This document shows, in pieces, positions 1-64,000 of a stretch of 64,000 nt of DNA. Every line of letters begins with the position of its first letter. Positions within the stretch are counted from its first letter, which is position 1. Below the pieces are notes generated by a model that was given only the letters and a program-made list of their open reading frames with translations, was not told where the DNA came from and ran no database searches. This stretch comes from an uncultured Rhizobiaceae bacterium. GTDB taxonomy: Bacteria > Pseudomonadota > Alphaproteobacteria > Rhizobiales > Rhizobiaceae. The translations under genes were made by a program, and so were the position numbers. The DNA is taken from contig CAXBCW010000009.1 of assembly GCA_963974325.1 (NCBI GenBank), positions 18 through 64,017 of the forward strand. Reading direction: 5' to 3'.

Positions 1-1327
1 ATTTGGCAGCTTCCATTTCTTTCAGCTCTTCATTGCGACTACGCTCTTGCTCGTTCATGGCGCGGTTTTCTTCGCCCTCTTCTTCTAGGCGTTCTTTTTC
101 AAGTGCTGCATCACGGAACACAGATACGGCTTGGAACATTTCGCCAATCTCATCACTGCGCTCAGTCCCTTTAAGATCAAGGTTTGTATTGCCTGAGACC
201 AATTCTTTCATGTCGTTGATCACTTGGCCGATTGGATTGGTGATTGAACGAGAGAATATGAAGGCTGCTAATAGTGAAACACCCAGTAAAACCAACGAGA
301 TTAAGATGATAATATTGCGAAGTGTCGTGAGACCAGCATTTGCTTCTTCTTTTGAAATCAGCGCAGCGACCATCCAGTTTTGATTTTCAAAATCTACACG
401 CACAACAGACAAATGATAGGGTTCACCACGGTAACCTTCGATATCGCCTACCGGCAACCCAGCAAAGGAGTTCTCTAAAAGATTAGTGCTTAAATCCAAT
501 TTTACTTTGAGCGCTTCAACTTCATCCGTTTTCTTTGAATCTGAGATCATTGTGCCATCAGATTTAAGCAAAACGGTTTCACCCGTGATCCCCAAACCTG
601 TTGTATTGGACATAATTTTACCAATGGTTGAGTTTGGCATTTGCAAAATGAGGGTACCAACAATGGTGCCACCTTTGGTAATTGACTTTGCAATAAACGC
701 TGCCGGCGCATCGGCTGATGGCGCGTAAGGTGCATAATCATCAAATACCATTTTATCGGGCGATGCATTTGCAACGACACCTTTCCAAGCGCGCGCAAGA
801 CCGGTGTCTTTCCACTCGCCATTGGCAAGATTTGTGGCATAATCAGTTTCTTTATAAACGGAGTAAATAACATCACCGTCAGGATTGACTAAGAAGAGAT
901 CGTAATAACCATTCTTCTCGATAAAAGTTCGGAAAAAATCGTGAGACTTCTTGTGCGACGCGTCATAACCATCAATTTCGGCCGAATCTAATTTTTGTTT
1001 TTCACCCAATGGATTGGGGTTGTCTTCGATATAACGTTTTTGAAGCTCTGCTACTTTATCACCACCGATAAAATTCCAACCGAAAGAAAAAGCACCCATT
1101 GCGCCAGTTACTTTGGTGTCGGTCGACAGCCTGACCAAATCAGTCTCAATCGTATGAAGGTAGGTTTCAACCTGATTTCGTCTGCCATCGGCTATGGCCA
1201 TAATTTTTTCATCAGTTTGAGCTTCTATAAAGTGTGCACTGACCATGAAGCCGGCAACACTTGCGACGCTAACAGTAACCAAAGTCAAAATTGCAGCGGC
1301 TATGGGGAGTTTTTTTGAGATTTTCAC
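1..1327 (-). CDS. Methyl-accepting chemotaxis protein, 5' part (TM-Cache-TM-HAMP); runs off the left edge
   Basis: Not in the ORF track because no stop lies in the window. Hand translation from GTG 1327: VKISKKLPIAAAILTLVTVSVASVAGFMV (TM1), periplasmic Cache-like region, TM2, HAMP 'ERSDEIGEMFQAVSVFRDAALEKERLE', then coiled coil MNEQERSRNEELKEMEAAK. Confidence 0.85.
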   Translation of the reverse strand, partial: MKISKKLPIAAAILTLVTVSVASVAGFMVSAHFIEAQTDEKIMAIADGRRNQVETYLHTIETDLVRLSTDTKVTGAMGAFSFGWNFIGGDKVAELQKRYIEDNPNPLGEKQKLDSAEIDGYDASHKKSHDFFRTFIEKNGYYDLFLVNPDGDVIYSVYKETDYATNLANGEWKDTGLARAWKGVVANASPDKMVFDDYAPYAPSADAPAAFIAKSITKGGTIVGTLILQMPNSTIGKIMSNTTGLGITGETVLLKSDGTMISDSKKTDEVEALKVKLDLSTNLLENSFAGLPVGDIEGYRGEPYHLSVVRVDFENQNWMVAALISKEEANAGLTTLRNIIILISLVLLGVSLLAAFIFSRSITNPIGQVINDMKELVSGNTNLDLKGTERSDEIGEMFQAVSVFRDAALEKERLEEEGEENRAMNEQERSRNEELKEMEAAK

Positions 1328-1875
1328 GATTTTGATCCGAGCTATCTATCGATAATAGGGACATGAACAGTAGACTGTTCTAGAGCTCGCATCATGCTAA
1401 CTGGGAGCATTCCCCCAGCCTCTAGCGATAGACTTTTTCATAAATACTGAAATAAAACATTAATGAAATCAATAGTATTTACCTAGGATTGATACTCTTG
1501 AACGCACAACCAAAACAGAATAAATCTGTTGCATTCCTAGGTTGAACAAAGTCCCATTTTTAGTTTTTGGAACAAAAAAGACATTACATGACTGCAAAAT
1601 AACATGCTTTTTCATGTGTATTGCATTTTACTTTATTCAAAAACGATAAAATAGAACATCATACATCCCATCGTATTCGCCTGTTTAGTCCGACAATAAC
1701 GCCGAAAGCTGTAGAATGAACCAGTATTGTTGCCGCTATTTAGTCACCCAATAGAAAAAATATCGACACAAACAGCTCTATTTTACATAGATTGTAGGAT
1801 GCAGTTAGTGTAATTTGATATCAACTTTAGATCTTCATTTAACCAAATTATCGGCCAATCTCAAAAGGTATAGTT

Positions 1876-2736
1876 ATGCAAGTTTTTGACGCCACGCAAA
1901 ATAGTCTTGGCGAAGGTGTGCTTTGGCATCCTTTGAGGAGTTCACTCTTTTGGTTTGATATCCTTAAGCATCGCTTATTCGAAAGAAACCTTGATGATCA
2001 AAACGCCAAGGTCTGGCAATTTGATGCGCATGTGTCTGCTGCAGGTTGGATTGATTTTAACACGCTGATGATAGCCTCTGAAACTGAGTTGTTTGCCTTT
2101 AATTTAGAGGATGAAACAAAAAACACGCTCGCACCGCTTGAGGCTGACAATCCAATCACCAGATCCAATGATGGTCGTGCGGATCGCCAAGGGGGGTTTT
2201 GGATTGGCACAATGGGTAAGCGCGCTGAAGACAAAGCGGGCAGTATTTACCGCTATTACAAAGGTGAGTTACGCAAACTATTTGGCGACCTGACCATTAC
2301 CAATTCAATATGTTTTGCAATTGATGGAAGTGTCGCCTATTTTACAGACACTTTCACGCGGCAAATTATGAGCGTTCGGTTAGACCAAGATGGGTGGCCG
2401 ATATCAGAGCCCAAGATTTATCTTGATCTGAATGCAGCAAAGCTTTCGCCCGATGGTGCTGTGATTGATGCAAGAGGTAATATGTGGATTGCTCAATGGG
2501 GTGCAGGCCGTGTATCGTGTTACGATCAAACTGGCAAACTTATCACAGCTCAGCACGCAACCGCCCAACAGATCACCTGCCCTGCTTTTGGCGGTGATGA
2601 TTATCAGACATTGTTTTGCACATCTGCATCAGAAGGATTGGGGGATGTTGATATCAAAACCCAAAATGCAGGCGCAACGTATTTTATCAAACTTGACGAC
2701 TTCAAAGGCGTTCCAGAACCACAAGTCTTCATCTAA
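1876..2736 (+). CDS. SMP-30/gluconolactonase/LRE family protein
   Basis: Motifs LGEGVLW..LFWFDI, RSNDGRAD..GGFWIGTMG, PDGAVID..GNMWIAQWG, ITCPAFGG. Confidence 0.92.
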   Translation: MQVFDATQNSLGEGVLWHPLRSSLFWFDILKHRLFERNLDDQNAKVWQFDAHVSAAGWIDFNTLMIASETELFAFNLEDETKNTLAPLEADNPITRSNDGRADRQGGFWIGTMGKRAEDKAGSIYRYYKGELRKLFGDLTITNSICFAIDGSVAYFTDTFTRQIMSVRLDQDGWPISEPKIYLDLNAAKLSPDGAVIDARGNMWIAQWGAGRVSCYDQTGKLITAQHATAQQITCPAFGGDDYQTLFCTSASEGLGDVDIKTQNAGATYFIKLDDFKGVPEPQVFI

Positions 2737-2846
2737 CTGTTCGTAACTTGACTTAAGACCGAGCTGTAAGGCTGCGTGGCGTTGATTTGCGTGGGTGTTC
2801 GGTCTACAACGGCGCCATCTTCAATACCAAAATAAGAGAACTCAAT

Positions 2847-4154
2847 ATGATCCCGCGTTACTCCCGCAAGGAAATGACAGACATTTGGTCGCCCGCAAGT
2901 AAATTCCGCATCTGGTTTGAAATCGAAGCTCACGCTTGTGATGCGCTTGCCGAACTTGGTGTGATCCCAAAATCTGCTGCTGAAACAATATGGGAAAAAG
3001 GTGGCGCTGCGACCTTTGATGTTGATAAAATCGACGAAATTGAAGCTGTGACAAAACACGATGTTATTGCGTTCCTCACCCATTTGGCTGACATTGTTGG
3101 CGATGATGCTCGTTTTGTACACCAAGGCATGACATCTTCTGATGTGCTTGATACCTGCTTTAACGTGCAACTTGTCAAAGCGACCGATCTTCTGCTTGAA
3201 GATATGGACAAAATGTTGGCAGCCCTTAAAAAGCGTGCTTTTGAACATAAAGATACAATCACAATTGGCCGTAGCCACGGTATTCACGCAGAGCCAACAA
3301 CATTTGGTGTAAAGCTTGCACAGGCTTATGCAGAATTTGATCGTAATAAAAAACGCCTTCTTGCAGCTCGCGAAGACATTGCCACTTGTGCGATTTCTGG
3401 TGCTGTTGGCACCTTTGCCAATATCGATCCAAGCGTTGAAGAGCATGTAGCCAAAGCACTTGGCCTATCGGCTGAGCCTGTATCAACGCAAGTTGTGCCG
3501 CGTGATCGTCATGCGATGTATTTTGCAACACTTGGTGTGATTGCCTCATCGATTGAACGTGTTTCAACCGAAATCCGCCATTTGCAACGCACAGAAGTTC
3601 TTGAAGTTGAAGAGTTCTTCTCACCGGGCCAAAAAGGCTCATCAGCAATGCCGCATAAACGCAATCCGGTTTTGACCGAAAACCTAACTGGTCTTGCCCG
3701 TATGGTGCGCGCCTATGCATTGCCTGCTATGGAAAATGTGGCGCTTTGGCATGAGCGTGATATCTCACACTCATCTGTTGAGCGGATGATTGGACCTGAT
3801 GCGACAGTGACGCTTGATTTTGCCCTTGTGCGCTTGACTGGCGTGATCGACAAGCTTTTGATTTATCCTGATAACATGATGAAAAACATGAATAAATTTC
3901 GTGGTCTTGTACATTCACAGCGCGTTTTGTTGGCACTTACACAAGCGGGTCAATCTCGCGAAGATTCATATCGTCTTGTCCAACGCAATGCGATGCGCGT
4001 TTGGGAAGAAGGCAAAGACTTCTTAACGGAGCTTTTGGCCGATGAAGATGTAATGGCAGTTTTGGATGAAAAAACCATCCGCGAAAAATTCGACCTTGGC
4101 TATCACACCAAACATGTTGATACGATCTTTAATCGGGTATTTGGCGAGAGTTAA
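2847..4154 (+). CDS. purB: Adenylosuccinate lyase
   Basis: N-terminus MIPRYSR, TKHDVIAF, GRSHGIHAEPTT, fumarate-lyase signature GSSAMPHKRNP. Start moved from 2787 to ATG 2847. Confidence 0.97.
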   Translation: MIPRYSRKEMTDIWSPASKFRIWFEIEAHACDALAELGVIPKSAAETIWEKGGAATFDVDKIDEIEAVTKHDVIAFLTHLADIVGDDARFVHQGMTSSDVLDTCFNVQLVKATDLLLEDMDKMLAALKKRAFEHKDTITIGRSHGIHAEPTTFGVKLAQAYAEFDRNKKRLLAAREDIATCAISGAVGTFANIDPSVEEHVAKALGLSAEPVSTQVVPRDRHAMYFATLGVIASSIERVSTEIRHLQRTEVLEVEEFFSPGQKGSSAMPHKRNPVLTENLTGLARMVRAYALPAMENVALWHERDISHSSVERMIGPDATVTLDFALVRLTGVIDKLLIYPDNMMKNMNKFRGLVHSQRVLLALTQAGQSREDSYRLVQRNAMRVWEEGKDFLTELLADEDVMAVLDEKTIREKFDLGYHTKHVDTIFNRVFGES

Positions 4155-4174
4155 ATCTGATTTTATGCTTGGCG

Positions 4175-4480
4175 TTAAAGCCCAGCATCTAAAAGCTGTT
4201 TCATGCGAGATTTTGTTTTACCACACAGTTTCTCGCATGTAATGCCGTCATTATCGCCATCTCGACGTTTATGCCCACATTGAGATAGGAAAAAATAAGC
4301 CTCAGTGCAGCTTCTCATTTTGCCGCATGTTTTCTTGGGCGAACAAGAAAAATTTTGAGCGAGTAATATGCGTCCCAAATTCTGTGTTGATTTTTGTATT
4401 GGGATGAGTTGATAATGGGTAGATAACACCAATAATACAACGCATAACATACCTATAATTGTAGTATAAAATCTTTTCAT
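4175..4480 (-). CDS. Small exported Excalibur (Ca2+-binding) domain protein
   Basis: Hydrophobic N-terminus, then CSPKKTCGKMRSCTEAYFFLSQCGHKRRDGDNDGITCEKLC (DxDxDG loop with Cys pattern). Confidence 0.8.
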   Translation of the reverse strand: MKRFYTTIIGMLCVVLLVLSTHYQLIPIQKSTQNLGRILLAQNFSCSPKKTCGKMRSCTEAYFFLSQCGHKRRDGDNDGITCEKLCGKTKSRMKQLLDAGL

Positions 4481-4524
4481 ATTCGGTTGTAATATGTTCA
4501 CATACAAACAACAAGAGCAGATAA

Positions 4525-5073
4525 ATGAAAGCAGCAGACACAGAAATTTTGATCATTCCGGGGTATAAAAACTCTGGTCCTGACCATTGGCAAACAAGAT
4601 GGGTGGAGCGCATTAAATCTGCGCGTCGTGTGGAGCAAGACGAATGGTCTAAACCTGTTGTGGAAGAATGGACGATACGACTGGCCGAAGAGGTCAACAA
4701 GGCTGAAAAACCTGTTGTTTTGGTTGCCCATTCGCTTGGTGTTGCAACGGCAATACAGGCCATTCCCTTGTTTAAAAAGCCTGTTATTGCTGGCTTTTTT
4801 GTTGCGCCGCCAGATGTGGCAAATCCACAAATTCGCCCAAAGCATTTGATGACATTTGGCCCCTACCCGCGTGATCCGCTACCATTTCCATCTGTTGTAG
4901 TTGCAAGTCAAAATGATGAATTTTCAAGCATTGAAAAAGCTGAAGATATTGCAGGTGCATGGGGATCTATGTTTGTTGATGCCGGCGAGCGTGGTCATAT
5001 TGATGATGCTGCTGGCCATGGTCCATGGCCAGAAGGCTCGCTAACCTTTGCTAAATTCATGCAAGGGCTTTGA
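4525..5073 (+). CDS. RBBP9/YdeN family alpha/beta hydrolase
   Basis: IIPGYKNSGPDHWQ, nucleophile elbow VAHSLG, SQND, GHI. Confidence 0.92.
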   Translation: MKAADTEILIIPGYKNSGPDHWQTRWVERIKSARRVEQDEWSKPVVEEWTIRLAEEVNKAEKPVVLVAHSLGVATAIQAIPLFKKPVIAGFFVAPPDVANPQIRPKHLMTFGPYPRDPLPFPSVVVASQNDEFSSIEKAEDIAGAWGSMFVDAGERGHIDDAAGHGPWPEGSLTFAKFMQGL

Positions 5074-5174
5074 GCGAAAAACCTAAGCAGTTTTAAAAAA
5101 ATCAAACAGGATAAGTTTTCAGTAACGCTTTGGCGTTAGGGTCATCGATATTATAGTTAGCATCGAGTAAACTT

Positions 5175-5528
5175 ATGACGTCATCACCCTATAGCTTTAT
5201 GAAAGCCCTTGGAGAGACCGCGCGAAAAACGACGCCGTCTCCTATCAGAAATTCTGCGCGTGGTATCGGTTCAACTGATACCGCTTACCGCAATTTAAAC
5301 GTCGTTGCGCTTGTTGATGACAAGCATTTTGATGCGATGGCCCTACGCCAAAAAGCAAACACGCGCGCTCAGATGATTTCTAATGCATCTAGTCAGTACT
5401 TGCTTGAAGATACGAAAAGCCATGTTGGCGCGCAATATGAGCAAGACAACTTGGTCCACGTCACACGCGAAGTGATCAAAAAAGAACAAAGGCACATGGG
5501 CTTTGGCATGGTTGCGTCGAACGTTTAA
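5175..5528 (+). CDS. Hypothetical protein (117 aa)
   Basis: Fills the gap between the hydrolase and the convergent aldolase. No family recognised. Confidence 0.55.
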   Translation: MTSSPYSFMKALGETARKTTPSPIRNSARGIGSTDTAYRNLNVVALVDDKHFDAMALRQKANTRAQMISNASSQYLLEDTKSHVGAQYEQDNLVHVTREVIKKEQRHMGFGMVASNV

Positions 5529-5532
5529 ACCG

Positions 5533-6303
5533 CTATTTCTTTGAAATCTCAGCCCGTTCCAGATAGCTTTGACAGCCATCTGCAAGCAGCGCTCCATCAT
5601 AACTTACATTGACGAACTGATAGCCCCAGCTGGTATAACGTGGCGCATCTTCGGGATTGCGTGCAAAAATGCCTGCGAATTTGCCATGTTGTTTGGCGCG
5701 TATTGCCATATCTTTCATCGGCTGCTGGGTTTCTGGCATATTTGGATCAACGCCAGCGCCATTTGCAAAATCAATTGACAAATCTGATGGGCCAACAAAA
5801 ATGCCATCGATACCATCTGTTGAGATGATCTCATCAAAATTCTCATAGGCTTTTCGGGTTTCAATCATCGCAAATGCGAGTGTTTGTTGATTGGCGATTT
5901 GCAGATAATCCGCGCTTTTTACTTTATGTTGCTGCACAGCACGCCCTGGGCCCCATGACCGCTCGCCAATCGGTGGGTATTTCATGAATTTGGCAAATGT
6001 CTGTGCATCTTGTTTGGTGTTGATCATTGGGGCGATCACTGCTTCATAGCCCAGATCAAGCGCCCGGCTTGCCGCATCAAAACGATCCACGGGCAATCGC
6101 ACAATAGCAATTTTGTCCGCAGCGATAATCGCTTCACCTGAGGTCACAACCGTATCATCGCTGTGAACACCATGCTGCATGTCGATTACAATGCCATCAA
6201 AATCAGATAGTGCAAATTGCGCCACCAATTGAGGCGACCCAACTTGGCTCCATAGGGTGTAAATCGTCTCGCCTTTATGCATCCGGTCTGCAAATGTCAG
6301 CAT
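5533..6303 (-). CDS. HpcH/HpaI aldolase/citrate lyase family protein
   Basis: IDMQHG, VIAPMIN, KYPPIGERSWG, AMIET, DGIFVGPSDLS. GAGGAG RBS before ATG 6303. Confidence 0.92.
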   Translation of the reverse strand: MLTFADRMHKGETIYTLWSQVGSPQLVAQFALSDFDGIVIDMQHGVHSDDTVVTSGEAIIAADKIAIVRLPVDRFDAASRALDLGYEAVIAPMINTKQDAQTFAKFMKYPPIGERSWGPGRAVQQHKVKSADYLQIANQQTLAFAMIETRKAYENFDEIISTDGIDGIFVGPSDLSIDFANGAGVDPNMPETQQPMKDMAIRAKQHGKFAGIFARNPEDAPRYTSWGYQFVNVSYDGALLADGCQSYLERAEISKK

Positions 6304-6421
6304 GGTCACTCTCCTCAAACACCTTTTGCTATCAAACAAAAAACCCACGCTCATGTCATTTATAACATGAGGCGCGGGTGATTTAATCTTTAAAACTGAT
6401 CATTATTCAAATCAAGCAGAC

Positions 6422-6727
6422 TTAAGAATCGCTTTGAATTTGCTCTTCGGCAACACCCAAGGCCCAGATCATTTTGTCGCGAATTGTGTCGTCTGACACA
6501 TCATCACCCAAATCACCGCGAAGCTTTTTAAACACGTCTTCATCGCCAGCTTCTTCAAAATCTGATGCAATAACCTCTTTAGCATAGGCATCGCCATCTT
6601 TGCCGAGTAGTTCTGCTGCCCAAAGGCCTAGCAACTTGTTGCGGCGGGCTTCAATTTTAAATTTCGTGTCTGCATCATGGGCAAACTTGTTCTCAAATGC
6701 ATTTTTACGATCATCAAAACTACTCAT
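6422..6727 (-). CDS. DUF1476 family protein (F1FO-ATPase inhibitory zeta subunit of alphaproteobacteria)
   Basis: MSSFDDRKNAFENKFAHDADTKFKIEARRNKLLGLWAAELLG and SDFEEAGDEDVFKKL. AGGAG RBS favours ATG 6727. Confidence 0.9.
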   Translation of the reverse strand: MSSFDDRKNAFENKFAHDADTKFKIEARRNKLLGLWAAELLGKDGDAYAKEVIASDFEEAGDEDVFKKLRGDLGDDVSDDTIRDKMIWALGVAEEQIQSDS

Positions 6728-6974
6728 AGCCATCTCCTAATATTTTTCATTCGTGCTCTATAAAGATCACTCTTAAATCTTATATGGACATTGTTGAGCC
6801 AAAAGAGAAGGCCAAAATCTGAATTATTGCCTAAAAATATATCTGTTGTGATTAAAGGGGGAAACCAGACCAATAAAAGTTGTGAATCACCTTCGTATAA
6901 GTTAAAGACCCTATGAAGCCTCAGATTCACTATATTTGCTCCTCTTTTTAAAGAGCGCACCAATCGAGTTTATT

Positions 6975-7751
6975 ATGAAAAATCGTCGCCGTATTTACGA
7001 AGGCAAGGCCAAAATTTTATATGAAGGTCCTGAGCCAGGAACACTTATTCAATTTTTTAAAGATGACGCAACTGCATTTAATAAGAAAAAGCAGGATGTG
7101 ATCGACGGAAAAGGCGTGTTGAATAACCGCATTTCCGAATACATCTTTAATCATCTCAACTCTATCGGCATTCCTACGCATTTTATCAAGCGTATGAACA
7201 TGCGTGAGCAGTTGATCAAAGAAGTGGATATTATTCCGCTTGAGATCATTGTGCGCAATGTTGCCGCTGGCACCTTATCAAAACGTTTGGGCCTTGAAGA
7301 AGGCACTGTGTTGCCGCGCTCCATCATTGAGTTTTGCTATAAAGATGATTCATTGGATGATCCTTTGGTCTCTGAAGAGCATATCACGGCATTTGGCTGG
7401 GCATCTCCGCAAGAAATTGACGATATTATGGCGCTTGCCATTCGCGTCAATGATTTCCTGACGGGTCTTTTCTTAGGTGTTGGCATCAAGCTTGTTGATT
7501 TTAAAATCGAATGTGGACGTCTGTTTGAAGATGATCAAATGCGCATTGTTGTTGCAGATGAAATCTCTCCAGATTCATGCCGCCTTTGGGATATCGAAAG
7601 CGACCAAAAACTCGACAAAGATGTGTTCCGTCGCGATTTGGGCAGCCTGACAGAAGCCTATCAAGAAGTTGCAAGACGTCTTGGCATTATGAATGAAAAC
7701 GAGCCGCCTCGCCCATCGGGTCCGGTGCTTGTTAAATCAGACGACGAATAA
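6975..7751 (+). CDS. purC: Phosphoribosylaminoimidazole-succinocarboxamide synthase
   Basis: [53 protein letters not shown]. Confidence 0.97.
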
Positions 7752-7805
7752 GATTGGCGCACTTTGTGCCAACCATCAAAGTTCAATTTAATTATAGGCA
7801 GAAAA

Positions 7806-8048
7806 ATGATCAAAGCACGTGTAACCGTTACATTGAAAAACGGTGTTTTGGATCCGCAAGGTAAAGCAATTGAAGGTGCAATGTCTGCACTTGGGTTTGA
7901 TGGTCTTGACGGCGTTCGCCAAGGCAAAGTCTTCGATCTTCAGCTTTCGGGCGACGACAAGACAAAAGCGCAATCTGATATTACAGCCATGTGCGAAAAG
8001 CTTTTGGCAAATACCGTGATTGAAGATTACACCATCGATATTTTGTAG
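7806..8048 (+). CDS. purS: Phosphoribosylformylglycinamidine synthase subunit PurS
   Basis: VTLKNGVLDPQGKAI, VRQGKVF, MCEKLLANTVIEDY. Confidence 0.96.
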   Translation: MIKARVTVTLKNGVLDPQGKAIEGAMSALGFDGLDGVRQGKVFDLQLSGDDKTKAQSDITAMCEKLLANTVIEDYTIDIL

Positions 8049-8053
8049 TTTTA

Positions 8054-8080
8054 AAGGCGCGGTTTAAATCGCGCCTTTTT
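8054..8080 (+). terminator. Terminator-like hairpin between purS and purQ
   Basis: AAGGCGCG-GTTTAAAT-CGCGCCTT followed by a T-run. Confidence 0.6.
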
Positions 8081-8120
8081 CAATTTTAAGACCAAAATTC
8101 CAAATTTGGGAATTCATTTT

Positions 8121-8795
8121 ATGAAAACAGCAGTTCTTCAACTTCCAGGCCTCAATCGCGATCGCGATATGTTGGCAGCTCTTACGCTTATTTCTGGCCA
8201 AGCCCCACAAACGGTTTGGCAGACTGAGACATCTATTGATGACGATGTCGACCTTATCGTTATCCCCGGTGGATTTTCCTACGGCGATTACCTACGCTCT
8301 GGCGCTATCGCCGCCCGTATGCCTGTTATGCAAGCGGTCATTGAAAAAGCTAAAAAAGGCACCCGTGTCATCGGGGTCTGCAATGGCTTTCAGATCATGG
8401 TTGAAGCGGGGCTACTACCCGGTGCGCTGATGCGCAATGCATCGCTCAAATTTGTATGTCGTCAAGTTAAGCTTGAAGTTTCCACTGCATCTAGCGCTTT
8501 TACGAAAAGCTACCAAAATGGTGAAGTAATAAACTGCCCTGTGGCACACCATGATGGCAATTATTTTGCAGATGCTGAAACGCTGAAAGAATTGCAAGGC
8601 GAAGATCGCATTGCATTCCGTTATGCTGATGGCACCAACCCAAATGGCTCGATTGATAATATTGCTGGCATTTTGGGACCACAGCGCAATGTGCTTGGTA
8701 TGATGCCGCATCCAGAAAACTTGATAGAAGCAGCCCATGGAGGTGATGATGGACGTCGCCTGTTTGAAGGCGCACTTGATATGATTTCTGCTTAA
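8121..8795 (+). CDS. purQ: Phosphoribosylformylglycinamidine synthase subunit PurQ
   Basis: [21 protein letters not shown] (catalytic Cys), GMMPHPE. Confidence 0.97.
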
Positions 8796-8839
8796 AAAAT
8801 CCGATTAAATACTTGAATTTAAAGTCGATATAAACTGAT

Positions 8840-11050
8840 ATGACCATAAACAACACACAACCTATTACTGAAGAGCTCATCGCATCCCACGGTTTGGCAC
8901 CAGATGAATACACCCTCATTTTGGAGCTGATCGGGCGCGAGCCGACCTATACCGAACTTGGCATTTTCTCTGCCATGTGGAACGAGCATTGCTCTTATAA
9001 ATCATCCAAAAAATGGCTCCGCACTTTGCCAACAACGGGCGAACGCGTGATCCACGGACCGGGTGAAAATGCGGGTGTGGTTGATATTGGTGATGGCGAA
9101 TGTGTGGTTTTCAAGATGGAAAGCCATAATCACCCATCTTACATTGAGCCTTATCAAGGCGCTGCCACAGGTGTTGGCGGTATTTTGCGCGATGTCTTTA
9201 CCATGGGTGCCCGTCCTGTTGCTGCCATGAACGCTTTGCGTTTTGGTGAGCCGGACCATGAACGCACAAAGCATATCGTGTCTGGTGTGGTGTCTGGTGT
9301 TGGCGGTTACGGCAATTCGTTTGGCGTGCCGACAGTTGGCGGCGAAGTCGAGTTTGATGCGCGTTACAATGGCAATTGCTTGGTCAATGCGTTTGCTGCA
9401 GGGATTGCGCGTACGGATGCGATTTTCCTCTGCAAAGCTGAAGGTGTTGGCCTTCCGGTGGTTTACTTGGGTGCAAAAACCGGACGCGATGGCGTTGGTG
9501 GTGCCACGATGGCATCGGCGGAATTTGACGAAACAATTGAAGAAAAACGCCCTACTGTCCAAGTTGGCGATCCATTTACTGAAAAATGCCTTTTGGAAGC
9601 CTGTTTAGAGCTAATGCAAACGGGCGCTGTGATTGCTATTCAAGATATGGGCGCTGCAGGCCTGACCTGTTCTGCGGTTGAAATGGGCGCATCTGGCGAT
9701 CTCGGTGTCGAGCTTTATCTGGATGATGTTCCGGTGCGTGAAGACCATATGACAGCCTATGAGATGATGTTGTCTGAAAGCCAAGAGCGCATGCTCATGG
9801 TTCTTGACCCATCAAAAGAAGATGAAGCTAAAGCCTTCTTTGTCAAATGGGGTTTGGATTTTGCCATTGTTGGTAAAACAACGGATGATCTACGGTTCCG
9901 CATTTTCCACCAAGATGTTGAAGTTGCAAACTTGCCAATCAAAGAGCTTGGTGATCAAGCACCTGAATATGATCGTCCTTGGCGCGAGCCTGGTTTATAT
10001 TCACCGCTACCGGCAGATCTTGTCAAAGAGCCAGAAGATTATGGCGTCGCTTTGATGTCAATGTTGGCGTCCCCTAATCAGTCGTCCCGACGTTGGGTTT
10101 GGGAGCAATATGATACGCTTATTCAAGGCAATTCATTGCAATTGCCAGGTGGTGATGCAGGTGTTGTGCGTGTGGATGGTCATCCATCCAAAGCACTTGC
10201 CTTTTCATCGGATGTGACACCACATTATTGCGAAGCTGATGCCTATCAGGGCGGAAAACAAGCTGTTGCAGAATGCTGGCGTAATATTACCGCAACAGGC
10301 GCCTTGCCATTGGCTTCCACCGATAATTTGAATTTTGGTAATCCTGAACGTCCTGAAATTATGGGACAGTTCGTTAAAGCCATTGAAGGTATTGGCGAAG
10401 CCTGTATCGCGCTTGATTTCCCGATCGTATCTGGCAATGTCTCACTTTATAACGAGACATTTGGTGAGGCTATTTTGCCAACACCAACAATTGCTGGTGT
10501 CGGATTGTTGGATGACTGGACCAAGATGGCGAAAATCGCTGGTGCGTCTGATGGCGATGCTGTGTTGTTGCTTGGCGGTGATGGCACGCATTTGGGCCAA
10601 TCCGTTTATATCCGCGATTGCTTGGGTGAAACAGCTGGCCCTCCGCCAGAAGTTGATCTGGTTTGCGAACGTCGCAATGGTGATTTTGTCCGCTCTGCGA
10701 TCAATAATGGCCAAGTCTCCAGCTGTCATGATATTAGCCAAGGTGGCCTTGCATTAGCACTCGCTGAAATGTGCATGGCAGGTGATTATGGTATGGATAT
10801 TGATCTAACTGAGATCGAAGCTATGCCTTTGCACGGCCTCTTGTTTGGTGAAGATCAAGCCCGTTATATCGTCACGCTCGAGAGTGATATGGCACAATTC
10901 ATTGCCAATAGCGCTGCCGATCAAGGCGTTCAAGCCCGCATTTTGGGTACGGTGTCAGGTGATAGTCTTGAGATTAAAGACGTCCTATCGCTTGATGTTG
11001 ATGCGATGAAAACAGCCCATGAAAGCTGGTTCCCAGACTATATGGCTTAA
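8840..11050 (+). CDS. purL: Phosphoribosylformylglycinamidine synthase subunit PurL
   Basis: [39 protein letters not shown]; 736 aa small-type PurL. Confidence 0.98.
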
Positions 11051-11088
11051 AAAGGCCTTACGACTAAAATTGAATATTCATTTATAAG

Positions 11089-11121
11089 ACGTGGCATAGA
11101 TATTATCTGTGCCACGTTTTT
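11089..11121. terminator. Hairpin terminator between convergent purL and the DUF533 gene
   Basis: ACGTGGCATAGAT-ATT-ATCTGTGCCACGT plus T-run. Confidence 0.75.
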
Positions 11122-11137
11122 ATTATGTGCCTATGAA

Positions 11138-11932
11138 TTAAACCATTGTGGCGCGTAGTTGATCTTCCAAATGGACGATGAGATCATCTGGCAATTGCAG
11201 CATCATCACTAGGTTGGTGAGGTACTTATGCTCATCTTCGTTGTCTGGATCGATGGCCAAACGGGAGGCAAGATATATCTCACTTGCTTGTTCTAGACCG
11301 TTTGACATTGACGCAATTTGCGACACGCTTGGCGGATTTTGCAAAGTATCAAACACCAATGCTTTATCTGATTGATCCAAATCCAAGCGATTAACCGCTT
11401 CAAAGATATTGGCCTGCTCATCCTTATCAATATGACCGTCGGCATTTGCAGCTGCGATCATCGCTTTGATCAGCGTGATTTGGAGCGGGTTACCATCTGA
11501 GGCAACTGCTTTTACTGGATTGAAGTTTTCTGGCTCAATTTCGGGGGCTGCGAGTTGGAATTGTTCATTCGAATTAGGGTTATGCGGCATGTTCTCTGGT
11601 TGCCCGCTTGAATTGGCATTGGCTGAGCTAGCATTTGGGGGGCTGCCAGTCTTCCAACCTTTGTAAGCATTAAATGCCACTGCACCTAAAATTGCGGCAC
11701 CACCTAAGCCCACGCCGCCGCCGGCAACTTTACCCACAGTTTTTCGCATCTTTTTATTTCCGACCAAAACGCCAAGTAATCCACCGGCAGCTAAACCACC
11801 GAGCGCACCACCTGGGATTTTATCGCCTAATCCGCTCAGTTTATTTCCAACATTTTGCTGAATAGAATTGCCATTTTGCGATCCGTTTCCACCACCGCCT
11901 AAAAATTGATCAAAAAGCTGACTAAGGCTCAT
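11138..11932 (-). CDS. DUF533 / TerB-like (YebE-type) membrane-anchored protein
   Basis: Gly-rich GALGGLAAGGLLGVL segment, LIKAMIAAANADGHID..EQ, EIYLASRLAID..E..YL..L...L.L. Confidence 0.88.
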   Translation of the reverse strand: MSLSQLFDQFLGGGGNGSQNGNSIQQNVGNKLSGLGDKIPGGALGGLAAGGLLGVLVGNKKMRKTVGKVAGGGVGLGGAAILGAVAFNAYKGWKTGSPPNASSANANSSGQPENMPHNPNSNEQFQLAAPEIEPENFNPVKAVASDGNPLQITLIKAMIAAANADGHIDKDEQANIFEAVNRLDLDQSDKALVFDTLQNPPSVSQIASMSNGLEQASEIYLASRLAIDPDNEDEHKYLTNLVMMLQLPDDLIVHLEDQLRATMV

Positions 11933-12114
11933 AAAAATACTCTCCGTTCCATCATTATCTTGTTTTATATTTGGAAACGCGGCGTGCAAAATCCAAGGTG
12001 GGACAGCAATGTTTTTTATTAATTATCGGTAATCTTTAAAGGGCCACACCTAAGACTTGAATCCAACAAGATCTGTGTTTAATTAGGGTTAAACTCCTAA
12101 GGCGAAAATTCATT

Positions 12115-12936
12115 ATGTCGGACACATCCCCTGCCCTCAATCCAATCATTGCCAAGCTCAGATTTATCACCGAACATCCAATGTTCGAACGTTCAATTTT
12201 ATCGCTGATCATATTTAACGCGATCATTTTGGGCATGGAAACATCAGATACAATTATGGCCTCGGTTCTTGGTCCGATTCTGCTTAAATTGGACGCGATT
12301 ATTTTAATGGTCTTTGTTGTTGAGGTGGTTTTGCGTTTGATTGCAGACTTTAAGGGTTTTTGGAAAAATCCTTGGCGTATTTTTGATCTGATTATTGTCA
12401 CCATTTCACTGATCCCAACAACAGGTGCGCTTTCTGCCATGCGTGCGTTCCGAATTTTGCGGGTGTTGCGGATTATCAGCCAAGTTCGGTCCATGCGCCG
12501 CGTGGTGACAGGTCTTTTGTCTGCGCTCCCTGGTATGGGATCCATTGTTCTTTTGCTTAGTCTGATCTTCTATGTGTTCGCAGTTATTTCGACCAAACTC
12601 TTTAAGGATGCGTTTCCTGAATGGTTCGGCACAATTGGCGAAAGCTCATATACTTTGTTCCAGATCATGACTTTGGAAAGCTGGTCGATGGGTATTGTGC
12701 GTCCTGTTATGGAGCAGTACCCTTATTCATGGCTGCTATTTGTACCATTTATCGTCATGACTGCCTTTACCGTGCTCAATCTGTTCATTGGTGTGATTGT
12801 AGACGCCATGCAGCATGAGCATGAACTAGAAGCGCGTGAAGAGCGCGAAAGCTTGATCAGTGATAATGAATTGATACTGTCTGAATTACGTGCGCTGCGA
12901 CATGAAGTCAGAGACCTTAAAAACGAGCCGAAATAG
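12115..12936 (+). CDS. Bacterial voltage-gated sodium channel (BacNav/NaChBac family ion transporter)
   Basis: Six hydrophobic segments, S4 sensor MRAFRILRVLRII, selectivity filter FQIMTLESWSMG, S6 LNLFIGVIV, C-terminal coiled coil. Confidence 0.93.
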   Translation: MSDTSPALNPIIAKLRFITEHPMFERSILSLIIFNAIILGMETSDTIMASVLGPILLKLDAIILMVFVVEVVLRLIADFKGFWKNPWRIFDLIIVTISLIPTTGALSAMRAFRILRVLRIISQVRSMRRVVTGLLSALPGMGSIVLLLSLIFYVFAVISTKLFKDAFPEWFGTIGESSYTLFQIMTLESWSMGIVRPVMEQYPYSWLLFVPFIVMTAFTVLNLFIGVIVDAMQHEHELEAREERESLISDNELILSELRALRHEVRDLKNEPK

Positions 12937-13084
12937 ACAATCGACTTTATAAACCGCAGTTAATAGGTAATTTTCTTGCCGCCTTGTAAAGCTTTGCGGT
13001 ATTATAATTCATAAGATTCGAACCGCTGTAAGAATGATAAGTTTTATGAAGCTGGTTTATTTGAAACAATAAGGGATACACATC

Positions 13085-13327
13085 ATGCCAATGGATGCAG
13101 GCGATATTGAGAAAATGATCAAAGATGCTCTGCCAGATGCGAGCGTGAAAATTCAAGATCTTGCGGGTGATGGCGATCATTATGCAGCTGAAGTTGTCTC
13201 AGAAAGCTTTCGTGGCAAAACCCGTGTTGCGCAACACAAAATGGTTTATGACGCCCTTAAAGGCAATATGGGCGGTGTCCTTCATGCCCTTGCTTTGCAA
13301 ACAAGTGTGCCGCCAGAACAGTCATAA
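13085..13327 (+). CDS. bolA: BolA family protein
   Basis: DLAGDGDHYAAEVVSESFRGKTRVAQHKMVY..LHALAL. Confidence 0.93.
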   Translation: MPMDAGDIEKMIKDALPDASVKIQDLAGDGDHYAAEVVSESFRGKTRVAQHKMVYDALKGNMGGVLHALALQTSVPPEQS

Positions 13328-13409
13328 AGCACGATATACTTATAAATTACCAACGTCGAAACGCTCCACCTCCCTCAAAGGGTGTTGATTTATAACAACT
13401 TTTTTTGAT

Positions 13410-13442
13410 CAGTCACTAAACTGTCACATCTCTGTCGTATAC
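13410..13442 (+). promoter_or_regulatory. Three tandem 11-bp repeats resembling Pho boxes (PhoB/OmpR-family site)
   Basis: CAGTCACTAAA / CTGTCACATCT / CTGTCGTATAC, compared with the PhoB half-site CTGTCAT-N4. Confidence 0.5.
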
Positions 13443-14103
13443 GTCACAGATATTCCGATGAAAGATTTCGGCTGAGGACAGGGAGCATTTTTGATCACAA
13501 ATTGAACTATTTGGCGTCTGCGTTTTACCCCAAGCGCTACCACCCAAATGTTTATGGCACACTCATCAGTATTTAACTCTATTGCAGGCCATTAAGATCT
13601 AAAGGAAGTGCTTTCCTACAGGTCATGTTTAATGCCAGTGACAGGCATTGTTAGAGCGTTTGTTATGGCGACCGTCACCAAATTTAAAATAACTCATAAA
13701 ACGGCGATAAGCGTGGTTATAGAATTCAGAAGACAACCCTTTTTAATTCAAAAAAATTGGACGTTGATGTAGCTATAATTTCGCAAATGGAAAACAAACT
13801 CACCACAACTTCTGCGGTACCGATTATATTATTTTTGGTGTTAAATTAATTCGATTTGTTACAAAAAACGAATATTTTTTTCTTATCGCCTTGAATTAGA
13901 AAAACCCACACGAATCACTACCAATGATTGCATAAAATCGCAAAATACTAAATAATTGCCGTTTGTTAAGATATTTTTTCTTTTATTTCTTATAAACTGC
14001 TTTAAAAATACGAGACTATTAGAAAATTAAATTTTAGGCGGCGACTGATTCGGCACTCGAAATCAGATCCACCTCTCAGGTACAGCGTGATTCGTATAAT
14101 TAT

Positions 14104-15306
14104 ATGGGCTTTAATAAATTTAGCATCAAAGAACTAGGTTTGGTTGATCGTGCGAAAGAGCTGTCGTTTGATCACCTCACGCAACTTGCTACGCTCCTCC
14201 TTGATGTTCCGGTTGCTTTGGTCTCGATTATTGATCCTTTAAATGACCGCCAATTCTTTAAAAGCATTCAAGGTTTACCAGAGCCTTGGTATTCAAAAGG
14301 CGAAACACCGCTAAGTCATTCATTTTGTCAGCATGTTGCGCGCCAAAATGCACCTTTGATTATCTCTAATTCATCAGAACATCCACTTGTGCGCGATAAT
14401 CCAGCCATTCACGATCTCAATGTGGTTGCGTATTTGGGTGTGCCTGTGCACGATCCTCATGGACAGGCATTGGGGGCATTATGCGCAATTGATGGTAAGC
14501 CACGCGAATGGGATGACAAAGACCTTGAAAAGCTTCAATCTTTGGCGCTTTGTGTCAATGATACCATCCGTATGAAGTCTGCAGTATTGTCCAATGAGCT
14601 GATCCACAATGAGAAGGAAGACTTTGACTACGCCCTCTCCCACGATATTAAGGCCCCGATTAATTCACTCAAGACATTACTAGCCGAGCTTGACCCAATT
14701 TTTAAAGATGACAATGCGGTTGAACACTCCTTATTTGTGAACAAAGCCATCGAAATGACTAATCGTTTGGAAAAAACGACAGCCTCGATTTTACTCTTTG
14801 GGGAGCTTAGAAAGCTAGATTGCCCTTTTCCAAAAACAGATTTGAATGAGGTTGTGTCAGAGGTTCTTAACGAGATGACAGATCTTGTCTCCAAAGCCGG
14901 CGCTCTTATTACAGTTGGTCCATTGCCAACCATTAGAACCAATGTTTTCCAATCCAAAGTGCTGCTTGAAAAGCTAATCTCTAATGCGATTAAGTTTCAA
15001 CCACCTAGTCAGATAGCCAAGATTAACCTTCGCTCTCAGTCCCATGAGGCTGGAGATGTTGTGACGATCACAGATAATGGTATAGGTATTGAAGGCACCG
15101 ACAAAGAACGTGTTTTTAATCGCTTCAGTCGGTTAAATAATCGCACTGACTATCCCGGAACCGGTTTGGGGCTTGCATTATGTGCGCAGATTATCAGAAA
15201 TTTGGATGGTAAAATCAAAGTTAGCTCAGAACCGAATAAAGGTACTAAAATTGAAATTTATATACCAAAGAAGCATGTAACAACCAACTCAAATTCTTCT
15301 AACTAA
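14104..15306 (+). CDS. GAF-domain sensor histidine kinase
   Basis: GAF (TPLSHSFCQHV..AYLGVP..GALCAID), H-box LSHDIKAP, N-box LISNAIKF, G1 DNGIGI, G2 GTGLGLA. Confidence 0.93.
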   Translation: MGFNKFSIKELGLVDRAKELSFDHLTQLATLLLDVPVALVSIIDPLNDRQFFKSIQGLPEPWYSKGETPLSHSFCQHVARQNAPLIISNSSEHPLVRDNPAIHDLNVVAYLGVPVHDPHGQALGALCAIDGKPREWDDKDLEKLQSLALCVNDTIRMKSAVLSNELIHNEKEDFDYALSHDIKAPINSLKTLLAELDPIFKDDNAVEHSLFVNKAIEMTNRLEKTTASILLFGELRKLDCPFPKTDLNEVVSEVLNEMTDLVSKAGALITVGPLPTIRTNVFQSKVLLEKLISNAIKFQPPSQIAKINLRSQSHEAGDVVTITDNGIGIEGTDKERVFNRFSRLNNRTDYPGTGLGLALCAQIIRNLDGKIKVSSEPNKGTKIEIYIPKKHVTTNSNSSN

Positions 15307-15336
15307 CACCCCTCTAACGGCAGTAACAGTACATTT

Positions 15337-15729
15337 ATGGCGATCCTAAAAACAGTGATCCTGATCGACGACGATGAAATAGAACATTTCTTCTTAGATC
15401 GGCTTGCGAAAAAAACGGGACTGATTGAAAATCTTGTTTGGTTTTCCTACGCAACTGAAGCTCTAGACTACTTAAAAACTGCTGATCCTAGCAAAATCGA
15501 TGTCATTTTTCTTGATATCAACATGCCACGAATGAATGGATTTGAGTTTATGGAGGCTGCTAAAAGCCAAATCCCTGAAGTCATTTCACAAATTGATATA
15601 GTTATGTTCTCAACATCGACAGCTTCAGAAGACCGTCATAAAGCGTCACAATTTGAAGAGATAAAATCCTATGTTTGCAAGCCTATGGATGAAGAGGCTT
15701 TGAAAACGGTTGTTGAGTTGGTTAATTGA
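15337..15729 (+). CDS. Single-domain response regulator (receiver only)
   Basis: LIDDDE, FLDINMPRMNGFEF, FSTS, CKP. Lies 30 bp after the kinase. Confidence 0.93.
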   Translation: MAILKTVILIDDDEIEHFFLDRLAKKTGLIENLVWFSYATEALDYLKTADPSKIDVIFLDINMPRMNGFEFMEAAKSQIPEVISQIDIVMFSTSTASEDRHKASQFEEIKSYVCKPMDEEALKTVVELVN

Positions 15730-15840
15730 TAGCCAACACCTGGTGCAGATCATTTGTCTTCAATGAGACCACTTTAAGCCTGTTAGCTCAAAGATTTATT
15801 AGCATCTATTGCTATGCACTTTTAAAATTAGACCAGACAT

Positions 15841-15868
15841 GAAAAAGGCCACTCCCGAAGGAGCGGCC
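15841..15868 (-). terminator. Rho-independent terminator with C(UUCG)G loop
   Basis: Minus strand GGCCGCTCC-TTCG-GGAGTGGCC-TTTTT. Confidence 0.85.
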
Positions 15869-15946
15869 CGCATTCAAAGTCCCGGAGGGGTCTTACTGTT
15901 AGGTGACCTTAAAGCCACAACAACAAGTTCCGGTCCGTTGTTATTC

Positions 15947-16015
15947 TTATGAAGAATGCTCCACAAGATTACCAATAAACAAAGACCCAACCTGACCAAA
16001 TAAAATGCTCGACAT
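15947..16015 (-). CDS. Candidate small protein, 22 aa (MSSILFGQVGSLFIGNLVEHSS)
   Basis: Preceded by AAAGGAGGTGGTCCG-ATG, within its own promoter/terminator unit. Below the ORF-track cutoff. Confidence 0.5.
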   Translation of the reverse strand: MSSILFGQVGSLFIGNLVEHSS

Positions 16016-16051
16016 CGGACCACCTCCTTTCAATACGTTAAAGATAATCCG

Positions 16052-16080
16052 AGTATGGCGCAGAATTTTGATTCTGACAA
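16052..16080 (-). promoter_or_regulatory. Sigma70-type promoter for the small-ORF unit
   Basis: TTGTCA-N17-CATACT on the minus strand. Confidence 0.55.
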
Positions 16081-16188
16081 GTTTGGTCTGTGGAAACATT
16101 TAACACTGATCATTTCCGAAAATTGAACAGAGACAATTTTGCTGATATTATACGCCAATGTGATCTGGCATTTATGGCATCTAAAACC

Positions 16189-16665
16189 TTAGAAATTTGC
16201 GGCTGAAAACAACACACCAAACTGTTCGCACCAAATGACTACAGATTTATAATCATCTGGATTTTCGCCTTTGGGCAAAGTGTAATTCTGATCACCAATA
16301 TTACCTTTAAGCGGACCTAAGGAAAGCCATTCGCTGCCCGTTACATCATCGGATGTTGCAATATTGCTGGCTTTGACCAAATATACTTTTAGATCAGGGC
16401 CGTTTGTGCTTTCAAACTGCGTAAAACGGATAAGGTTATCACCTGTTGCCGTGACGATGAATTCGGCTTGGCCTGCACCTTTATGAAAAGCGTCTGCATC
16501 TGCAAACTGTGCTTGTCGTGTGGATGTCGCTATTGCCATATCAGGCAATGCTTCACTAACTTCAACATTTATCCACAAAGGCGAGAATAGGTACCAAAAA
16601 GCATTTCCGGCAATAAAACCTAAAAAACCTGCGATAAGAACAGCAATAATGATCGGCTTTTTCAT
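16189..16665 (-). CDS. DM13 domain-containing protein (N-terminal membrane anchor)
   Basis: FESTNGPDLKVYL, LGPLKGNIGDQNY.LP, SVVIWCEQFGVLFSAA. GGAG RBS before ATG 16665. Confidence 0.9.
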   Translation of the reverse strand: MKKPIIIAVLIAGFLGFIAGNAFWYLFSPLWINVEVSEALPDMAIATSTRQAQFADADAFHKGAGQAEFIVTATGDNLIRFTQFESTNGPDLKVYLVKASNIATSDDVTGSEWLSLGPLKGNIGDQNYTLPKGENPDDYKSVVIWCEQFGVLFSAANF

Positions 16666-16820
16666 GAAATCGTCTCCAAAACAAAAATTATGATGACACC
16701 TTAGCCACAACAGATCAGCAAGACTACGAGAATGTTTACACTCAAAGCATTTCTCGCTTGAAAAGAGCATTCAAACACCTCATATACACGATAGGTTCGA
16801 ATGCACTTGAGGAAATTACT

Positions 16821-17162
16821 ATGGCTGGCATCGCAGATTTTATCGACAATGAAGTGAAAAACAATGAGATTGTTGTGTTTATGAAAGGCACACCTGATTT
16901 TCCACAATGTGGTTTTTCTGGTCAAGTTGTTCAGATCATGAACTATATGGGTGCACCATACAAAGCCATCAACGTTCTGGCTGATGATGATTTGCGTCAA
17001 GGCATCAAAGAATATTCCAATTGGCCAACAATCCCTCAGCTTTATATCAAAGGCGAGTTTTTGGGTGGTTGTGACATCATTCGCGAAATGTTCCAAAGCG
17101 AAGAATTGCAACAGCACCTCAAAGACAATGGAATTGCAGTCAATACCCCAGACCAAGCTTAA
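16821..17162 (+). CDS. grxD: Monothiol glutaredoxin Grx4 family
   Basis: [33 protein letters not shown]. Confidence 0.96.
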
Positions 17163-17221
17163 TCATCAGTTTGATTTAATTAGCATATAAATAGATTCAA
17201 CTTGTTGAGGGATTGAGTCCG

Positions 17222-17246
17222 AAGAGGCGTATAAGCGCCTCTTTTT
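17222..17246 (+). terminator. Rho-independent terminator after grxD
   Basis: AAGAGGCG-TATAAG-CGCCTCTT-TTT. Confidence 0.75.
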
Positions 17247-17287
17247 ATTTCGGTTTTTGATTTATCTGCTTTTTAGGGACGAGCTGC

Positions 17288-18538
17288 ATGCCTATTCAAA
17301 ACGATACTAATTCCGCAGATAATTCGCCGTTAAAAGGTGCAGCTCTCGCTGGTTTTACCGAGCGTAATTTCATTATATTCATGGCGACGGTCACCTCCAT
17401 TGTTGCCTTTTCTGTCGACATGATGTTGCCGGCCCTTATTGATATTGGCAATGAATATAGTATTTCTGATCCCAATGATGCTCAACTTGTCATCATTGCT
17501 TTCATTTTTTCGTTTGGTCTATCGCAGCTATTTTTTGGGCCGTTAACCGATGCATTTGGTCGCCGTGACATCCTGATTGGATCGCTGATTGCATTTGCAT
17601 TGGCATCCGTTGCAGCTCTGTTTGCTCCCAGTTTTGAAATGTTATTACTTGCACGCGTATTTGCGGGCATCGCAGCAGGGGCTGCTAGATCTGCGTCACA
17701 AGCTGCCGTTCGGGATTGTTTTGCCGGTCATGATATGGCGCGTATCATGAGCCATGTTTTGGCTGTGTTTATGATTGCGCCCTTACTGGCACCACCATTG
17801 GGAAAGTTTATCATCTACTTATCCAATTGGCATTGGATCTTTTTGTTTTTGGGAATCTGCGGCGCAGTCACAGGCATTATTGCAGCCATTGGTCTTAAAG
17901 AAACGCATCCGTTAGAAAAACGCCGATCCTTATCTGCAAAGCGCGTTATCGAGGCGTTTGTTGAAAGCCTGACTTATCGTCGCTCAACGGGCTATATGAT
18001 CATCACAGTGGCATTTGTTGCCGCCCTCTTTTCATACATTGTCATCACCCCACAAGTGTTTGGCGAGCTGTATGGCATGGGCGAAAACTTCATCTATGCC
18101 TTTATGACGGCAGCGGCGGCTCTTGCAGTATCCAGTATCTTAAACGGTTATTTGGTCAAAACTGTATCAATCCGAAAAATTGTCCATTGGTCGCTGATCG
18201 CCTTTTCGATAGTGAGTGTCGTCTTCTTTGTTTTTGCAATCACAGGCAATTTGCCATTTGAGATGATGATCATGGTCACCATTTCAACCATGTTCTTATT
18301 TGGTCTTGTGAACACCAATGCAACAGCCATTGCGCTTGAACCTATGGGGCATATTGCAGGAACCGCATCATCTGTGATGAACACAATTGCGATCAGTGGT
18401 GGTGCTTTGATCGGTGGAATTATTGGCCAACTTTATGATGGCACAGTGGTTCCGATGGCAATCGGTTATATAATTTTTGCAGTGGTAGCTCTGCTTGCAG
18501 CTATTTGGGGTGAGCGCGGCAAGCTGACTTTAAAATAA
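17288..18538 (+). CDS. Bcr/CflA-type MFS multidrug efflux transporter
   Basis: DMMLPAL, GPLTDAFGRR (motif A), AAVRDCFAG, LKETHP; about 12 TM segments. Confidence 0.9.
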   Translation: MPIQNDTNSADNSPLKGAALAGFTERNFIIFMATVTSIVAFSVDMMLPALIDIGNEYSISDPNDAQLVIIAFIFSFGLSQLFFGPLTDAFGRRDILIGSLIAFALASVAALFAPSFEMLLLARVFAGIAAGAARSASQAAVRDCFAGHDMARIMSHVLAVFMIAPLLAPPLGKFIIYLSNWHWIFLFLGICGAVTGIIAAIGLKETHPLEKRRSLSAKRVIEAFVESLTYRRSTGYMIITVAFVAALFSYIVITPQVFGELYGMGENFIYAFMTAAAALAVSSILNGYLVKTVSIRKIVHWSLIAFSIVSVVFFVFAITGNLPFEMMIMVTISTMFLFGLVNTNATAIALEPMGHIAGTASSVMNTIAISGGALIGGIIGQLYDGTVVPMAIGYIIFAVVALLAAIWGERGKLTLK

Positions 18539-18567
18539 GTCCTATAACCTCTCACTGATCTTGATGA

Positions 18568-19392
18568 CTAAGCCCAAAGCTCGCGTCTTATTTCGTCCCA
18601 TGCAGCTTCGCTTGTTGCATGGATAAGTCCACCATCAAGGGTTTGCGGTCTATAGGGGCTTTTATCAAAGCGAGCTGAAAAACCGCCTGATTCTTGATGA
18701 ATAAGCGTTCCTGCCAAATGATCCCACGGCATCATTTTTCCATAGAATACGTAATGGGCCATACCAGTCGCCAAAATACGGTAATCATGAACTGCGCAAC
18801 GATAACCGAAGAAGTTCAGGTTTCGCGCTTGATTAGCCAATAGTTTGGCACGCTCTTCTGGTGGAATTCCAGTCCAAGATAGTGAGCCTGTCATCTGATC
18901 AAAAGGCACATCGTCAGCTACTTTTAGTCTTTTTTCTTTGCCATCAGCTTGACGATAAAAACCGCCCTCGCCTTTGCGTGCATAAATCCAGTCCTTCATC
19001 ACCGGATCATGAATGATCGCGCCGATTGTTTCTGAATTATTCACGATGGCCAGTATCGTACCAAAAATCGGGGCACCTGAAGCAAAGTTGAATGTGCCAT
19101 CGATAGGATCGATCACAAATGACAGACCTTCCCACGGATGTGATGTCAAAATATTAGGATCGGCACTTACAGCTTCTTCTCCAAAAACAGATGCATTTGG
19201 GAATTTTGCTTTTAATGCGCGCGTGAGAAACTTTTCCGCTGCAACATCAGCAATTGTGACCAGATCGGCAGCATTTTTTTTAGATGATATATCATCGTCA
19301 CTCAAACGTCTAAAATGCGGCATGATTTCGTTTGCGCCGGCATCTGCCAGGACATTCATCAACCATTCAAAGTCACTATCACTGATTATCAT
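18568..19392 (-). CDS. Inositol monophosphatase family protein
   Basis: [34 protein letters not shown]. Confidence 0.93.
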
Positions 19393-20353
19393 CTTGTTCT
19401 TTCTCGTCTTTAATACCGATTTCATTGAAATCAAACAATGAAGTATCAAGCATATGGGAAGGTCTGATATTGCCTAAAGCCTTGATCATGCGATCCTTGC
19501 GGCCTGGCATTTTTGTTTCAATATCATGGATCATTTGCTTCATCACATTGCGCTGTAATCCGTCTTGCGAGCCACATAGGTCACAAGGGATAATCGGGAA
19601 CTCAAGCGCTTTTGCAAATTTCTCAAGATCATCCTCGGCACAATATACCAACGGGCGCATCACCATGACATCGCCTGCATCATTGATGAGTTTTGGTGAC
19701 ATGGAGGCTAATCGTGCACCATGGAAAAAATTGAGGAAAAACGTTTCTAGCAGATCTTCACGGTGATGACCCAAAATAAGCGCATCACAGCCCTCTTCGC
19801 GTGCAACACGATATAAATGGCCACGACGTAACCGCGAGCATAATGCACAATAGGTTGAGTTCTCAGAAATCTTATCAACAACAACAGAATAAGTGTCTTG
19901 ATACTCAATGCGATGAGGAATGCCATGTTTTTCCAAAAACTCAGGTAAAATATGTTTTGGAAAGTTAGGCTGACCTTGGTCAAGATTACAGGCAAGCAGA
20001 TCAACAGGTAGCAATCCGCGCCATTGAAGTTCCATCAAAATTGCCAATAGACCGTAGGAATCTTTACCGCCAGAAATACCAACCAACCAACGTGGACGTT
20101 TGCCTGCAGCCGTTTCTTCGGGAGTGGGCAACATGGCAAAATCATCAAGTGCCTGACGGGTATTTTTGATCAAGCGTTTGCGGAGCTTTTTAAAGCTCAG
20201 ACCACTTGGCGCATTGCGAAACAATGAGAGGTCATCAATATTAAGTTCAGCAGCTTTTTCAGTTTCCTGAACTTGGGCATCCTCCGTGGCTTTGGTTGGT
20301 GTTTGAACACCCTCAGAACTAATATTTGGCGTCAAGTCTGGAATAATATTCAT
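19379..20353 (-). CDS. ttcA: tRNA 2-thiocytidine(32) synthetase
   Basis: PP-loop [34 protein letters not shown]. Confidence 0.96.
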
Positions 20354-20473
20354 GTTTGGTTTCTGCCTGTTAAATATGTCTCTGTTCTATAGCCCATCGT
20401 ACAATATGACAATTGCGAAAAACTTGTTCTGGGGTTACTTATTAAGCGGGCAAACATTCAGACAGGTCAAATT

Positions 20474-20557
20474 TTGAAAATAAGCATCATCATCCCCGTT
20501 TATAACGAAGCTGCGCTGACCACCACAAGGTCTATAAACTGTGATTTAGAGCTTTAA
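20474..20557 (+). pseudogene. Remnant 5' end of a GT2 glycosyltransferase
   Basis: TTG-start frame MKISIIIPVYNEAA (canonical GT2 N-terminus) that degrades and stops after 27 codons, abutting the stop of the convergent gene. Confidence 0.65.
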
Positions 20558-22125
20558 CTCTGGTTGATACACAGCTCTTCTTGGCCTTCAATGATAGGCA
20601 AAATGGCTGTAATTTGAAGTGTGCCAACAAACCTATCAAACCCGTTGAAGCGTCTGATTTCCACTTGGCTGGCAGCGCATGAATTATTGCTTTGCCAGAA
20701 TTCAGCATCATATCTGCCCATATGCACAGCACCAAACTGACGCAATTCCTCAGGTGTTACCCATGGTGAATAATCAAAATTATGCTCTTCAAACCATTTC
20801 GCGGTGCGCCCTGTTAAATGGTTGGCAACAGTGGCAGCTGGAATTTCGCCCGAAACGATCTTAATAGGCATTTCAGGATTAAAACCAAAATTAATAAGGC
20901 CGTTACGCCAAACATCTTGCGCTCGAAGTGTTACTTTTTCGGTTGGCATAACAGGTGTCCAAGGCTGTAAATTGTCTTGGAGAGCTGATTTAAGAACCCG
21001 TTCGCCAGGATAAATGATCGCCATAAATACAATGAATCCAAAGATCAGATATTGCCTGCTTTTTGTCCAAACCATGGTATTTCCCATACGACCACATAAA
21101 TAGACTACAAGGAGCGTGGGTAAAAACAAATAATTCATAAAAAACCATTCGTCTTTTAAAGTTGCTCCTGAAAAACCCGCAATGAAAAGCCCTACCAAAC
21201 TTGGGAACATAGCCATCCATGCAATCATCCATTTAAGTTCGTATTGCGCGGTGTCTAGCGTCTCATGGCTCGAACCGTTTAGACCATTGCGTATGGCCAA
21301 ATACGGAAGCAATGCAAGTGCAAGCCATGCACCCACCACGGCTAATGGACCCACAATAAAACCAAATGCAATGGGAGACGATCCGACACGCTCTATTGCA
21401 TACGCGTAGACGAAATCCAGATTCTCAATCAGCCAAAAAGCGTGCGGAACTGCAATTACAACAAATATAATAGCTGCTAAAAGAACCCCGATCCAAGATA
21501 TTTTAGGGCGCAAAGTGGGGCTGGTCATTGCCGCTAAAAATAGCGCCGCCATGACAAGGACAAAAGAATATTTGGTTTGCAGACCAAAAGAGGCAGCAAG
21601 CCCGACGCCAATCCACCAATATAATTTTTGTGTTTGCAGCGCTTTCCAACCAAAGAATGCAAATAACCCAATAAATGCAAATTGAGCTGTATTTGCATTC
21701 CATTGCGGAAGTGAACTACTGAAATAAAATATGAGTGGTGACACGATGACTGCAGTAAATGCGATTTGATGACTATAAACGGTTCGAATCGTTAGATAGA
21801 TCGAAACTTGGAAAACAGCATATCCAAGAGCGGACAGGATATAGGCTGAACCTTTCCAGCCACCAGAGGCCTGATAGGCAATTTCCATAAGCCAAATTTT
21901 GACAGGTGGATGGCGATAGACCCCCATCGGCCATTCGCGTGCCCAGGCAATAATTTCCATGGTGTCGGCGGGAAAGCCCGCATTTGATAAGATGGGGACG
22001 ATTGTCCATAAAGCCATGTAAGCTGCCAGCCAAATGGCCAAACCATAGGGCGCTTTAAACAGGCGATTGAGAAGATTAGCATTCTGGCTAAGATGTTCTT
22101 TCAAAGCCCCAAAACTCCAACTCAT
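20554..22125 (-). CDS. GT39/ArnT-like (PMT family) membrane glycosyltransferase
   Basis: DTMEIIAWAREWPMGVYRHPPVKIWL, GLQTKYS, PHAFWL; multiple TM segments. Confidence 0.85.
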   Translation of the reverse strand: MSWSFGALKEHLSQNANLLNRLFKAPYGLAIWLAAYMALWTIVPILSNAGFPADTMEIIAWAREWPMGVYRHPPVKIWLMEIAYQASGGWKGSAYILSALGYAVFQVSIYLTIRTVYSHQIAFTAVIVSPLIFYFSSSLPQWNANTAQFAFIGLFAFFGWKALQTQKLYWWIGVGLAASFGLQTKYSFVLVMAALFLAAMTSPTLRPKISWIGVLLAAIIFVVIAVPHAFWLIENLDFVYAYAIERVGSSPIAFGFIVGPLAVVGAWLALALLPYLAIRNGLNGSSHETLDTAQYELKWMIAWMAMFPSLVGLFIAGFSGATLKDEWFFMNYLFLPTLLVVYLCGRMGNTMVWTKSRQYLIFGFIVFMAIIYPGERVLKSALQDNLQPWTPVMPTEKVTLRAQDVWRNGLINFGFNPEMPIKIVSGEIPAATVANHLTGRTAKWFEEHNFDYSPWVTPEELRQFGAVHMGRYDAEFWQSNNSCAASQVEIRRFNGFDRFVGTLQITAILPIIEGQEELCINQS

Positions 22126-22158
22126 TATAGATCATTCCCATGTTTTATGACTTCAAAC

Positions 22159-22190
22159 AAAAACCCCCTGCTACGAGAGCAAGGGGTTTT
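22159..22190 (-). terminator. Terminator after rpsD
   Basis: AAAACCCC...GGGGTTTT inverted repeat. Confidence 0.65.
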
Positions 22191-22221
22191 CAGTACTATA
22201 TATATTGTTTTTAAAACAGAC

Positions 22222-22839
22222 CTAGCGAGAATAAAACTCGACAACTAGATTTGGTTCCATGATCACAGGATAAGGTACATCAGCAAGCTGTGGCAAACGA
22301 ACATAAGTCGCTACCATTTTGTTGTGATCCACATCGATGTAATCAGGCACATCACGCTCAGCCAAATCTTTAGCTTCAAGAACAAATGCAAGTTGCTTTG
22401 ACTTTTCGCGGATTTCGATCACGTCGCCTGGCTTACAACGGTATGAAGGAATGTTTGTGCGTGTGCCATTGACCAAAACGTGGCCGTGGTTGACGAACTG
22501 ACGTGCAGCAAAGATTGTTGCTACAAATTTAGAACGATACACAATCGCATCCAAACGTGATTCCAAAAGACCGATCAAGTTATCCGGTGTATCGCCTTTA
22601 CGACGAACAGCTTCGTCAAACGTTGCACGGAACTGCTTTTCACGGATTTCGCCGTAATAACCTTTAAGCTTCTGCTTCGCACGAAGCTGAACACCAAAGT
22701 CAGACAATTTACCCTTACGGCGCTGACCGTGCTGGCCTGGACCATATTCACGACGGTTGACTGGTGACTTAGGACGTCCCCAGATATTTTCGCCCATACG
22801 GCGATCTAGTTTATATTTTGATGCTTGGCGCTTGCTCAT
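22222..22839 (-). CDS. rpsD: 30S ribosomal protein S4
   Basis: [49 protein letters not shown]. Confidence 0.98.
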
Positions 22840-23069
22840 CGCATTTCCCTTTCGAAACAAAGACCCTGACCCACCATTGGCTCAGGGTTTAGGAAACGCG
22901 CCCTCCTCTGACCTCAATTGAAGCCTGACAGAATACTCACCAAATAAGCTAGGGAGCACTCACGGGACACGTAAAAACAGCGCGAAAGAATAAACCCACG
23001 CGCTGTCTGTGCTTCTACGCACTATATATAAGAGAGTCAACGATTATCAGGTCTAAAAACTCGAATAGT

Positions 23070-24584
23070 TTAGAACCGCACCATCAACATAGACGTCCCG
23101 CCATAGGCCTTGTAATGAGACGCGCCAATACCGTCGAAAAAGCCATTGAATAGAAGGGATACACCCTGATCTACAGCAAGGTTTAACCCTGCATCCAAAC
23201 GAGCTGATATTTTGCTCTTGTTTGTGGTGGAAGTGGCCCCCGTTGCGGTATTTAAGAAACCAGTATCAGCAAAGTTCCAGATACCCTTTAAGCCAAAACT
23301 TGGGGTCAACACCATGCCATTTTCCATGACAATATCTTTTGAAAAAGATGCGCCTGTTGAAAGCTGACCAATATTAATGGTCTGGTCTGGTATCGTTGCA
23401 GACAGGCTATCCACATATGACAATTGCTTTTCTTGCAAATAGATGAATGACATTGTAGGCGCGATTTTAATATCATCCTGCATGAAATCACCAGTAATCC
23501 GCGCGTGGATCATGGCGCGGTTTGTTTTGAATGTGTCGGTATAAGTTCCGATCGGCGAGACGCTGTTTGTGGATTGACCAAAAGCTACCCGGCCATCGAA
23601 CACGACATTATCGCGCAAACGCACCACCATATAAGGCCCAATCATCCAGCCCGTTCCAGAAATGCTGGAATTAACTGAGGTATCTTTTTCGCTGGCACGA
23701 TCAACTTGGATAATCCCACCAATAACTAAGTCTGGGTTGACTTTGTGCCCTGCACCAAAATGAACAATGCCAAAATTTTGTGTCTGACCATTTTGTTCTG
23801 ATCGCGCCAAAGCGCCTTGTATCCAGACATTATTTTTATTCGATATGGCTGGCTCATTACTCGTATTATACCCGTAACCAAATGAATTTGCAGAGGTGTC
23901 GTTTAGGTTCTGGCCATTTGAGTTTGCCTTAAACGAGGCACGAAAGCCGGCTGTTGTATCGGCCATGCTGTAGCTTACCGGATTAATATTACCGCCGGAT
24001 TGCGTCAATTGCTGCGCTAAATCAGGCTCATTGGACGCAAGATTCTGTGCGCGTTTGCGCAGAAAGTTATTTATGATTGCGGATGTGTCAACAGTTGAGT
24101 TCTCAGTTAGAGCTGTCACAGTTACTGTCAATGTGATGGTTTCACAAACGTAATAGTTCGGATTTAACTGAGACACAGCAAGACAAGACGCAACGGGCTC
24201 AATATTTGGAGATGCATAAGAATTTGCCAAAACATTAAACGTCACCGAAGCCCCTCCAAATGCAACCTGATCTACAGGGATTGAAAAAGTCTTCATGACA
24301 GACTGCGCCGTCGATGAAACTGTTATCTCTGTTGCCGATCCACTTTTTGGCGCTGTTGTGCTCAGATCAATACCCCGAATGGTATATTGTAACTCAGTGG
24401 TGGCAGATACATCAAACACGATCGGATTATCGCTTGCATTTGCTAGTTTATCTGAATCAATCGTCACATTTGTGCCAGTAATCGCCACGGCAGCATTGGC
24501 TTGCGGTACTATTGCGCTTGTGAGGACTAAATTAGAACCAGCATTGGCAAGACCCGCGGATAAAAATAAAGTGAAGCACATCAC
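23070..24584 (-). CDS. Autotransporter (type V) with short Thr/Ser/Val-rich passenger; 5' end possibly frameshifted
   Basis: Alternating beta-strand C-terminal barrel (VWIQG.., GWMIGPY..VRL.., terminal Phe) and a signal-peptide tail ..AGLANA. Confidence 0.85.
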   Translation of the reverse strand: MMCFTLFLSAGLANAGSNLVLTSAIVPQANAAVAITGTNVTIDSDKLANASDNPIVFDVSATTELQYTIRGIDLSTTAPKSGSATEITVSSTAQSVMKTFSIPVDQVAFGGASVTFNVLANSYASPNIEPVASCLAVSQLNPNYYVCETITLTVTVTALTENSTVDTSAIINNFLRKRAQNLASNEPDLAQQLTQSGGNINPVSYSMADTTAGFRASFKANSNGQNLNDTSANSFGYGYNTSNEPAISNKNNVWIQGALARSEQNGQTQNFGIVHFGAGHKVNPDLVIGGIIQVDRASEKDTSVNSSISGTGWMIGPYMVVRLRDNVVFDGRVAFGQSTNSVSPIGTYTDTFKTNRAMIHARITGDFMQDDIKIAPTMSFIYLQEKQLSYVDSLSATIPDQTINIGQLSTGASFSKDIVMENGMVLTPSFGLKGIWNFADTGFLNTATGATSTTNKSKISARLDAGLNLAVDQGVSLLFNGFFDGIGASHYKAYGGTSMLMVRF

Positions 24585-24706
24585 AATTACAGTATTGAAA
24601 TTTTATTTAGACTACGCACGATAGACACCTCAAAACTTAAAAAACATATCAAACGCCGTTCTAAAGCTTTAAAACGTTCATATACTTATCTGATCCCTAC
24701 GACATA

Positions 24707-24721
24707 TTAACTTTTTGTTAA
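24707..24721. promoter_or_regulatory. Perfect CtrA-type box TTAA-N7-TTAA upstream of the autotransporter
   Basis: TTAACTTTTTGTTAA. Confidence 0.45.
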
Positions 24722-24892
24722 AGAGCCTTGGTGCCAGCAACGCTGTTTCGTCAAAGGAAAGTTAATTTTGGTGTTTTTTTGCTTAACAACGAGACTGAAA
24801 TGACAATCAAAGCTCAAAATAACGGTTAAAGATATTAAACCAACGTGTTATTGGGAGCATAATTTGAAAACTCTCAATTATGAGGCAATGTC

Positions 24893-25882
24893 TTGGCGCG
24901 TAAAATTCGCAAACGAAAAAAGATAGAATCGGGCGTTGCTTTATCGGCTCAAAACCATGCCTCAAACGGGGCCGACTCTGTTTTTCCAAGTCCCCTCTTT
25001 ATCATGATCTACGCCCTATCAAGCTTTGGCGTGATTATGTTGATACGGGCACTTTATGTATTTTTAGATGACATAAAGGCTGGGTTAGATGGCGTATGGT
25101 TTTCTCAAATCATTGAAATTTTGCAATATATAATTGTCAGTATGGCGCCCGCTATTTTCATCGCTTTTTTGTTTACGATTGTTGAAATCATACTCACAAA
25201 GCGACAACGCATACAGACCACTTATTTCGTATCTTTTATCAATTTAATTCTCAGCTTTGGCGGCTTTGTTGCCGTAATTTTCCTATTTGAACGCACACTT
25301 GAGCAGCTGGGGATTGAGCCATTGTGGAATGTAAATGCCACAGTTTTTGGCTCTGTTTGGACATATCTGATTGCGATTATATACTTTTTTATATCAGACG
25401 TTTTGCTCTATTGGGTCCATCGGCTTGAGCATACAAACAAAGCTTTGTGGTACCTACACAAAATCCATCATGCTGTTGAAGATATGGACAGCGTTTCGGG
25501 TGCATTCCACCCCCTGTCAAACATTATCCGTTGGGTTTTTACCGTCCTGCCACTGAGCTTCTTTATTGAAATCAACTTGGGCGACGCCCTGGTTTTTGCT
25601 TCATTCTTATCGGGTGTTCATTTTGTCCAACACACCCGCGCGCCGCTTAATTTTGGTTGGTTTGGCAAAGTTATTGGCGATAATAGGTTTCACTTTGTGC
25701 ACCATTCCAAAGACCCAAAACACTATAATAAAAACTTCGCAGCAATCTTTCCAATTATCGACATGATGTTTGGTACGTATCTGAAGCCATCCAAACACCA
25801 TTTACCAGACACTGGCCTTGGTCATCTAAAAGGTGCAGAAACTGTCGGGCAGTTTTTGTCAGGTAAATTGCAGCCACGGTAG
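24893..25882 (+). CDS. Sterol desaturase/fatty-acid hydroxylase family protein
   Basis: His boxes HRLEH, HKIHH, HFVQH, HFVHH and NFAAIFPIID.MFGT. Start uncertain. Confidence 0.88.
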   Translation: MARKIRKRKKIESGVALSAQNHASNGADSVFPSPLFIMIYALSSFGVIMLIRALYVFLDDIKAGLDGVWFSQIIEILQYIIVSMAPAIFIAFLFTIVEIILTKRQRIQTTYFVSFINLILSFGGFVAVIFLFERTLEQLGIEPLWNVNATVFGSVWTYLIAIIYFFISDVLLYWVHRLEHTNKALWYLHKIHHAVEDMDSVSGAFHPLSNIIRWVFTVLPLSFFIEINLGDALVFASFLSGVHFVQHTRAPLNFGWFGKVIGDNRFHFVHHSKDPKHYNKNFAAIFPIIDMMFGTYLKPSKHHLPDTGLGHLKGAETVGQFLSGKLQPR

Positions 25883-26022
25883 ACGCAGATGTCTATTACA
25901 GGATTTTTGGCACTTTCTTGACGATAAAAAGTGAACCTATATAGATCCGCTTTGATCTAACAAACATAAAAAACACCCGCGTCTTGATCGAAAAGATGGG
26001 GGTGTTTTGTATCTAACCCATT

Positions 26023-26904
26023 TTAAGATGGCGATTTTACCGTTTTAGCCACGAGATAAACACCCATAACAGCCAAGACACAGCCCAATATTGCCATTAC
26101 GCTTAAGCTCTCACCAAACAAGAACCACGTTTGAATGACGGTGACAGGCGGTACAAGATAAAAGTAGCTCGCAACCTTTGCCACCTCCCCTTCGCGGATC
26201 ATATACATGAGCAATAATATGGCGCCAACAGATAAAGCCAGTACTGACCAAATAAGGGCGGCATAAAATTCAATTGAGGGAAGAATTGTTTGGTCTTCCA
26301 ATAGATATGTCATTGGCAACAAAACCAAAGTTGCACCGATATATTGGCAAAATGTTCCCGATAGTAGCGGCACTTTTTTGGCATATATTTTCTGCATAAT
26401 TCCACTGACCGACATGCCCAGCAGCGATAACACACACGCCATGACCCCAAGAATGGATAAAGCAGATCCATCAATATTACTGGATCCAAACACTACAAGT
26501 GAAATTCCGACAAATCCAAAGACCAGACCGAATGTTTGTTTTAAATTGAGGTTTTGGCTGAGCAAAACCCATCCCAAAAATGCTGTAAGTGCCGGATGCA
26601 GCCCGACAAAAATCGATGAAATACCGGCAGGCATTCCCAAATGGACGGCATAGAAAACGCCACCTAAGTAAACACCATGCAACAGCATACCGATCACCAT
26701 TTGCAGAAGACTTGCTGGCAAGCTTGGCCATTTTTTCTTCAAAACAACGATCAACAGTAAAAAAGCCATAGCTGCTAAAACCATTCTCAATGTCAGGAAA
26801 TAAAATGGCTCAATATACGGCAATGCGTATTTTGCATTGATAAAACCTGTGCTCCACAACCAGACGAAAAAGAGTGGAATGACTTGGGTAAGACGTGCTG
26901 ACAA
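26023..26904 (-). CDS. DMT/EamA family transporter
   Basis: FVWLWSTGFI, two EamA halves, YFYLVPPV. Confidence 0.9.
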   Translation of the reverse strand: MSARLTQVIPLFFVWLWSTGFINAKYALPYIEPFYFLTLRMVLAAMAFLLLIVVLKKKWPSLPASLLQMVIGMLLHGVYLGGVFYAVHLGMPAGISSIFVGLHPALTAFLGWVLLSQNLNLKQTFGLVFGFVGISLVVFGSSNIDGSALSILGVMACVLSLLGMSVSGIMQKIYAKKVPLLSGTFCQYIGATLVLLPMTYLLEDQTILPSIEFYAALIWSVLALSVGAILLLMYMIREGEVAKVASYFYLVPPVTVIQTWFLFGESLSVMAILGCVLAVMGVYLVAKTVKSPS

Positions 26905-27037
26905 AATGCTTCATCCGTAAAGTTTTGATCTTAAAACATGGGATGAAAGATCAAAAAAACCGTCACAAAACACGTTTTAACTCATACAAGAATGATTTGC
27001 AGTAACACAGGATTTGACCCGAATATATAGATATAGT

Positions 27038-27877
27038 TCAGATTAAAATTTTGTGTGTCCTACCCGATACACGAATTGAACTACCAATATTCTCACAGAA
27101 ATGAGCATTGATAATTGATTTTCGTCCCATATCTTCACCTTGAATCAACGTGATGCCGTGCTGCTTTGGCCATTTACGATCACGCAAATATCCAGAAAAA
27201 GCAGCCGTTGCAGCACCTTCCATGAGGCCACCGGAAGCAAATGCATTTCGTGAATGAAAAACACTTTCGCTTTCAATCCACACCAACATGATGGTGACCA
27301 GACCGAGCTTACGCATGAAAGCTTTGCCCTCATCAAAATCATAAACCATATGGCGCAAATCTTCGCGCTTGCGCAAGGCAAACACATAATGATCAGCCCC
27401 GGCGTGGATTGCCGCAGGCGGTAATCTTGGATCGAGCTGTGCACGGGAATAGCCAAATAGATCAAGCAATAGACTTGTTTCGTAACAAGATGATAATGAA
27501 GATTGGGTCGGCGGCGAGGTCAGCGTTGCCTTAAATGCGTCGTGATCTTTGGTGCCACGCACAGAAATTTGAGCATCATTTAGCTCTAGATCAAACGTGT
27601 TATCGCCGCAGGCTTCAGCCAAAACTGCTCCCAAAGCAATTGTCGCATGTCCGCAAAATGGAACTTCCGTTTCAGGCGAAAAATAACGTACCCGCCAATC
27701 GGTATCCGTGTCATTTTGCGTCTTTTTAACTGCAAAAACCGTCTCTGAATATCCGACTTCCGCTGCAATATTTTGCATTTTTTCGACCGGCAACATTGTG
27801 TCTAACAACACAACTCCTGCGGGATTCCCTCCCATGCCTTCACTCGAAAAAGCAGAAATTCTCTCTATCTTCATCAT
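27038..27877 (-). CDS. PhzF family isomerase/epimerase (apparent 4-aa deletion in the C-terminal motif)
   Basis: GGNPAGVV, YSETVF, EVPFCGHAT, QGEDMGR.S. Confidence 0.88.
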   Translation of the reverse strand: MMKIERISAFSSEGMGGNPAGVVLLDTMLPVEKMQNIAAEVGYSETVFAVKKTQNDTDTDWRVRYFSPETEVPFCGHATIALGAVLAEACGDNTFDLELNDAQISVRGTKDHDAFKATLTSPPTQSSLSSCYETSLLLDLFGYSRAQLDPRLPPAAIHAGADHYVFALRKREDLRHMVYDFDEGKAFMRKLGLVTIMLVWIESESVFHSRNAFASGGLMEGAATAAFSGYLRDRKWPKQHGITLIQGEDMGRKSIINAHFCENIGSSIRVSGRTHKILI

Positions 27878-28261
27878 TGAGTAGTCTCCAACTCACCAAA
27901 ACTCAGCCCCCCAAACGAACGAATCTGAAAAACACCTTTCAAATCCAGCCGCGCATCATATTTTGGCCGTGATAGTTCGCTAAAATACGCAAAATATCGG
28001 TAAAAAAACCCGATTTTGACTTGATTAATTATACATTAGAATCAAAGCATTGCAAACGCCGAGATTGAGCTAATTAAAAACTGCGAACTAAATACAACTT
28101 GTCAAAATTAATCATATATTTCAAATGCTTGACACAAAACCACCCAGCAAACATTGGCATTATTGAGCGTCTAAATACAAAATCAAGACTGATTTTCAAT
28201 ATAACAAGCGCTTTACTTAACACACACGTTTTAACCATAGAAAAAACCAATTTTAACATCG

Positions 28262-28858
28262 CTACTTGATTAAGCTACGTTTCTTGCTTTCTTGCTGAAA
28301 ATCGCGCAATGCGGCATCAAATTGAGTTATGTCCCATTCCAATATTTGATCCGCGCGATGACGATCTACAAAATCAGAAACAAGCGCCGCCTTATCGCCT
28401 TTGGTTGTTGCCATTGCCTCGACAAATTCACGGGCTTGCGCACTTTTTAAAACGCACTCGCCTTTTATCAGGCATTTGTTCGGGTCATATGCCCAGGTGA
28501 TTTTATCATCATCGATGATTTTAAAACCAGCTTCATCACCGCTCCCCTTAAACAAAGTGCCCTTTTCAATCCCAAGCTCAACTTCATAGCCATCATCGTC
28601 TGGCGTGATGAAAACAAACTGAGCTGCAAATTTTGGCTGAGGGCTAAACACTTCCACATAGCGGATATAGCAACGATCAACTTTTTCACCGTCTCGCTCT
28701 GCTTAATCACAAACACTATCCCATAATCTAAAAGGTTTGTAGTGCGTCACCACCCAATCACCTGGTGTATCATTACCTTCAGCATCTTGGGCAAATGCGG
28801 GCGAAAGACTTGGGGTGGATAAACATAGTAGTGTTGCAAATGAGATGAGGTATTTCAT
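28262..28858 (-). pseudogene. Secreted hypothetical protein interrupted by an in-frame TAA (28703-28705)
   Basis: ATG 28858 gives a signal peptide (MKYLISFATLLCLSTPSLSPAFA-QD) in the same frame as ORF 28262..28657, with a single stop at codon 52. Confidence 0.7.
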
Positions 28859-29042
28859 GATGGGCTCCAAAGCATCGAGTAATTTTGCGATGAACTTAAC
28901 AGTGTTTTATATCACGCAAGATCATTATCGATAACATTTGCGGCATTGACCCTCCCTCTCCTAACCTGCGTAATGGACCTATCAGATATTGGAATGAACT
29001 CATCAATTCTTTCCACTCGTTATTTGCCAAGTCTGATGTTAA

Positions 29043-29951
29043 ATGAGGCTAGCAACAAACGGGCAAATTTTTATGGCAATCCTCGATATATTTTTACTGA
29101 TCCTTGTGACGATCATTTGGGGTGTTAACTTTGCCATTGCAAAACTTGGCATGGACCAATTACCACCATTGTTTTTATCCGCTATGCGGTTTTCCGTTGT
29201 GGCCTTTGCTATCTTTTTCATCCCCCGCCCAAAGGTTGATTGGCGCATTATCTTTGGGATTGCCATTTTTATTGGCGTTATCAAATTTTCATTATTATTT
29301 GTGGCGCTTGATATTGGTTTTGGCGCGGGGCTTTCGTCCGTTGTGGTGCAAGGGCAAGTCTTCTTCACCATCATTCTGGCATTTCTGTTATATGGTGAGC
29401 GCTTGAACCTTTTTCAGATCATCGGGCTTATCATTGGTTTTGCAGGGCTGATTATTATGGGCTTTGATGAAGGTGACAGCTTTAATCTAACAGGCTTTTT
29501 CATGGTGGTTTTGGCAGCCATTTGCTGGGCTATGGCAAATATGTTTTTCAGAAAAGCAGGGAACGCCACAGCTGTTGCAGTGATTGTGTGGGCAAGCCTA
29601 ATTGCCGCTGGCCCCATATGGATCTTATCATTTGTCTTTGAAGGGCCGGTGCGCATAGCAGATGCGTTTATGAATTTTGATGCAATGGGTATTTTTGCTG
29701 TGCTTTATGTCTCCATGCTCTCGACGTTATTTTGCTATTCTTTCTGGGGCAAAATGTTATCAAAATATCGGGCTGCCGATGTGACACCATTTGCCTTGCT
29801 TATTCCCGTATCGGGATTATTGGGTGGGATATTCTTACTCAATGAAAGCATCAGCACATTGGCTCAAATCGGGATATTTGTGATCATGGCAGGCCTTGGC
29901 ATATCTGTGATCGACGGACGAATTTCTCGTAAGAACAAATTAGCCAATTAA
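29043..29951 (+). CDS. EamA family transporter
   Basis: IWGVNFAIAK..LPPL.L..RF, LL..Y.A..V.PF.LL.PV.G. Confidence 0.9.
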   Translation: MRLATNGQIFMAILDIFLLILVTIIWGVNFAIAKLGMDQLPPLFLSAMRFSVVAFAIFFIPRPKVDWRIIFGIAIFIGVIKFSLLFVALDIGFGAGLSSVVVQGQVFFTIILAFLLYGERLNLFQIIGLIIGFAGLIIMGFDEGDSFNLTGFFMVVLAAICWAMANMFFRKAGNATAVAVIVWASLIAAGPIWILSFVFEGPVRIADAFMNFDAMGIFAVLYVSMLSTLFCYSFWGKMLSKYRAADVTPFALLIPVSGLLGGIFLLNESISTLAQIGIFVIMAGLGISVIDGRISRKNKLAN

Positions 29952-30176
29952 AACCCTCCCAAAGACCCAATAAGAGGGGTTCTCACTCTTGACCACAACC
30001 ATTGATTCCCTTATACACCGCGTCAGATGTGGCTCTTTTGGGCCGCATTCTTTTTTGTATGCATGATTTTAAGTGTACGAAAATAAAGCAACAAGAAATG
30101 TCCACATGGAGTTTGGCCGGTTTTTAACCAACGAGAAGCTGAACCCGGGAATGGATCAAACATAGAGAGACTATTT

Positions 30177-30641
30177 ATGAAAACCTTTACGCAGAAACCT
30201 GCTGAGGTGGAAAAAAAGTGGATTATCATCGATGCTGAAGGCCTCGTTGTTGGTCGTATGGCTTCACTGGTAGCACTTCGTTTGCGCGGTAAGCACAAAG
30301 CCACTTTTACTCCACATGTTGACGATGGCGACAACGTTATCATCATCAATGCCGCCAAAATTGTTTTGACGGGTAAAAAATACACAGACAAGAAATACTT
30401 CTGGCACACAGGTTATCCTGGCGGTATCAAAGAGCGCACAGCACGTGCGATCCTTGAAGGTCGTTTCCCAGAGCGTGTTGTTGAAAAAGCTGTTGAGCGT
30501 ATGCTCCCACGTGGCCCGCTTGGTCGTCGTCAAATGAAAAACTTGCGCGTTTATGCTGGTGCAGCTCATCCGCATGAAGCACAGCAACCAACTCCGTTTG
30601 ACGTTGCAGCCATGAACTCTAAAAACACAAGGAGTGCCTAA
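30177..30641 (+). CDS. rplM: 50S ribosomal protein L13
   Basis: [40 protein letters not shown]. Confidence 0.98.
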
Positions 30642-30643
30642 GC

Positions 30644-31186
30644 ATGGCTGAACTTGATTCCCTAGCTGAACTTGGTGAAGCAACTGCAGAAGTACAACCT
30701 GCAATCGTTTACGTTCAAAAATTAGACGACCAAGGTCGTGCTTATGCAACTGGTAAACGTAAAGATGCTGTTGCTCGTGTTTGGATTAAGCCTGGTACTG
30801 GCAAAATCACAATCGTTGGCGCACCAAGCAAAAGTGCTACACGTAAAGCAAATTCCGACAGCAAAGCTGTTGTGAATTCAAGCACAGCTCGTGACTTTAG
30901 CGAATACTTCTCACGTCCAGTACTTCAAATGGTTGTTCTCCAGCCACTTATCGCAGCTGAACGTCGTACACAGTATGATATTGTTGTGACTTGCAACGGT
31001 GGTGGTCTTTCAGGCCAAGCTGGTGCGGTTCGTCACGGTATTTCAAAAGCTTTGACACATTACGAGCCTTCACTTCGTCCAGTCTTGAAAAAAGGCGGCT
31101 TCCTAACACGCGATTCACGTGTTGTAGAACGTAAGAAATACGGTAAAGCGAAAGCGCGTCGTAGCTTTCAGTTCTCAAAACGTTAA
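30644..31186 (+). CDS. rpsI: 30S ribosomal protein S9 (with internal insertion)
   Basis: [50 protein letters not shown]. Confidence 0.98.
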
Positions 31187-31221
31187 GTTTTGGCTCTTCG
31201 GAGCATCTACATATACTTATC

Positions 31222-31250
31222 AAGGCCGGACATTGTTCCGGCCTTTTTTT
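31222..31250 (+). terminator. rplM-rpsI terminator
   Basis: AAGGCCGGAC-ATTGT-TCCGGCCTT-TTTTT. Confidence 0.8.
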
Positions 31251-31389
31251 GTTTTGCGCTCCATCTATCGGCCACGCATTTTACTTCTGCATCAAAAAAA
31301 AGCAGTTTACTAAAATGCAACTGAATATAGAGTCATTTTTTAAGATGTACCTGATATCACACATTTAACGATAAAAACTATCCAAAGAT

Positions 31390-32088
31390 GTGGGACTTGG
31401 TATGCGTGAGAAAATAAAGAATATGATCTTCAATTATGAAGGTCAAAAAGGTATGGCCTATAATTTTCGTGAAAAACGTTCTGCTTTTTTCAAAGACTTT
31501 GTTGAGACCAACTTTGCAGGGCAAGCAGGCATCACGATTGTAGATTTTGGTGGCACTGAAGGTTTTTGGAAAGCTGTTGGTCTGGATTATCTTCGCAAGA
31601 AGAACATGAAGATCACGCTGGTCAACTTGTCTGAATATGAGATTGAGAACAAAGACATCTTTGTCTCCATTGCAGGGGACGCGCGTTATTATTCTGCTGA
31701 AACCAAATTTGATATCTGTTTTTCAAACTCATGTATCGAACATGTGGGCCAAATGCAGGACATTATCAGCTTTCGTGATGCGGTGCAGAATGTGGCAAAA
31801 ACTTACTTCATTCAAACACCTTCATACCACTTCCCTATCGAGCCACATTTTGTGTCTGTCGGCTGGCATTGGCTCCCAAAAACATTGCGTGTGTTTTTAA
31901 TCAAACGCATGTCGATCGGCCATTTTAATCAAGGTAAAGATATTTTGGAAAGCTATGTGATTATCGAGAGCTGCTATTTGCTATCACGTAAAATTTTCAA
32001 AGCATTGTTTTATGACGCACATATTGAAAATGAGAAGCTATTATTCTTGACCAAATCATTCATCGCGATCCGCAACCTACCCAAATAA
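31390..32088 (+). CDS. Class I SAM-dependent methyltransferase domain protein
   Basis: IVDFGGT, GDA, FDICFSNSCIEHVG, FIQTPSYHFPIEPH. Confidence 0.85.
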   Translation: MGLGMREKIKNMIFNYEGQKGMAYNFREKRSAFFKDFVETNFAGQAGITIVDFGGTEGFWKAVGLDYLRKKNMKITLVNLSEYEIENKDIFVSIAGDARYYSAETKFDICFSNSCIEHVGQMQDIISFRDAVQNVAKTYFIQTPSYHFPIEPHFVSVGWHWLPKTLRVFLIKRMSIGHFNQGKDILESYVIIESCYLLSRKIFKALFYDAHIENEKLLFLTKSFIAIRNLPK

Positions 32089-32116
32089 CCAAAATCACAT
32101 TTGGTTGATATTCAAG

Positions 32117-32143
32117 AAGGTCAGACATTGTCTGGCCTTTTTT
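32117..32143 (+). terminator. Terminator after the methyltransferase, a near-copy of the rpsI terminator
   Basis: AAGGTCAGAC-ATT-GTCTGGCCTT-TTTT. Confidence 0.7.
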
Positions 32144-32334
32144 GTTGTTTGACATTTGGCGCTTGTAACATTTTGTACATCAGCACTAGATTCATTTGCT
32201 TTTTGAGAGTGCGAGCTTCATGACTGTAAGATGAGCGGACATATTTGTACTTTCACATGTTTGCACATGGGCGAGACTCGTATTAACACTCAATCAGTCT
32301 CAAATTTTATGTTCATCAACTCAGCGTCATCATC

Positions 32335-33225
32335 ATGAAAAATCTTTCGCCGACCCTTAGAGCTGCCATCTGGATTTTAGGCTCCATCTCAGCATTTACG
32401 CTTATGGCCGTATCCGGGCGTGAAATTGTCAGTGATCTAGATACGTTTGAGATCATGCTATACCGCTCGATTATTGGTGTTGTGATTGTCTTAGTCGCGT
32501 CCAGACTGTTTGGCACTTTGGGGCAGATCAACACGCAACAAATGGGGCTGCACCTTGTTCGTAATCTTACTCATTTTATCGGGCAAAACCTTTGGTTTTA
32601 CGCGCTTGCCGTGATCCCATTATCGCAGCTTTTTGCGTTTGAATTTTCAACACCGATTTGGGTCGCATTGCTTGCGCCGTTTTTCTTGCAAGAAAAGCTG
32701 ACCCGCGTTCGAGCCTTTTGTGCCGTGCTTGGTTTTATCGGTATTTTGTTTGTGGCCCGACCTGATACAGCCAATGTGTCACCGCATGTGATTGCCGCTA
32801 TTTTATGCGCCGTTGGCTTTGCGGGCGCATCGATTACCACCAAGCTTTTAACCCGAACCCAGCCTATCACTTGCATTTTGTTTTGGTTGACAGCAATGCA
32901 AGCGGTGTTTGGTTTGATTTGCGCTGGTTATGATGGCGATATTCATGTGCCTGAAGGTTGGAATATTGTCTGGCTTTTCGTCATTGGCATTTGCGGCTTG
33001 GGAGCCCATTTTTGTATCACGCGGGCGCTCGAACTTGCGCCAGCTATTGTTGTGACACCGTTTGATTTCTTGCGATTGCCGCTTATTTCTGTCGTGGCTT
33101 TCTTGTTATATGATGAGATTTTGGAATGGCCTGTTGTGGTGGGTGCCATTATTGTGTTTGTTGCAAACCTCATCAATATTCGCACTGAAATGAAACTGCG
33201 AAAAGCTGCCAAATTGGCAATATAA
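32335..33225 (+). CDS. DMT/EamA family transporter
   Basis: FEIMLYRS, EFSTPIWV.LLAP.FL.EK, PFDFLRLP. Confidence 0.9.
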   Translation: MKNLSPTLRAAIWILGSISAFTLMAVSGREIVSDLDTFEIMLYRSIIGVVIVLVASRLFGTLGQINTQQMGLHLVRNLTHFIGQNLWFYALAVIPLSQLFAFEFSTPIWVALLAPFFLQEKLTRVRAFCAVLGFIGILFVARPDTANVSPHVIAAILCAVGFAGASITTKLLTRTQPITCILFWLTAMQAVFGLICAGYDGDIHVPEGWNIVWLFVIGICGLGAHFCITRALELAPAIVVTPFDFLRLPLISVVAFLLYDEILEWPVVVGAIIVFVANLINIRTEMKLRKAAKLAI

Positions 33226-33354
33226 ATTTAGGCATAAAACTAACTATTTGCTCCTGTTCTGGAACGGTGTATATGTCTCTCTTGCATTCGAACTTGTAGA
33301 CTTTGTACCAATCTTGGCATTTCTCTTACTTTCAATATATTTTGTGGATTTATT

Positions 33355-34287
33355 ATGACGGCAAAAATCTTTATCGACGGCGAACATGGCACTACGGGGC
33401 TGCAGATTATTTCACGCCTTTCCGCGCGTGATGATATCAACCTTCTATCAATTTCGCACGAAGACCGCCGCAATCCAGATATCCGCGAAGCAAAATTGCG
33501 CGAAGCTGATATTGCCATCTTGTGTTTGCCAGATAGTGCAGCGCGTGAAGCTGTTGCTCTTGCAGCAGATGCTGGAACGCGCTTTATTGACGCTTCAACG
33601 GCCCACAGAACGCACCCTGATTGGGTGTTTGGTTTTGGCGAGCTTAATGCTGATCAAAAACAAGCGATTTCATCCGCGCAGTTTGTGTCCAATCCTGGAT
33701 GCTATTCCACTGGCGCCATTGCACTCACTGCGCCACTTGTGCAAGCTGGTCTAATGCCTGCGGACTATCCTTTGACGATCAATGCGATCTCTGGATATTC
33801 AGGCGGCGGCAAGCAGATGATTGCGCAAATGGAAAATGCGGATGCAGATGATGCAATATTATCGGCGCATTTTTCTTATGCTTTGACACTCGCTCATAAG
33901 CACGTACCAGAAATTGTAACGCGCTCTGGTCTGACCCGTAAGCCTGTGTTTACGCCAAGTGTTGGACGCTTTGCGCAAGGTATGCTTGTTCATGTGCCGC
34001 TGCATCTTGATCTTCTTAAAGAGCAAACGGACCTGCGCATGGTCTATCGCGCACTGCGTGATCATTACCAAGACCAAGAGTTTGTGCAGGTTGTGCCATT
34101 GACCGATAGTGCAGAACTTACGCGCCTTGACCCAGAGCAACTTGCAGGCACCGATGTGATGCGTTTGTATGTATTTGGCATTGAAGGTGATGGACGGGTG
34201 AACTTGACAGCACAGCTTGATAATTTGGGCAAAGGCGCATCAGGCGCAGCTGTTCAAAACTTGGACCTCATGCTCCAAGGCATGTGA
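33355..34287 (+). CDS. argC: N-acetyl-gamma-glutamyl-phosphate reductase (type 2)
   Basis: IDGEHGTTGL, DASTAHRT, NPGCYSTG, SGYSGGGK, DNLGKGASGAAVQN. Confidence 0.97.
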   Translation: MTAKIFIDGEHGTTGLQIISRLSARDDINLLSISHEDRRNPDIREAKLREADIAILCLPDSAAREAVALAADAGTRFIDASTAHRTHPDWVFGFGELNADQKQAISSAQFVSNPGCYSTGAIALTAPLVQAGLMPADYPLTINAISGYSGGGKQMIAQMENADADDAILSAHFSYALTLAHKHVPEIVTRSGLTRKPVFTPSVGRFAQGMLVHVPLHLDLLKEQTDLRMVYRALRDHYQDQEFVQVVPLTDSAELTRLDPEQLAGTDVMRLYVFGIEGDGRVNLTAQLDNLGKGASGAAVQNLDLMLQGM

Positions 34288-34319
34288 TTTAAATAGAGCG
34301 AATACAATCTAATGAAATA

Positions 34320-34350
34320 AAAACGGGGCTCTTAACAAGCCCCGTTTTTT
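34320..34350. terminator. Bidirectional terminator between argC and ctaA
   Basis: AAAACGGGGCT-CTTAACA-AGCCCCGTTTT. Confidence 0.75.
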
Positions 34351-34374
34351 TATGGTCATTTCTGTCAAAGCTAT

Positions 34375-35529
34375 CTAAGCCCCACGCTTGACAACAATTG
34401 GTAACTCGTAAGCGCCAACAAATCCGCGCCAATGGGCCACAGCAAAACCAAGCACGATGAGCGCTGAACCTTGATGGATCAGGGCCCAATTAAATGGCAC
34501 TTGCAACACCAGTGTGATGATCCCAAACATGGCTTGTAGCGTGATCCACCCGAACAGAACGACAGAACGTCTTGCATGGGTCGTGCCTGCACCACCTTTA
34601 AGGCAGGCAACCATGTGATAAAGCGCAGCAAACCACAGCAGATAAGCGCTCATACGGTGAATGAATTGGGTTGTTTTAGGGCTTTCAAAAAAGTTCTTCC
34701 ACATAGGCTCCATAACCCACAAATCTTGCGGAATAAATGCGTCATCCATTTGAGGCCAAGTATTATAGGCCAAACCAGCATCAAGGCCCGCGACCAATCC
34801 ACCTATGAAAATCTGGAATAACACGCCGAATGTTAAAACCACACTCCAAAAATGAGCTGAGCTTGTGGGGCTTCTATCTTTTGAATGGGGTGCAAGTCCG
34901 CGCATCACCCACACAATTGACGCAAAGATAATACAGGCAAGCGTGAGGTGGATGGCCAAGCGATATTGACTAACATCCACGCGATCGACTAAGCCCGATG
35001 ATACCATCCACCAGCCGATAAATCCTTGTAAGCCACCCAAGAAAAGCAATCCGACCAGCGGCAAGCGAACAGGCTTTTCAACCCGTCCTGCAATCCAAAA
35101 AATGAGAAGCGGCACGCCAAATAGAACCCCAACACCGCGCGCTAAGAACCTGTGTGCCCATTCCCACCAATAGATATATTTAAACTCGTCCAGCGACATG
35201 CCTTTGTTGATTTGTTGGTATTCAGGAATTTGGCGATAAAGATCAAACTCTTCATTCCATTCTTCCAAACTAAGCGGCGGCACCACACCATGGATTGGTT
35301 TCCATTGGGTAATGGATAGGCCAGAATCTGTTAAGCGCGTAGCACCACCGACAATCACCAATGCAAATATTGCCAATAGAACAATGCCCAGCCAGAGGCG
35401 CATGAGCTTGCGGTTGGATTTTGTTTTCTTTTGCAAGGCAACCAAATCCTCATATTCCACATGATCATCTGCTATTGGCATATCATTTGGGTCTATTGTT
35501 TGATTTGGCGAACTGGACGTGTCGGACAT
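34375..35529 (-). CDS. ctaA: Heme A synthase (COX15/CtaA, type 2)
   Basis: GGATRLTDSGLSITQW, EWAHR, GWWMVSSGL, QFIHR, HQG. Confidence 0.95.
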   Translation of the reverse strand: MSDTSSSPNQTIDPNDMPIADDHVEYEDLVALQKKTKSNRKLMRLWLGIVLLAIFALVIVGGATRLTDSGLSITQWKPIHGVVPPLSLEEWNEEFDLYRQIPEYQQINKGMSLDEFKYIYWWEWAHRFLARGVGVLFGVPLLIFWIAGRVEKPVRLPLVGLLFLGGLQGFIGWWMVSSGLVDRVDVSQYRLAIHLTLACIIFASIVWVMRGLAPHSKDRSPTSSAHFWSVVLTFGVLFQIFIGGLVAGLDAGLAYNTWPQMDDAFIPQDLWVMEPMWKNFFESPKTTQFIHRMSAYLLWFAALYHMVACLKGGAGTTHARRSVVLFGWITLQAMFGIITLVLQVPFNWALIHQGSALIVLGFAVAHWRGFVGAYELPIVVKRGA

Positions 35530-35768
35530 TTCCGTAACCTTTTAAAAATCTCATCATCAACTTGTCTGGCGCGTTTAAGATCCTGACAAGTGCTTTAAAC
35601 TTGTTTTGCATTTGTCTTTACGAAAGGCAAGACAGATTGGAGCTGTTCGCCCTTGCGGCACGCGGTCACAGGGGGAGATGGCAAACACCCCGCCCCTTTT
35701 CACCAGCAGTGAAACGCGCTAATAGATCTGCGACTGCTTTAAAAGCATATTGACCCCAAAGGATACAC

Positions 35769-36005
35769 ATGATGTCGGTTCGAACCAAAAAATTTATTGG
35801 CGTATTTTTGATGATCATTCTTGTGGTGACCTATGCCATGATTGCTGTGACCGTTGCGACTTATCGTTTGGCCGAGTCTGCATGGTACATCCATATGCTG
35901 TATTTCCTAGTGACCGGCCTATTGTGGGTTTTGCCTGCTATGTGGTTGATCAAATGGATGGAAACACCATCTAAAAAAGCTGCCAAATCATCAGTCAAAC
36001 CATAA
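35769..36005 (+). CDS. DUF2842-like small membrane protein
   Basis: Two TM segments, R.KK.IG..L.., GLLWVLPAMWLIKWM. Confidence 0.8.
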   Translation: MMSVRTKKFIGVFLMIILVVTYAMIAVTVATYRLAESAWYIHMLYFLVTGLLWVLPAMWLIKWMETPSKKAAKSSVKP

Positions 36006-36189
36006 GTTTTGATCCAATTGTTTCAGCTTTCTTAATTTTGATTGTTCAAATTTTATAATTCGGCTTTAGTTTTTGTTTTCCTTGATTTCAAACTTAGAGC
36101 CGAAATAATTCCAAAAATACCATTTGTTGACACTTTTTGCCCATTCTAGCTGCAGTTATTCAGTTTAACTGGGTTCAAAGAGTAGTAAA

Positions 36190-37440
36190 TTGCGTATGAA
36201 TACGATCCAGAGTAATTTTGAGGGTACATTGTCACCATACCATCCGAGCAATATTGTGAGGTTGAGAAACCTACGCGCCCATATGGCGACAGATAATGGC
36301 AATGACACAAAGCGCTATAGCATTGTCGATAATATTTACGATTTGGAAGATGATTGGCGCCGTATCGAGCAAGATATCCACGTCTCTATTCATCAAAGCT
36401 ATGCTTGGTCTCGCGCTTGGATCAACCACAAAAAGATCAAACCAATTTTCATCGTTGGGCGTTTGGATGGCCGTGTTGAGTTTATCCTACCGCTTGAGGT
36501 TTCAACCCATTTTGGTATTCGAACAGCAAAGCTGATTGCATCAGACCATAGCAATTTGAATTTCGTACACTGTTCAAACTCATTTTTGGCAAGTTGTGGG
36601 TCTGATTTTACCGATCATATCATGGCCGATTTGAAAGAACTCAAACTGCCAGTCGACGTTATTTTGTTAGACCGGATGCGGATGCAGTTTAAAAGCGCGA
36701 ATAATCCATTTGCAAAAGTGATCCTGACGCGCAATCAAAACGCATCTTTCCAATTGCCATTAGAACCAAATTTTGACGACACATTGGGCCAAATTAATAG
36801 AAAGCGGAAACGCAAAAAATTCCGAGGTGCAGATCGTATACTGACAGAGGCTGGCGGTTACACATACCATGTTGCTAAAAGCACAGCAGAACGCGAAAAA
36901 GTGCTCTCTGCATTCTTTGAGCAAAAAGCAAAACGCTTAAAAAGCCAAGGCTTGCCAAATGTCTTTGCTGATGACCAACTCAAGGCCTTCTTTGGTGAAT
37001 TGGTCGATATTTCAGATCATGAAATTGGCGGTATTGAACTGCATACCATCACTATGAATGGCGACACTTATGGCGGTCAAATATTGGCAATCGCAGCAAC
37101 AACGGCAAAACGGGATCATGCCATTTGTCAGTTTAGCTCGTTTAACGAAGACCTTGCTGCTGAGCTTGAATGTAGTCCGGGTGAGTTTTTGTTTTTTCTC
37201 ACAATTAAAGACATGAATGAACGCGGTTATCGGGTGTTTGATTTTGGTATTGGCGATCAGTCCTACAAGCGATCTTGGTGTACTGAAAGGACAGAGCATT
37301 TTGATGGCGCGATGCCGCTGAATGGTTTTGGCAGGCTATATGCCTTTGCTATGAGACAAAAAACAGGTTTGAAGCGCTTTATCAAATCATCTACAACACT
37401 GCACAAAATCGTTGCGAAACTCCGCTCCGTCACTGCATAA
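36190..37440 (+). CDS. CelD/BcsL-like GNAT acetyltransferase (upp-locus associated)
   Basis: QSYAWSRAW, SPGEFL, FDFGIGDQSYKRSW. Start uncertain (TTG 36190 or later). Confidence 0.85.
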   Translation: MRMNTIQSNFEGTLSPYHPSNIVRLRNLRAHMATDNGNDTKRYSIVDNIYDLEDDWRRIEQDIHVSIHQSYAWSRAWINHKKIKPIFIVGRLDGRVEFILPLEVSTHFGIRTAKLIASDHSNLNFVHCSNSFLASCGSDFTDHIMADLKELKLPVDVILLDRMRMQFKSANNPFAKVILTRNQNASFQLPLEPNFDDTLGQINRKRKRKKFRGADRILTEAGGYTYHVAKSTAEREKVLSAFFEQKAKRLKSQGLPNVFADDQLKAFFGELVDISDHEIGGIELHTITMNGDTYGGQILAIAATTAKRDHAICQFSSFNEDLAAELECSPGEFLFFLTIKDMNERGYRVFDFGIGDQSYKRSWCTERTEHFDGAMPLNGFGRLYAFAMRQKTGLKRFIKSSTTLHKIVAKLRSVTA

Positions 37441-37447
37441 TATCCCA

Positions 37448-37487
37448 TAAAAAAAGGCCTCGCACAGATTGTGGAGGCCTTTTTTTT
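37448..37487. terminator. Bidirectional terminator between the GNAT and Wzc genes
   Basis: A-run, GGCCTC..GAGGCC stem, T-run. Confidence 0.8.
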
Positions 37488-37508
37488 CAATATTTTTTTC
37501 GGCTGTTT

Positions 37509-39749
37509 TTAAGCAACTGAACTTTGCAAATTATCGTCACCTGTTGTGTGTGAGCCGATATTGAGATCCATTGTGATCACATCTTGGAAACCGTGAGCTG
37601 CGAATTCATTTTGTAATTCTACGATCTCAGAATGCATCAGATTTTTGACCGATATCACAAATTCAGGGCTCATATTGCCCACAAGCTGCATAGCTGCATC
37701 AATTGTTGATGGGCCGCATTCCACAATCACCGTGTCATAACTATCGCATAATGCGCTCAAGATGATTGGAATTCGGTCTGCAGACTTCATGGCACGTTGA
37801 ATATTGCCATTACCGCGCGCCATAACATGCGCGTCTGATCTGCGATCTGGATGGATCGTATCTGATATGGACGCTTCTGAACATAATAGGTTGGTGATGC
37901 CCACAATGCGGCTTGTGCCAATTGTCACAGCGGATGGTCCGCCATTCAGCGTGAGATCAACCAACACCGTGCGCTTGTCGCCATCGGCCATATTGCGTGC
38001 GATCATAACAGATCCTGCAGCGGCACTATCGCCTTCTGGTGAGAGGCAGATCACAAGCTTGGTGGCTGCAATTTCAAACTCGTTGACAACTTCAAATAGG
38101 GAATGGCCAACGGGTTCATATTGCTCAACAGATGGAGGAATATCTTGCGAAATCAAATTGGCAGCTAATGGTGCATTTTCAGCTAAGTTAACAGCACCAG
38201 CTGTTGCTACATGTGCTTGATATGCTTGCCCGTTTGACGCGTTAGCATTGGCGTTTACATGACCTGTCGTATTGACATGCTCATCAGTATTTGGATTTGC
38301 TGCCATCGGTTCATTGCGTTGTCTTTGAGGGCTTTGCAATGCGCGGCCACTAAACAATTCTGCCAACATCACCCAAATAGCACCAAGCAAGAATGTTGCA
38401 AACATGGCAACAATAATGATTGGGAGTTTTTTTGGAAAATATGCTTCTGTTGGTGCAATCGCCCGTGAAATAATACGGGCATCTGGTGGTGCGGAACTTG
38501 CTTGGGAACGAGATGCAGATTCGCGAAAACGTGCAAGATAGGTTTCCAGCAATTGGCGTTGAGACGTGGCTTCACGTTGTAGCGCACGGAGTTGAACTTC
38601 TTCGCCACCCGCTTGGGCAGAACTTGCTTTAATCTGGTCAAGGTTTGCCAAAAGCTGTCTTTCGCGCAATTGCGCAACTGATGCTTCATTCTCTAGGCTT
38701 GCTAAAATCTTACGTGCTTCGCTGCGCAATTGACGATTAATCGAAATGAGCTGCGCGCGCAAAGCCTGCATACGTGGATGGCCTTCAAGCAATGTGGTTG
38801 ATAGATCAGCGATCTGACCTCTGACATCAGCTTCATTCTCACGCAAGCGCTGCACTGTTGTTGAATCCAACACATTGGCAATAGATTCAATATCTTGTCC
38901 GGCTTCTAACACACGACGAACCGTTGACGAGCGTGCATCAGCATCTACCCGTTCTGACCGAACACGGGTAAGTTCTGCAGAGATCGCAGAGAGTTGCTGG
39001 CCATTTAACGTGTCTGTTTCACCCACTAGCAACAGGCCTTTATCGGCGCGAAATTCTGCCACTTTGGCTTCTGCTTCTTGTACACCTGTCCGCAAGCGCG
39101 CAATTTCTGGCGCCAACCATGCGCTGGCCACAGTATTATCTTTCAGCTTTTCACCGGACTGTACTTTTAAAAATGCATCGGCCATCGCATTGGGGACATC
39201 CGCGGCCAAATTTGGATTTTCTGATGAAAACTCAATAACGATCACACGGGATGCAGCAACTTGATAAACGTCTAAACGTTTGTAAAACTCTTTAAGTACC
39301 CGCTCTTCTGCAGGAATATCAAATGGGTTGGCGATCAAGCCAAAGCCGATTAGAATGCTTTTAATGCCCGAAGGTTTTTTCGGAGCGTTGAATTCTTCAT
39401 AGGAAGCCAAATCAAGATCGATGGCGACTTGTTTAACAAGGTCGTTGGATTTTAAAATCTCAACCTGACTGTTTACGCCTCGTTCATCAAACACATTGGA
39501 TTGGTCTGGACCACCCAATTGTTGTTGATCGGAAAATGTCAGTTCGCGGTTATCAATTAAAATACGCGTTTCAGAACGGTATTTTTCATCCAAAATGGAC
39601 ACAACAACAAATGCCAGCAATGCAGCGATCACCACAGCTATGACTATTTTAATGAGGTTTTTAAACACCGCTGAGAACAATTGCCCCAGATCAATATCTA
39701 CATTTGTGCTATCTGCATGAATTTGCGACATACCGCTACTCCGATTCAT
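37509..39749 (-). CDS. GumC/Wzc-like polysaccharide co-polymerase with degenerate kinase domain
   Basis: DIDLGQL, TM, SQVEILKS, long coiled coil, ARIISRA..P..P..PKK, TM, CpsD-like tail. Start 39749 or 39731. Confidence 0.92.
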   Translation of the reverse strand: MNRSSGMSQIHADSTNVDIDLGQLFSAVFKNLIKIVIAVVIAALLAFVVVSILDEKYRSETRILIDNRELTFSDQQQLGGPDQSNVFDERGVNSQVEILKSNDLVKQVAIDLDLASYEEFNAPKKPSGIKSILIGFGLIANPFDIPAEERVLKEFYKRLDVYQVAASRVIVIEFSSENPNLAADVPNAMADAFLKVQSGEKLKDNTVASAWLAPEIARLRTGVQEAEAKVAEFRADKGLLLVGETDTLNGQQLSAISAELTRVRSERVDADARSSTVRRVLEAGQDIESIANVLDSTTVQRLRENEADVRGQIADLSTTLLEGHPRMQALRAQLISINRQLRSEARKILASLENEASVAQLRERQLLANLDQIKASSAQAGGEEVQLRALQREATSQRQLLETYLARFRESASRSQASSAPPDARIISRAIAPTEAYFPKKLPIIIVAMFATFLLGAIWVMLAELFSGRALQSPQRQRNEPMAANPNTDEHVNTTGHVNANANASNGQAYQAHVATAGAVNLAENAPLAANLISQDIPPSVEQYEPVGHSLFEVVNEFEIAATKLVICLSPEGDSAAAGSVMIARNMADGDKRTVLVDLTLNGGPSAVTIGTSRIVGITNLLCSEASISDTIHPDRRSDAHVMARGNGNIQRAMKSADRIPIILSALCDSYDTVIVECGPSTIDAAMQLVGNMSPEFVISVKNLMHSEIVELQNEFAAHGFQDVITMDLNIGSHTTGDDNLQSSVA

Positions 39750-39934
39750 TATTGCCCTTAATGTAAATGAACATGGTAACTCATCGGTTAACGCAGCATG
39801 TGTTTGTGAAATAAACAAAAAGACCAATAGAATTGGCCACTTGTGACCGTTTTATAGATTTCTTATGCAGATCTTTACCAAGCATTAACCTTAAATCGAC
39901 GATAAAAAGGACATAAATTAACTCGTGGAGCGTT

Positions 39935-40516
39935 TTGCCCGTGATCTTGGCTAAACTAAAATTATCGTTCGTCGCCACAGGCCTTGCCTTTGCAATGGCC
40001 CTATCAGGCTGTGCAACTTACAAACCTGCGCCACAGGCTTTTCACAAAGCAACCATCCAACCTTATCTGCTTGATTCAGGTGATCGCGTTCGCGTCACAG
40101 TATTTGAGCAAACAGATCTTACCGGAACATATGGTGTGGATCAGGCTGGCTATTTGTCCTTCCCTCTTGTGGGTGCCGTTGCCGCACGTGGGCGCACAGC
40201 GCAAGAACTTGAAGGTGTTATTGCAACAGCCTTAAAGCAGGGCTATTTGCGCGATCCTGATGTGTCTATCGAGATAGATCAATATCGTTCGTTCTTTGTG
40301 TTGGGCGAAGTTGGTCAACCAGGCCAATATGCTTATGTACCTGGAATGACAGTTCAGAACGCAATTGCGATCGCTGGCGGCTTTTCAACACGCGCCCAGC
40401 AAAAAACAACCGATATCACCCGTAAAATCAATGGCAAAATAATCACAGGCCGCGTCACAATTTCCAGCCCAATTTTGGCTGGTGATACCATCTATATTCG
40501 CGAACGCTTATTTTAA
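39935..40516 (+). CDS. Polysaccharide export lipoprotein (Wza/OPX family)
   Basis: Lipobox LSGC, YLLDSGDRVRVTVF, GEVGQPGQY..GMTV..AIA.AGGF. Confidence 0.93.
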   Translation: MPVILAKLKLSFVATGLAFAMALSGCATYKPAPQAFHKATIQPYLLDSGDRVRVTVFEQTDLTGTYGVDQAGYLSFPLVGAVAARGRTAQELEGVIATALKQGYLRDPDVSIEIDQYRSFFVLGEVGQPGQYAYVPGMTVQNAIAIAGGFSTRAQQKTTDITRKINGKIITGRVTISSPILAGDTIYIRERLF

Positions 40517-40551
40517 GCTGTGCAGCCCTTGGGATTTGTTAAATCAATCAT

Positions 40552-41691
40552 ATGACTGATACGCCCTTACGCATCATACATTGTTTTCGTTCACCTGTTG
40601 GTGGCATTTTTCGCCATGTGCGTGATCTGGTTGATTATCATACCGAACAAGGCCATCAAGTTGGCATCCTGTGTGACAGCTCCACAGGTGGCGCCCACGA
40701 AGATAAATTGTTTGAAGCCATTCTGCCTAAGCTTGAACTTGGTCTTCAGCGTATTGCGATATCTCGTGCCATTACGCCAAAAGACTTTTTTGCTGCAAAG
40801 AAAGTTTATAAAGAAATTAAAAGTTTGCAACCCGATATTCTGCACGGACACGGCGCCAAAGGTGGCGCATATGTTCGGTTGATGGGTTCACTCCTGCGGG
40901 GATCCCTGTCTCGCGTTACCCGCTTCTATTCCCCTCATGGTGGCACGTTGCACTATGATAAATCCAGCTTGCAAGGTAAGGCCTATTTTGGTGTCGAACG
41001 TTTTTTAGAACGTTGGACCGATGGTGTTATCTTTGTAAGCGACTATGAACGACAAACCTATTTTGATAAAATAGGTGAGCCAAAATGTGGTTGGAATCTT
41101 GTCTATAATGGTCTTGGTGAAGCTGATTTTGCACCGATTAAAACGCAAGATAATGCTGCTGACTTTTTGTATATCGGCATGATGCGTGATCTTAAAGGTC
41201 CGGATGTTTTCATATCGGCTGTTCGAAAAGCCGAGCAAATTGTTGGACGGCCGCTTAATGCCATTATGGTTGGCGATGGTCCTGATGTCGGAAAATATCA
41301 ATATAGCATTGATCGCACTGGCATGAGTGAACGCATTAAAATGCTGCCTGCGATGATGGCAAGAGATGCAATTGCCTTGGCCCATAATGTGGTCATCCCG
41401 TCCCGAGCAGAAGCTATGCCCTACATTGTTTTGGAAACTGTGGCGGCGAACAAACCAATTATTGCAACAAATGTTGGTGGAATTCCTGAGATTTTAGGTG
41501 CGGATTGTGCATCCATGGTGCCGCCGGGTGATCCTGATGCTCTTGCAAATATGCTGGCTAAAACAATCAAAGACAAAGACTGGCTTGCCTCATGCTTGCC
41601 CGAACGTGCAAATTTTACGAAAGATTTTTCAGTCCAAAACATGGCTGAAAACTTGATGACACTTTACCGCAAGAAGCATGCTCAGACTTAA
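40552..41691 (+). CDS. Glycosyltransferase family 4
   Basis: PVGGIFRHV, HGHGAKGG, PSRAEAMPY..LE, ATNVGGIPE. Confidence 0.93.
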   Translation: MTDTPLRIIHCFRSPVGGIFRHVRDLVDYHTEQGHQVGILCDSSTGGAHEDKLFEAILPKLELGLQRIAISRAITPKDFFAAKKVYKEIKSLQPDILHGHGAKGGAYVRLMGSLLRGSLSRVTRFYSPHGGTLHYDKSSLQGKAYFGVERFLERWTDGVIFVSDYERQTYFDKIGEPKCGWNLVYNGLGEADFAPIKTQDNAADFLYIGMMRDLKGPDVFISAVRKAEQIVGRPLNAIMVGDGPDVGKYQYSIDRTGMSERIKMLPAMMARDAIALAHNVVIPSRAEAMPYIVLETVAANKPIIATNVGGIPEILGADCASMVPPGDPDALANMLAKTIKDKDWLASCLPERANFTKDFSVQNMAENLMTLYRKKHAQT

Positions 41692-41829
41692 AATTTGCTG
41701 ATAGCATGCAAGGTATGAGCTTAAAGCAATAGAAAAAGCCCAAATAAACAGTGCTTTATCTTCAAATCTCAACAGTTTTTTTAACACTTTGCGATAGTAT
41801 TTTACGCAATTGAATAATTATGACTGCTG

Positions 41830-43455
41830 GTGGGAGCACAAATAATGACGAATACAAATTCTGAGAATCCAAAATCTGGTCACGATCATGACGCAAATAT
41901 TGATCTCGGATCGCAAGCTTCGCTACAAGCTGATATGGTTGCCGAAACCGGCGCAGCTGAGGATGCTGCGACGATAAACGGCGTTGAGAAGAACAATCTA
42001 AGTCGTCTTGCCCGCCATATTGCAGCTCAATTATCTGAAGAAAATTACTCACCAGCGATTATTCGCGGCAGCTTCCGTGTTTTTGAAGCTTTTGGTTTTA
42101 TGGCTGCCGGTTTTGCGCCTTATTTTGCCATGGGTTATTTCACAAATAGTGCAACCTTTATCAGCCATACGCTTGTTATCTTGGCGGCCACAGCTTTGCT
42201 GGCAGTCGCATTTTTTGTAGCCGGTGTTTACACCACACAAAGTCTAAGTTCGGGCGTGCGCATCCTGCCTCGTGCTATGGCAATTTTGTCGTCCTTGTTT
42301 GCGCTAATGGCTGTTGGTGGTTACCTCATAGACTTCCAATTCACCTTTGCATGGAACTGGTTCAGCACGTGGTTCATTGGTGCAGCTATGTTTATCTCGA
42401 TTACGCGCATTTTGTTTGCTGTGTCTATGACCCGCTGGAACCGAAATGGGTTCATGGAGCGTCGCGCGGTGATTGTGGGCGGTGGTCCTGCCGCTAAAAA
42501 GCTCATTCGCGATATTGAAAACGAACCGGATAATGATATTCGCATTTGCGGTATTTTTGATGACCGTAGTGATGACCGCTCCCCACCTGTAGTGGCAGGT
42601 TATCCAAAGCTAGGCTCGGTCAAAGATGTCGTGGCTTTTGCCCGTTTAACCCAGATTGATATGCTTATTCTTACTTTGCCTTTGGCCGCGGAAAGCCGCT
42701 GGATTGGTATGCTAAAGCACCTTTGGGTTTTGCCAGTTGATATTCGTTTGGCAGCCCATGCCAATTCTATGAAATTTCGCCCGCGGTTTTATTCCTATGC
42801 GCAAAACAGTAAAATTCCGATGCTTGCTTTATTTGATAAACCAATTGCCGATTGGGATTCAGTCAGTAAACGCATCTTCGATATACTCGTAGCGTTTGTA
42901 GCGATTGCTCTTTTGTGGCCGATCATGATTGCGACAGCGATTGCGGTTAAAGTAAATTCCAAAGGCCCTGTTCTTTTCAAACAAAAGCGTCATGGTATCA
43001 ATAATGAAGAGATCATGATTTTTAAATATCGGTCTATGTATACGGATATGTCAGATGCAGCAGCAGCTAATATTGTTACAAAAGATGATCCTCGTGTAAC
43101 CTCGGTTGGGCGCTTTATTCGCAAAACATCAATTGATGAATTACCACAACTTTTCAATGTGTTGATGGGAACTGTGTCACTTGTCGGCCCACGCCCTCAT
43201 GCCGTTGTAGCCCAAGCGCAGAACAAGTATTTTGCAGATGTGGTTGATGGATATTTTGCCCGTCACCGCGTAAAACCTGGCATTACGGGTTGGGCGCAAG
43301 TCAATGGTCTTCGCGGTGAGATTACCTCCGATGATAAGATTAAAAAACGGACTGAGTTTGACCTTGATTACATCGAGAACTGGTCACTTTGGTTTGATAT
43401 CAAAATTCTGATCAAAACACCGATCAGCTTGTTCAACACAGAAAACGCTTATTAG
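41830..43455 (+). CDS. Undecaprenyl-phosphate glucose phosphotransferase (WcaJ/UppE/HfsE-type initiating transferase)
   Basis: [62 protein letters not shown]. Confidence 0.95.
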
Positions 43456-43460
43456 ACCAA

Positions 43461-44696
43461 ATGGCAAACACCGCATACCCAAATACTGATTTAGCAACAC
43501 GGCCATCTCTGACCATCAGCGCTGATAAGCTGGGTCGGTGGATGTTAGCTTTTGGTGTGTTTACGTCTGGTTTTGTGATGCGAGAACCTGCTCCCTATGA
43601 GCTTGTTATGGCGGGTCTTTTGGGTGTTTGGTTTTTGTGTGGATTGAAAATTTCGCGAACTGTTGCTCCAGTGCTTGTTTTCTTTGTTTTGTATAATATT
43701 GGTGGCTTGGGCTCTATGCTCACAATGCATGCTTACAAAGGTATCCCCCTTTATTTGGCAGTGAGCTTTTTCCTGGCGCTCACATCGGTATTTTTTGCAG
43801 CCCTTATTGAGGCTGATTACACCAAGCTTAAGATTATTTTCCAAGCTTATGTGATTGCAGCTGTTGTGACCTCCCTGCTCGGTATTGGCGGCTATTTGGG
43901 TGTTATTCCCGGTGGCGCTATCTTTACCCGTTATGGCCGCGCTATGGGTGCTTTCCAAGATCCGAACGTGTTTGGCCCCTATCTTGTGCTGCCTGCCATG
44001 TATCTGCTGCATGGGCTTATTGTTGGCAAGATCAAAGATCTTCCGTTTCGTGCAATCGGACTATTGATCATCACATTGGGTGTGTTCTTATCGTTCTCTC
44101 GTGCCGCATGGGGCCTGTTTGCAATATCCGGCATCTTGCTTGTTGCATTGCTTTTGATCCGTCACAGAACGGGTGGTTTTCAGCTTAAAATCTTCCTAAT
44201 GTCGCTGGCGGGCCTCGTTCTGCTTGTGGGCGCTATTGGTGTGGCTTTGCAGATTGATCAAATTGCAGAACTGTTCTCATCACGTGCACAATTGGTGCAA
44301 GATTATGATGGGGCTCGTTTTGGCCGTTTTGCCCGCCATGCAATTGGTTTTGGCATGGCGCTTGAAAACCCGCTTGGCATTGGTCCACTCGAATTTGGCC
44401 TTTTGCTGGGCGAAGATACCCACAACATGTATCTTAAATCTCTAATGGCCTATGGCTGGCTCGGGTTTTGTAGTTATCTGATCTTGATGTCGATGACATT
44501 TTATTTCGGTTTTAAATACATGCTGCGTGAGCGCCCTTGGCAAACATACTTCATGTTGGCGATGATTGTGTTGTTGGGCCATGCTTTGGTTGGCATTGTG
44601 ATTGATACAGATCACTGGCGACACTTCTATTTGCTGATTGGCCTCGTGTGGGGTTGTATCGCGCTTGAGAAGCGCTATGGCATGCGTTTTAACTAG
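43461..44696 (+). CDS. O-antigen ligase/Wzy-type polymerase
   Basis: RA.G.FQDPN, LSFSR.AW, THNMYL. Confidence 0.9.
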   Translation: MANTAYPNTDLATRPSLTISADKLGRWMLAFGVFTSGFVMREPAPYELVMAGLLGVWFLCGLKISRTVAPVLVFFVLYNIGGLGSMLTMHAYKGIPLYLAVSFFLALTSVFFAALIEADYTKLKIIFQAYVIAAVVTSLLGIGGYLGVIPGGAIFTRYGRAMGAFQDPNVFGPYLVLPAMYLLHGLIVGKIKDLPFRAIGLLIITLGVFLSFSRAAWGLFAISGILLVALLLIRHRTGGFQLKIFLMSLAGLVLLVGAIGVALQIDQIAELFSSRAQLVQDYDGARFGRFARHAIGFGMALENPLGIGPLEFGLLLGEDTHNMYLKSLMAYGWLGFCSYLILMSMTFYFGFKYMLRERPWQTYFMLAMIVLLGHALVGIVIDTDHWRHFYLLIGLVWGCIALEKRYGMRFN

Positions 44697-44833
44697 CGCA
44701 CTTTTTCAAAAACCATCAACCTATCAGTCTGTTAGCAAACGTGACGGAAAATACAATTTTTAGGAATTGTGTGATTTTACGAATGCTGATCTACATGCGC
44801 AATATCACCGAACGAACAATTTGGGGCAATTTT

Positions 44834-45511
44834 ATGCACTTACCTAAAGCAGTTATTTTCGATATGGACGGCCTTATGCTTGATACTGAGACCATCTCAC
44901 TCAATGCAAGGCGCAAAGCCATCGACATGCATGGTCTTAAAATTGATGATCAATGGCTCTATGATATTATCGGCATGAACAGCAAAGGGGCGGATGAATA
45001 TTTTCGCCAAAAGCTGGGTTATCCCCTGCCCGATGAAGTGGGTTCAACGGGTTCCCAGTTTTACCAAGATCATATTGATAGCCATGGAATTGATCTCAAA
45101 GACGGTATTGTCGAATTGCTGGAATATTTGGATGCCAACAATATTCCACGCGCAGTGGCCACATCAACGCGTGAGATCATGGCGCATAAAAAACTCAAAT
45201 TGACAGGTATTCATCATTGGTTTGATAAAATTATTTGTGGTGATCAAGTTGAAAATAGCAAACCAGCGCCTGATATTTATCTCAAAGCCGCTTATCTTTT
45301 AGGTACACAACCGCGAGATTGCCTTGCTTTGGAAGATAGTGATAATGGCTCAAAAGCTGCCCATGCCGCTGGTATGGATCTTATTGTTGTGCCTGATTTA
45401 AAGCAGCCGTCAGATCAAACAAACGAGATGGCGCACAAAGTTGTCAAAAATTTGCATGACGTCAAATCATACCTTATGACACTATCGCAAGCGACTAAAT
45501 TACAGGCTTAA
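44834..45511 (+). CDS. HAD family phosphatase (beta-PGM-like)
   Basis: FDMDGLMLDTE, ATST, KPAPDIYL, EDS.NG. Confidence 0.92.
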   Translation: MHLPKAVIFDMDGLMLDTETISLNARRKAIDMHGLKIDDQWLYDIIGMNSKGADEYFRQKLGYPLPDEVGSTGSQFYQDHIDSHGIDLKDGIVELLEYLDANNIPRAVATSTREIMAHKKLKLTGIHHWFDKIICGDQVENSKPAPDIYLKAAYLLGTQPRDCLALEDSDNGSKAAHAAGMDLIVVPDLKQPSDQTNEMAHKVVKNLHDVKSYLMTLSQATKLQA

Positions 45512-45573
45512 ACGATGCGTGTTTTGCTGCATGTATGATATAATGAAGCAGATAGAGTAAATGAAAGAATTTT

Positions 45574-45867
45574 TTGATGCCACTTACGATACTCGCCAAA
45601 ATTACTGCAACAGCAGGTCACGAAGCGCGTTTACGCAAAGAGTTGATCAAGCTTATTGCGATCACACGCTCTGAAGATGGCTGCCTTCAATATGATTTGC
45701 ACGAGGACACATCAAATCCTCGTATCTTTGTATACTATGAGCTTTGGCAAACACGTGAACTTTGGCAAGATCACATGAATGCACCACACCTCGCTGCCTT
45801 TGCTAAGGCAACAGCGGGTGCAATTATTGACTTTGAGCTGAATGAAATGAACCAGATTGAGAAATAG
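45574..45867 (+). CDS. Antibiotic-biosynthesis/quinol monooxygenase family protein
   Basis: TR.EDGCLQYDLH, F..YE.W, H...PH. Confidence 0.88.
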   Translation: MMPLTILAKITATAGHEARLRKELIKLIAITRSEDGCLQYDLHEDTSNPRIFVYYELWQTRELWQDHMNAPHLAAFAKATAGAIIDFELNEMNQIEK

Positions 45868-45889
45868 GCTACCTCTTTAGCTGCAATCG

Positions 45890-47797
45890 TTACGAACTCT
45901 TTTCAGCTGCTGTTATCTCAGCAATTTTTTCACGTAAGCCAGCTTCCCATTGTGGAAGATGCTCCATGATTTGTGCGATATAAGCTTCATTTTCCATTGG
46001 CGGAATATCTGGGTCATAAGCACCTGCAACAGCGATCATAGCTTTGCCATCCATGTCTTTAAAGGCTTGCGCGACCTCCAGCGAATGATCACGATTAACG
46101 CCCAGTGCTTCAAGCGCAGAACTGCCCATGCGAACGGATGCATCAAAGGTTTCGCGAATAATATCGCGGCAACCAGCATGCCATAGGTCATAAACATGAT
46201 TACGGTCGATAGCGCGGGCAAGCACGTGCACATGCGGATGGTTTTGCCTGACATAATGCACAAGATTGGTAATCTGTTCCTTGTCATCAATGGCAACGAC
46301 CAAGAGCTTAGCTTCATCAATACCGGCAGCATGCAACAGGTCAGGCCGCGTTGCATCACCGTAATAGGTGAGCAGGCCGAACATCTTCATATTGTCGATT
46401 TGTTTTGAGCTAAAATCAATCACTGTCGTGTCATAACCAGAGATGCGCAAAATACGCTCCACCATGCCACCCACGCGGCCTCGGCCTGCGATAATGATGT
46501 GGCTTTTTTCATCGATAGCGTCGTTTTCGCGTTCTTGATCCAGCACATAACGCGGTGCAATGACTTTGTCATAGAATATAAATAGTGCCGGTGTTAGCAG
46601 CATCGATAACGCAACAACGAGCAATAATTTGTCGGCAATCTCTTGCGGGATCACGCCATTGCCTACGGTGAAGCTGAGCAGTACAAAACCAAACTCACCC
46701 GCTTGCGCCAGTCCAAGTGCAAACAACCATTTGTCTGACCCTTTGATCTTAAAGATCGCCGCCAAGATAAGCAGCACAATGGCTTTGAGTGCTATAAGAC
46801 CAATCGTTAGACCCACAATGATCGCAAGATTATCGAACAACAGCATGAAATTGATGCCTGCACCCACGGTCATAAAGAACAAGCCAAGCAGCAGACCTTT
46901 GAATGGATCAATATCGGATTCAAGCTCATGGCGATATTCGCTATTTGCCAAGACAACGCCCGCCAAGAATGTGCCCAATGCTGGTGAAAGACCCACAAGC
47001 GTCATCAAGAGTGCAATACCAATCACGATCATCAATGCTGTGGCCGTGAACATTTCACGTAAATTTGCAGCGGAGATAAACCGGAAAATCGGAGTTGTGA
47101 GATAGTTTCCACCTAATAGAACTGCGGCAACAGCGCCCAGAGTGACCAGCGTTGTTTGCCAACCGTTGAGACCATCAACTAGGCTCATCGCTCCGCCATG
47201 ATCGCCACCAGCAGAATCGTGTGAGGCGGCATCAGTGCCATGGACTGCCGTATCAACCACCACATTTGCCATATCCATCAGTTCTGGCAAAGCCAAAAGC
47301 GGAATGAAAGCCAACATTGGGATAACCGCAATATCTTGGGTGAGTAAAACTGAGAAGCTCGATTGGCCGCCATCGCTTTTCATCAGGCCTTTTTCATTCA
47401 AGGTTTGCAGAACGATAGCTGTGGATGACAGTGCAAGCACCATGCCAATCGCCAGCGCAACAGACCATGATTGGCCAAACAACATTGCAACACCCATTGC
47501 GCCCAATGTGGTGAGCACCACCTGCCCGCCGCCAAGGCCAAGCAATTTACCACGCATAGCCCAAAGCAGTTTTGGTTCTAATTCTAACCCAACCAAAAAC
47601 AGCATCATTACAACACCAAATTCGGCAAAATGCTGAATGGAAACCACATCAACAGCCAGATAGGCCAAAACGGGTGAAATTAATATTCCAGCAATGAGAT
47701 ATCCAAGCACGGAGCCAAGACCAAGACGCGTTGCAATCGGCACGGCGATAACGCCAGCGATCAAAAATATAAAGGCGAGAAGAAGGAAGTCTGTCAT
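45890..47797 (-). CDS. CPA2-family (KefB/KefC-like) K+/H+ antiporter with TrkA-N domain
   Basis: AEFGVVMMLF.VGLE, LSSTAI, QDIAVIP, AQAGEFGFV, YYGDATRPDLL.AAG. Confidence 0.93.
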   Translation of the reverse strand: MTDFLLLAFIFLIAGVIAVPIATRLGLGSVLGYLIAGILISPVLAYLAVDVVSIQHFAEFGVVMMLFLVGLELEPKLLWAMRGKLLGLGGGQVVLTTLGAMGVAMLFGQSWSVALAIGMVLALSSTAIVLQTLNEKGLMKSDGGQSSFSVLLTQDIAVIPMLAFIPLLALPELMDMANVVVDTAVHGTDAASHDSAGGDHGGAMSLVDGLNGWQTTLVTLGAVAAVLLGGNYLTTPIFRFISAANLREMFTATALMIVIGIALLMTLVGLSPALGTFLAGVVLANSEYRHELESDIDPFKGLLLGLFFMTVGAGINFMLLFDNLAIIVGLTIGLIALKAIVLLILAAIFKIKGSDKWLFALGLAQAGEFGFVLLSFTVGNGVIPQEIADKLLLVVALSMLLTPALFIFYDKVIAPRYVLDQERENDAIDEKSHIIIAGRGRVGGMVERILRISGYDTTVIDFSSKQIDNMKMFGLLTYYGDATRPDLLHAAGIDEAKLLVVAIDDKEQITNLVHYVRQNHPHVHVLARAIDRNHVYDLWHAGCRDIIRETFDASVRMGSSALEALGVNRDHSLEVAQAFKDMDGKAMIAVAGAYDPDIPPMENEAYIAQIMEHLPQWEAGLREKIAEITAAEKSS

Positions 47798-47913
47798 GTT
47801 GGCCCCAGATTATATGCTTTTGATCATAGTAGGGATTATCAAGCACACTTCAAGGCACAAGTGTTTGGACCCATAGGTTCTTAACCAAAATCTTTGTAAA
47901 TATAGGCTTATCC

Positions 47914-48456
47914 TTATTTGAACTTATTTTGGCCATAGCCGATTTTTTGCCAGATACGTTCGTGAAAGAAATATAAGATGAGCTTTGTGATCACTTCAAA
48001 ACTACCGATAGAAAAAGCAGTAATCAGACTTCCCGTAAACAACCATGCCAGCAACATTGTATCCAGCGATGCCAACACGCGCCATGTTGCGGTTTTGACA
48101 GCCGAACGGGCGTAGCTTTCCGGTTTAGATCCCGCTGCAACAGACATCCCCCATTTGACCCGTGTCCAGATCTGTTCGTGGCTTGCATATATGATCAGCT
48201 TGGTGAAGACTTCTGCAAGCGCGATATAGCCTGCAGTTTGAACAATATTTGTATCTTCAGAAATCAGATCAAGCCCGAGCAATGGACCCAGATAGGTGAT
48301 CAATAAAAACGATAAGATAAATGTATCTAGCGTGCCGATAACACGCCAAGTGATCGCTTTGACCAAAGAACGCTTAACGCTATCACGCGGTAAGCTGCTT
48401 TGGTTTTTATTTTTTGCACCATTATTGTTTTTGGCTTTTGGATCAAAATCCATCAT
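47914..48456 (-). CDS. Tandem DUF2061 membrane protein
   Basis: Two copies of S..K..TWR....LDT...E..TK...Y..HE.IW. Confidence 0.85.
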   Translation of the reverse strand: MMDFDPKAKNNNGAKNKNQSSLPRDSVKRSLVKAITWRVIGTLDTFILSFLLITYLGPLLGLDLISEDTNIVQTAGYIALAEVFTKLIIYASHEQIWTRVKWGMSVAAGSKPESYARSAVKTATWRVLASLDTMLLAWLFTGSLITAFSIGSFEVITKLILYFFHERIWQKIGYGQNKFK

Positions 48457-48491
48457 AGCGGCCTTTTAACAATGAGAGATATAATGACGCG

Positions 48492-49067
48492 TTAGCGCAA
48501 TGTTGATCTATGTTTTTCAGTTTTGGGGTCTTGCGAAGATACAGCAAGCACATCATTTTGCGTCTGGCCATATGATAATGCATCCAGATGCTGTTCGGCA
48601 ATGCTGACCAAATTCACCGGAATTTCGTGAGCAAAAATCGCATCCACAATGGTCTCATCTGTAAAGTCAGCCAGCGGATTGATTTCCATCACCTTGTTTT
48701 TATTGTCCCAACGGGCAAAAACAGGCGCAGAGATATCATCATTGACCAGCGTACTGGTGATATGTGCAGCAAACAAGGAGATTGTGTTTGATGTGTCTAA
48801 AGGGAGCGTTTTATAGCTAAAAGCATACCGATCTTGAGTTATGTCTTTTAAATTCGCCACATCTTTGGGTAGGTTCGAGCTTGCACTAAATATTTCGGTG
48901 ACATGCTTGTTACGGGTTAAAAGCCAGCTGAGATATTGGTCTTGGGACGTAAAACTGGAAATCATAATAGACCTGCTAAACCGTTCATTTATAAACAGAA
49001 TTCTCTGCTCAATATTAAGCTTTGCTAGTCCTTGGTTCAAACCATCTGCAATTTTGTCTTCAAACAT
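48492..49067 (-). CDS. Degenerate CysH (APS/PAPS reductase)-like protein with no cysteines
   Basis: Residual SSF..QDQ.L, T.DRY, WD....EINPLADF..E.I..I..HEIPVN. DTG, Cys clusters and ECGLH are absent. Confidence 0.6.
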   Translation of the reverse strand: MFEDKIADGLNQGLAKLNIEQRILFINERFSRSIMISSFTSQDQYLSWLLTRNKHVTEIFSASSNLPKDVANLKDITQDRYAFSYKTLPLDTSNTISLFAAHITSTLVNDDISAPVFARWDNKNKVMEINPLADFTDETIVDAIFAHEIPVNLVSIAEQHLDALSYGQTQNDVLAVSSQDPKTEKHRSTLR

Positions 49068-49238
49068 ATCTTATCTTCCTTTTAAGGTTATCTATAAGAT
49101 GTGCAATTAATGAGACTTTTGAAAGGAATCAAATTCCAAGTTTAATGCCAAATGAAGATGAATCATCGAATGTATGCAGTTACATCGTGATTTGAGTTTT
49201 ATTGAAGTTTTGGAGGTTTTGTTTTCCTTATTGACATT

Positions 49239-49289
49239 TAGTTCAACGTTAAACTATAAATTGATTCTTAGTAGTTTAATATCAAACTA
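49239..49289 (+). promoter_or_regulatory. Two 18-bp imperfect palindromes (candidate MarR operators) overlapping a TTGACA/TATAAA promoter
   Basis: TAGTTCAACGTTAAACTA (49239-56) and TAGTTTAATATCAAACTA (49272-89); TTGACA at 49231. Confidence 0.6.
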
Positions 49290-49302
49290 AATGGAGCTAA
49301 TT

Positions 49303-50448
49303 ATGAAAAGACGGAATTTTTTAGCAGTTGTAGGTGGTGGCGTAATTTTGGCAGCTGGAACCACAATGGGAGTTGTGGCAACCAGATACCCTGACAAAGC
49401 ATCAGAACCATGGGACAAAGCAGGTGGACCTAATTATTCCGAACCTCGGATCCGCGCATTGTCCTATGCAATACTTGCGCCCAATCCACATAATCGTCAG
49501 CCTTGGTTGGTCGACCTATCTATTGATGATCAAATTACACTGACGGTTGATACTGATAAACTACTCCCGCACACAGATCCCTTCTCACGTCAGATCACCA
49601 TTGGCTTGGGTTGTTTTTTAGAACTTCTGCGCATGGCAGCAGCACAAGAAGGCTATCGAGCTGAACTTGACCTGTTCCCTGAAGGGTCAGATGTCACAGC
49701 GCTTGATCTGCGCCCAGTTGCCATTGTTAAAATGATAAAAGATGACGCGATCAAACCCGATCCACTCTTTGCCTATTTGCCGGATCGACGCTCCCTTAAA
49801 GAACCGTTTGACACAACAAAGCCTGTCTCATCTGATACGCTTGCCCGCATTAAAAAAGCTGCAATTTATAGCACAATGGGCATTAACAACCAGACAGCTC
49901 AACGCGATAAGCTTCGCCAAATAACCCATGACGCCTTTGATATCGAACTTGATACGCCACACACTTATAAAGAAAGCGTTGACCTTTATCGTATTGGCAA
50001 AACAGAGGTAGAGGCAAATCCAGATGGTATCAATTTTTCCGGCCCCTTGTTTGAAAGCCTACATTTTACAGGTATTTTAACGCGCGAGAGTGCTATCAGC
50101 CCAGATTCAACCTTTTTCAAAGGAGGCAAGACAATGGGGTCTGACCAAGCCAATTCTGCAATGGCGCATTTATGGTTGATCTCGCCGGGCAATGATCGTG
50201 TTGACCAAATAAAAACAGGTGCAGATTGGGTGCGCACAAACCTAGCCACCACAGGGGTAGGTGTGAGCTTGCACCCAATGAGCCAAGCATTGCAAGAATA
50301 CCCTGAAATGAAGGCTATTTATGATGAGACACAAAAGCTGTTGGCACCGAGTGGTGGCACGTTACAAATGCTGGGCAGATTAGGTTATGCTGCACGAGTC
50401 GCCCCTAGCCCACGTTGGCCAATTGAGGCGAAAATTATAAAGGCATAG
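49303..50448 (+). CDS. Tat-signal Acg-family FMN-binding nitroreductase-like protein
   Basis: MKRRNFL..GGG signal, LAPNPHNRQPW, HP.SQALQEY, GRLGY, SPRWP. Confidence 0.85.
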   Translation: MKRRNFLAVVGGGVILAAGTTMGVVATRYPDKASEPWDKAGGPNYSEPRIRALSYAILAPNPHNRQPWLVDLSIDDQITLTVDTDKLLPHTDPFSRQITIGLGCFLELLRMAAAQEGYRAELDLFPEGSDVTALDLRPVAIVKMIKDDAIKPDPLFAYLPDRRSLKEPFDTTKPVSSDTLARIKKAAIYSTMGINNQTAQRDKLRQITHDAFDIELDTPHTYKESVDLYRIGKTEVEANPDGINFSGPLFESLHFTGILTRESAISPDSTFFKGGKTMGSDQANSAMAHLWLISPGNDRVDQIKTGADWVRTNLATTGVGVSLHPMSQALQEYPEMKAIYDETQKLLAPSGGTLQMLGRLGYAARVAPSPRWPIEAKIIKA

Positions 50449-50450
50449 AT

Positions 50451-50897
50451 TTGAGCGAAAACGGCAAAATGATATTTCAATTCTTCAATGAAATTGGAAT
50501 TATAAATCAACTATCAACAGCAATCTTTCAGGCGCAAATGCCTGATGGATTGCATGTGTCGCATTTTGCCGTGCTTAATCACCTTGTTCGGGTTAAAGAT
50601 GGCGTGACCCCGCTGACGATTGCCAATGCGTTTCAAAGCACTAAGGGCAATATCACCAACTCGATCACGCAATTATCCAAGCGCGGTTTGGTACGCGTTG
50701 CACCCCATGAGACTGATGGCCGAAGCAAAGTGGTTTTTCTCACCGATGAAGGCCGAGCTTTTCAAAAAGCGGCAATCGCAAGTTTGATGCCTGCCATTGC
50801 CGCGTTTGATGACAAAATCAATTGGGAAGAGTTACTGCCACTTATTCCAAAGCTTGAAACTCTACGAAAAACACTCGACGAAAACCGCGATTTGTAA
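50451..50897 (+). CDS. MarR family transcriptional regulator
   Basis: HFAVLNHL, TP..IA..FQ..KG..TN....L..RGLV, DGRSKVVFLTDEG. Confidence 0.92.
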   Translation: MSENGKMIFQFFNEIGIINQLSTAIFQAQMPDGLHVSHFAVLNHLVRVKDGVTPLTIANAFQSTKGNITNSITQLSKRGLVRVAPHETDGRSKVVFLTDEGRAFQKAAIASLMPAIAAFDDKINWEELLPLIPKLETLRKTLDENRDL

Positions 50898-51833
50898 TTA
50901 AGCTTCTGACGGTATCGCCTTCACTGCAATTTTCGCCATTTCCATAATCGCTTCGCGTGAATTAGCAACTGCGATGAAGCGGGCATTGTGGCAGAATTTT
51001 GCGCCTTTGACACCGCTTGCCTCTTCTAAAGCTGCATCTGATAGGCCTGCCCATTCAGAAGGAAGATCAGCACGTTGGTCGAATGTGTCATGGGATAGTT
51101 TAATGCCATTGAGTGTCCAGTCACCATTGCGGGGATTGACCACAAACATGATGTGATCAGCTTCTGCTTTTATTAATGACGAGCGGTAAGGCATGCCCAT
51201 TGGTAATTCAAGAATAGCGGATGTGCCAGCTGTGGTGATGGCTTCTTCCACGATGCTTTTTGCGCGTGCTTTGGCTGCAACGTTTTGGATAAACGCTTGG
51301 ATAAAACTTCGTGCAATTGGCAATGCTGTTAAGAATGCATCATCGTCGGCAGTTGGTGAGGCATCATCAAATACTGGCTTGAGGCTGCCCAAGAGCGATG
51401 GCAATGTTAATATCGATAATGGGCCGGCAATTGATGGCTCCATTGCGCCATTGTCCAACAGGTCAATTGGCAATACGAATTTATTGTCAAAAGATGCATG
51501 TATTGTTTCAACATCATCTTCTGGCACACTCAGAGCACTCAGATAATCTCGTCCGTAATGTGCCCAGATCAGGCCGAATGAGCTATAAGGCTGATCGTCT
51601 TCGCGCAATGGGCCGGGGCGTTGATGATGGTCAAAAATCTGTTTGTCAGCATTATAATCCCCACCAACATCATAGATGATTTTGTCTGCTGATGGCACTA
51701 ACCATTGCTTGTCACGCGTGCGCTTTAACTCAGCTTCTGGGAACAATTGTGTGAGAATAACAGAAGACAATAATTCGTCCGCATGGAAGCCGCCAGAATG
51801 GGTAATAAGATGGGTGATGTTTGTGCTTGTCAT
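50898..51833 (-). CDS. MYG1 family protein
   Basis: THSGGFHADE, DVGG.Y..FDHHQ, SSFGLIW, FCHNARFI. Confidence 0.93.
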   Translation of the reverse strand: MTSTNITHLITHSGGFHADELLSSVILTQLFPEAELKRTRDKQWLVPSADKIIYDVGGDYNADKQIFDHHQRPGPLREDDQPYSSFGLIWAHYGRDYLSALSVPEDDVETIHASFDNKFVLPIDLLDNGAMEPSIAGPLSILTLPSLLGSLKPVFDDASPTADDDAFLTALPIARSFIQAFIQNVAAKARAKSIVEEAITTAGTSAILELPMGMPYRSSLIKAEADHIMFVVNPRNGDWTLNGIKLSHDTFDQRADLPSEWAGLSDAALEEASGVKGAKFCHNARFIAVANSREAIMEMAKIAVKAIPSEA

Positions 51834-52049
51834 GTGGGGGAGCGCTCCAAAGGGCCGTACAATTGTTTTTCCAACCCACAGATGTGCATGGGATGTTTGA
51901 AAAGATGTACTCACACCAAAAAGCTGCCAAATCAACATGTTTTTAAATGAAACGAAATAAAGACGCAGGATTTGTACCAGCGCAAGCCGATTGCGCGTCC
52001 TTACTATATAAAACCAATCTTTGCCTCGTCTAAAATTGTACTTACGATT

Positions 52050-52418
52050 TTAATCGTAATAAATCTCATTATCATCGAGATAGATATTTGATGCATCGCA
52101 AATATCGATGGAAATTGGCTCATCGATAACTTCGCCACCATCGCTGGACAACCAACCGACGCTCAAGCTTTGATCGCAATTGCCTGTATTGGCGACAAAT
52201 TCAGCTTCCAGAGCACTACCGGGTGCGATCCGTTCTGCAAGCCAGTTTTCACTCCAGCCAGATCCATCATTGGTATAAAATCCAACAACAGTATTTTCGC
52301 CAGTGTTATTGTAAACTGTGAAATAACCCTCAGACCCCGTTCCGGCATAGGCATTTCCAGTTAATCCAGTCAAAGATGAGACAACAAAAAGAGTTGCCGT
52401 AAGGTATTTTAAAAACAT
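52050..52418 (-). CDS. Small secreted hypothetical protein
   Basis: Signal peptide ..GNAYA, acidic beta-rich body with two Cys. Confidence 0.7.
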   Translation of the reverse strand: MFLKYLTATLFVVSSLTGLTGNAYAGTGSEGYFTVYNNTGENTVVGFYTNDGSGWSENWLAERIAPGSALEAEFVANTGNCDQSLSVGWLSSDGGEVIDEPISIDICDASNIYLDDNEIYYD

Positions 52419-52507
52419 GAAACCCTCCGATACTTTTTAATAAAGTACCGATACTATAGAATGTGAGCTGAAATGTTTCAAGTTGGCTCCATTTACGCCT
52501 ATAAAAG

Positions 52508-53491
52508 CTAACCCATCATCCGCTTACGACGCTCTTGCATGCGTTCATTGGCTTCATCGGTACCGTCATGGAATGAGCCGAAGAGTTTATCCCAAGGAAG
52601 CTCGAGAGAGCCGTAATTACATTCAAAATAGCGATGATGCATTTGGTGATGAAATGTTCCCAGTTTAAGGCGGTTTTCGTCCTTGATCACCAAGCCTTCA
52701 AACCCTGTATGGGTCGTTGCGGCTGTGAGGGTGTAATATTGCATGTGGAACAGGATGTGAACGGGGTGTGCTGCGACAACCCAATGGATGAGCACAGTCC
52801 CTAGATAAATGACGTGTTCAACCGGATGCATCGACAGGCCAGACCATGGGCCAACATTGATATTGCGATGATGTAGGGAATGCACGTGTTTATAGAGAAA
52901 CGGCACATGCAAAAGCCTGTGGATCCAATAGAAATAGATACTCTCCCACACGGGAATTATCGCAAACATTGCGATGAACCAAAACGTGTTCGAAGCACAA
53001 GTTAACATGGGTGCATAACCATTTGCCATTGCCCAGAACATCAGCACTTCATAGGCGGTCCAAACAAAGACGCCACTGCCCAATGTCCAAAACATATTAT
53101 CGCGGATCTGGCCGCCTAATGTAAATTGCTTACCTTTTGTCATCAAAGGACGTGGATCGTATCTCAGCGTTTTACCTTGTTTGGTGAACGTATAAAAATA
53201 CAGATGCAAACTACCGGCAACACCGGCCATTAAGAGCAAATTACGAACGTAGATTTCAAAGATCCAACCAAAGGCAAGTGTTTTTGTTTCTTCCAATGGA
53301 GGCTGGAAGTAATAAAACGAGATGAAGGCGAGCGCGACAATGATCAGCTTTTCAGTGATCATAAACCATGAGTTCCACACCCATAACAACATATCCAATG
53401 GACGAAGCGGCCAGGTGAAAAACGGAGATACTTTTATCGGCACAGCGGGAACATGGTTCCAGCCTTTTAGAGGTGCTTTGGCCATGTTCAA
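52508..53491 (-). CDS. Sterol desaturase family protein
   Basis: HRLLH, HSLHH, SMHPVEH, HHQMHH, NYG. Confidence 0.9.
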   Translation of the reverse strand: MNMAKAPLKGWNHVPAVPIKVSPFFTWPLRPLDMLLWVWNSWFMITEKLIIVALAFISFYYFQPPLEETKTLAFGWIFEIYVRNLLLMAGVAGSLHLYFYTFTKQGKTLRYDPRPLMTKGKQFTLGGQIRDNMFWTLGSGVFVWTAYEVLMFWAMANGYAPMLTCASNTFWFIAMFAIIPVWESIYFYWIHRLLHVPFLYKHVHSLHHRNINVGPWSGLSMHPVEHVIYLGTVLIHWVVAAHPVHILFHMQYYTLTAATTHTGFEGLVIKDENRLKLGTFHHQMHHRYFECNYGSLELPWDKLFGSFHDGTDEANERMQERRKRMMG

Positions 53492-53525
53492 ACTCCCTAT
53501 TTAGTGCTTGATACACTTGCGTAAT

Positions 53526-54113
53526 CTAGCGTGTCTGATCCAACAAGCGTTTGCATTCCAATAGATCGTAAAGCGCTTCCTGTAGCAAAGCTCTATCTTC
53601 TTCTTGCAAAGACTTGTTTTTCTTGCCGCTTAAAACAGTGTCGCCGTCTTCATCTTTGTTACGAGAGAAAAACCGTCGCGAAGTCGGAAGTTTGGCTTGG
53701 CCTAATATTCTATCAGGCTCAGGGGCGGAAACATCGGGCGCTGAAGACTGTTGTGAGGCACTTGTTTGTCCTACACTCGATGGCATTACAAAATCGTCAT
53801 CATCATCATGGCTTGCGGCAATGGCTTCAGCTGTTGCCATATCGCCCGCGCCAATCGCGATAACATATTTATTGCCGTGTTCTTTGAGAAGTTTTTGCAC
53901 ACCTTTGATCGTGTAACCTTGATCATATAAAAGGTGGCGAATACCTTGCAGTAAAACGAAATCGTCGGGACGATAATAGCGTCGCCCCCCAGCCCGTTTC
54001 ATTGGCTTTATCTGTGTAAATCGAGTTTCCCAAAAACGTAAAACATGCTGTGGCAGGCTTAACTCTTCAGCAACTTCCGATATCGTGCGAAAGGCATCTG
54101 GACTCTTATCCAC
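53526..54113 (-). CDS. MerR family transcriptional regulator (conserved ihfA neighbour)
   Basis: [39 protein letters not shown]. Confidence 0.92.
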
Positions 54114-54338
54114 TCAAACTCTCCCAAGTTCTGAGACGCAAATTACAAATCAAAGTATTTTTTGGCACTTTTAAATTGCCTTTTATATTCACGCAAGATT
54201 ACGCATAATTGGTATGTTTAATTTAAGCTAAATAGGTAGCATCACCAATGCCACCTATTCAAAATCGCTTAAACACTTAGATTTCTTTTATAATAATTTT
54301 ATGCAGAGATCCATAGATTGATGGATGCATATAAAGGC

Positions 54339-54647
54339 CTATTTACGTTTTTGATGGGACTTCAAAACACGTTGCTTCAAAACATTAGATGCCTTGAATG
54401 AAACAACTTTACGGGGAGTAATTGGCACTTCCTCCCCCGTCTTAGGGTTTCGACCTATCCGTTCAGTTTTGTCGCGTGCTTGGAAGGTCGCAAACGATGA
54501 CATCTTTACAGTTTCACCACGTACAATTGAATCACAAATTTCATCAATGATCATTTCGACCAATTCCGAAGATTCAGTTCGTGATAGTCCAACCCGCCGG
54601 AATACAGCCTCAGCCAAATCTGCCCTCGTAACTGTTTTAGTACTCAT
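54339..54647 (-). CDS. ihfA: Integration host factor subunit alpha
   Basis: VTRADL.EAV...[32 protein letters not shown]. Confidence 0.95.
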
Positions 54648-54824
54648 TTATTCACCCGTTTATTTATATTTGTGCGTCTAGGGTCTATAATTTATGCTTT
54701 TTAGGCAAGTAAGGTCAAGTACTTGAATACAAGTATTGACATTCGAAATAATCATATCGAATTATCCATAATATTAGAAAAATATATCTTAAGCAGGCTG
54801 GTTTTGCAAAACTTTCAACAAATA

Positions 54825-55061
54825 TTACCAGCGCAACAATACTGAACCCCAAGTAAACCCACCACCCATGGCTTCTAAAAGCAAAATTTGACCAGGTTTT
54901 ATGACGCCTGATTCTGCCGTTTGAGACAGCGCAATGGGAATCGACGCGGCAGACGTATTGCCAGTCTGATCGACATTGATCACAACCTTAGAGGGATGGA
55001 TGTTTAATTTTTTTGCAGATGCATCAATTATCCGCTTATTGGCTTGATGGGGAATAAAGAA
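54825..55061 (-). pseudogene. fabH: Detached 3' part of fabH ([15 protein letters not shown]...GNTSAASIP...[16 protein letters not shown])
   Basis: Hand translation. It is in a different frame from the 5' part and has no ATG of its own. Confidence 0.9.
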
Positions 55062-55158
55062 TATAATATGAAGTATGGGCCAATTACTAAAATTGACTGC
55101 GAAAATACTTTATTAATTGAGAAGCAATAATGCGCTTATTGGCTTGGTGAGGAATAAA
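55025..55158. repeat. Imperfect 34-bp direct repeat (55025-55058 and 55125-55158), period 100 bp, 14-bp identical core
   Basis: 30/34 identity; core CGCTTATTGGCTTG at 55033-46 and 55133-46. Confidence 0.9.
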
Positions 55159-55896
55159 CCAGTCAATATCATCAGCTGTCATCTTGGTTGCTTCAAAGGC
55201 ATCTTCAATCACATCGGTGATCATACCAACAGCGTGTTTGTACACCTCTTTACCTTGCATTTTTAGGTGGCCAACCGTTTGAGTGGTTGAGGGTCCACCA
55301 TTGACGTAAAGCTTATCCTTGTGAGATCCGTCAGAGCGAAGATGGGCTGTTAATATACCACGATTTGAAAACGCGCCATCATCTTCATGGGCTTCTAAAA
55401 TAACAGCACCAGAGCCATCGCCAAATAACACACAGGTTGTTCGATCTTCCCAATTCATCAATTTGGACATGGTTTCTGCACCAATGACCAAAATACGTTT
55501 TGCCATGCCGCCTTTAAGATACATGTCAGCTGTTGTTAGAGCAAAAATAAAGCCAGAACAAACAGCCTGCAAGTCAAATGCAGCACCATGCTTCATACCC
55601 AATCGATTTTGGATATTAACTGCGGTTGATGGGAATGTATTATCAGGGGTTGTGGTTGCAACGATGATGAGATCAAGATCGTCTGCTGTTATACCTGCAC
55701 GTGCCATGGCTTTGCGGCCAGCGTCTTCGCCCAAGCTTGCAGAGGTTTCGCCCTCGCCCGCTATGTGACGCTGCTTGATGCCTGTGCGCTGGATAATCCA
55801 TTCGCTGGTGGTATCAACAGTTTTTTCTAATTCTTCATTAGTAACAACCCGCTTGGGAAATGAATGGCCGAAACCTGTTATGACTGAACGGATCAT
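55087..55896 (-). CDS. fabH: 3-oxoacyl-ACP synthase III, truncated 5' ORF (269 aa)
   Basis: [22 protein letters not shown] (catalytic Cys), [21 protein letters not shown], then aberrant tail [12 protein letters not shown]. Confidence 0.93.
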
Positions 55897-55901
55897 TTAA
55901 T

Positions 55902-57014
55902 TTACTTCGCCTCGTCTTGGTCTACATTAGCTTCAACAGAAGCTGTCTTAGGGGATATTACCTCAGGAGATATCGCTTCTTCTGAAATCGTCTCGGGACC
56001 CCGAGCATAATATTGCTCCAAATCACTTTCGATCTTTTCGCGCAAGCCATTTCGAGACATATCAAAGCCCATTTCAACAGCTGCTGCAAATCCATTTTCG
56101 CTCGCACCACCGTGCGATTTTATAACAACGCCATTAAGGCCTAAAAAGACACCGCCATTGACACGGCTTGGATCCATTTTTTGGCGTAATCTTGCAAATG
56201 CTTTGCGGGCAAATAAATACCCGATCTTGGCCATGATTGTTGTCGACATGGCCGCGCGTAGATATTCACCAATTTGGCGGGCTGTACCCTCTGCAGTTTT
56301 CAAAGCAATATTGCCTGCAAAACCTTCCGTGACAACAACATCAACCGTGCCTTTGCCCAAATCATCGCCTTCAACGAAACCTGCATAATGAAGGCCCGTT
56401 AAATCCAAATCTTTTAGCATAAGTCCGGCTTCTTTAACTTCTTCTTGGCCTTTGATTTCTTCAACGCCGATGTTCAAAAGTCCGACGGTTGGCTTATCAA
56501 TTCCAAATAGCACGCGCGCCATCGCTGCACCCATGAGAGCAAAATCAAGTAATTGTTGGGCATCAGCATCCAAAGTTGCCCCGACATCAAGCACAATGCT
56601 TTCGCCGCGCAAGGTTGGCCAGATTGCTGCAATTGCCGGACGTTCAATATTTGGCATCGTTCGTAAGCAAAACTTTGACATCGCCATCAACGCGCCAGTG
56701 TTCCCTGCCGAGATACACACATCAGCCTTACCACTTTTAACAGCCTCAATGGCTTGCCACATGGTTGAGCGTTTCCGCCCTTTGCGCAAAGCCTGGCTTG
56801 GTTTTGCATCCATCTGAATAGCCATTTCACAATTGTAAAATTCTGACGCTGCTTTGAGCGCAGGATGCTGATCTAAAATAGCAAGACAATCGTCCTCAAG
56901 TCCATAAAGTTGGAAACGTATAGAGGGATGTCGTTTTAGAGCCAAAGCTGCACCAGGGATAATCACTTTTGGTCCGTGATCTCCACCCATCAAATCTACT
57001 GAGATTGTGGTCAA
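55902..57014 (-). CDS. plsX: Phosphate acyltransferase
   Basis: [49 protein letters not shown]. Confidence 0.96.
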
Positions 57015-57127
57015 TGCGTACGCCTTTTGTTTTTTTCAGAAAGAGTTCAATTAAATTATATTGAACTCTGCAAAAATACCTATTTCCAACACATTCACAA
57101 CAGTATAATTTTTAATAAGCAATATTT

Positions 57128-57703
57128 TTATTCTAAATCATCTTTTATTGAGGCTAATATAGCAAATGGAGATGGTTTTTCATCATTTTTTTCTGCACCG
57201 GGTTGAAATTTATTATCAATTTCGACTTCTGGGTCACGTGGGTAAGGATCAATTGCCATCGCAACATATTCAGTGACCACTTGCGCAATATCAATCGTAT
57301 TGGCAGTAAACGTGTCGGGAATATCGGGACCATCGACATCAATAATGATTTCACCGTTTTGAATATCATCACGGCGGGCAAGCTTTGACGTTTCGGGCAC
57401 AAAATGGGCCACGAACTCCTCGCTTGCATGGGTGTTGATTGGTAAAAGCGATACGACGCAGTTTTGCACCAACTTTGCAGTAAACTCACCACTAATGCGA
57501 ACGCCATCACGCTTCCATCGGCTCAATCTCAACTTTGCCTTAAGCTCGGTGACATCAATAACGTTCCAAAATTTGGCCAATGCTCTTTTCTCACGATCAT
57601 CAGCTTCCAGCTTAATCACAACCGCATTGGTTGACACATGGCCAACCTTTACCGGAAAGGAAAACGGAGTATTCTCATCTACTATTTTTGATCGTTCAGA
57701 CAT
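57128..57703 (-). CDS. YceD/DUF177 family protein
   Basis: Q.CVVSL.P, ID.....E......IDPYPR, SPFA.LA; canonical position before plsX. Confidence 0.9.
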   Translation of the reverse strand: MSERSKIVDENTPFSFPVKVGHVSTNAVVIKLEADDREKRALAKFWNVIDVTELKAKLRLSRWKRDGVRISGEFTAKLVQNCVVSLLPINTHASEEFVAHFVPETSKLARRDDIQNGEIIIDVDGPDIPDTFTANTIDIAQVVTEYVAMAIDPYPRDPEVEIDNKFQPGAEKNDEKPSPFAILASIKDDLE

Positions 57704-57762
57704 CGTGTACCACTTTTATTGATTGAGCTTGCTTCTCAGCGTCGCTGGCATTTTTAAACCCA

Positions 57763-58311
57763 CTAAACTCGGGGAAAAACGAGCTGGCCTTTGATCAATT
57801 GATCATGACCAAAGACTTTTAGTTTTTGGTCGGTTTCAATCATATATTGAGCGAGTTCGGTCATATCCGGCGTTTGCTCATCTTCATCTTTGACAAGTTC
57901 GGGATGAATGTTACGCGCTAATGCCGTTGCTAGCTCATCGATATCATTGGCATCGATTGCATTGCCATAGGATTCAGCCCGTCCATAGAACATCTTAGCC
58001 AGTTTTTTCATACGTTTTGGCACGCCAGCATCTCCGATGCCAAGTTCGCGGATAGAATGATCGATATCTTCAAAAAACGAATCCACAACATCTTGAGAGA
58101 GTTCGGGAATATTCTCGCCTGCCCCACGCGTTGCACGTAGATAAAGCACCATATGGATTGTCATCATATCAAAACGACCCAACACAGTGTCCGGCACATG
58201 ATTACTTTGGTAGAAAACAACCTGACGCGCAGCTGCGGTCAGCTCTTCATATTGTGCGGTCACAATTGCACTATTTGATTTTTTCCGCCTGAATAAATTT
58301 AAGATCATCAA
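57763..58311 (-). CDS. Ubiquinol-cytochrome c chaperone (Cbp3/UQCC1-like)
   Basis: VPDT..GRFDM...H..L, FF.D.DHS.RELG.GD.GVPKRMKKL..FYGR..Y. Confidence 0.9.
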   Translation of the reverse strand: MMILNLFRRKKSNSAIVTAQYEELTAAARQVVFYQSNHVPDTVLGRFDMMTIHMVLYLRATRGAGENIPELSQDVVDSFFEDIDHSIRELGIGDAGVPKRMKKLAKMFYGRAESYGNAIDANDIDELATALARNIHPELVKDEDEQTPDMTELAQYMIETDQKLKVFGHDQLIKGQLVFPRV

Positions 58312-58608
58312 ATAGCCTTTTTACCGTTCATATAATGGTTAGCTCACGTACCACAAATGCCCATTTCACCAAACATCGAATTAACCAAATCGGACAAATC
58401 AAATGGCATTTTGGTTCAGGCCTGTATACTTAATGAGTTACATAAGAACATATGCCGAAAATTGCCATAAAATAATCACTTCTTTGGCATAGACCATTTG
58501 ATAAACTTGCATATCGCGCACAGCTAGGTTACCAAAAAACCTCAAGCGCGTTCGTAAAACAAGCTTGTTAGTAAAATTGTGAAGTAGTGCCACTAGGAGG
58601 CGTATTCG

Positions 58609-59124
58609 TTGCTTAAGATGATCAATAAAAGTTTTTCTGGTTCAAATCATATCCACCAAAACATTGTGCGTCATTTCAAACGTGGCAGTATAGCCGTTTT
58701 GTTGGTTGCTGCGACAACGCTGAGCGCTTGCACAACATCACAAGTTTTAAACCAAGGTTACATTGTTGATCAGGATGCATTGGATGCAACACCTGTGGGG
58801 TCATCTCGCGAGCAAGTTTTGCTATCGCTTGGCACGCCATCAACAACACAAGATTCAGGTACAGAGATTTTTTATTACATCTCGCAAACACGTAAACGTG
58901 GGTTAGCCTTCCAAAAAACCAGACTTGTTGGCCAATCGGTGCTGGCTGTTTATTTTGATGAAGATGCAACAGTGTCCCGCATTGCAGATTATACGCTGCA
59001 AGACGGCAAAGTGTTTGACATGATCTCACGGACCACACCAACATCGGGCAAAGAGCGCGGCTTCTTGGCTGGCATCTTGGGCGGCTTGGGATCTGGCTCG
59101 ACCAACGGTGCGCCAAGCTTCTAA
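58609..59124 (+). CDS. bamE: Outer membrane protein assembly factor BamE (OmlA/SmpA)
   Basis: Lipobox LSAC, QGY, G.SREQV...LGTPS, YYIS, L..YFD...V..I. The true start may be slightly downstream. Confidence 0.92.
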   Translation: MLKMINKSFSGSNHIHQNIVRHFKRGSIAVLLVAATTLSACTTSQVLNQGYIVDQDALDATPVGSSREQVLLSLGTPSTTQDSGTEIFYYISQTRKRGLAFQKTRLVGQSVLAVYFDEDATVSRIADYTLQDGKVFDMISRTTPTSGKERGFLAGILGGLGSGSTNGAPSF

Positions 59125-59147
59125 TCACAGCTTTTTAAATATCAAAT

Positions 59148-59187
59148 AAAAACCCTCGATGATCGGACTGATTATCGAGGGTTTTTT
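59148..59187. terminator. Bidirectional terminator between bamE and hppA
   Basis: AAAAACCCTCGATGATC...GATTATCGAGGGTTTTT. Confidence 0.8.
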
Positions 59188-59243
59188 ATTACTTGGTCTT
59201 AAGGGCGCGTTTTCTATCGCCCTTAAGTTATCAACAATGGCAA

Positions 59244-61388
59244 CTAGCCTAAATGAGCTAGAACTGCGAGCAGCAAAAGCGCCATGATGTTTGTGATCTT
59301 AATGGCAGGATTAACCGCAGGACCTGCAGTATCCTTGTAAGGATCACCAACAGTATCACCGGTGACAGATGCTTTATGCGCATCGCTACCTTTTTCGTGC
59401 AGTACGCCATCTTTATCGGTAAAGCCATCTTCAAAAGATTTCTTTGCATTATCCCAAGCGCCACCACCAGATGTCATAGAGATCGCAACGAAGAGGCCGT
59501 TCACGATCACACCCAAAAGCGAAGCACCGAGGGCTGCAAATGCAGATGCTTTTGATCCGGAGATTAAAAGCACACCGAAATATACAAATAATGGCGCAAG
59601 CACAGGAAGCAGTGACGGGATGATCATCTCTTTGATCGCAGCCCGTGTTAGCATATCCACAGCACGGCCGTAATCAGGCTTTTCTGTGCCTAACATGATA
59701 CCAGGTTTTGCTTTGAATTGAGCACGAACCTCAACCACAACAGCACCTGCGGCACGTCCAACGGCTGTCATTGCAATTCCACTGAATAAGTATGGAATAA
59801 GACCACCAAAGATAAGACCTGCAACCACATATGGATTTGCTAGATCAAATGAGATCTCGCCCATATTTGCAAAGTAAGGATAATCTGCAGCATTTTCCGC
59901 AAAGAATGCCAAATCATTTGAATAAGCAGCAAAGAGCACAAGTGCACCCAATCCCGCGGACCCAATGGCATATCCTTTGGTGACAGCTTTTGTTGTGTTG
60001 CCAACAGCATCTAGTGCATCGGTTGCTTGGCGTACTTCTTTTGGAAGGCCGGACATTTCCGCAATACCGCCCGCATTATCGGTCACAGGACCAAATGCAT
60101 CAAGTGCCACAATCATGCCAGCAATACCCAACATCGCAGTGACTGCAATACCCGTGCCATAAAGACCACCAAATTGGTAAGTCGAGATGATACCACCAAC
60201 AATAACAATTGCAGGCGCGGCAGTTGATTCAAGTGAAACCGCAATACCTTGGATCACATTTGTACCGTGACCTGTCACAGACGCTTGTGAAATTGAATTC
60301 ACAGGACGTTTGTTCGTCGCAGTATAATATTCTGTGATCACAACAATAAATGCTGTCACAATCAAACCGATGACACCACAGATGAACAAATTAGCACCAG
60401 TGATAGATTTACCATCAACAACACCAATTTCACCCCAACCGATTGTCAAAGAGGTTGCCCCGCCCAATGTCACGATGGACAAAAGGCCTGTTACAATCAG
60501 ACCTTTGTAAAGCGCGCCCATAATAGAACCATTTTGGCCAAGTTTCACAAAGAAAGTCCCCACGATAGATGTAATGATAGAACCACCACAAATCGCAAGC
60601 GGGTAAAGCATGACGCTATCTAAGATGTCGCTACCGGCAAAGAAGATTGCCGACAAAACCATGGTTGCAACAACAGTCACAGCATATGTTTCGAACAAAT
60701 CGGCAGCCATACCAGCACAATCGCCTACGTTGTCGCCAACATTATCAGCAATGGTTGCAGGGTTACGTGGATCATCTTCTGGAATACCAGCTTCGACCTT
60801 ACCTACCAAATCGCCACCAACATCAGCACCTTTTGTAAAGATACCACCGCCAAGACGGGCAAAGATTGAGATTAATGAAGCACCAAAACCAAGTGACACA
60901 AGCGCATCGATAACCGTGCGATCATCTGTTGCAAGCCCCATAGGGCCAATGAGGATCCAATAGTAAACCGCAACCCCCAAAAGGGCGAGGCCAGCAACAA
61001 GCATGCCGGTGATCGCGCCAGATTTGAACGCAATATCAAGGCCTGCCGAAATGCTATGGGCAGAGGCTTGGGCTGTACGTACGTTGGCACGCACAGAGAC
61101 GTGCATGCCAATAAAGCCTGCAACACCTGACAAAACAGCACCGATTAAAAAACCAAATGCGGCTGTTGCCGATAGCAAGAGCCATAAGATAACGAGCACA
61201 ATAACGCCCACAATGGCGATCGTTGTATATTGACGATTAAGATATGCAGATGCACCCTCGCGGATATATCCAGCGATTTCTTGCATCCGCTCATTGCCCT
61301 GATCGGCAGCTAGAACGGACTTCGTTGCCCAAATCGCATAGACGATTGACAATAGGCCGCAAATTATAACAGCAAACAAAATTCCCAT
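59244..61388 (-). CDS. hppA: Membrane-bound H+-translocating pyrophosphatase, K+-independent type
   Basis: [56 protein letters not shown] (Lys at the K+-dependence site), [10 protein letters not shown]. Confidence 0.96.
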
Positions 61389-61598
61389 ATTAGGAACCCC
61401 CTCCTCCAATTGTGGGCCAACGAAATGACCCATTCCCAGTCAAACACGAAACCCCTACCTCCTCAGTAAAAGCTCCGGACATGGCATAGTGTTTGCGTTC
61501 CTTAAGGAAAAGGTCAAGTTCAATTTGATGATTTTTTGAAAGAATCTTACTAGATTCAGTATATACAGAATTTCAAACACTATATGTTGCGACGCAAC

Positions 61599-62864
61599 CT
61601 AGTGTGCAAGCGCGATATCGCGGCGCACTTTTGCCGAGTGAACAAGTAAAATAATAAGACAAAGCCCACATACCGGCCATAGGATTCCGGTCAAAACATG
61701 CCAACCCCAAGCATTTAAAACTTGGCCCGAGGCCAGTGATGAGAGTGCGACAAGCGTAAACAATGTCCCATCGTGGAAACCTTGGACTTTGTTTTTCTCT
61801 GACGGACGATAACACATTGTCACCATCGAGGTTGCCCCAATGAAGCCAAAGTTCCAACCGATGCCAAGCAAAACCAAAGCCAGCCAGAAATTCCAAAGCT
61901 CAATGCCGCTAAAACCAACCATGGCGCAAATGATCATGATCACAAGACCAGATGCTGTGACGCGATCTGCGCCAAACCGTGTGATAAGTTTCCCTGTAAA
62001 GAAGCTTGGACCATACATGGCAAGCACGTGCCATTGAATACCCAATGTGGATTGTTCGGGGCTAAAGCCACATAACATCATGGCAATTGGGGTCCCTGTC
62101 ATCATGAAGGTCATCATTGCAAATGTGACCACGCCGCACATGAGCGCGACCATAAATTTAGGCTGCGTTGCAATTTCTCTGAGCGGGCGCTCATCATGCC
62201 CCTCACCTGTTTGCAAAACCTGATTATCGCTTGGCATCCGCAAGAATGTCAGAATAAAAATTCCGATGAGCAAGACAGGTACAATGCCCATAAAGCTGCC
62301 CGCAAAGGGGATAGGATCAAAGAAATTGCCCATACGGATTGCCATTTGTGGCCCGATAACCGCTGCAAAAATTCCGCCCATGGCGACCCATGCAATCGCT
62401 TGTGGCTTAAAGGAAACTGGTGCGCCATCTGCTGCTGCAAAGCGATATTGATTTGAAAACGCCATGCCATTGCCAATGAACATAAGACCCAAAGCTAGCA
62501 GAACAAACATGCCATTGAGCAAAGCCAATGTGGCAAGCGTACAGCCCAACATGCCCAAACATGCCCCTGCAATAAAGCCTGTACGGCGTCCAACGCGGCG
62601 CATTAAAAACGCTGCTAAAAATGCACCTAACGCTGTTCCAACATTAAAACCCATAACAGGCAATGTGGCCCAAGACTTGTCTTCTTCTAAAAGATAATGG
62701 CCAGCCAACCCACCTGTTGCTACTGCAACGGGGGCCATGGATCCGGTAAAGGCAACCGTTGCACCCAAGATAAGCGCATTATATTTGGCAAGCTTTAGAT
62801 CACCAATATCGCTGTTTTGATTTGGATCTTGGGGTGTTGCTTGACCAGTCATGTTGTTATCCAA
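61599..62864 (-). CDS. MFS transporter
   Basis: RRVGRR.GF, YRFAAAD, QWHVLAMY.PSFFTG.LI.RFG, GWNFGF.GAT. Confidence 0.9.
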   Translation of the reverse strand: MDNNMTGQATPQDPNQNSDIGDLKLAKYNALILGATVAFTGSMAPVAVATGGLAGHYLLEEDKSWATLPVMGFNVGTALGAFLAAFLMRRVGRRTGFIAGACLGMLGCTLATLALLNGMFVLLALGLMFIGNGMAFSNQYRFAAADGAPVSFKPQAIAWVAMGGIFAAVIGPQMAIRMGNFFDPIPFAGSFMGIVPVLLIGIFILTFLRMPSDNQVLQTGEGHDERPLREIATQPKFMVALMCGVVTFAMMTFMMTGTPIAMMLCGFSPEQSTLGIQWHVLAMYGPSFFTGKLITRFGADRVTASGLVIMIICAMVGFSGIELWNFWLALVLLGIGWNFGFIGATSMVTMCYRPSEKNKVQGFHDGTLFTLVALSSLASGQVLNAWGWHVLTGILWPVCGLCLIILLVHSAKVRRDIALAH

Positions 62865-62879
62865 TTTGAGGCTTGGCTA

Positions 62880-63353
62880 CTATTTACGCCATTTTTTTGC
62901 AAGGCGATCCAAAACTGCATTTACAAGTTTTGGCTCTTCGTCATCTTCAAAAAACGCACGTGCAATATCAACATATTCATTGATGACCACAGCTACTGGC
63001 ACATCTTTACGATCCATAAGCTCAAAAGCGCCAGCACGAAGGGCCGCACGCAAGATAGAATCAATACGAGACAAAGGCCAATCATCGGTCAGCACTGAAT
63101 GAATTTCTGGATCGAGTTCCAATTGGCGTTTCACAACGCCTTTGACGATCAGATCGAACCAATCAGCATCGGCATCACGATATTGGTCGCCATCGATTTC
63201 ACTGCCAAGGCGGTTTTCTCTGAAATCGGTCATCACTTCTTGAACGTGATTACCTGACATATCCAATTGATATAGCGCCTGCACAGCTGCCAATCGCGCT
63301 ACGCCGCGTTTGTTTGCAGGTTTGACTTCAGCTTTGTTTACGTCGTCGTTCAT
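62880..63353 (-). CDS. nusB: Transcription antitermination factor NusB
   Basis: [14 protein letters not shown]...RID.ILR, VP.AV.INEYV, VNAVLD. Confidence 0.96.
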
Positions 63354-63799
63354 GAAGAAAATTTCTCTTTTAATTGGATCATTTTAAGCGCAGCACGGGC
63401 AGCAAATCCGCCCTTGTTCAATTCGGTTTTCTTAACACGGGCCCAAGCTTGGTCAGCATTTTCAACAGTCATAATGCCATTGCCTAGCGCAATGGATTCG
63501 CTGACGGAAAGCTGGGTTAGGCCGCGAGCTGATTCATTGCTGACGATTTCGAAATGATAGGTCTCGCCACGGATCACAACGCCAAGAGCGATAAATCCAT
63601 CATAATGGGTGCCATCCATTTCCATGCCATCAAGTGCCATCGCGATTGTCGCTGGAATTTCCAAAGCGCCATCAACGGTTACAACTTCATAGCTTGCGCC
63701 TGCGTCTTTAAGGGCATCTGTTGCACCTTCTAAAATGGCATCTGCCATATCGTCATAAAATCGCGCTTCTACAATGAGTAAATGAGGTGCGTCTGCCAT
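63350..63799 (-). CDS. ribH: 6,7-dimethyl-8-ribityllumazine synthase
   Basis: [30 protein letters not shown]. Confidence 0.96.
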
Positions 63800-63925
63800 G
63801 ACATGCTCCAGCTATAAAATGAGTTGTGAATTGATAACCGCTCAAACCATGGATCTTACAAAGTCGCAAGTAAAAATGCGCAAAACGGGTGTAAAATCAG
63901 ATGATACGCCATCAATTGGAAGCTA

Positions 63926-64000
63926 TTAAGGGCGATTACTCATGATGTGTTCAACATGTCGCGCAACCTGTCGTGCCATTTGATCAACTTCAATATTGAC
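63926..64000 (-). CDS. 3' end of probable riboflavin synthase (partial)
   Basis: VNIEVDQMARQVARHVEHIMSNRP*, resembling the VN(L/I)E.D..ARY C-terminus, directly upstream of ribH. Confidence 0.7.
   Translation of the reverse strand, partial: VNIEVDQMARQVARHVEHIMSNRP

Follow-up and report, generated by a model that had tools for sequence, protein, structure and literature searches.

A stand-alone unit of about 205 nt of RNA, encoded at ~16080-15841 on the minus strand of the window (the whole 64,000-nt stretch of DNA analysed here), is very probably an rre-type small mRNA, related to rreB, rreR and the Rfam CC2171 family, with its own promoter and terminator in the genome of a low-GC marine alphaproteobacterium. 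The gene set and order of the window (purL, bolA, grxD) presumably fit an alphaproteobacterial host. All the parts of the unit described in the original prediction are present, but the family to which they belong had gone unrecognised there: the window copy is a divergent marine member of the described rre/CC2171 family and not a new type of element.

The rre (‘ribosome-regulated expression’) small mRNAs were described by Hahn et al. (2017, RNA Biol 14:1353; PMC5711450). The rreB mRNA of Bradyrhizobium japonicum, 165 nt long, carries a perfect 17-nt complement to the 16S rRNA 3’ end (17c) and a 14-codon small open reading frame (sORF); it is found in the P100, or ribosome, fraction, where it predominantly co-sediments with the 30S subunit, and it is translated weakly owing to its extended Shine-Dalgarno sequence (SD), as also seen with rreB-egfp fusions (PMC5711450). 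Replacing its start codon with a stop prolongs its half-life from 10 to 37 min (PMC5711450). Analogues with 16-17 nt of complementarity occur in Caulobacterales, Rhizobiales, Rhodobacterales (rreR, 18 codons) and Rhodospirillales, and Afipia broomeae ATCC 49717 figures among the rreB examples; a strong association with 30S, weak translation and a turnover that depends on the start codon have been shown by experiment for B. japonicum rreB only (PMC5711450).

Scanning one genome per species with the 21-nt motif GAAAGGAGGTGRTCCNRTGTC retrieved at least 120 loci that keep the SD and a short sORF, nearly all of them alphaproteobacterial (Rhizobiales, Caulobacterales, Rhodobacterales, Sphingomonadales, Rhodospirillales/Acetobacteraceae and Hyphomonas). 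The matches listed include the rreB locus of Afipia broomeae ATCC 49717 (L102), a Bradyrhizobium sp. locus (L111) and a Dinoroseobacter sp. MAG locus (L116) with an rreR-type sORF of 18 codons, such that a single signature retrieves the window copy, rreB and an rreR-type locus; the window’s own species and nearest genera are absent among the matches listed. An ATG or GTG positioned 7 nt after GGAGG opens an sORF in all 120 matches listed, as it does in the window, and in 116/120 this sORF is 14-27 codons long. Its length and sequence are typical of the clade: MSHGSA… with 18 codons in Sphingomonadales, MSRVILERGVGTVR… with 18 codons in Rhodobacterales, MSHC.(Q/S)PRS…W… with 21-25 codons in many Rhizobiales and Caulobacterales, MS..KRCHLAGIAR with 14 codons in Bradyrhizobiaceae, and MSSDFVFQNVASADC… with 23 codons in Mesorhizobium.

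No Rfam matches were obtained for the whole window at gathering thresholds. In a permissive search, the model RF01867 (‘Caulobacter sRNA CC2171’) aligned with the unit end to end at 25.3 bits (E = 0.0038), which falls short of its gathering cut-off of 75 bits, and the aligned parts are only the 5’ motif, short remnants of a long-range helix described below (P1) and the terminator. The RF01867 consensus starts with cAAcaAucGAAAGGAGGUGAUCCAGUGUC, and the GACAAUGG in front of its terminator pairs with a CAUUGUC immediately downstream of the start codon. The window RNA has this layout, whereas its entire middle domain differs; Rfam classes CC2171 as a non-coding sRNA. Two of the loci that carry the rre signature pass this model, L006 (Methylobacterium; 99 bits) and L091 (94 bits), the latter from an unclassified proteobacterial MAG and with an sORF like those of the Caulobacteraceae MAGs L034 and L070; the Sphingomonadales, Rhodobacterales and Mesorhizobium forms score under the cut-off. 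Because rre-signature loci pass the CC2171 model, ‘CC2171 sRNA’ and ‘rre mRNA’ designate, under two names, parts of a single superfamily that overlap. Landt et al. 2008 is reportedly the source for the Caulobacter sRNA CC2171. A northern blot in Methylorubrum has verified CC2171 (bioRxiv 10.1101/2022.01.24.477521). The text of Hahn et al. 2017 mentions neither Rfam, CC2171 nor Sphingomonadales (PMC5711450), and our literature search found no follow-up on rreB or rreR beyond that paper.

The window’s own subfamily is represented here by three sequences: the window copy, a syntenic relative with ~93% identity (X27) and a locus in a different gene neighbourhood (L125), which was the sole close relative among the 6 loci found in a metagenome scan with a subfamily-specific 23-mer, the others being other rre types. 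L125 is identical to the window in the leader, the SD and sORF codons 1-5; its sORF aligns without gaps over 22 codons (58/66 nt identical), it retains the 12-mer AGACCCCUCCGG together with AAUGCG, and its terminator stem is preserved with one compensatory and one one-sided change, though with a different loop. After the stop codon L125 cannot be aligned to the window, yet another hairpin occurs at the same place. X27 has no changes at 15957-16045 and six within the 20 nt upstream of 16045; further downstream, its stop is TAG instead of TAA, with the frame kept, and one pair of the post-stop hairpin (15941/15920) has changed from A-U to G-C.

The features of the unit are collected in Table 1. 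The promoter, with a spacer of 17 nt between its two boxes, reached 9/12 in a consensus scan, a score that by itself is at chance level (10 found vs 6.5 expected). It is nevertheless supported, because the aligned columns of L125 read TTGCAA-N17-CACACT within otherwise diverged surroundings, and because a TTG maximum occurs 47-50 nt upstream of the SD in 119 loci among the matches listed, the window TTG being at -49. Although X27 is altered at 16046-16065, its -35 box is unchanged, and the changes at 16058 and 16051 flank the -10 hexamer and leave it untouched. The conserved stretch starts at 16042-16045 in X27, X26 and L125, and we infer from this conservation and from the assembled contigs a transcription start at ~16045; the initial 8 nt of the leader are predicted to be unpaired (P ≥ 0.99).

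Table 1. Features of the rre-type unit in the window, listed from promoter to terminator
Feature	Position	Strand	Support or role
-35 box TTGTCA	16075..16080	-	consensus scan; TTGCAA in aligned L125; family TTG peak; unchanged in X27
-10 box CATACT	16052..16057	-	consensus scan; CACACT in L125; hexamer unchanged in X27
predicted transcription start (~16045) and single-stranded 5’ leader AUCUUUAACGUAUU	16032..16045	-	conservation, contig end, folding
extended Shine-Dalgarno GAAAGGAGGUGGUCCG	16016..16031	-	16 contiguous pairs with 16S 3’ end, 2 of them G·U
sORF: ATG, 22 codons, TAA	15947..16015	-	sequence; 22 codons in L125, frame kept in X27
P1 5’ strand, codons 3-11 (GCAUUU...GGUC.GG..GGGUC)	15984..16009	-	predicted duplex with 15870-15893
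hairpin CUUGUGGAG-CAUU-CUUCAUAAG	15946..15967	-	pairs 79-87/92-100; holds last sORF codons and stop
post-stop hairpin AUAACAAC / GUUGUUGU	15917..15944	-	folding; compensatory A-U to G-C in X27 (15941/15920)
3’ switch strand AGACCCCUCCGGGACUUUGAAUGC	15870..15893	-	predicted to pair with leader and SD (internal anti-SD mimic) or with sORF start (P1)
intrinsic terminator GGGCCGCUCC-UUCG-GGAGUGGCCU and U-run	15841..15869	-	terminator scan; stem kept in L125

The SD 15-mer GAAAGGAGGTGGTCC (16031-16017) occurs in one exact copy in the 64 kb, with 0.00 copies expected (100 shuffles). The match to 13 of 14 nt of the canonical 16S 3’-end complement, pointed out in the original prediction, could be reproduced from the sequence and proved to be part of a longer pairing: if the host, whose own 16S lies outside the window, has the conserved alphaproteobacterial 16S tail, 14 Watson-Crick and 2 G·U pairs form without interruption. 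The sole mismatch to the canonical complement, a G for an A, and the following base, also a G, would both give G·U wobbles with 16S, and a 17th position places A opposite C. With the same 16S tail, the predicted duplex energy is -32.1 kcal/mol, as compared with -35.5 for the canonical 17c region and -16.5 for a plain SD. The sORF starts with ATG at 16015-16013, encodes the peptide MSSILFGQVGSLFIGNLVEHSS and ends with TAA at 15949-15947, as originally read. The hairpin noted after the stop codon is likewise found, and its X27 counterpart carries the compensatory change given above; it is followed by a short third hairpin and the C/U-rich strand at 15893-15870, and the distance from it to the terminator is ~50 nt instead of the ~80 nt first stated. 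The terminator has the GC stem, C(UUCG)G loop and U-tail foreseen (15869-15846; 10 bp, 7/10 of them G-C, followed by the T-run). As a whole, the 207-nt RNA folds at a predicted -73 kcal/mol (z = -3.8 vs shuffles).

Upstream on the same strand lies a gene for a DM13-domain protein, and the gene downstream, encoding a response regulator, is convergent; the same scaffold, from Tara Oceans, has no gene called at the unit in its public annotation. Given these neighbours and the lack of a called gene, the unit stands alone, as had been proposed, and a role as the cis-leader of a downstream gene is ruled out by the convergent orientation of that gene. Read mechanically, an in-frame upstream ATG at 16099 gives an ORF of 50 aa; this candidate was rejected, as it starts upstream of the promoter, lies in a region that cannot be aligned in L125 and has no Pfam match.

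Transcription of the unit is seen in relatives. In two seawater metatranscriptomes (X24 and X25), contigs of ~150 nt from an X27-type relative span 15879-16043 only, and the X24 contig ends at 16043, 2 nt short of the predicted start. The contigs had depths of 7 and 13, compared with 8.5 and 5 for grxD and 9 and 4 for rpsD, depth being a crude measure to which DNA carry-over may contribute, and the flanking DM13, response-regulator and kinase genes had a depth of 0 in the same metatranscriptomes. Crude as it is, this pattern is the one expected of a discrete, well-expressed small RNA. The unit is thus transcribed in relatives and conserved in close ones, and the conserved promoter position, the terminator, the confined contigs and the convergent downstream gene together describe an independent small transcript.

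Like the rre mRNAs of Hahn et al. (PMC5711450), the unit is a stand-alone transcript of the 150-200-nt class with its own promoter and terminator, in which the SD lies within a 16-17-nt complement to the 16S 3’ end that extends to the start codon, followed by a very short sORF (14, 18 or 22 codons) in an alphaproteobacterial host, with a genomic context that varies between clades. An rre gene is expected to complement the 16S 3’ end over 16 nt or more across the SD, to have an sORF of a few to ~25 codons at the end of that complementarity, and to be conserved within an alphaproteobacterial clade; the window copy has the 16 pairs if its 16S tail is of the alphaproteobacterial type, it has 22 codons, and the unit is kept in L125 and in X27/X24/X25. 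It differs from the published rre genes in starting with ATG rather than GTG, so that the last position of 17c is unpaired (ATG is also the start in Sphingomonadales, Mesorhizobium and Azospirillum loci); in its two G·U positions, the first of which, the variant GGTGGTCC, is shared with Afipia broomeae rreB; in the length of its sORF, 22 codons without peptide similarity to other rre sORFs; and in its low-GC genome. Its SD is predicted to be masked by an internal anti-SD mimic in the 3’ region, whereas in rreB a 5’ hairpin has this place.

We compared codon-level conservation with base pairing to ask what selection acts on. All eight nucleotide differences between the sORFs of the window and L125 are nonsynonymous (F6T, F13L, I14N, N16K, V18M, E19G, H20Q), and F6T and I14N replace a hydrophobic residue with a polar one. 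Several changes fit RNA helices: in the stop-codon hairpin, V18M converts a G·U pair to A-U and E19G an A-U pair to G·U, one-sided changes that keep the pair; the codon-20 changes (H20Q in L125 and the synonymous CAU>CAC in X27) fall in the hairpin loop; and TAA>TAG in X27 turns U-A into U·G. Pooled pN/pS values, which are crude population statistics on same-length sORFs of three clades among the matches listed, were 1.24 in Sphingomonadales (25 unique sequences), 0.83 in Rhodobacterales (16) and 1.02 in Rhizobiales (15). Variability in these clades was equal across codon positions, with no third-position excess and no codon periodicity, and no peptide similarity between clades was found among the matches listed. 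With pN/pS ~1 and equally variable positions, the apparent ‘conservation’ of the peptide within clades is conservation of the nucleotides: the peptide is not under purifying selection and evolves neutrally. The conserved elements are the start codon, the open frame, whose length is typical of each clade, and a stop, for which TAA, TAG and TGA interchange. As with leader peptides, this suggests that translation as an act, or how far it proceeds, matters rather than the peptide sequence, and because sORF length and stop are conserved within clades, such a role, or that of a very degenerate peptide, could still be at work.

These data bear directly on the possibility that the unit encodes a functional micropeptide of 22 aa, which might be membrane-active or act as a type I toxin, with the RNA features only tuning its expression. 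The start codon is optimally spaced from the SD, the frame and 22 codons are retained in L125 and X27 with only TAA replaced by TAG, sORF lengths are clade-typical, the window peptide is moderately hydrophobic, and rreB-egfp is translated, if weakly (PMC5711450); all this would suit a micropeptide, but the exclusively nonsynonymous divergence from L125, two of its changes being hydrophobic to polar, the pN/pS of ~1 without third-position excess in three clades and the dissimilarity of the peptides between clades make such a gene unlikely, and synthetic RreB and RreR were unstructured and their overproduction had no phenotype (PMC5711450). A highly translated small protein, one of the original suggestions, is contradicted, because rreB is weakly translated (PMC5711450) and because the peptide evolves neutrally, with eight of eight differences nonsynonymous. 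The further suggestion of a type I toxin-like mRNA found no support: a toxin-antitoxin locus of this type would combine a conserved hydrophobic or toxic peptide with an overlapping antisense RNA, whereas F6T and I14N are tolerated here and no conserved antisense promoter was found, the sole plus-strand consensus match (15799-15828) lying where X27 has a different sequence. In all likelihood, the functional product is the RNA together with its engagement of the ribosome, and the particular peptide is irrelevant.

Since the shared 21-nt motif by which the loci were collected would dominate a covariance-model score, we tested the architecture of the RNA by comparing duplex energies with those of shuffled sequences. 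Across the family, the first ~30 nt of the sORF are predicted to pair with the ~25 nt directly 5’ of the terminator in an interrupted helix, P1. In the 107 loci among the matches listed in which the terminator was located, P1 had a median energy of -22.7 kcal/mol and a median z of -2.4, with z < -1.5 in 73%; a second computation of this ORF:3’ pairing across the family gave z = -2.8, and the window duplex (15984-16009 with 15870-15893) had -22.1 kcal/mol and z = -2.7 to -3.1. The strands of P1 change between clades while their complementarity stays (CAUUGUC/GACAAUG; CAUGGUUCAGC/GCUGACCAUG; GUGGGAUUA/UAAUCUCAC); in the window they read GCAUUU/GAAUGC plus GGUC/GACU, GG/CC and GGGUC/GACCC.

This 3’ strand has a second complementary partner in the window, X27 and L125, namely the leader together with the SD (CGUAUU/AAUGCG, AAA/UUU, GGAGG/CCUCC, GGUC/GACC). 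In the window this second duplex has a predicted energy of -22.9 kcal/mol (z = -4.2) and is nearly isoenergetic with the ORF:3’ duplex of -22.1. The GGAGG core has a probability of being unpaired of 0.01-0.04 in all three sequences, and the RNAalifold consensus concurs, so that the SD-masked fold is the predicted ground state of the window subfamily. The 12-mer AGACCCCUCCGG is invariant in the three sequences while its flanks vary, and because the masking helix itself is invariant in all three, covariation speaks neither for nor against it. The A-to-G deviation of the window SD (GGUGGUCC) would pair as G-C with the internal mimic and could still form G·U with 16S. When 17 SD nucleotides are forced to be single-stranded, the RNA is predicted to adopt the P1 fold, which costs only 6.3 kcal/mol, to be set against the -32 of the SD:16S duplex. 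Masking of the SD by the 3’ strand is not universal: among the matches listed it was predicted in 25/94 loci (median z = -0.5), mainly in Rhodobacterales and the window subfamily. The family trend among the matches listed is for the 5’ GAAA of the SD to be unpaired, consistent with the ‘seed’ proposed by Hahn et al. (PMC5711450). Two alternative pairings are therefore supported on thermodynamic and comparative grounds, as far as such predictions go, and a 3’ strand shared between the SD mask and the sORF start suggests that the RNA may undergo a 30S-driven conformational switch.

The CCUCC box in this strand could also be read as that of a trans-acting base-pairing sRNA of the mmgR/αr8 type (RF00519, suhB), in which a CCCCUCC box would target the SDs of other mRNAs, the sORF being incidental or the RNA dual-function. 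Both share a C/U-rich CCUCC box near the terminator, the 12-mer is invariant between variable flanks, and in the P1 conformer the box is predicted to lie largely in an internal loop. However, the similarity to mmgR/suhB (15832-15897) is weak, at 19.5 bits (E = 0.25) against a gathering cut-off of 41, the 5’ two-thirds of the window RNA have no counterpart there, the box is accounted for by pairing with the RNA’s own SD, and it is absent from most clades of the family among the matches listed, which leaves this reading quite improbable. A dual-function sRNA, as such, is possible, as was originally suggested.

For the ribosome-engaging mRNA that we favour, the following order of events can be pictured, which we infer from the predicted folds. 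The free RNA would be closed, with a mimic of the 16S tail (GACC-CCUCC, 15891-15884) and flanking pairs masking the SD. The 30S subunit would invade by way of the single-stranded 5’ leader and form the unusually long and stable 16-bp SD helix, whereupon the freed 3’ strand could re-pair with codons 3-11 (P1) and hold the 30S in a complex that is stable yet poorly productive, because the P1 codons would fall within the initiation footprint. An occasional translating ribosome would then unwind the RNA and expose it to decay. Such a mechanism would fit what is seen with rreB, which binds 30S strongly, is weakly translated and turns over in a way that depends on its start codon; by this analogy, the engagement of the 30S through the extended SD that had been proposed for the unit probably occurs, as rreB is found in P100 and co-sediments with 30S (PMC5711450). 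As to a physiological role, our guess is a read-out of free 30S or of initiation capacity.

The proposal that the RNA sequesters 30S subunits takes this engagement further, to a sponge that titrates free 30S and reduces translation globally. A predicted SD:16S duplex of -32 kcal/mol is very stable, contig depth suggests a fairly abundant RNA, and rreB is mostly found with 30S in the ribosome fraction (PMC5711450). Overexpression of 17c-rreB, however, left growth unaffected, and ribosomes greatly outnumber the RNA (PMC5711450, Discussion); in addition, folding predicts a masked SD for the free window RNA. We regard titration as extremely unlikely, and none of the three rival explanations, micropeptide, trans-acting sRNA or sponge, is favoured over an rre-type mRNA.

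With at least 120 species, rre/CC2171 RNAs are among the most widespread unannotated transcripts of alphaproteobacteria, and no natural SD-anti-SD complementarity longer than that of this family is known. To the family the window contributes a divergent marine member from a low-GC genome, which is transcribed in seawater communities and escapes both gene callers and Rfam at its curated threshold. Because the peptides evolve neutrally, the P1 helix is present and some clades have an internal anti-SD mimic, comparisons within the family argue for selection on the RNA and its dialogue with 30S over selection on the peptides. Modestly new at the family level are the neutral evolution of the peptide, P1, a 3’ strand that is bistable in some clades, and the finding that CC2171 and rre are equivalent; these points are based on predicted thermodynamics and crude population statistics, and for the window subfamily on only three sequences. 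Tentatively, and with more doubt than confidence, rre/CC2171 genes as a whole might be pan-alphaproteobacterial ribosome-responsive RNA switches rather than micropeptide genes, in which the 3’ strand would alternate between masking the SD and pairing with the first codons, sense free 30S or initiation capacity, and couple this signal to decay of the RNA itself or to exposure of the anti-SD box. If so, the window copy, with its two pairings isoenergetic by prediction, would illustrate this particularly well.

A comparable arrangement is found in leader-peptide attenuators (trpL/rnTrpL), which also have a tiny ORF, alternative helices that share a strand and an intrinsic terminator, and in which the act of translation outweighs the peptide. 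The window unit differs from them in that it has no downstream gene on the same strand and no runs of regulatory codons, and the extended SD is unique to rre.

In sequencing run X26, an RNA-type run from a named organism ('organism B'), we found a 151-nt contig from a further relative; it is ~92% identical to the window's rre-type small mRNA over the leader, the SD and the first 18 codons, with the amino acid changes F6T and Q8E. The match stops precisely at 16045, upstream of which the contig shows no relation to the window; this supports the 5' boundary of the unit.

Directly 5' of the extended SD (positions -8 to -3), an AACAA(C) box forms the strongest upstream conservation across 119 loci among the matches listed that carry the 21-nt extended-SD signature, reaching 1.3 bits at -7; the window unit keeps this box only in part. 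The box resembles ARN or CA-rich motifs, of the kind that Hfq or S1 binds or that enhances translation.

Among the matches listed, a uniform form of rre was observed in Sphingomonadales (L013, L018, L027, L062, L117 and ~25 more), with an 18-codon sORF that starts at ATG and encodes a peptide beginning MSHGSA, and with CAUGGUUCAGC/GCUGACCAUG as the P1 helix predicted between the sORF start and the strand just 5' of the terminator. Rfam RF01867 at cut-off misses both Sphingomonadales loci scanned (L013 and L009), and this order is absent from those given in the 2017 rre paper (PMC5711450).

A few records with a non-alphaproteobacterial label carry the signature as well: a Terriglobales MAG (L019), a Gemmatimonadota MAG (L084, chromosome CP070812.1), a MAG labelled 'Gammaproteobacteria' (L100) and a metagenome (L126). 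L019 and L126 have in common a 17-codon sORF with a SEVAEA end, and the sole terminator found in each falls outside the 130-230-nt span used for structure profiles. Mis-binning of contigs or chance matching could explain these four records, or they could represent rre-like units from beyond the Alphaproteobacteria. In two Azospirillum MAGs (L081, L120) and an Acetobacteraceae MAG (L051), the same signature is followed by much longer ORFs of 48-60 codons. At the N-terminus, their products resemble signal or lipoprotein peptides, as in MSHGANPVVAAAFGLAALLTAGIASAEC... At these loci, a genuine small secreted protein may be expressed from the rre 5' module.

Window coordinates of the features described
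Feature	Position	Observation
Region aligned to X26 contig	15961-16045	
Site of the AACAA(C) box	16040-16032	UAACGUAUU
Low-GC gap	13328-14103	~780 nt, between bolA and GAF histidine-kinase gene

Elsewhere in the window, the low-GC gap gave no Rfam match at gathering thresholds and is without an ORF of at least 60 aa; its GC content drops to 29-34%, versus ~42% elsewhere.
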